Shown: positions 1 to 11,110 of the stretch, piece after piece
How the letters are laid out: each line of letters opens with the position of its first letter
How positions within the stretch are numbered: position 1 is the first letter of the stretch
Source of the DNA: Myxococcota bacterium
GTDB taxonomy: Bacteria > Myxococcota > JADLHZ01
DNA length: 11,110 nucleotides
Direction of reading: 5' to 3'
Assembly (NCBI GenBank): GCA_044359465.1
Contig: JBIKMD010000045.1
Location: 1 to 11,110, forward strand
The notes under the pieces: generated by a model
Database searches by the model: none
Told to the model about the DNA's origin: nothing
The model's input: only the letters and a program-made list of their open reading frames with translations
Position numbers and translations under genes: made by a program

Positions 1-64
1 ATTTCGCCCGTATCGCCGGGTAAAAACGGCTAAAACAGCGTGCAATGTCCTGCTCGTCAGCCAT

Positions 65-670
65 CTACTGAAGGCTGCACTTGTCGTTTGTACCGGTAAA
101 TAGTGTGCCCGCGCAGAGCTCCTGATAGTTGGAGCAGGAATCTTTTTCTTCGATCGTTGTTGGCGTTTCGCCGGCGCGCCCACAAGCGTTGTCGCCACCG
201 AGGTCGCAGTTGAAGCGGAGACGTGTTTCTATCGGGTCTTGTAGCGTCGCGAAGGTCGTTGACTGCAGAAACTCGCTGTCGAAGAAAACATCTGGGCTGG
301 GCGTGTCAACGTCGCGAAAGTCCGCGGCGCCTCTGGTCTCTCCGATGACCACGAGCTCCCCGGCTGGTGACGTCACGTAGTACTGCAGTGTGAGCTCGAC
401 GCGTGCTTTTTCTGTCACAGGACATTCGCCGCGCACAATGACAGTGCCGTTCTCTTGGAAGACGCTCATTAGGGGGCACGGTGTGTCGGAATTGGCAAAC
501 AGCACGCGTGCTTGAATCTGCTGCAGTCCTACGCACCCGGACGGTGGCTTCAGATCACCGCTGATTCTTGCCGTCAGCGAGTCGCTAATCTGTGTTTCAT
601 AGCGGGTGCCGCAATGGCAAAACGACAAAAGAAGAATGAAGTATTTCATTTGACCCATAGACGCCCTCAC
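65..670 (-). CDS. Secreted cysteine-rich hypothetical protein. It has an N-terminal signal peptide (MKYFILLLSFCHCG) and about 10 Cys. The track start at 670 is GTG; alternative ATG starts lie at 658 and 649 (MKYF...).
   Basis: 201-aa ORF from the track. It has a hydrophobic N-terminal h-region after Lys/Arg and an Asp/Thr/Gly-rich mature part with spaced cysteines. The stop is TAG at 65-67 on the minus strand. There is no lipobox consensus (LSFC has Phe at -1), so I call it type I secreted rather than lipoprotein. Confidence 0.55.
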   Translation of the reverse strand: MRASMGQMKYFILLLSFCHCGTRYETQISDSLTARISGDLKPPSGCVGLQQIQARVLFANSDTPCPLMSVFQENGTVIVRGECPVTEKARVELTLQYYVTSPAGELVVIGETRGAADFRDVDTPSPDVFFDSEFLQSTTFATLQDPIETRLRFNCDLGGDNACGRAGETPTTIEEKDSCSNYQELCAGTLFTGTNDKCSLQ

Positions 671-765
671 CGGGGGAAAGCGGACCGAATTATGGCTGCC
701 CCTGCAACATTAATTGAACCACCCAGCGCAGCGCGTTAGCAATCGCTCGGCGTGAATGTTCAGCC

Positions 766-780
766 GCGCGTTAAACGCGC
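766..780. promoter_or_regulatory. Perfect 15-bp palindrome GCGCGTTAAACGCGC, immediately followed by AGGAGG (781-786). It lies in the divergent intergenic region between the 65..670 gene and the SPFH gene.
   Basis: Read directly: 766 g pairs with 780 c, and so on through 772 t pairing with 774 a. The AT-rich core TTAAA is flanked by GC clamps. It is either an operator-like dyad or a small hairpin. Confidence 0.3.
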
Positions 781-867
781 AGGAGGCGGTCAGGACTACG
801 AGAATCGTCAATCCGTTTTTCCGCTGACCCTTGGCGCCACCACTTGGGCATTGGGGTCTTCACCGGC

Positions 868-896
868 CCCAGGGTTCGAATCCCTCCTTGAAAGAG
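868..896 (+). other. tRNA-like T-arm element (CAGGG-TTCGAAT-CCCTC) without a recognisable complete cloverleaf. It may be a tRNA 3' remnant.
   Basis: The canonical T-loop motif GGTTCGAATCC is at 873-883 with a 4-bp stem (AGGG/CCCT). The sequence that would be the acceptor 3' strand (CTTGAAA, 887-893) has no complementary 5' strand in the upstream 100 nt. There is no CCA. Confidence 0.2.
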
Positions 897-1112
897 GACA
901 TGGTTAACGGACGGCTTCTCGTGTTGTTGTAGGTGCGTGGACTAGGGCGAAAGCCCAGACATGAAGCGACTTTGCGCGGACGCAGATACCGCGCCTGCGC
1001 TGCAAAGCTGCTGGGGGGCGCTTTGCTCGCCGGCGCTCAAGCGTCCGCCCGTCGCGGAGTGTCGGTACACGCAGCGCTTCAGCGCGAGAAGTCGTCCAAT
1101 CAGGAGATCGCA

Positions 1113-2258
1113 ATGAAAGTCATCGCCGGGCTGCTCGCAACCAAAGTGACTGTCGCTTCCACCGAGCGCGTGTTTCACTTCGTCAATGAAGCTTTTGCTG
1201 ATCTCCTAGAGCCGGGTGTTCACACGTTTTGGGGCGCGGCCAGCCGGCACACCTTCACCGCGGTTTCGCTGGCGGAGCCGTTTCTCGTCGCACCAGACCG
1301 CGAATTGCTCGCCAAAGATCCTCGGCTCGAAGGGAAGCTCGAGCTGCATCAGATCAATGAGACGGAGCGTGGTCTTGTATCCAAAGGCGGCCGTCTCTTC
1401 GACATTTTGAAGCCGGGCGTGCAGGTGCATGTGAAGTCACCCATTCGCTTCGACATTGAAATCGTCGACATCGCCAAGAACTTCGAGATCCCACCCGCAC
1501 TCCGCGCGCGTTTGCAGGCCATCGGAAACTACGCGCAGCATGTGCGGACTTTCGAGGTGCCAAGCGGCAGCGCCGGGTTGCTCTACGTTGACAAAGTCCT
1601 GCAAGAGCGGGTTTTGCCGCCTGGCGTGTATGCCTATTGGATCGGCCCCGTAGACGTGCGCGTGGATGCGATCGATCTACGAGAACAAACCTACGAGGTC
1701 GCCGGTCAGGAGCTGATGACACATGACAAGGTGTCGATTCGCTTGAACCTCTCCGTCCGCTATCAAGTGACGGATCCAAAGCGCCTCGCGTCATCACAAG
1801 CAAACTACATGAGCGCTTTGCACAGGGATTTGCAGCTCGCGCTGCGCCAAGAGATCGCAGCGCTCACGCTGGAACAGCTGCTCGAAAAGAAGGACGCACT
1901 CGGCTCCGGCATCGTGTCGCTGGTGGCGCCGCAGACCGAAGCCTACGGTGTCAAACTACAAGCGACCGGCGTTCGTGACATCATCCTACCTGGAGAGATG
2001 CGCACCATTTTCAACCAAGTGATCGAGGCCGAAAAGCGGGCGCAGGCCAATCTCATCGCCCGTCGCGAAGAAACTGCGGCAACTCGCAACCTGCTCAACA
2101 CCGCTAAGCTGCTCGAGAATAATCCTATGCTGCTGCGTCTCAAAGAGCTCGAGATGACCGAACGCATCGCGGAAAAAATCGAGCATGTGTCAGTGTATGG
2201 CGGTGTAGACGCTGTGCTCGGTTTGTTGAAGCCAAGTGAAAAGAAGCCTAGTCCTTAG
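1113..2258 (+). CDS. SPFH / band-7 (stomatin-prohibitin-flotillin-HflK/C) domain protein. It has a ~190-aa N-terminal extension of unknown function and no obvious transmembrane helix.
   Basis: An ATG at 1113 is preceded by an AGGAG Shine-Dalgarno at 1102-1106. The track ORF 933..2258 starts at a GTG, which would add an Arg-rich 60-aa leader that I regard as unlikely. The C-terminal half (approx. residues 190-375 of the 381-aa product) has the hallmark SPFH pattern: YEVAGQELMTHDKVSIRLNLSVRYQVTDPKRL ... IILPGEMRTIFNQVIEAEKRAQANLIARREETAATRNLLNTAKLL. This is typical of HflC/stomatin/flotillin SPFH cores. Confidence 0.8.
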   Translation: MKVIAGLLATKVTVASTERVFHFVNEAFADLLEPGVHTFWGAASRHTFTAVSLAEPFLVAPDRELLAKDPRLEGKLELHQINETERGLVSKGGRLFDILKPGVQVHVKSPIRFDIEIVDIAKNFEIPPALRARLQAIGNYAQHVRTFEVPSGSAGLLYVDKVLQERVLPPGVYAYWIGPVDVRVDAIDLREQTYEVAGQELMTHDKVSIRLNLSVRYQVTDPKRLASSQANYMSALHRDLQLALRQEIAALTLEQLLEKKDALGSGIVSLVAPQTEAYGVKLQATGVRDIILPGEMRTIFNQVIEAEKRAQANLIARREETAATRNLLNTAKLLENNPMLLRLKELEMTERIAEKIEHVSVYGGVDAVLGLLKPSEKKPSP

Positions 2259-2302
2259 TTAAATTCACATGCTGATTTCGCGCGCTGCGCTTATCCTTTT
2301 GC

Positions 2303-5300
2303 ATGGCGGAACCCGTAGTCGAAGGCACAGCCGAGCGCCCGAAAGTCGCAAAGTCGGCCAGACCAGACGAACGTCGCAAGCAATGGCGCTTCTCCGATAC
2401 CTCTCGCGTCGAGTACATGGCGCAAGGGCGGCGCTCTGTTTCCTTCCTCGGTAACCTGTCGCTCGGCGGGTGTTTTCTTCGCAGCGCAGACACCCTGACA
2501 GTGGGTGCTGCGGCTGACTTCAATTTATACCTGGAGGACGGGCAACCACCGATTGTGGTCCGCGGTGAAGTGATTGACTGCCGCCGCGGCGGCGCGCACG
2601 TGCAGTTCTCGGCGGACCAAGAAGTGCCGTTGCTCAAGCTGCGTGACTTCCTCTCACGGGTCGTCGTGCCGAAGCTCGAAAGTAACGTCACCAGCACCCG
2701 TGGTGATCCCGTGCGTGTGCTGGAGCTTTCCGCTTGTTATCAAACACTCGACAGACATGAAGATGCACTCGCGCTGCACCGTCACTGGGCAGAAATGCGG
2801 GTGCGCGACCTACGATCGTGGGAGCAGCTCGCGAGCATGCTTCTGCGCCGCGCCGAAGCTGCAGACGTGGAAAACGCATGGAGCTGGCTCGAAGAGATTG
2901 AGAGCGTCCTCGTCAAGGCGCGTCGCCACGGTCTCAGCGAAGTCCTAGACGTCGTAGACAAGGCTGCCCAGAGTTTGCGCGGCCGTAGCGAGCGCCGTCG
3001 TCAAGAAACGCAGCAAAAGCAAGAAGCCCTCTTACTCGACATGCGCGTGCAGGCAGAAGTCGAGGCCAAGTTCCAAGCGCTCGAAGCCGAGCGACTAGCC
3101 AAATTCGAACGAGAAGCGGAGTCACTACGTGCGGAGCGAGAGCGTTTTGAAACGGACAGAGCGGCATTCATGGAGATGCGTGCGGGCTTCCAGAGCGAAA
3201 TGGACGAGCAGCGCGCGAAGGCCGAGGTTCTGGAGGCACGCGCTCGTGAGATTAGCCAGCTGGCTGAGGCAGCTGCTGCCAACGAGAACGCCGCGCGCGC
3301 TGCCCGCGAGCAAGCCGAAGATGTTCGTCGTTCGTTAGAACAACGCGAAGCGATGGTCGCTGCCTCAGAGCTGGCATTGCAGCAGCGCCAAGAGGCCGTG
3401 GCGGCGCTCGAGCCCTCGCTTGCTGCAAGAGCGCAGTCTTGTGAGACGCGCGAGCGCGAGCTCTCATTGCGCGATGAGGCGGTAAAGGAGCAAGCCGAAG
3501 CCCTACGTTCTCAGACGGAAGCATTGCGGTCGCAAAACGAAGCGTTAGAAGAGACACGCCGCGCGCTTCACACCAGCGAATTGGCGCTGGCTGAGGAACG
3601 GCGCGCACTCGAACACGCGCGTCATGAGCACCAGCAAGCCGTCGCTCGCGCGATGCAAGAGCGCGAATCGCTCGAAGGCGACGTTCGCGCGTTCGGCGAA
3701 CGGCAGACGGCCGAGCGTTTGGCGCTGCACTCAGCAAACGAACAGCTCACACAGACGCGCGAGCTGCTTGCGTCAGACCGTGAGCGCTTTGAAGACGAAC
3801 GTCGTGAGGCACGCGAAGCTCAGGAGAAGGCACGCACCGAGCTGCAGGCGCAACGCGCGGCGCTCGCTGATGAGCGCGCCGTGCTGGAGGTGCAAAAACG
3901 CGATCAAACAGAGGCTCAAGAAGCGCTCGCGATGCGAGACGCCACGCTGGAAGAGCGCGCCAAAGCGCTTGGCCAGGGTGAAGTGGCATTGAGCGCGCGC
4001 GATGAAGCACTCGGTCAGCGCGAACGGGGCGTGAGCGACAGTGAGCGTGCGTTGACCGATGCTCAACACGCGTTGAGCGAACGCGAACGAGGGCTGAGCG
4101 AACGCGAACGGGTGTTGAGCGAACGCGAACGAGTACTGAGCGAACGCGAACGGGTGTCGAGCGAACGCGAGGCCGCGGTAGCCCTGGCCGATGAAACCCT
4201 GGAGGCGAAGAGCAAGGCCCTCGAAAGCGATCGTGGCGCCATGGATGAGCTAGCGCGTGAAGTGGAAGCCAAGGAGAAGAAGCTCACTCACGACCGCAGT
4301 GTGCTCATGCGCGAGCGGGAAAAGCTCGTGCGTGACCAAAATGCGTTCCGAGCGCGTGAGCGAGACGTGAGCGAGCGCGAAACGAAGTTGCTCGTCGGAG
4401 AGGAATCGCTCGGCAAAGCACGTGATGCGTTGGAACGTGCCACAGATGCTTGGCGGCGTGATCGTGGCGCCCTCGACGAGGAACGCAGCACACACCTCTC
4501 TGCGCTTTGGACGCTAGCCATGGAGCGACAGCGTTTCTTGCTCGAGCACGATGACGCGTTGACGCGCCTTGGCGTGGATCGCGCATCGCTCGAGGCGACG
4601 CAGCGCGAGCAGGAGCGTCGCTCTGCAGCCTTGGCGGAAGATCGCGCGTCGCTTGCCAAGCGTGAAGAACACTTGGCGGCGCACCGGGCCGAAGTGGAAT
4701 CTTTGGCGGCGCGTGCCGAAGAAAAACATCTGCAGTCGACTGCGCTCGATGCAACGCTCGAAGAACGGCGTGAGCGCCATGAGTCGATCGAGCTCGAGCT
4801 TCGAGACAGAAGGGCACAGCTCGACAAACGCGACGCCGAGCTCACTGCGCTCGATGTTCGTGTGCGCGAGCTAGAAGCCGAGACTAAGGCGTTGAATGAG
4901 CGTTTGGCGCGACGAGAGGCGGAGCTCGGGACGCGTGATGCGCAGCTCGTCAGCAAAGATAACGAGCTTGCGCATCGGGACGATGCGCTCATGGCGAAGG
5001 ATCGTCAGCTCGCCGAGCGTGAAGACCAATTGCGAGCGGACGAGGCCAAACTAGCTGTGGCCCTGGCCGTTGCAGCGGCTGAAGCAGCGAGGGTTCAAGC
5101 GGAGGCGTCTGCGGCAGAAGCAGCCAAGCTGCGTGCAGAGGCCGAAGCGGCCGCCGCCGAGCTAGATGTGGACATCAACACGGAAGAACCGATGGTGGCA
5201 GCGTCGGTCGAGGTGGCAGCGTCGGTCGAGGCTAGTGTCGAAACCCCGTCGCCTTTGGTGGAGCTCGAAGCAGAGCTGGTGGCGGCGCCACCTGCAGCCG

Positions 5301-5416
5301 AACTAGAGGTCGATCTCTCCGACGCAAGCGATGATGATCATGATGATGTGCAAATTGATGACACGACGCTCACACCTGCAGCGCCGAACGACGAGATTCA
5401 AATCGACACCGAATAG
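2303..5416 (+). CDS. Giant (1037 aa) PilZ-domain protein. It has an N-terminal c-di-GMP-binding PilZ domain, an ~850-aa E/A/R-rich heptad coiled-coil stalk, and an acidic D/E-rich C-terminal tail.
   Basis: The PilZ signature motifs are present at the N-terminus: RxxxR (R-RKQW-R, residues ~25-30) and, ~20 residues later, (D/N)xSxxG (NLSLGG). These are followed by a beta-rich segment (IVVRGEVIDCRRGGAHVQF). The remainder is low-complexity coiled coil (ERERVLSERERVLSERERV, AEAEAAAAEL). The tail is DDDHDDVQIDD...IQIDTE. The gene lies 44 bp after the SPFH gene on the same strand. The next in-frame upstream stop is at 2273-2275, so the ATG at 2303 is the first canonical start. Confidence 0.8.
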   Translation: MAEPVVEGTAERPKVAKSARPDERRKQWRFSDTSRVEYMAQGRRSVSFLGNLSLGGCFLRSADTLTVGAAADFNLYLEDGQPPIVVRGEVIDCRRGGAHVQFSADQEVPLLKLRDFLSRVVVPKLESNVTSTRGDPVRVLELSACYQTLDRHEDALALHRHWAEMRVRDLRSWEQLASMLLRRAEAADVENAWSWLEEIESVLVKARRHGLSEVLDVVDKAAQSLRGRSERRRQETQQKQEALLLDMRVQAEVEAKFQALEAERLAKFEREAESLRAERERFETDRAAFMEMRAGFQSEMDEQRAKAEVLEARAREISQLAEAAAANENAARAAREQAEDVRRSLEQREAMVAASELALQQRQEAVAALEPSLAARAQSCETRERELSLRDEAVKEQAEALRSQTEALRSQNEALEETRRALHTSELALAEERRALEHARHEHQQAVARAMQERESLEGDVRAFGERQTAERLALHSANEQLTQTRELLASDRERFEDERREAREAQEKARTELQAQRAALADERAVLEVQKRDQTEAQEALAMRDATLEERAKALGQGEVALSARDEALGQRERGVSDSERALTDAQHALSERERGLSERERVLSERERVLSERERVSSEREAAVALADETLEAKSKALESDRGAMDELAREVEAKEKKLTHDRSVLMREREKLVRDQNAFRARERDVSERETKLLVGEESLGKARDALERATDAWRRDRGALDEERSTHLSALWTLAMERQRFLLEHDDALTRLGVDRASLEATQREQERRSAALAEDRASLAKREEHLAAHRAEVESLAARAEEKHLQSTALDATLEERRERHESIELELRDRRAQLDKRDAELTALDVRVRELEAETKALNERLARREAELGTRDAQLVSKDNELAHRDDALMAKDRQLAEREDQLRADEAKLAVALAVAAAEAARVQAEASAAEAAKLRAEAEAAAAELDVDINTEEPMVAASVEVAASVEASVETPSPLVELEAELVAAPPAAELEVDLSDASDDDHDDVQIDDTTLTPAAPNDEIQIDTE
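4075..4170 (+). repeat. 21-bp near-perfect tandem repeat (GAGCGAACGCGAACG + 6 variable nt), about 4.5 copies. It encodes the heptads SERERGL/SERERVL/SERERVL/SERERVS inside the coiled-coil gene.
   Basis: The 15-mer GAGCGAACGCGAACG recurs at 4075, 4096, 4117 and 4138, with a partial copy at 4159. The period is 21 nt, which is 7 aa, an in-frame heptad. Confidence 0.85.
5198..5231 (+). repeat. 18-bp tandem duplication (GCAGCGTCGGTCGAGG x2) encoding AASVEV/AASVEA near the C-terminus of the PilZ coiled-coil protein.
   Basis: Direct reading: gcagcgtcggtcgagg is at 5198-5213 and again at 5216-5231. Confidence 0.7.
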
Positions 5417-5470
5417 GCCAGCGCAGCGATTCTCACTGTTGATCGACTAGGGCCACGGCCACTCTGCTGC

Positions 5471-5496
5471 GAACTCGACACTCCGAGTGTGAGTTC
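5471..5496. terminator. Near-perfect 26-bp inverted repeat (GAACTC-g-ACACTC-c-GAGTGT-GAGTTC) in the convergent intergenic region. It is followed ~20 nt later by AATTTTT. Candidate terminator or protein-binding dyad.
   Basis: gaactc (5471-76) pairs with gagttc (5491-96), and acactc (5478-83) pairs with gagtgt (5485-90). There is a single bulged g at 5477. Confidence 0.35.
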
Positions 5497-5545
5497 ACAA
5501 CTTGAAGAAGAACCGAATTTTTCATGAAAGCGGGAGCCACAGTAG

Positions 5546-5570
5546 GCCGCCGGCACAATGGTCCGGCGCC
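5546..5570. terminator. GC-rich hairpin (GCCGCCGG ... CCGGCGCC, about 6-7 bp stem with a 9-nt loop) between the convergent PilZ-coiled-coil gene and the XRE regulator gene. Candidate bidirectional terminator.
   Basis: Stem pairs 5548-5553 with 5563-5568. There is no clear U-tract, which is common in high-GC genomes. Confidence 0.3.
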
Positions 5571-5595
5571 AGCTGAGCAGGAGGGCACGCTGAGC

Positions 5596-6033
5596 TTAGT
5601 TGGACGATTGCTTGAGCATGGCATCGACCCACTCTTGGACTTTATTCACCAAGAGATCGTGATGCCCTGCAGGCAACCTGCGCGCTTGCGCCAGTAGCTT
5701 TTGCTCTACCGGCGTTTGTGTGTCCGGGTAGTGCACAATTGACTCGCGCAGGAAATCTGGCGCGCTCTCGGCGAAGGCCAAGCGCAACACGTATTCCACT
5801 TCGCTCAGTTCGAAGGTCTTGCAGATGCGTCTCACGACATCCGCTGAAGGCTTGGACAGTCCAAGCTCCCATTGACCCACGTACCCGGCAGAGACGCTTA
5901 GCGCCCTGGCCATTTCACGCTGCGACATCTTGCGATCTTTACGCACGGCGCGAATTACATCGGAAAAGCGTTCGTACTGTTTGACGTCCACAAAGCTCCT
6001 CCCCATCTCGAAGTTCGCAGTGGGGTATAACAC
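5596..6033 (-). CDS. XRE-family (Cro/C1-type) helix-turn-helix transcriptional regulator, 145 aa, with a ~70-aa C-terminal domain of unknown function.
   Basis: HTH_XRE signature: MSQREMARALSVSAGYVGQWELGLSKPSADVVRRICKTFELS. The track start at 6033 is GTG. An internal ATG at 6006-6008 (MGRSFVDV...) is an equally plausible start. Confidence 0.8.
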   Translation of the reverse strand: MLYPTANFEMGRSFVDVKQYERFSDVIRAVRKDRKMSQREMARALSVSAGYVGQWELGLSKPSADVVRRICKTFELSEVEYVLRLAFAESAPDFLRESIVHYPDTQTPVEQKLLAQARRLPAGHHDLLVNKVQEWVDAMLKQSSN

Positions 6034-6473
6034 ACGCGATCTCGTTCCACCGCTCGATGTTTAGGCTCAAGCTAACGAAAACCGCTGGGACCACGCTTAC
6101 ATGCTTGATAGGCACAAGCAAGCCCCCCGCGATTCGATATGTGAGATTTAGCGATTGCGAGGAAGCTGTACACTTATTCATGAACTTTCTAGGCCATTTG
6201 TCTCTTGTCTTGGGGCGTCATTTGTCCTTGATTGACGGGTTGCGTTGCGCGCGGCCTGGATACTCGCAGAATTGATGGATGACATGGGCCTACATGCAGC
6301 AAATCTGGGCTCGGGGAGGGCGGCTTTGGCGCAAAACACTAGTGGAACGCTTGGTTTCGTCTGGCGCAGTCATCAGAATTCCGATCACGTTCGCTGGGAC
6401 GCCGAGTCGACGATGCGTGGGGCATCGCCCTTCATGCCGGCTGGCCCACGGGCGCGAGTGAAACGTTTACTCA

Positions 6474-6510
6474 GGTCATGGTCCATGTCATGGCGGTGAC
6501 GGAATGACCC
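6474..6510. promoter_or_regulatory. Cluster of GGTCATGG-like direct repeats (GGTCATGG-n5-TGTCATGG-n1-GGTGACGG-n1-ATGACC) abutting the start codon of the Cys-rich lipoprotein gene. Candidate response-regulator operator.
   Basis: Read directly: ggtcatgg at 6474-6481, tgtcatgg at 6486-6493, ggtgacgg at 6495-6502, and atgacc at 6504-6509 (which is the ATG plus ACC codon). The same 8-mer GGTCATGG and GGTGAC occur upstream of the 7912..9219 lipoprotein gene. Confidence 0.35.
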
Positions 6511-7412
6511 GCGCACTCTTTGTTCTTGTTCTTCTCTCTCCCTTGCTCTCCGCTTGTCAGAAGTCGGACTGCGAAGCGATCCGTGAGCACGCGACGGACT
6601 GCCGCAACGTTGCGAGCAATCCTGCCGGTCGCGACGGCGGGATTTGCGAGAAGTACCGCGACGTCAAAGGCAAGGCCGGCATGGAAACTTTCGCCACCTG
6701 CACGACGCGGCTTCGCTGTGATGACAAGGTTGGACTTGCCGCTTGTATCGACGAGTCGACCAATGCCGATGCGCCGGCGTGCGAACGCCTCAATGGCTAC
6801 TTGGTCGCTTGCGGCCTCGAGCCCGCGAGTGGCGGCCTTTCGTGCAGTGAGTACGGCGGAGCCGAGACGCTGCCTGCCTTCACTGGTTACGTGCAGTGCG
6901 TGATTGATCGCGGCTGTTTGACCGAAGCAGACACTGCCGCTGCGCTCGACGACTGTCGTAGCCAAACCCTTGGCAGCGCCGCCGCGACGTTCACGGCTTG
7001 TCAGCGGGTTGAGCAGCGCGCGCAAGCTTGCTCAGAGACGCAGCCGACGATTGCCACGTGCTCGCTGCAGATTGCGGCTTTCACGGCTGCCTCCGTAGAT
7101 AAATGGGCTGAATGTTATCTCGGTACCGAATGCGGTGATTTCACTGCACGCGCGCGCTGCGCCGAGCAACTCGAGCTAGCGCAAACGAGCGATGTAGGAA
7201 CGACGGCTGCGTGCAATAAAGTCGGTTTGTTTCAACTGCGCTGCGGCGTGCGAACGCTGCCTGTCATTGGTGACCCGGCGACTTGTGTGCGGTCGCTAGA
7301 CAATTTCAGCGACGACAGCGCCGGCGCATTTGCCGATTGTTTGCTCGAAGTCGAAGACTGCAATGATGCCGCGGGCCTGCTTAGCTGCGCCGGGAAGCTG
7401 CAAGCGAATTAG
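6504..7412 (+). CDS. Cysteine-rich lipoprotein (302 aa, 25 Cys) built from repeated C-x(6-11)-C-x(12-16)-C modules. Function unknown.
   Basis: Signal peptide with consensus lipobox: MTRALFVLVLLSPLLSA-C (L-S-A-C). The mature part has Cys spaced in recurring patterns (DCEAIREHATDCRN...GIC; ACIDESTNADAPACERLNGYLVAC; ECGDFTARARCAEQ...AAC; DCLLEVEDCNDAAGLLSC). The overlapping minus-strand ORF 6471..7025 has no such features. Confidence 0.75.
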   Translation: MTRALFVLVLLSPLLSACQKSDCEAIREHATDCRNVASNPAGRDGGICEKYRDVKGKAGMETFATCTTRLRCDDKVGLAACIDESTNADAPACERLNGYLVACGLEPASGGLSCSEYGGAETLPAFTGYVQCVIDRGCLTEADTAAALDDCRSQTLGSAAATFTACQRVEQRAQACSETQPTIATCSLQIAAFTAASVDKWAECYLGTECGDFTARARCAEQLELAQTSDVGTTAACNKVGLFQLRCGVRTLPVIGDPATCVRSLDNFSDDSAGAFADCLLEVEDCNDAAGLLSCAGKLQAN

Positions 7413-7631
7413 CGCCCTCACTTAGCTTGCTGCGCTGAAACGTGAGCGTTTGGATCGGCAAGCCGGGCTCGATCATGTGCGCCATTTCGGTGGACTTCAC
7501 GCTCGTCGGTATCGGCCGACGCGTCCGCGAGTCCCTTGCGTCTAGAGGAGAGACGCACTTTGTCACGTTTGCTTGTCACCGTGGAGCGATGGACTCGGCT
7601 AGGCTGGCCCTCGCGCGCTCAGACGGTTAAG

Positions 7632-7889
7632 ATGCAGCGCATGAAACTATTCATCCTTGCCGTTGCCGCCGCGACTTCTTTGTTTGCCTGCGCGCCCGCC
7701 AAAGACAGCTCGCGCTGGACACCCTACGCCGGCTGCGGTGAGAGCCAGTGCCGCAGCTGGAACTCGTCGTGCGAAGCCGATTGTATGAACAAGAGTGTTC
7801 GCAAAGACACGGTGAATGCCGATGAGTGTATGAGTGTGTGTGGTTCGAAGATGAGCGAATGCAAACAGTCCTGCACCGCAATCAACTAG
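7632..7889 (+). CDS. Small secreted lipoprotein (about 85 aa precursor) with four C-x3/4-C pairs (CGESQC, CEADC, CMSVC, CKQSC). Twin-Cx3C disulfide mini-protein.
   Basis: The track ORF 7536..7889 starts at a TTG and has a 32-aa non-signal leader. Internal ATGs at 7632 (MQRMKLF) and 7641 (MKLF) give a proper signal peptide with lipobox-like L-F-A-C (MQRMKLFILAVAAATSLFA-C). I chose the ATG at 7632. Confidence 0.6.
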   Translation: MQRMKLFILAVAAATSLFACAPAKDSSRWTPYAGCGESQCRSWNSSCEADCMNKSVRKDTVNADECMSVCGSKMSECKQSCTAIN

Positions 7890-7911
7890 CAGAACGAGTC
7901 AATACGTGTAG

Positions 7912-9219
7912 CTACTTGGGTCTCAGCTCAATCGGTGAGTCCGTCAGATCTACCTCTTCCCCAGCCGCAACATCGACAAAGCGTTGAAGCCCTAACTCGC
8001 GCGCGCTGTAGCCTTCGTAGTCTTTTCCTCCAAAGCTCGTTTGCAGTGCGATGAAGTACCTGCCGGGTGGTACCGCGATGACAAAGGTTCCATCGTAGAG
8101 CGTTTCGTCGTTGTAGAAGTCGCGAGCTGCAGTGGGGGGAACGAAGGGTCCAATGCCGAAGCCGGCAGGTCTCGGATCTTTGCCATCAGGCAGTGCGAAC
8201 GCGATCGGCTGTGCGTTGGGGATACCGGGCACGGGAAGGTGGCGGCCGCGAATGAACCCTAAGGGCACCGCTGGCGGCTCGGTGACGTGGCTATGGCAGA
8301 CAGTGCACGAGCCATTGCCGATGCGTCCGTCTGAGCTGAAAGCGCGCGCCTTGGGAACGCCGAGCGCATTGATGCCCGCGGACCCGAGCGCGTACTCGGT
8401 GCCATCGGTGAAGCCTGCTGCTACAGCGTCAGTGTTGTTGAGCCTACGTTCGACTTCTGCGCGCCAAGGCCAAGAGAAGGCCGCGTTGCTCCAGATTGCA
8501 GTGTAGTACGAGCGCTGCGCTAAGGTTTTGTCTCCGCGCCGAAGGGCAAGATCGCCGATCATGGCCTGCATTCCTGCAATGTTGTTTGGCGCGATGGGGG
8601 TGTCCCAAATCCGACGCGATCGTTCTAGCGTGAGGGGATCACGCGAGCCCTGCAGCCTCGCCGTATCAGCAACGACTTCGTCGAAAGCCGCCGCGGCTTC
8701 TTCGAGCATGGCCGGGGTCGCGTTCGGATCGCCGCCAGTCGAGAGCGTCACGCCAAAGAGCGTGAAAGCGCCGTAAGTCATCGTTGTGGGCCGAATGCCG
8801 TCGAGCGCGCCAGCAATCGCGTCCGTGCGTCCGAGCGCGCGGGCTTCGAAGAGAAACAAGGTCGCCCGCCAGAGTGGCAAGCGTGCGTCGTCAGGAAAAT
8901 AGGGAATCGCCGCATCAAACGCTGCGACGCCCTCTGCGACGTACTCAGTCCGATCGAGCTCGGCGAGCGCCATGAGTGCGGCGGCGCCAATGGCGCGTGC
9001 GCGTTCTGGGCTGTCCGGAACGTCCTCATGCAAGAAACGCCAAACAGCATCGAAGGCGGCAACATCATAGTTCAGCGCCCAAATGACATCTGCCATGGGG
9101 TAACTGACATCTCGAGGTTGCGGGGGCGCGGTTTGGGCTTGGGTGTAGGAAGCAGGCGCCGGCCGGCGAACCTCAGCCGCGGTACACGCGATCAACAACA
9201 GACAAAGGAGAGCTTTCAT
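7912..9219 (-). CDS. Lipoprotein (435 aa). It has an Ala-rich helical (TPR-like) N-terminal half, a single CxxCH haem-c binding motif (GSCTVCHSH), and a beta-rich C-terminal domain. Function unknown.
   Basis: Signal peptide plus lipobox: MKALLCLLLIA-C (L-I-A-C). There is one CTVCH motif (CxxCH). The gene lies immediately downstream of, and co-oriented with, the response-regulator gene (78-bp gap). Confidence 0.75.
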   Translation of the reverse strand: MKALLCLLLIACTAAEVRRPAPASYTQAQTAPPQPRDVSYPMADVIWALNYDVAAFDAVWRFLHEDVPDSPERARAIGAAALMALAELDRTEYVAEGVAAFDAAIPYFPDDARLPLWRATLFLFEARALGRTDAIAGALDGIRPTTMTYGAFTLFGVTLSTGGDPNATPAMLEEAAAAFDEVVADTARLQGSRDPLTLERSRRIWDTPIAPNNIAGMQAMIGDLALRRGDKTLAQRSYYTAIWSNAAFSWPWRAEVERRLNNTDAVAAGFTDGTEYALGSAGINALGVPKARAFSSDGRIGNGSCTVCHSHVTEPPAVPLGFIRGRHLPVPGIPNAQPIAFALPDGKDPRPAGFGIGPFVPPTAARDFYNDETLYDGTFVIAVPPGRYFIALQTSFGGKDYEGYSARELGLQRFVDVAAGEEVDLTDSPIELRPK

Positions 9220-9254
9220 GACCTGAGCATAGTGAACTCATCGGCAGTGCCTAT

Positions 9255-9297
9255 CCGTCAAAGGTCATGACCAGAGGTCACCCCTCACCCATGACCC
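9255..9297. promoter_or_regulatory. Motif cluster upstream of the haem-lipoprotein gene. It contains the perfect palindrome GGTCATGACC (9263-9272), GGTCAC (9276-9281), and GGTCATGG on the gene strand (revcomp of 9289-9296). GGTCATG also overlaps the start codon (revcomp of 9217-9223).
   Basis: On the gene (minus) strand the region reads TGAGGGTCATGGGTGAGGGGTGACCTCTGGTCATGACCTTTGACGG ... CAGGTCATGAAAGC. It shares GGTCATGG, GGTGAC and TTGACGG with the 6474-6510 cluster. Confidence 0.35.
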
Positions 9298-9933
9298 TCA
9301 ACCATAACCCAACGATTTACCCTTGAGCGCCGCTTGGGTGCGGTCGCTGACCTCCAGCTTTACCAAAATACCGCTGACGTGGTTCTTCACGGTACCTTCA
9401 CTAAGGTACAGCGCGGCTGCGATTTCTTTGTTGGAAGCGCCACGGCAGATGAGGCGCAAAACGTCGTTCTCTCGCTCGGTGAGCGGATTAGGAGGCGCTG
9501 CCGGGCGTGTTTGCACGCGGGCAAGCTCTGCTAGCACCTTGCTCGCGACGGTCGGATCCAGAAACGATTGGCCCGCGGCGGCGGCGTGCACGGCTTCGCG
9601 TAGGCGTTCGCCGGTGGCGTCTTTTAGCAAATAACCCACGGCTCCGGCGCGCAGTGCTTCGAAGATGGAAGCATCATCGCCAAAGGTCGTCAGCATGAGC
9701 ACGCGGCACGATGGCAGGCTGATGCCCAATCGTCTTGTTGCCTCGATTCCGTTCATGCCGGGCATTTGCAAATCCATGAGGACGACGTCTGCCCGATGCA
9801 ACACACAGGCCGCCACGGCCGCTTCACCGTTTCCCGCATCTGCGACGACTTCGAGCGTTGGATCCACGCTGAGGACCGCGCGGAGCCCTTCGCGAAACAA
9901 CGGTTGGTCGTCCGCTACGACAACACGGGTCAT
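9298..9933 (-). CDS. NarL/FixJ (LuxR-type HTH) family two-component response regulator. Receiver domain plus a C-terminal LuxR-type DNA-binding domain.
   Basis: REC motifs: VVVADDQPLFREG ... VVLMDLQMPGMNG ... LTTFGDD ... VGYLLKD. LuxR-type HTH: LTERENDVLRLICRGASNKEIAAALYLSEGTVKNHVSGILVKLEVSDRTQA. Its ATG (revcomp of 9931-9933) overlaps the kinase TGA (revcomp of 9930-9932) as ATGA. Confidence 0.9.
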   Translation of the reverse strand: MTRVVVADDQPLFREGLRAVLSVDPTLEVVADAGNGEAAVAACVLHRADVVLMDLQMPGMNGIEATRRLGISLPSCRVLMLTTFGDDASIFEALRAGAVGYLLKDATGERLREAVHAAAAGQSFLDPTVASKVLAELARVQTRPAAPPNPLTERENDVLRLICRGASNKEIAAALYLSEGTVKNHVSGILVKLEVSDRTQAALKGKSLGYG

Positions 9934-10763
9934 GCTGGCACGCTCACTTTTACGCTGAAACCGCGGCTACTGGGCGTGATGTTCACTGTGCCTCCTACGA
10001 GCTCAACGCGCTCGCGCAGGCCGGTCAACCCGTTGCCTGGCTGCCAAGTCGCCGCGGCGTTCACGCCGTCATCCTGAATCTCGAGGAGCAGGTGCTTTGG
10101 TGCGTAAGTGAGCCGAACAGAAACGACCTTCGCATCAGCGTGCTTGCGCGCATTGGTGAGCGACTCTTGCGCCGCGCGATAGACGACAAATGCAGCGGCG
10201 CCTGGAACCGAACGCACTTCGCCGAACGACTCGAGCACGACGTGCAGTCCAGTGCTCTGGGTGTCTGCGATCAGCGCAAGAAGTGCCTCGCCGAGTGGTT
10301 TCTCCGACGTTTCGCGTAGCATGCTCACGGAACGGCGCAGCTCGGATAACGCTTCGCGAATGAGCGCTTGCACCTGCGTTAGGCGCTCAGCTGACCCTAT
10401 GGGGTTTGCGCGCGCCGCTTCGAGCTGAATGCTCGCCACGCTCAGGCTGTGGCCGAGACCATCATGGATCTCTCTCGCAATACGATTACGCTCGCGTTCG
10501 GCGCTCAGCGCTTCGATTTCGAGCCGCGCTTTCATTTCTCGTTTGGCGACGAGCGTGAAAATCACCACGAAGGCAAAAGCCGAGGCGATGCCTGCGAACC
10601 CATTCGGTGAACGCGAGATGAGGACGCTGAACGCAGCGGCGACCACGACGCCAACGGGAAGCGGGAAGAACAAAACCAAGGTGCTAACGAAGGGCATGCT
10701 GACGATGAAGCTGCTGCCCTTGGTCAAGATGACGATCGACGCGGCAAGCACGCCATAGATCAC
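9930..10763 (-). CDS. Membrane histidine kinase of the HisKA_3 (NarX/DesK/LiaS-like) type. It has 3-4 N-terminal transmembrane helices with very short loops, a HisKA_3 H-box and an HATPase_c domain.
   Basis: H-box: ERERNRIAREIHDGLGHSLS. ATPase motifs: NARKHADA ... DDGVN ... GNGLTGLRERV. The N-terminal part is almost entirely hydrophobic (IYGVLAASIVILT, FIVSMPFVSTLVLFFPLPVGVVVAAAFSVLI, GFAGIASAFAFVVIFTLVA). The track start is GTG at 10761-10763. The frame stays open upstream to 10973 (see findings). Confidence 0.85.
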   Translation of the reverse strand: MIYGVLAASIVILTKGSSFIVSMPFVSTLVLFFPLPVGVVVAAAFSVLISRSPNGFAGIASAFAFVVIFTLVAKREMKARLEIEALSAERERNRIAREIHDGLGHSLSVASIQLEAARANPIGSAERLTQVQALIREALSELRRSVSMLRETSEKPLGEALLALIADTQSTGLHVVLESFGEVRSVPGAAAFVVYRAAQESLTNARKHADAKVVSVRLTYAPKHLLLEIQDDGVNAAATWQPGNGLTGLRERVELVGGTVNITPSSRGFSVKVSVPA

Positions 10764-10973
10764 GATGCAGGTGTTGATGAGCGCTGTGTTCTGCTTTTGT
10801 TCAGCGAACCTTAGTCCAACTGAGCCCGTGAAGAGCAGCGCCGTCGTTAGCGCGACCAGCAGCGGGCGCTCCGCGCTTTCGATCGTGGTAGGCCTTGCGC
10901 GGCGCCCACAAGGATGGCGACCACGCTCGCAAGCGTTGTTTCTGCCGTGATGAAGCGCGGGCCGCTCAAGTGA

Positions 10974-11110
10974 TCAGAGGCTGGCGGCGATGAGCTCGGC
11001 GACGTCTTTGGCGCCCACTTTGTCATCCATGCCTTTGTCCTTGATGCCGTCGCCGAGCATGGTGAGGCAGAACGGACACGCGGAGCCTACAGTATTTGGA
11101 TTCTTGGCTA
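10974..11110 (-). CDS. C-terminal fragment (44 aa, 5' part outside the window) of a CCG-domain (Fe-S)-binding oxidoreductase. The family is HdrD/GlpC/GlcF/LutA-like.
   Basis: My own translation of the minus strand in the frame ending at TGA (revcomp of 10974-10976) gives ...AKNPNTVGSACPFCLTMLGDGIKDKGMDDKVGAKDVAELIAASL*. The CPxCxxxL segment near the C-terminus is the terminal CxxC of the CCG (Cys-rich) domain. The ORF is absent from the track because it is incomplete. Confidence 0.45.
   Translation of the reverse strand, partial: AKNPNTVGSACPFCLTMLGDGIKDKGMDDKVGAKDVAELIAASL

Follow-up and report, generated by a model that had tools for sequence, protein, structure and literature searches.

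Adjacent genes for a soluble stomatin-like SPFH protein and a putative c-di-GMP receptor on a very long coiled coil form a lineage-restricted pair

SPFH proteins are a class with members in every domain of life, and the regulators of their bacterial members are, to our knowledge, largely unknown. In flotillins, the SPFH domain and a stalk belong to one polypeptide with a recognisable flotillin domain, which is usually membrane anchored and has an NfeD-like operon partner (YuaF/YqiJ). The 11,110-nucleotide stretch of Myxococcota DNA analyzed here (the window) raises the question of whether such a protein may be divided over two genes. An SPFH gene (gene 1, 1113..2258, forward strand) is followed by a co-oriented gene for a giant PilZ coiled-coil protein (gene 2, 2303..5416, forward strand), and the first-pass annotation regarded the pair as a candidate split flotillin gated by c-di-GMP. 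Both open reading frames were confirmed at these coordinates. The best explanation, given about even confidence, treats the pair as a two-gene cassette that is lineage-restricted and very probably an operon, rather than as a flotillin divided over two genes. Through it, a soluble SPFH oligomer would be linked with a coiled-coil scaffold putatively responsive to c-di-GMP, and the two proteins would be functionally coupled, co-transcribed, and in physical contact. If they do cooperate, c-di-GMP signalling would be linked to an SPFH scaffold.

Gene 1 encodes a 381-aa stomatin-like (slipin) SPFH protein without a transmembrane segment. Its assignment to the SPFH class in the first-pass annotation was upheld by a Pfam match to Band_7 (PF01145; E 1.1e-29; 104 bits over residues 148-320, the cut-off being 23.6), and the SPFH domain proper spans residues 144-291 (1542..1985, forward strand). 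The AF2 model of the protein (pLDDT 87) places strands of two extra N-terminal beta modules at residues 10-52 and 76-119 (1140..1469, forward strand), where the membrane hairpin would be, and no N-terminal hydrophobic hairpin or transmembrane anchor was detected in gene 1 (maximum Kyte-Doolittle 19-residue score, 1.15). The opening strands of the SPFH domain recur in these modules, with pairwise local alignments scoring z 3.9-5.2 above shuffles, and more copies of the modules occur in homologues of about 520 aa. Downstream of the SPFH domain, the same model has two C-terminal helices of 43 and 18 residues (residues 294-336 and 338-355; 1992..2177, forward strand), which are the counterparts of the wall and cap helices used by all solved SPFH proteins to oligomerise into large rings or cages.

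Stomatin is the top match of gene 1 by both sequence and fold, so that flotillin SPFH domains are not the most similar ones; human stomatin (9oh9) aligned to residues 159-368, reaching residue 296 of 308 in its chain. Since stomatins are the best matches by both measures, a ring or cage would be expected, and a large homo-oligomer of this kind is predicted by analogy with the solved complexes of stomatin, HflK/C, and QmcA. Gene 1 is full length relative to the more than 5000 homologues found, which measure about 370-382 aa, and this family of "slipin" proteins stands alone; the SPFH relatives that carry names are Myxococcota or Polyangiaceae. The gene 1 product is thus a complete cytoplasmic stomatin-like SPFH protein without a membrane hairpin. 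The family may correspond to the "soluble" SPFH8/9 groups of the 2009 survey (PMC2636767). The vault repeat and shoulder domains found in Major vault protein (MVP) were not recognisable in it by sequence profile. For annotation purposes, this is a large, apparently uncharacterised family of anchor-less stomatin-like proteins with N-terminal beta modules that vary in number.

In the 1037-aa product of gene 2, a PilZ domain and a TPR-like helical domain precede a coiled coil, which is followed by an acidic tail. The PilZ assignment also held (PF07238; E 2.2e-10, residues 23-116, 41 bits against a Pfam cut-off of 22.5), the domain being encoded at 2369..2650 (forward strand). As the first-pass annotation had stated, the motifs for c-di-GMP binding are intact and have the usual spacing, with R24-R25-x-x-x-R29 at 2372-2389 and N51-x-S53-x-x-G56 at 2453-2470. 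Both are invariant across four close homologues, and R25, R29, S53, and G56 are conserved in at least 90% of 30 distant ones. A PilZ beta-barrel was predicted by AF2 at residues 35-102 (block pLDDT 97-98), and the top Foldseek matches of this head were the c-di-GMP-bound PilZ structures 8u0i, 4rt0, and 5xly, with a TMt of 0.84 to PA0012 bound to c-di-GMP. These features point to a putative c-di-GMP receptor; some motif-bearing PilZ proteins nonetheless bind c-di-GMP weakly. Gene 2 is related to the myxobacterial PilZ paralogue domain TIGR02266 without being a member by the cut-off criterion (30.2 bits against the NCBIfam cut-off of 68.7).

Next to the barrel lies a TPR-like four-helix domain (residues 136-207; 2708..2923, forward strand), which packs against it in the AF2 model of residues 1-250 (pLDDT 92.5, pTM 0.83 for the PilZ plus TPR-like region). 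The whole model gave weak Foldseek matches to the TPR domains of FKBP51/52 and CHIP, and a Pfam TPR_14 domain is present in a gene 2 homologue, P0146. The coiled coil occupies residues 236-925 (3008..5077, forward strand), with hydrophobic autocorrelations of 0.38, 0.36, and 0.34 at lags of 7, 14, and 21, a single proline, and a composition of 18% Ala, 18% Glu, 15% Arg, and 12% Leu. The 850-aa coiled coil of the first-pass annotation is therefore real with respect to its heptad periodicity, but its length is about 690 aa, the remainder being the TPR-like domain and a 112-aa tail. If continuous, the coiled coil would form a rod of about 100 nm. Its sequence diverges fast among orthologues, and it contains an in-frame 21-nt tandem repeat of 4.6 copies (4072..4170, forward strand; TRF score 145-177) encoding SERER(V/G)L heptads. 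No PDB sequence matched residues 236-925 at E<=1e-3. Kinship of the rod with SMC, FlbB or Cbp1 was considered and rejected, as these were the only NCBIfam matches and lay far under their cut-offs, an outcome attributed to coiled-coil composition. The Ala/Glu/Asp-rich tail (residues 926-1037; 5078..5413, forward strand) has a net charge of -28, is probably disordered, and terminates in DEIQIDTE (5390-5413). The orthologue in locus L005 terminates in ...EDIEIDTEELAS, and similar acidic-hydrophobic C-termini occur in other members of the gene 2 family.

That family was revealed by an exhaustive phmmer search, which found at least 103 representatives with E<1e-3, 43 of them with E<1e-10, their lengths reaching up to 1579 aa; word-indexed searches with the PilZ N-terminus had given one match with a single sequence and three with a profile. 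Its members share an architecture of a PilZ domain, then a TPR-like helical domain, kept in the 43 representatives at E<1e-10, and then a coiled coil of variable length. A transmembrane segment follows the rod in 16 of the 39 long representatives, consistent with the logic of a tether or anchor. None of the five family members with a readable upstream gene (P0130, P0128, P0138, P0122, and L018) has an SPFH neighbour, a count from which P0133 was left out for too short an upstream sequence, and acidic-tail members elsewhere manage without one. P0130 directly follows a CheR-CheB-GAF-REC chemosensory cluster, and L018, a short contig, was the sole find of a metagenome DNA scan with the PilZ alignment and carries a peptidoglycan-binding-like open reading frame upstream and no SPFH gene. 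The gene 2 family is separate and apparently undescribed. Its use in annotation is that of an apparently uncharacterised c-di-GMP receptor family on very long coiled coils, ending in a transmembrane anchor or an acidic tail.

How the two genes are arranged bears on whether they act as a unit. The gene 1 frame as listed opens at GTG 933; every homologue begins at the equivalent of ATG 1113, and an AGGAG ribosome-binding site lies 7 nt upstream of that ATG, at about 1101-1105. The intergenic region upstream of the pair (671..1112, forward strand), read directly from the sequence and common to a divergently transcribed gene, is presumed to be the promoter region of the pair. No sigma-70-like match and no tRNA or Rfam family were found in 671..1112. 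A possible tRNA remnant, GGTTCGAATCC at about 871-885, was called by neither ARAGORN nor Rfam, even at permissive E-values, and was therefore regarded as a chance hairpin. The adjacent, co-oriented, operon-like arrangement described in the first-pass annotation was borne out, since the 44-bp gap (2259..2302, forward strand) contains no promoter-like or terminator-like site. Neither is there an obvious Shine-Dalgarno sequence for gene 2 in that gap. The consensus matches nearest to the gap lie within gene 1, at 2095-2123 for a promoter-like site and at 2195-2217 for a weak hairpin, and such matches are about as numerous as in shuffled sequence (2 found where 0.8 were expected, and 8 where 6.4 were expected, respectively). 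Neither gene 1 nor gene 2 matched a PADLOC defence-system model at E<=0.01, and membership in a known anti-phage defence system was rejected.

Only one narrow clade was found to have the pair, in three distinct lineages represented by the window, loci L002/L005, and locus L003. The gene 1 protein is 69-70% identical to that of the window in L002/L005 and 64% identical in L003, and L005 encodes a full-length gene 2 orthologue of 962 aa (BLASTP E 1e-107). The gap varies in length, from 19 bp (L002/L005) through 44 bp (the window) to 67 bp (L003), and lacks sequence conservation. No other window gene was found by tblastn in the L002/L005 and L003 loci; the flanks have thus turned over and the pair has not, its order and strand being constant across the three lineages despite unrelated surroundings. 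Outside this clade, a PilZ coiled-coil gene never lies downstream of SPFH homologues at <=51% identity, other Myxococcota included, the next genes being unrelated or convergent. A genome scan with the SPFH protein gave eight loci, with the pair in L005 alone. The two families are normally unlinked in the loci examined. The first-pass annotation would have been refuted had the pair never been syntenic in relatives and had no fused homologues existed; the pair proved syntenic, but only within the narrow clade, and no fused SPFH-PilZ protein occurred in a sample of 120 SPFH homologues and 103 representatives of the PilZ family. The rarity of the pair, which is known only from metagenome-assembled genomes, limits its practical value.

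These results weigh differently on the explanations of the locus. According to the split-flotillin model, the oligomerising stalk of the SPFH core would be the PilZ coiled coil, taking the place of the EA-rich flotillin domain. A coiled coil rich in Glu, Ala, and Arg is indeed encoded after the SPFH gene, and giant bacterial flotillins of 800-1000 aa with expanded coiled coils are known (PMC2636767). The SPFH protein is nevertheless complete for its family and has C-terminal helices of its own, neither protein matches the Flot domain in Pfam at E<=0.1, and the family of the rod protein exists apart from SPFH genes. With no NfeD partner, no membrane anchor, and no fused intermediates found, the model was rejected as contradicted by the family membership and completeness of the two proteins, and it now appears very improbable. 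A plainer explanation is that the genes are neighbours by descent, their products acting independently and their adjacency reflecting the recent common ancestry of three related lineages. Pairing was seen in only about four protein clusters among 5.8 billion and could therefore be inherited gene order; the families were never adjacent outside the clade in any locus examined, and the missing fusions, the unconserved gap, and the lack of a visible Shine-Dalgarno sequence for gene 2 are compatible with it. Against this, the pair has kept its gene order, strand, and a spacing of 19-67 bp between wholly different flanks, which is the usual signature of operon selection, and the gap is devoid of terminator or promoter matches. 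Descent alone is thus a possible explanation, though a rather doubtful one.

Gene 2 might also be a motility or polarity scaffold analogous to AglZ and FrzS, with the PilZ head reading c-di-GMP and the SPFH gene incidental or accessory. Such a role would agree with the shared design of a signalling head on a very long coiled coil, with the Myxococcota-like source indicated by the TIGR02266 match and by the SPFH relatives, with the position of the distant family member P0130 after a chemosensory cluster, and with the regulation of Myxococcus xanthus motility by PilZ proteins (PMC8316039). That chemosensory context was present in just one of the five readable neighbourhoods, however, and gene 2 has neither a receiver domain nor detectable homology to AglZ or FrzS. 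As motility genes are also absent from the window and from its 18-kb source context, this role is considered unlikely.

Under the preferred explanation, a two-gene cassette, c-di-GMP would bind the PilZ barrel at its RRxxxR linker and its NxSxxG strand. The barrel and the TPR-like domain sit at the tip of a coiled-coil rod that is very long and presumably dimeric, and the bound head would alter the presentation of the adjoining TPR-like surface and thereby switch a protein-protein contact made by one end of a tether of about 100 nm. The far end of the rod carries a membrane anchor in many relatives and, in the window, the acidic tail with its short hydrophobic-acidic end motif. Within the clade, the co-expressed SPFH oligomer would be the most likely partner or platform of the tether, standing in for the transmembrane anchor of other family members; because the gene 1 protein has no membrane anchor, the role of platform is conjecture. 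A more specific form of this mechanism, and an improbable one, would have gene 1 form a soluble vault-like SPFH cage on which the c-di-GMP-switched tether docks through its PilZ/TPR-like head or through the acidic C-terminal IxIDTE peptide. Were it true, an SPFH compartment would be assembled or positioned under the control of a second messenger, providing a new class of c-di-GMP output and the first defined regulatory ligand of an SPFH assembly in bacteria. In a related possible scenario, the rods would self-assemble head-to-tail, the TPR-like domain binding the acidic tail, by analogy with the binding of EEVD peptides by TPR clamps.

Among known systems, the stomatins and prokaryotic stomatins (SPFH1; PH1511 of P. 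horikoshii, E. coli QmcA, and human stomatin) resemble gene 1 in having an SPFH domain followed by a long and a short helix. They begin with a hydrophobic hairpin or transmembrane segment, whereas gene 1 has in that place the two beta modules, which are duplicates of the beginning of its SPFH domain. Flotillins (SPFH2; FloT/YuaG, FloA, YqiK, and flotillin-1/2) have in common with the pair the SPFH superfamily and the association with long E/A-rich helical regions, but the single polypeptide, the flotillin domain, the anchor, and the NfeD partner are all absent here, a search of the window genes and of the 18-kb source context having found no NfeD-family member. In the 2009 survey (PMC2636767), none of the SPFH subfamilies is reported with a PilZ coiled-coil partner downstream.

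Canonical PilZ receptors (PA0012, PA4608/MapZ, the Alg44 PilZ domain, and YcgR) share with gene 2 the fold and both motifs in their usual spacing. They are coupled to an output enzyme or a secretion component, or act as stand-alone adaptors, whereas the output of gene 2 would be the TPR-like domain and a coiled coil of about 690 residues. Alg44 likewise has a PilZ domain joined to a coiled-coil region, one that is HlyD-like, but it differs in kind, being a membrane-fusion protein, and the combination of PilZ, TPR-like domain, and coiled coil is unmentioned in the PilZ domain survey (10.1101/814665). The rod protein also invites comparison with motility scaffolds, although no link to motility genes was observed at this locus. 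AglZ and FrzS of Myxococcus xanthus consist of a receiver-like head plus a long coiled coil. Gene 2, with a PilZ plus TPR-like head in place of the receiver, appears to follow by analogy the same design logic, that of a small N-terminal signal-receiving domain on a very long coiled-coil scaffold.

The window holds two co-oriented ORFs where the first-pass annotation had placed a pair of adjacent genes: gene 1 (1113-2258, + strand, 381 aa), which encodes a Band_7/SPFH protein, and gene 2 (2303-5416, + strand, 1037 aa), whose product carries an N-terminal PilZ domain. The mechanical ORF of gene 1 opens at a GTG at 933, 60 codons 5' of the ATG at 1113 (933-1112); all homologues begin at the position matching this ATG and an AGGAG lies 7 nt 5' of it, and both the alignment and the AGGAG site support ATG 1113, not GTG 933, as the true start. 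The genes are separated by 44 bp, and a consensus scan for an independent promoter or terminator gave no match inside this gap; the closest promoter- or terminator-like matches fall inside gene 1, in numbers not above those of shuffled sequence. The two genes probably form an operon. In the intergenic region upstream of gene 1, a perfect T-arm-like hairpin (AGGGTTCGAATCCCT) occurs at 871-885; neither ARAGORN nor Rfam calls a tRNA or tmRNA there, and it is thus probably due to chance.

The SPFH domain of gene 1 was recovered by HMM search at residues 148-320 (Band_7, E 1.1e-29). Homologues of the protein number more than 5000 and carry the NCBI name "slipin family protein"; most of them, at 370-382 aa, align over their full length, so that the product is, as judged from these alignments, a whole protein rather than a truncated one. 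Among solved structures, the closest in sequence are the P. horikoshii stomatin core (2.9e-21) and human stomatin; the alignment to the latter reaches within 12 residues of the chain end. A confident AF2 model (pLDDT 87.4), built on 44 homologues, predicts two beta modules (residues 10-52 and 76-119), an SPFH domain (residues 144-291) and C-terminal helices of 43 and then 18 residues. In agreement with the sequence result, Foldseek ranked stomatin first (E 3e-15) and flotillin 38th. The extra beta modules are related to the first SPFH strands (z 3.9-5.2), and homologues of ~520 aa possess additional copies. Since the protein has helices of its own, stomatin-first matches and no hydrophobic segment, the model indicates a stomatin-type protein with its own oligomerisation helices, in which beta modules replace the usual membrane hairpin. 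A large ring or cage oligomer would be expected, as in every solved SPFH protein.

The PilZ domain of gene 2 was likewise confirmed (residues 23-116, E 2.2e-10), with a sub-threshold match to TIGR02266, the model of a myxobacterial PilZ paralogue. The RxxxR and NxSxxG motifs for c-di-GMP binding, earlier read as intact, are both present (R24-R25-xxx-R29 and N51-x-S53-xx-G56). Four close homologues keep them without change, and across 30 aligned distant homologues their conservation is at least 90%. A very confident AF2 model of residues 1-250 (30 homologues; pLDDT 92.5, pTM 0.83) places the PilZ barrel at residues 35-102 and, after it, the C-terminal helix canonical for PilZ (107-130); residues 136-207 form four TPR-like helices packed on the barrel, and from residue 213 a helix leads into the rod. 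The best Foldseek matches of this head are c-di-GMP-bound PilZ structures (PA0012, Alg44, MapZ); weaker, whole-model matches are the TPR domains of FKBP51/52 and CHIP, and Pfam TPR_14 is found in one homologue. The gene 2 product is read as a long coiled-coil rod tipped with a putative c-di-GMP receptor.

Residues 236-925 of gene 2 show a strong heptad signal (hydrophobic autocorrelation of 0.38, 0.36 and 0.34 at lags 7, 14 and 21) and a single proline. They form a coiled coil of ~690 residues, roughly 100 nm if continuous, rather than the 850 aa first estimated, because the protein also holds the helical domain and an acidic tail. The rod has no sequence match in the PDB. A 21-nt in-frame tandem repeat encoding SERER(V/G)L heptads (4072-4170, + strand, 4.6 copies, 86-94% matches) points to a recent lengthening of the rod by a slippage-type process, and orthologue lengths are unequal, with 1037 aa in the window and 962 aa in the related locus L005. 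The C-terminal end motif, DEIQIDTE in gene 2 (5390-5413) and EDIEIDTEELAS in the L005 orthologue (~10010-10051), is kept although the tail is poorly conserved. It could act in docking, perhaps to the TPR-like domain of the same protein. Together with this domain, whose fold matches are weak, the conserved acidic-hydrophobic peptide hints at a possible peptide clamp that would act either head-to-tail or on a partner.

Word-indexed searches with gene 2 returned almost nothing. An exhaustive phmmer search with residues 1-245 against 1.84 billion representatives gave 103 proteins at E<1e-3 (43 at E<1e-10), matched nearly always N-terminally over residues ~22-240. Their common plan is a PilZ domain, a helical domain of ~100 residues and a coiled coil whose length varies widely, with totals of ~400 to 1579 aa; P0122 (212 aa), a close relative, lacks the rod. 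A transmembrane segment follows the rod in 16 of 39 long representatives (e.g. P0127, P0135, P0144, P0160), and others (e.g. P0130, P0131, P0145), like the window protein, end instead in an acidic tail that carries a short hydrophobic-acidic motif. This family with two alternative ends (P0122-P0223) is apparently undescribed.

Downstream of the pair and convergent to gene 2 lies an XRE-family HTH gene (5596-6033, - strand), with only generic HTH matches to PADLOC regulators (capH and RmrA models). Two cysteine-rich ORFs on the + strand have no Pfam match, one of 302 aa (6504-7412) with a lipoprotein-like signal at its start (…LLSAC) and one of 117 aa (7536-7889) with a signal-like stretch (…ATSLFAC). 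At 9298-10763 (- strand) lies a two-component pair with a 4-bp overlap, a HisKA_3 histidine kinase and a NarL/GerE-type response regulator. Neither the window nor its 18-kb source context contains a GGDEF, EAL or HD-GYP gene.

In L002 and L005 (one lineage, SPFH 69-70% identical) the SPFH gene is followed, 19 bp further on and on the same strand, by a PilZ coiled-coil orthologue; in L003 (SPFH 64% identical) the spacing is 67 bp. The L005 orthologue shares ~60% identity over the head and ~35% overall. When every window gene was compared with these loci by tblastn, gene 1 and gene 2 alone gave matches, and the neighbourhoods have thus been reshuffled around an intact pair. No gene 2-like gene lies 3' of SPFH homologues at ≤51% identity, where the 3' gene is convergent or unrelated (L004, L013 and L015, Myxococcota-like; L006-L012, from cyanobacteria, Competibacterales and Phycisphaerae; and L016). 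No SPFH neighbour was found beside P0130, P0128, P0138, P0122 or the fragment L018; P0133 was left out of this count, its upstream side being too short. The pairing, though real, is thus restricted to one narrow clade, which accounts for some four protein clusters of a 5.8-billion-protein collection. Within that clade the pair is conserved as a unit. Fused forms were absent from the samples searched: local profile searches picked up neither an SPFH domain among the 103 PilZ-family proteins nor a PilZ head among 120 SPFH homologues.

The first-pass annotation had proposed the pair as a candidate flotillin-like scaffold split over two genes, SPFH core and coiled-coil stalk, and gated by c-di-GMP. 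Its domains, motifs and local synteny stand; the flotillin analogy fails every membership test run. Gene 1 supplies a complete, stomatin-like SPFH protein, the rod is without flotillin-domain similarity and its family occurs without SPFH genes, neither protein has a Pfam Flot match, and NfeD partner, membrane anchor and fused forms are all absent. The operon would instead join an anchor-less stomatin-like protein to a putative c-di-GMP receptor on a long rod. As many relatives end in a membrane anchor, a role as tether or scaffold is the most economical reading of the rod, and in the pair-bearing clade the co-expressed SPFH oligomer would be the obvious candidate for the tethered object or platform.

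The genes may instead be neighbours by common descent, their functions unrelated; this is the main rival reading. Another possibility is that gene 2 is a motility scaffold like AglZ or FrzS, suggested by analogy and by one chemosensory context: the distant member P0130 (828 aa) comes directly after a same-strand cluster encoding a HEAT-repeat protein, CheR, CheB, a GAF protein and a receiver protein (L019, 1-8487). We favor the tether or scaffold reading and infer a functional link between the two genes; its inferred nature, the rarity of the pairing and the uncultured organisms limit its importance.

No paper combining PilZ with SPFH was found in the literature searched. A 2009 survey of prokaryotic SPFH proteins gave NfeD as the sole conserved operon partner and mentioned two small subfamilies, SPFH8 and SPFH9, that are probably soluble and for which it documented no members (PMC2636767). 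A PilZ domain survey leaves coiled-coil or SPFH contexts unmentioned (10.1101/814665), and in a systematic study of M. xanthus PilZ proteins the word "coiled" appears nowhere in the text and "TPR" solely in one reference-list title (PMC8316039). The pair varies on known kinds of protein: a putative PilZ receptor whose proposed scaffold output is unusual, a stomatin-like protein whose N-terminus departs from the usual one, and a rare, lineage-specific pairing of the two.

Follow-up and report, generated by a model that had tools for sequence, protein, structure and literature searches.

A conserved, operator-like element upstream of a haem-motif lipoprotein gene beside a DesK/DesR-like two-component system in Myxococcota

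DesK, the kinase of the DesK/DesR two-component system, has five transmembrane helices, and its signal is membrane thickness or temperature. Like its relatives YvfT/YvfU, BA5598/97, and SA1313/14, this Bacillus subtilis system pairs a HisKA_3 kinase that takes its input through membrane helices with a NarL-type response regulator, and it serves a single adjacent target gene. The operator of the des promoter lies upstream of the core promoter and consists of three DesR-binding regions that form one inverted and one direct repeat (PMC7726353). Membrane-sensing HisKA_3 kinases are also paired with NarL-type regulators in the ChrS/ChrA and HrrS/HrrA systems of Corynebacterium, which have haem-related targets; in LiaS/LiaR and VraS/VraR, the HisKA_3 kinase senses within the membrane, an envelope-protein gene lies nearby, and autoregulation is common. 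The Lia and Vra systems have a LiaF-type accessory protein and a palindromic box of their own. NarL binds as dimers to short repeats in varied arrangements, its sites being TACYYMT heptamers, typically in a 7-2-7 layout.

Here we describe a window of 11,110 nucleotides (G+C content of ~60%) from a Myxococcota bacterium; the homologues of its genes are from Myxococcota. A first-pass annotation had pointed to a cluster of short sequence words in front of a Cys-rich lipoprotein gene (here called site 1) and a second cluster in front of a haem-lipoprotein gene (site 2), and had proposed both genes as a regulon of the adjacent NarL-type system. The genes concerned and the flagged cluster are as follows.

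5596-6033, minus strand: XRE-family helix-turn-helix regulator (Pfam HTH_3, 2e-12)
6474-6510, plus strand: site 1, a look-alike cluster abutting the start codon of the Cys-rich gene and judged to lie outside the operator family
6504-7412, plus strand: Cys-rich lipoprotein gene, 302 amino acids with 25 Cys, lipobox LLSAC
7912-9219, minus strand: haem(CXXCH)-lipoprotein gene, 435 amino acids with a single CXXCH, in the invariant GNGSCT[VIL]CH
9298-9933, minus strand: NarL/LuxR-type response regulator with a REC domain and a GerE helix-turn-helix (Pfam Response_reg, 7e-26; GerE, 4e-18)
9930-10763, minus strand: HisKA_3 histidine kinase (Pfam HisKA_3, 1.1e-17; HATPase_c, 6.8e-07)

As first annotated, the haem-lipoprotein gene sits directly downstream of the regulator/kinase pair. 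The closest solved relative of the kinase is DesK (top PDB match, 1e-15). Kinase residues 1 to 75 are hydrophobic and include no extracytoplasmic domain, and the N terminus is about 53 amino acids shorter than in the orthologues of about 360 amino acids; homology runs on upstream of the open reading frame of the window without a start codon. Because these N-terminal residues are missing, the two-component system may be impaired in this genome. The solved relatives of the regulator are VraR (5hev, 3e-45, the best match), DesR (4ldz, 8e-33), ChrA (4yn8, 1e-32), DevR, and NarL, and the NCBIfam NarL model is its best match, below the cutoff (165 versus 250 bits). As read from its sequence, the regulator has D8, D9, and D54 in the context ...VVLMDLQMPGMNG..., D54 being the predicted phospho-acceptor.

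Neither lipoprotein matched a Pfam or NCBIfam family. The haem lipoprotein has 39 database relatives, and an alignment of 18 homologues shows that the lipobox cysteine (Cys12), several residues before Met42, and the GNGSCT[VIL]CH motif are invariant. Because Cys12 and residues before Met42 are invariant, we place the start of the protein, as predicted from this alignment, at the ATG at 9219 and not at that of the 394-amino-acid gene call. Databases contain no exact entry for the 435-amino-acid form, since the source sequence was annotated with the 394-amino-acid call. An AF2 model (pLDDT 85.5, pTM 0.88) consists of a TPR-like helical domain (residues ~40 to 272), a loop with C305-x-x-C308-H309, and a C-terminal beta-sandwich; a Foldseek search of the PDB with this model returned only generic TPR proteins with E values of >1e-3. 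Since the CXXCH is invariant and the lipoprotein location is periplasmic, we infer that the protein carries covalent haem.

This module would work like the DesK/DesR family and is not an orthologue of Des. As in that family, a HisKA_3 kinase, here with a putative membrane-helix input, is paired with a NarL-type regulator beside one target gene, and site 2 has the same architecture of inverted plus direct repeats as the DesR operator, a likeness that is drawn from the description in PMC7726353 and not from sequence. It differs in its half-site (TGACC), in its occurrence in Myxococcota, in the apparently leaderless mRNA of its target, and in the target itself, a CXXCH TPR-like lipoprotein rather than a fatty-acid desaturase or ABC transporter. 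The putatively intramembrane-sensing kinase and the neighboring envelope-protein gene also recall LiaS/LiaR and VraS/VraR; however, no LiaF-like gene was seen, and the candidate operator is tripartite. NarL belongs to the same regulator family, but the kinase of the window has no periplasmic sensor or HAMP domain, and TACYYMT heptamers occur neither in 6400-6520 nor in 9220-9300 (3 in the whole window versus 1.7 expected). ChrS/ChrA and HrrS/HrrA offer a thematic parallel only, through the CXXCH of the target, and their target genes are unrelated. We found no relevant literature on TGACC with NarL-family regulators or on the haem-lipoprotein gene family.

Site 2 reads GGTCA-N11-TGACC-N8-TGACC and occupies positions 9263-9296 of the minus strand. 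Together with the predicted promoter, its parts are as follows.

9292-9296, minus strand: upstream inverted half-site GGTCA, starting 2 nt past the regulator stop codon; pairwise identity, 0.79
9276-9280, minus strand: distal direct half-site TGACC, with TGAC invariant in 14/14 aligned promoters; pairwise identity, 0.95
9268-9272, minus strand: extra GGTCA, specific to the window, which creates the palindrome GGTCATGACC
9263-9267, minus strand: proximal direct half-site TGACC, separated by 8 nt from the distal one and by 43 nt from the ATG, with TGAC invariant in 14/14 aligned promoters
9226-9231, minus strand: -10-like hexamer TATGCT of the predicted promoter, at -12 to -7 from the A of the start codon

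Site 2 is a phylogenetically conserved cis-element that looks like an operator. Its half-sites have pairwise identities of 0.95, 0.95, and 0.79, against 0.29 to 0.34 for the flanks; the N8 spacer never varies in length, and 43 to 45 nt separate the element from the ATG in all aligned promoters. Each of the 14 loci in the group with 46 to 55% identity has, like the window, the pattern TGAC[CGT]-N8-TGAC[CG], ending 43 to 45 nt before the ATG. A GGTCA lies 11 nt upstream of the distal TGACC in 12 of the 14 aligned promoters, the window included, and in S. amylolyticus (locus L031). This arm is missing in L005 and L007, where the last codons of the regulator occupy the position, and L006 is also without it. 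The perfect palindrome GGTCATGACC that had been reported for site 2 was found, at 9263-9272. Orthologues have nnTC[GA]TGACC at this position (e.g., GATCATGACC in L003); the palindrome thus differs from the usual spacer by a single base and is not itself conserved. A 26-nt matrix trained on the orthologues, built without the window, ranks 9259-9284 (minus strand) first in the window at 23.6 bits. Over both strands of 248 kb of related DNA, scores above 28 bits were confined to the 13 promoter sites, the next match scoring 15.4. A 15.8-bit match within the haem gene (8540-8565) was set aside as chance: it lacks TGACC cores, codes for the conserved AMIGDLALR, and has no counterpart in orthologues.

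We examined 17 genome loci of the haem gene and further loci, among them L027, from a metagenome, and L031, from the fully sequenced Sandaracinus amylolyticus. An orthologous kinase-regulator pair lies beside the haem gene in 13 of the 17 genome loci and also in L027 and S. amylolyticus, with regulator orthologues of 50 to 68% identity throughout. The genes occur in four arrangements: kinase-regulator-haem, haem-kinase-regulator (L003 and L004), convergent (L012), and divergent (L017). The N8 element is present in the window and in 12 of the 13 genome loci that bear the two-component system; the thirteenth, L017, has only a variant (GGTCA-N10-TGACC-N7-TGACC), with its sites within the shared divergent region. 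L027 and S. amylolyticus have the same layout as site 2. Six orthologous loci have no two-component system beside the haem gene (L014, L015, L016, L018, L028, and L029), and the element was found in none of them; it was seen only where the HisKA_3/NarL pair is adjacent, in any gene order. The loci are phylogenetically related, and all six motif-less loci fall in a distant group of 37 to 39% identity, so the contrast between presence and absence does not amount to 21 independent events; L017, which also belongs to this group, has both the two-component system and the motif variant.

Related sites occur at the system's own genes. The kinase gene of L005 and L007 is preceded by a perfect palindrome, GGTCATGGGTACCCATGACC, at a distance of 46 nt from its GTG. 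The kinase and regulator genes of L003 and L004 directly follow the haem gene and therefore probably share its promoter. When the regions upstream of every kinase gene were searched, putative autoregulatory sites were clear only in L005 and L007, with a shared or operon arrangement in L003, L004, and L017; none precedes the kinase gene in the window, where the 5' end of that gene is missing. Because the element tracks the haem gene through rearrangements, vanishes without the two-component system, and has a half-site counterpart preceding the two-component operon, the adjacent NarL-type regulator is most likely what binds site 2, and the comparison supports a predicted regulon of one gene, that of the haem lipoprotein.

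The two-gene regulon had been proposed because an 8-mer, GGTCATGG, GGTGAC(G/C), and TTGACGG seemed to occur in the same order at both sites. GGTCATGG does occur exactly twice in the window, at 6474-6481 (plus strand) and 9289-9296 (minus strand), against 0.15 expected, a count equaled in 4 of 200 shuffles. GGTGAC[GC] is likewise at both sites (6495-6501, plus strand; 9276-9282, minus strand), as well as in four further places, its total of 6 comparing with 2.46 expected and being reached in 13 of 200 shuffles. TTGACGG, in contrast, is at site 2 (9255-9261, minus strand) and not at site 1, which holds just GTGACGG; its sole plus-strand copy, at 6232-6238, is ~240 nt upstream of the site 1 GGTCATGG, so this word does not follow the order that had been described. 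The three direct copies described for site 1 turned out to be two copies of a 10-mer (CAGGTCATGG and CATGTCATGG), 12 bp apart. Three of the six GGTCATG matches overlap start codons, as GGTC-ATG at the haem gene and as ATGACC at the regulator and Cys-rich genes.

Recurrence of an 8-mer in two promoter regions had been called unlikely by chance. Simulation and random pairs of segments drawn from the window both gave P = 0.23 that a pair of 110-nt regions with this composition has one or more 8-mers in common in the same orientation, and the statistical argument fails for that reason. Random sequence rarely contains the composite GGTCATGG-N(0-20)-GGTGAC (P of ~3e-4 per 11 kb), although this pattern was defined after both sites had been seen. 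In 248 to 270 kb of related loci, the composite motif of site 2 is limited to haem promoters and two kinase promoters; of the 21 occurrences of bare GGTCATGG in 259 kb, 8 are in haem-promoter elements and 4 in two kinase-gene palindromes. Read against the alignment, the original words are fragments of the operator-like motif at site 2: GGTCATGG includes the upstream GGTCA, GGTGACC the distal TGACC, and GGTCATGACC the proximal TGACC.

Site 1 has a different layout, GGTCA (6474)-N18-TGACG (6497)-N3-TGACC (6505), compared with N11 and N8 at site 2, and its last TGACC lies within the Met-Thr start ATGACC. Within 6430-6530, the matrix gives at most -12 bits, which ranks 139 of 22170. We rejected site 1 as a canonical operator on this score, on the wrong N18 and N3 spacings, and on the lack of conservation of its half-sites. 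In the closest homologous upstream regions, GGTCATGG is replaced by GTGCCGCC or CTCGCCCA, GGTGACGG by GATGCCGG or GGTGGCG, and ATGACC by ATGACT or GTGATC. In L019, L022, and L020, genomes in which the two-component system is absent or not established, conservation is limited to CCATGT(C/A)ATGGCG(G/A)TG and does not include the half-sites. On the minus strand, site 1 reads CATGACA-N5-CATGACC (6472-6492), with a 12-bp period and not 13 bp. The half-site CCATGACCT, the reverse complement of 6473-6481, scores 12.9 bits, and a second half-site, 12 bp off, scores 6.7 bits. In a fairer test, a flexible search for ortholog-trained direct half-site pairs 11 to 15 bp apart, over 270 kb on both strands, found three non-promoter pairs, site 1 included; by our estimate such pairs occur at ~0.1 per window, and the resemblance is somewhat too rare to be a trivial product of chance. 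No candidate leaderless gene begins 43 to 45 nt downstream of the minus-strand pair, the nearest ATG being 38 nt away with a frame of 16 codons. Site 1 also contains a GGTCAT...ATGACC inverted repeat and shares an 11-mer, CTCAGGTCATG, with the start region of the haem gene.

The Cys-rich gene has its own genomic context. Its product has six homologues, and the gene is absent from all 17 genome loci of the haem gene and never syntenic with the two-component system. An XRE regulator adjoins it in L020, L021, L023, L024, and L025, which is every homologous locus long enough to judge. L020 shares the flanks of the window (a Fer4/CCG protein, a BamA-like protein, GTP cyclohydrolase II, and HTH_17) and keeps the Cys-rich gene; no kinase-regulator-haem module is found at the corresponding position. 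A tblastn search for a remnant of the Cys-rich open reading frame that precedes the gene in relatives returned nothing in the window. Site 1 is most likely a chance look-alike. It lies within the promoter-proximal or 5' untranslated stretch of the Cys-rich lipoprotein gene and is made up of one good but orphan half-site (minus-strand CCATGACCT), a local direct repeat with a 12-bp period, GTGACGG, which is stop-like, and ATGACC, the Met-Thr start. Of the shared NarL regulon, the part concerning the haem-lipoprotein gene is supported by the conserved operator-like element and its strict co-occurrence with the two-component system; the part concerning site 1 and the Cys-rich gene (-12 bits, nonconserved) is not, nor is a regulon spanning both lipoprotein genes.

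The sequence between site 2 and the ATG is unconserved except at a few positions. In the 14 promoters, there is an A at -11 (10/14) or -12 (4/14), a T at -7 or -8, and a C at -1 (14/14), and no Shine-Dalgarno sequence at a usable distance was found in any of them; AGGAGG is present in orthologues without the N8 element, namely, L014 and L018, which have no adjacent two-component system, and L017, which has the variant. Because of this positional conservation and the lack of a usable Shine-Dalgarno sequence, we predict a weak -10 element and an mRNA of the haem-lipoprotein gene that is probably leaderless. TTGACGG was considered and rejected as a -35 element; orthologues have t[ct]cg[ag]t[gc]g instead, and its spacing to any -10 is wrong. 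Neither upstream region gave a promoter in a scan with the strict sigma-70 consensus, a scan that is uninformative for weak, activator-dependent, or high-GC promoters; the lack of a match upstream of the haem gene is as expected if that promoter depends on an activator.

These features suggest how the module could work. The kinase would sense a membrane or envelope signal, since its input domain appears to consist of membrane helices only. The phosphorylated regulator would then bind site 2 as two dimers, one at the inverted pair and one reaching onto the direct repeat, much like DesR at the des promoter; this stoichiometry is a guess, as a direct spacing of 13 bp does not correspond to a helical repeat. 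Bound at about -48 to -77, the regulator would activate the promoter by recruiting RNA polymerase, as the weak -10 (TATGCT) and the lack of a recognizable -35 suggest, and transcription would start on the A of the haem ATG, or no more than 1 nt from it, to give a leaderless mRNA. What the comparison shows is the conservation, spacing, and position of the motif and its co-occurrence with the two-component system; from these we infer binding by the regulator, activation rather than repression, and a leaderless start. We consider it likely that site 2 is the operator of the two-component system at an activated, leaderless haem gene and that site 1 is not such an operator.

Two other readings concern site 1, and we regard each as improbable. 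One makes it a lineage-specific second operator, at which the regulator would bind CATGACA-N5-CATGACC, TGACG/TGACC, or both and, given the overlap with the start codon and the promoter-proximal stretch, repress the Cys-rich gene, giving a two-gene regulon. Its CCATGACCT half-site does equal true half-sites at 12.9 bits, with a 6.7-bit partner 12 bp away, and a 12-bp direct spacing is found upstream of the haem gene in L017; pairs of this kind are rare (the three non-promoter cases in 270 kb), as is the composite GGTCATGG...GGTGAC at its face value of ~3e-4 per 11 kb, and CTCAGGTCATG recurs at the start region of the haem gene. However, these pattern statistics are post hoc, every spacing at site 1 departs from the invariant N11/N8 so that the full matrix gives -12 bits, and the orientation of the pair is opposite to that of the Cys-rich gene. 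The half-sites are moreover lost upstream of an 85%-identical homologue, and the Cys-rich gene, never syntenic with the two-component system, persists in the syntenic relative that lacks the module at the matching position. Site 1 might instead serve the divergently encoded XRE-family regulator, the partner of the Cys-rich gene wherever this could be judged, as an operator or promoter element, and its 12-bp direct repeat, its GGTCAT...ATGACC inverted repeat, and the partly conserved block CCATGT(C/A)ATGGCG(G/A)TG inside it would suit such a role, which is about as doubtful as that of a second operator. Only three upstream sequences are informative here, though, and the repeats themselves are not conserved in them; no common motif is visible in the intergenic regions between the XRE and Cys-rich genes of L023 and L025, and the conserved block could equally be a -10 or ribosome-binding sequence.

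The remaining alternative leaves site 2 as a conserved element and gives it another function, that of a site for a different protein or of an RNA element in a kinase-regulator-haem transcript, with the association with the two-component system being gene linkage only. We consider this very unlikely. The regulator as the binder of site 2 rests on co-occurrence, and the element may be transcribed by read-through, because it begins 2 nt past the regulator stop and no terminator was detected in 9150-9400; its GGTCA and TGACC arms could pair. A direct repeat cannot pair, however, the consensus fold (RNAalifold) reaches only -4 kcal/mol with a covariation term of +0.18 and no compensatory change, and there were 0 Rfam matches. 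Linkage alone fits poorly with an element that remains in front of the haem gene whether the regulator gene is 0.5 kb away, downstream, convergent, or divergent, that disappears where the two-component system is absent, and that has a related palindrome before the kinase gene of L005 and L007. GerE-type helix-turn-helix dimers of the NarL/LuxR family target half-site repeats of ~5 to 7 nt at fixed spacing, and half-site repeats at fixed spacing are the expected target of such a dimer. Most likely, the real feature is a DesR-like tripartite operator of a previously undescribed two-component module of Myxococcota with one conserved target.

The three-gene unit was found, among the genomes searched, only in Myxococcota. 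It may form a self-contained envelope-sensing circuit of a DesK-like kinase, a NarL-type regulator, and a leaderless mono-haem TPR lipoprotein, in which the lipoprotein would act as a periplasmic co-sensor of redox or haem state and feed back on the kinase, itself devoid of a periplasmic domain; this reading fits because the three genes are co-inherited in four orders and the operator is lost whenever the two-component system is absent, and we put it forward tentatively, as rather unlikely. Current understanding is not overturned, such an operator architecture being already known for the family, and the two-gene regulon is a proposal that should be dropped. The 394-amino-acid gene call of the haem lipoprotein probably lacks the lipoprotein signal peptide. 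What the locus provides is a testable regulatory prediction: an operator, GGTCA-N11-TGACC-N8-TGACC, with a likely binder, a single conserved target, and a probable leaderless start. Sandaracinus amylolyticus, which is in culture and has a complete genome, shares the predicted operator, binder, target, and leaderless start. The prediction is a first step toward the function of a haem-motif lipoprotein family without Pfam or NCBIfam assignment, and toward that of an uncharacterized DesK-like two-component family in Myxococcota.

The haem gene, a CXXCH lipoprotein gene (7912-9219, minus strand), is annotated in the source as encoding 394 aa from Met42 (9096). Judged by conservation, the correct product is the 435-aa form with its start at 9219, because the lipobox Cys12 and several residues before Met42 are conserved in 18 homologues. 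Haem genes preceded by the N8 operator (TGAC[CGT]-N8-TGAC[CG]; 14 promoters) lack AGGAGG and have a C in position −1 and an A in position −11, whereas, among the orthologues without this operator, those in L014, L017, and L018 have a canonical AGGAGG 6 to 12 nt before the ATG. Leaderless and leadered expression seem to have been switched together with the regulatory architecture. Several further elements were noted in the window and in related loci:

8540-8565, minus strand: second-best match to the operator matrix (15.8 bits), within the haem gene where the conserved AMIGDLALR is encoded
6470-6480, plus strand, and 9217-9227, minus strand: 11-mer CTCAGGTCATG, common to site 1 (upstream of the Cys-rich lipoprotein gene) and the haem-gene start codon region
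6478-6507, plus strand: 9-codon frame ATG GTC CAT GTC ATG GCG GTG ACG GAA TGA, within the site 1 region
L005:2092-2111 and L007:4171-4190: perfect 20-bp palindrome GGTCATGGGTACCCATGACC, placed 46 nt ahead of the kinase gene's GTG start codon
10764-10973, minus strand: stretch upstream of the kinase gene, at its apparent 5' truncation

The matrix match within the haem gene was rejected as an operator; it is likely a chance occurrence, since it contains no TGACC cores and has no counterpart in the orthologues. The 11-mer is longer than the 8-mer that the first-pass annotation had found in common between site 1 and the haem-gene upstream region, and GTT[TC]ACT precedes both copies. Neither copy is conserved in orthologues, however, and the presence of CTCAGGTCATG in both places is therefore probably due to chance. 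The 9-codon frame terminates in ATGA, overlapping the start codon of the Cys-rich gene; it is not conserved, and L019 reads ATG TAA at this position.

In the window (5596-7412) and in L020, L021, L023, L024, and L025, the Cys-rich lipoprotein gene invariably has an XRE-family HTH gene as its partner. The two lie on the same strand in L023 to L025 and are divergent in the window, L020, and L021. In L019 to L022, another Cys-rich secreted ORF, ending in C(E/Q)*, precedes the lipoprotein gene; this ORF is absent from the window. An M4/M36 peptidase gene is found nearby in L020, L023, and L025. Elsewhere in the window, and unrelated to the operator finding, a Band7/SPFH gene (933-2258) adjoins a gene (2303-5416, plus strand) for a 1,037-aa protein with an N-terminal PilZ domain, the remainder of which (~900 residues rich in Glu, Arg, and Ala) is apparently coiled-coil with tandem SERERVL repeats.

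Comparison of L020 (JADLHZ010000072.1) with window positions 6504-11110 revealed common flanking genes, with the Cys-rich lipoprotein gene on one side and Fer4/CCG, BamA-like, RibA-like, and HTH_17 genes on the other. At the position of the window's kinase, regulator, and haem genes, L020 contains only small ORFs; as a module, the three genes behave like a unit of insertion or deletion.

In L005 and L007, palindrome GGTCATGGGTACCCATGACC is accompanied by a TAnnnn −10-like element at −13 to −8 of the kinase gene and probably serves as an autoregulatory operator, again with a leaderless start; it is absent from the window and most other loci. The window kinase gene itself appears to be 5' truncated. 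Kinase orthologues are ~360 aa long, and homology in the window begins at orthologue residue 54 and reaches 10817, which lies beyond the annotated GTG (10763) on its upstream side. Going upstream, the frame stays open until the preceding Fer4/CCG gene ends, with no ATG, GTG, or TTG between that gene's stop codon and the annotated start. The N-terminal-most transmembrane helix or helices, and any promoter belonging to the kinase gene itself, seem to be missing, and the two-component system may therefore be impaired or depend on read-through from upstream.
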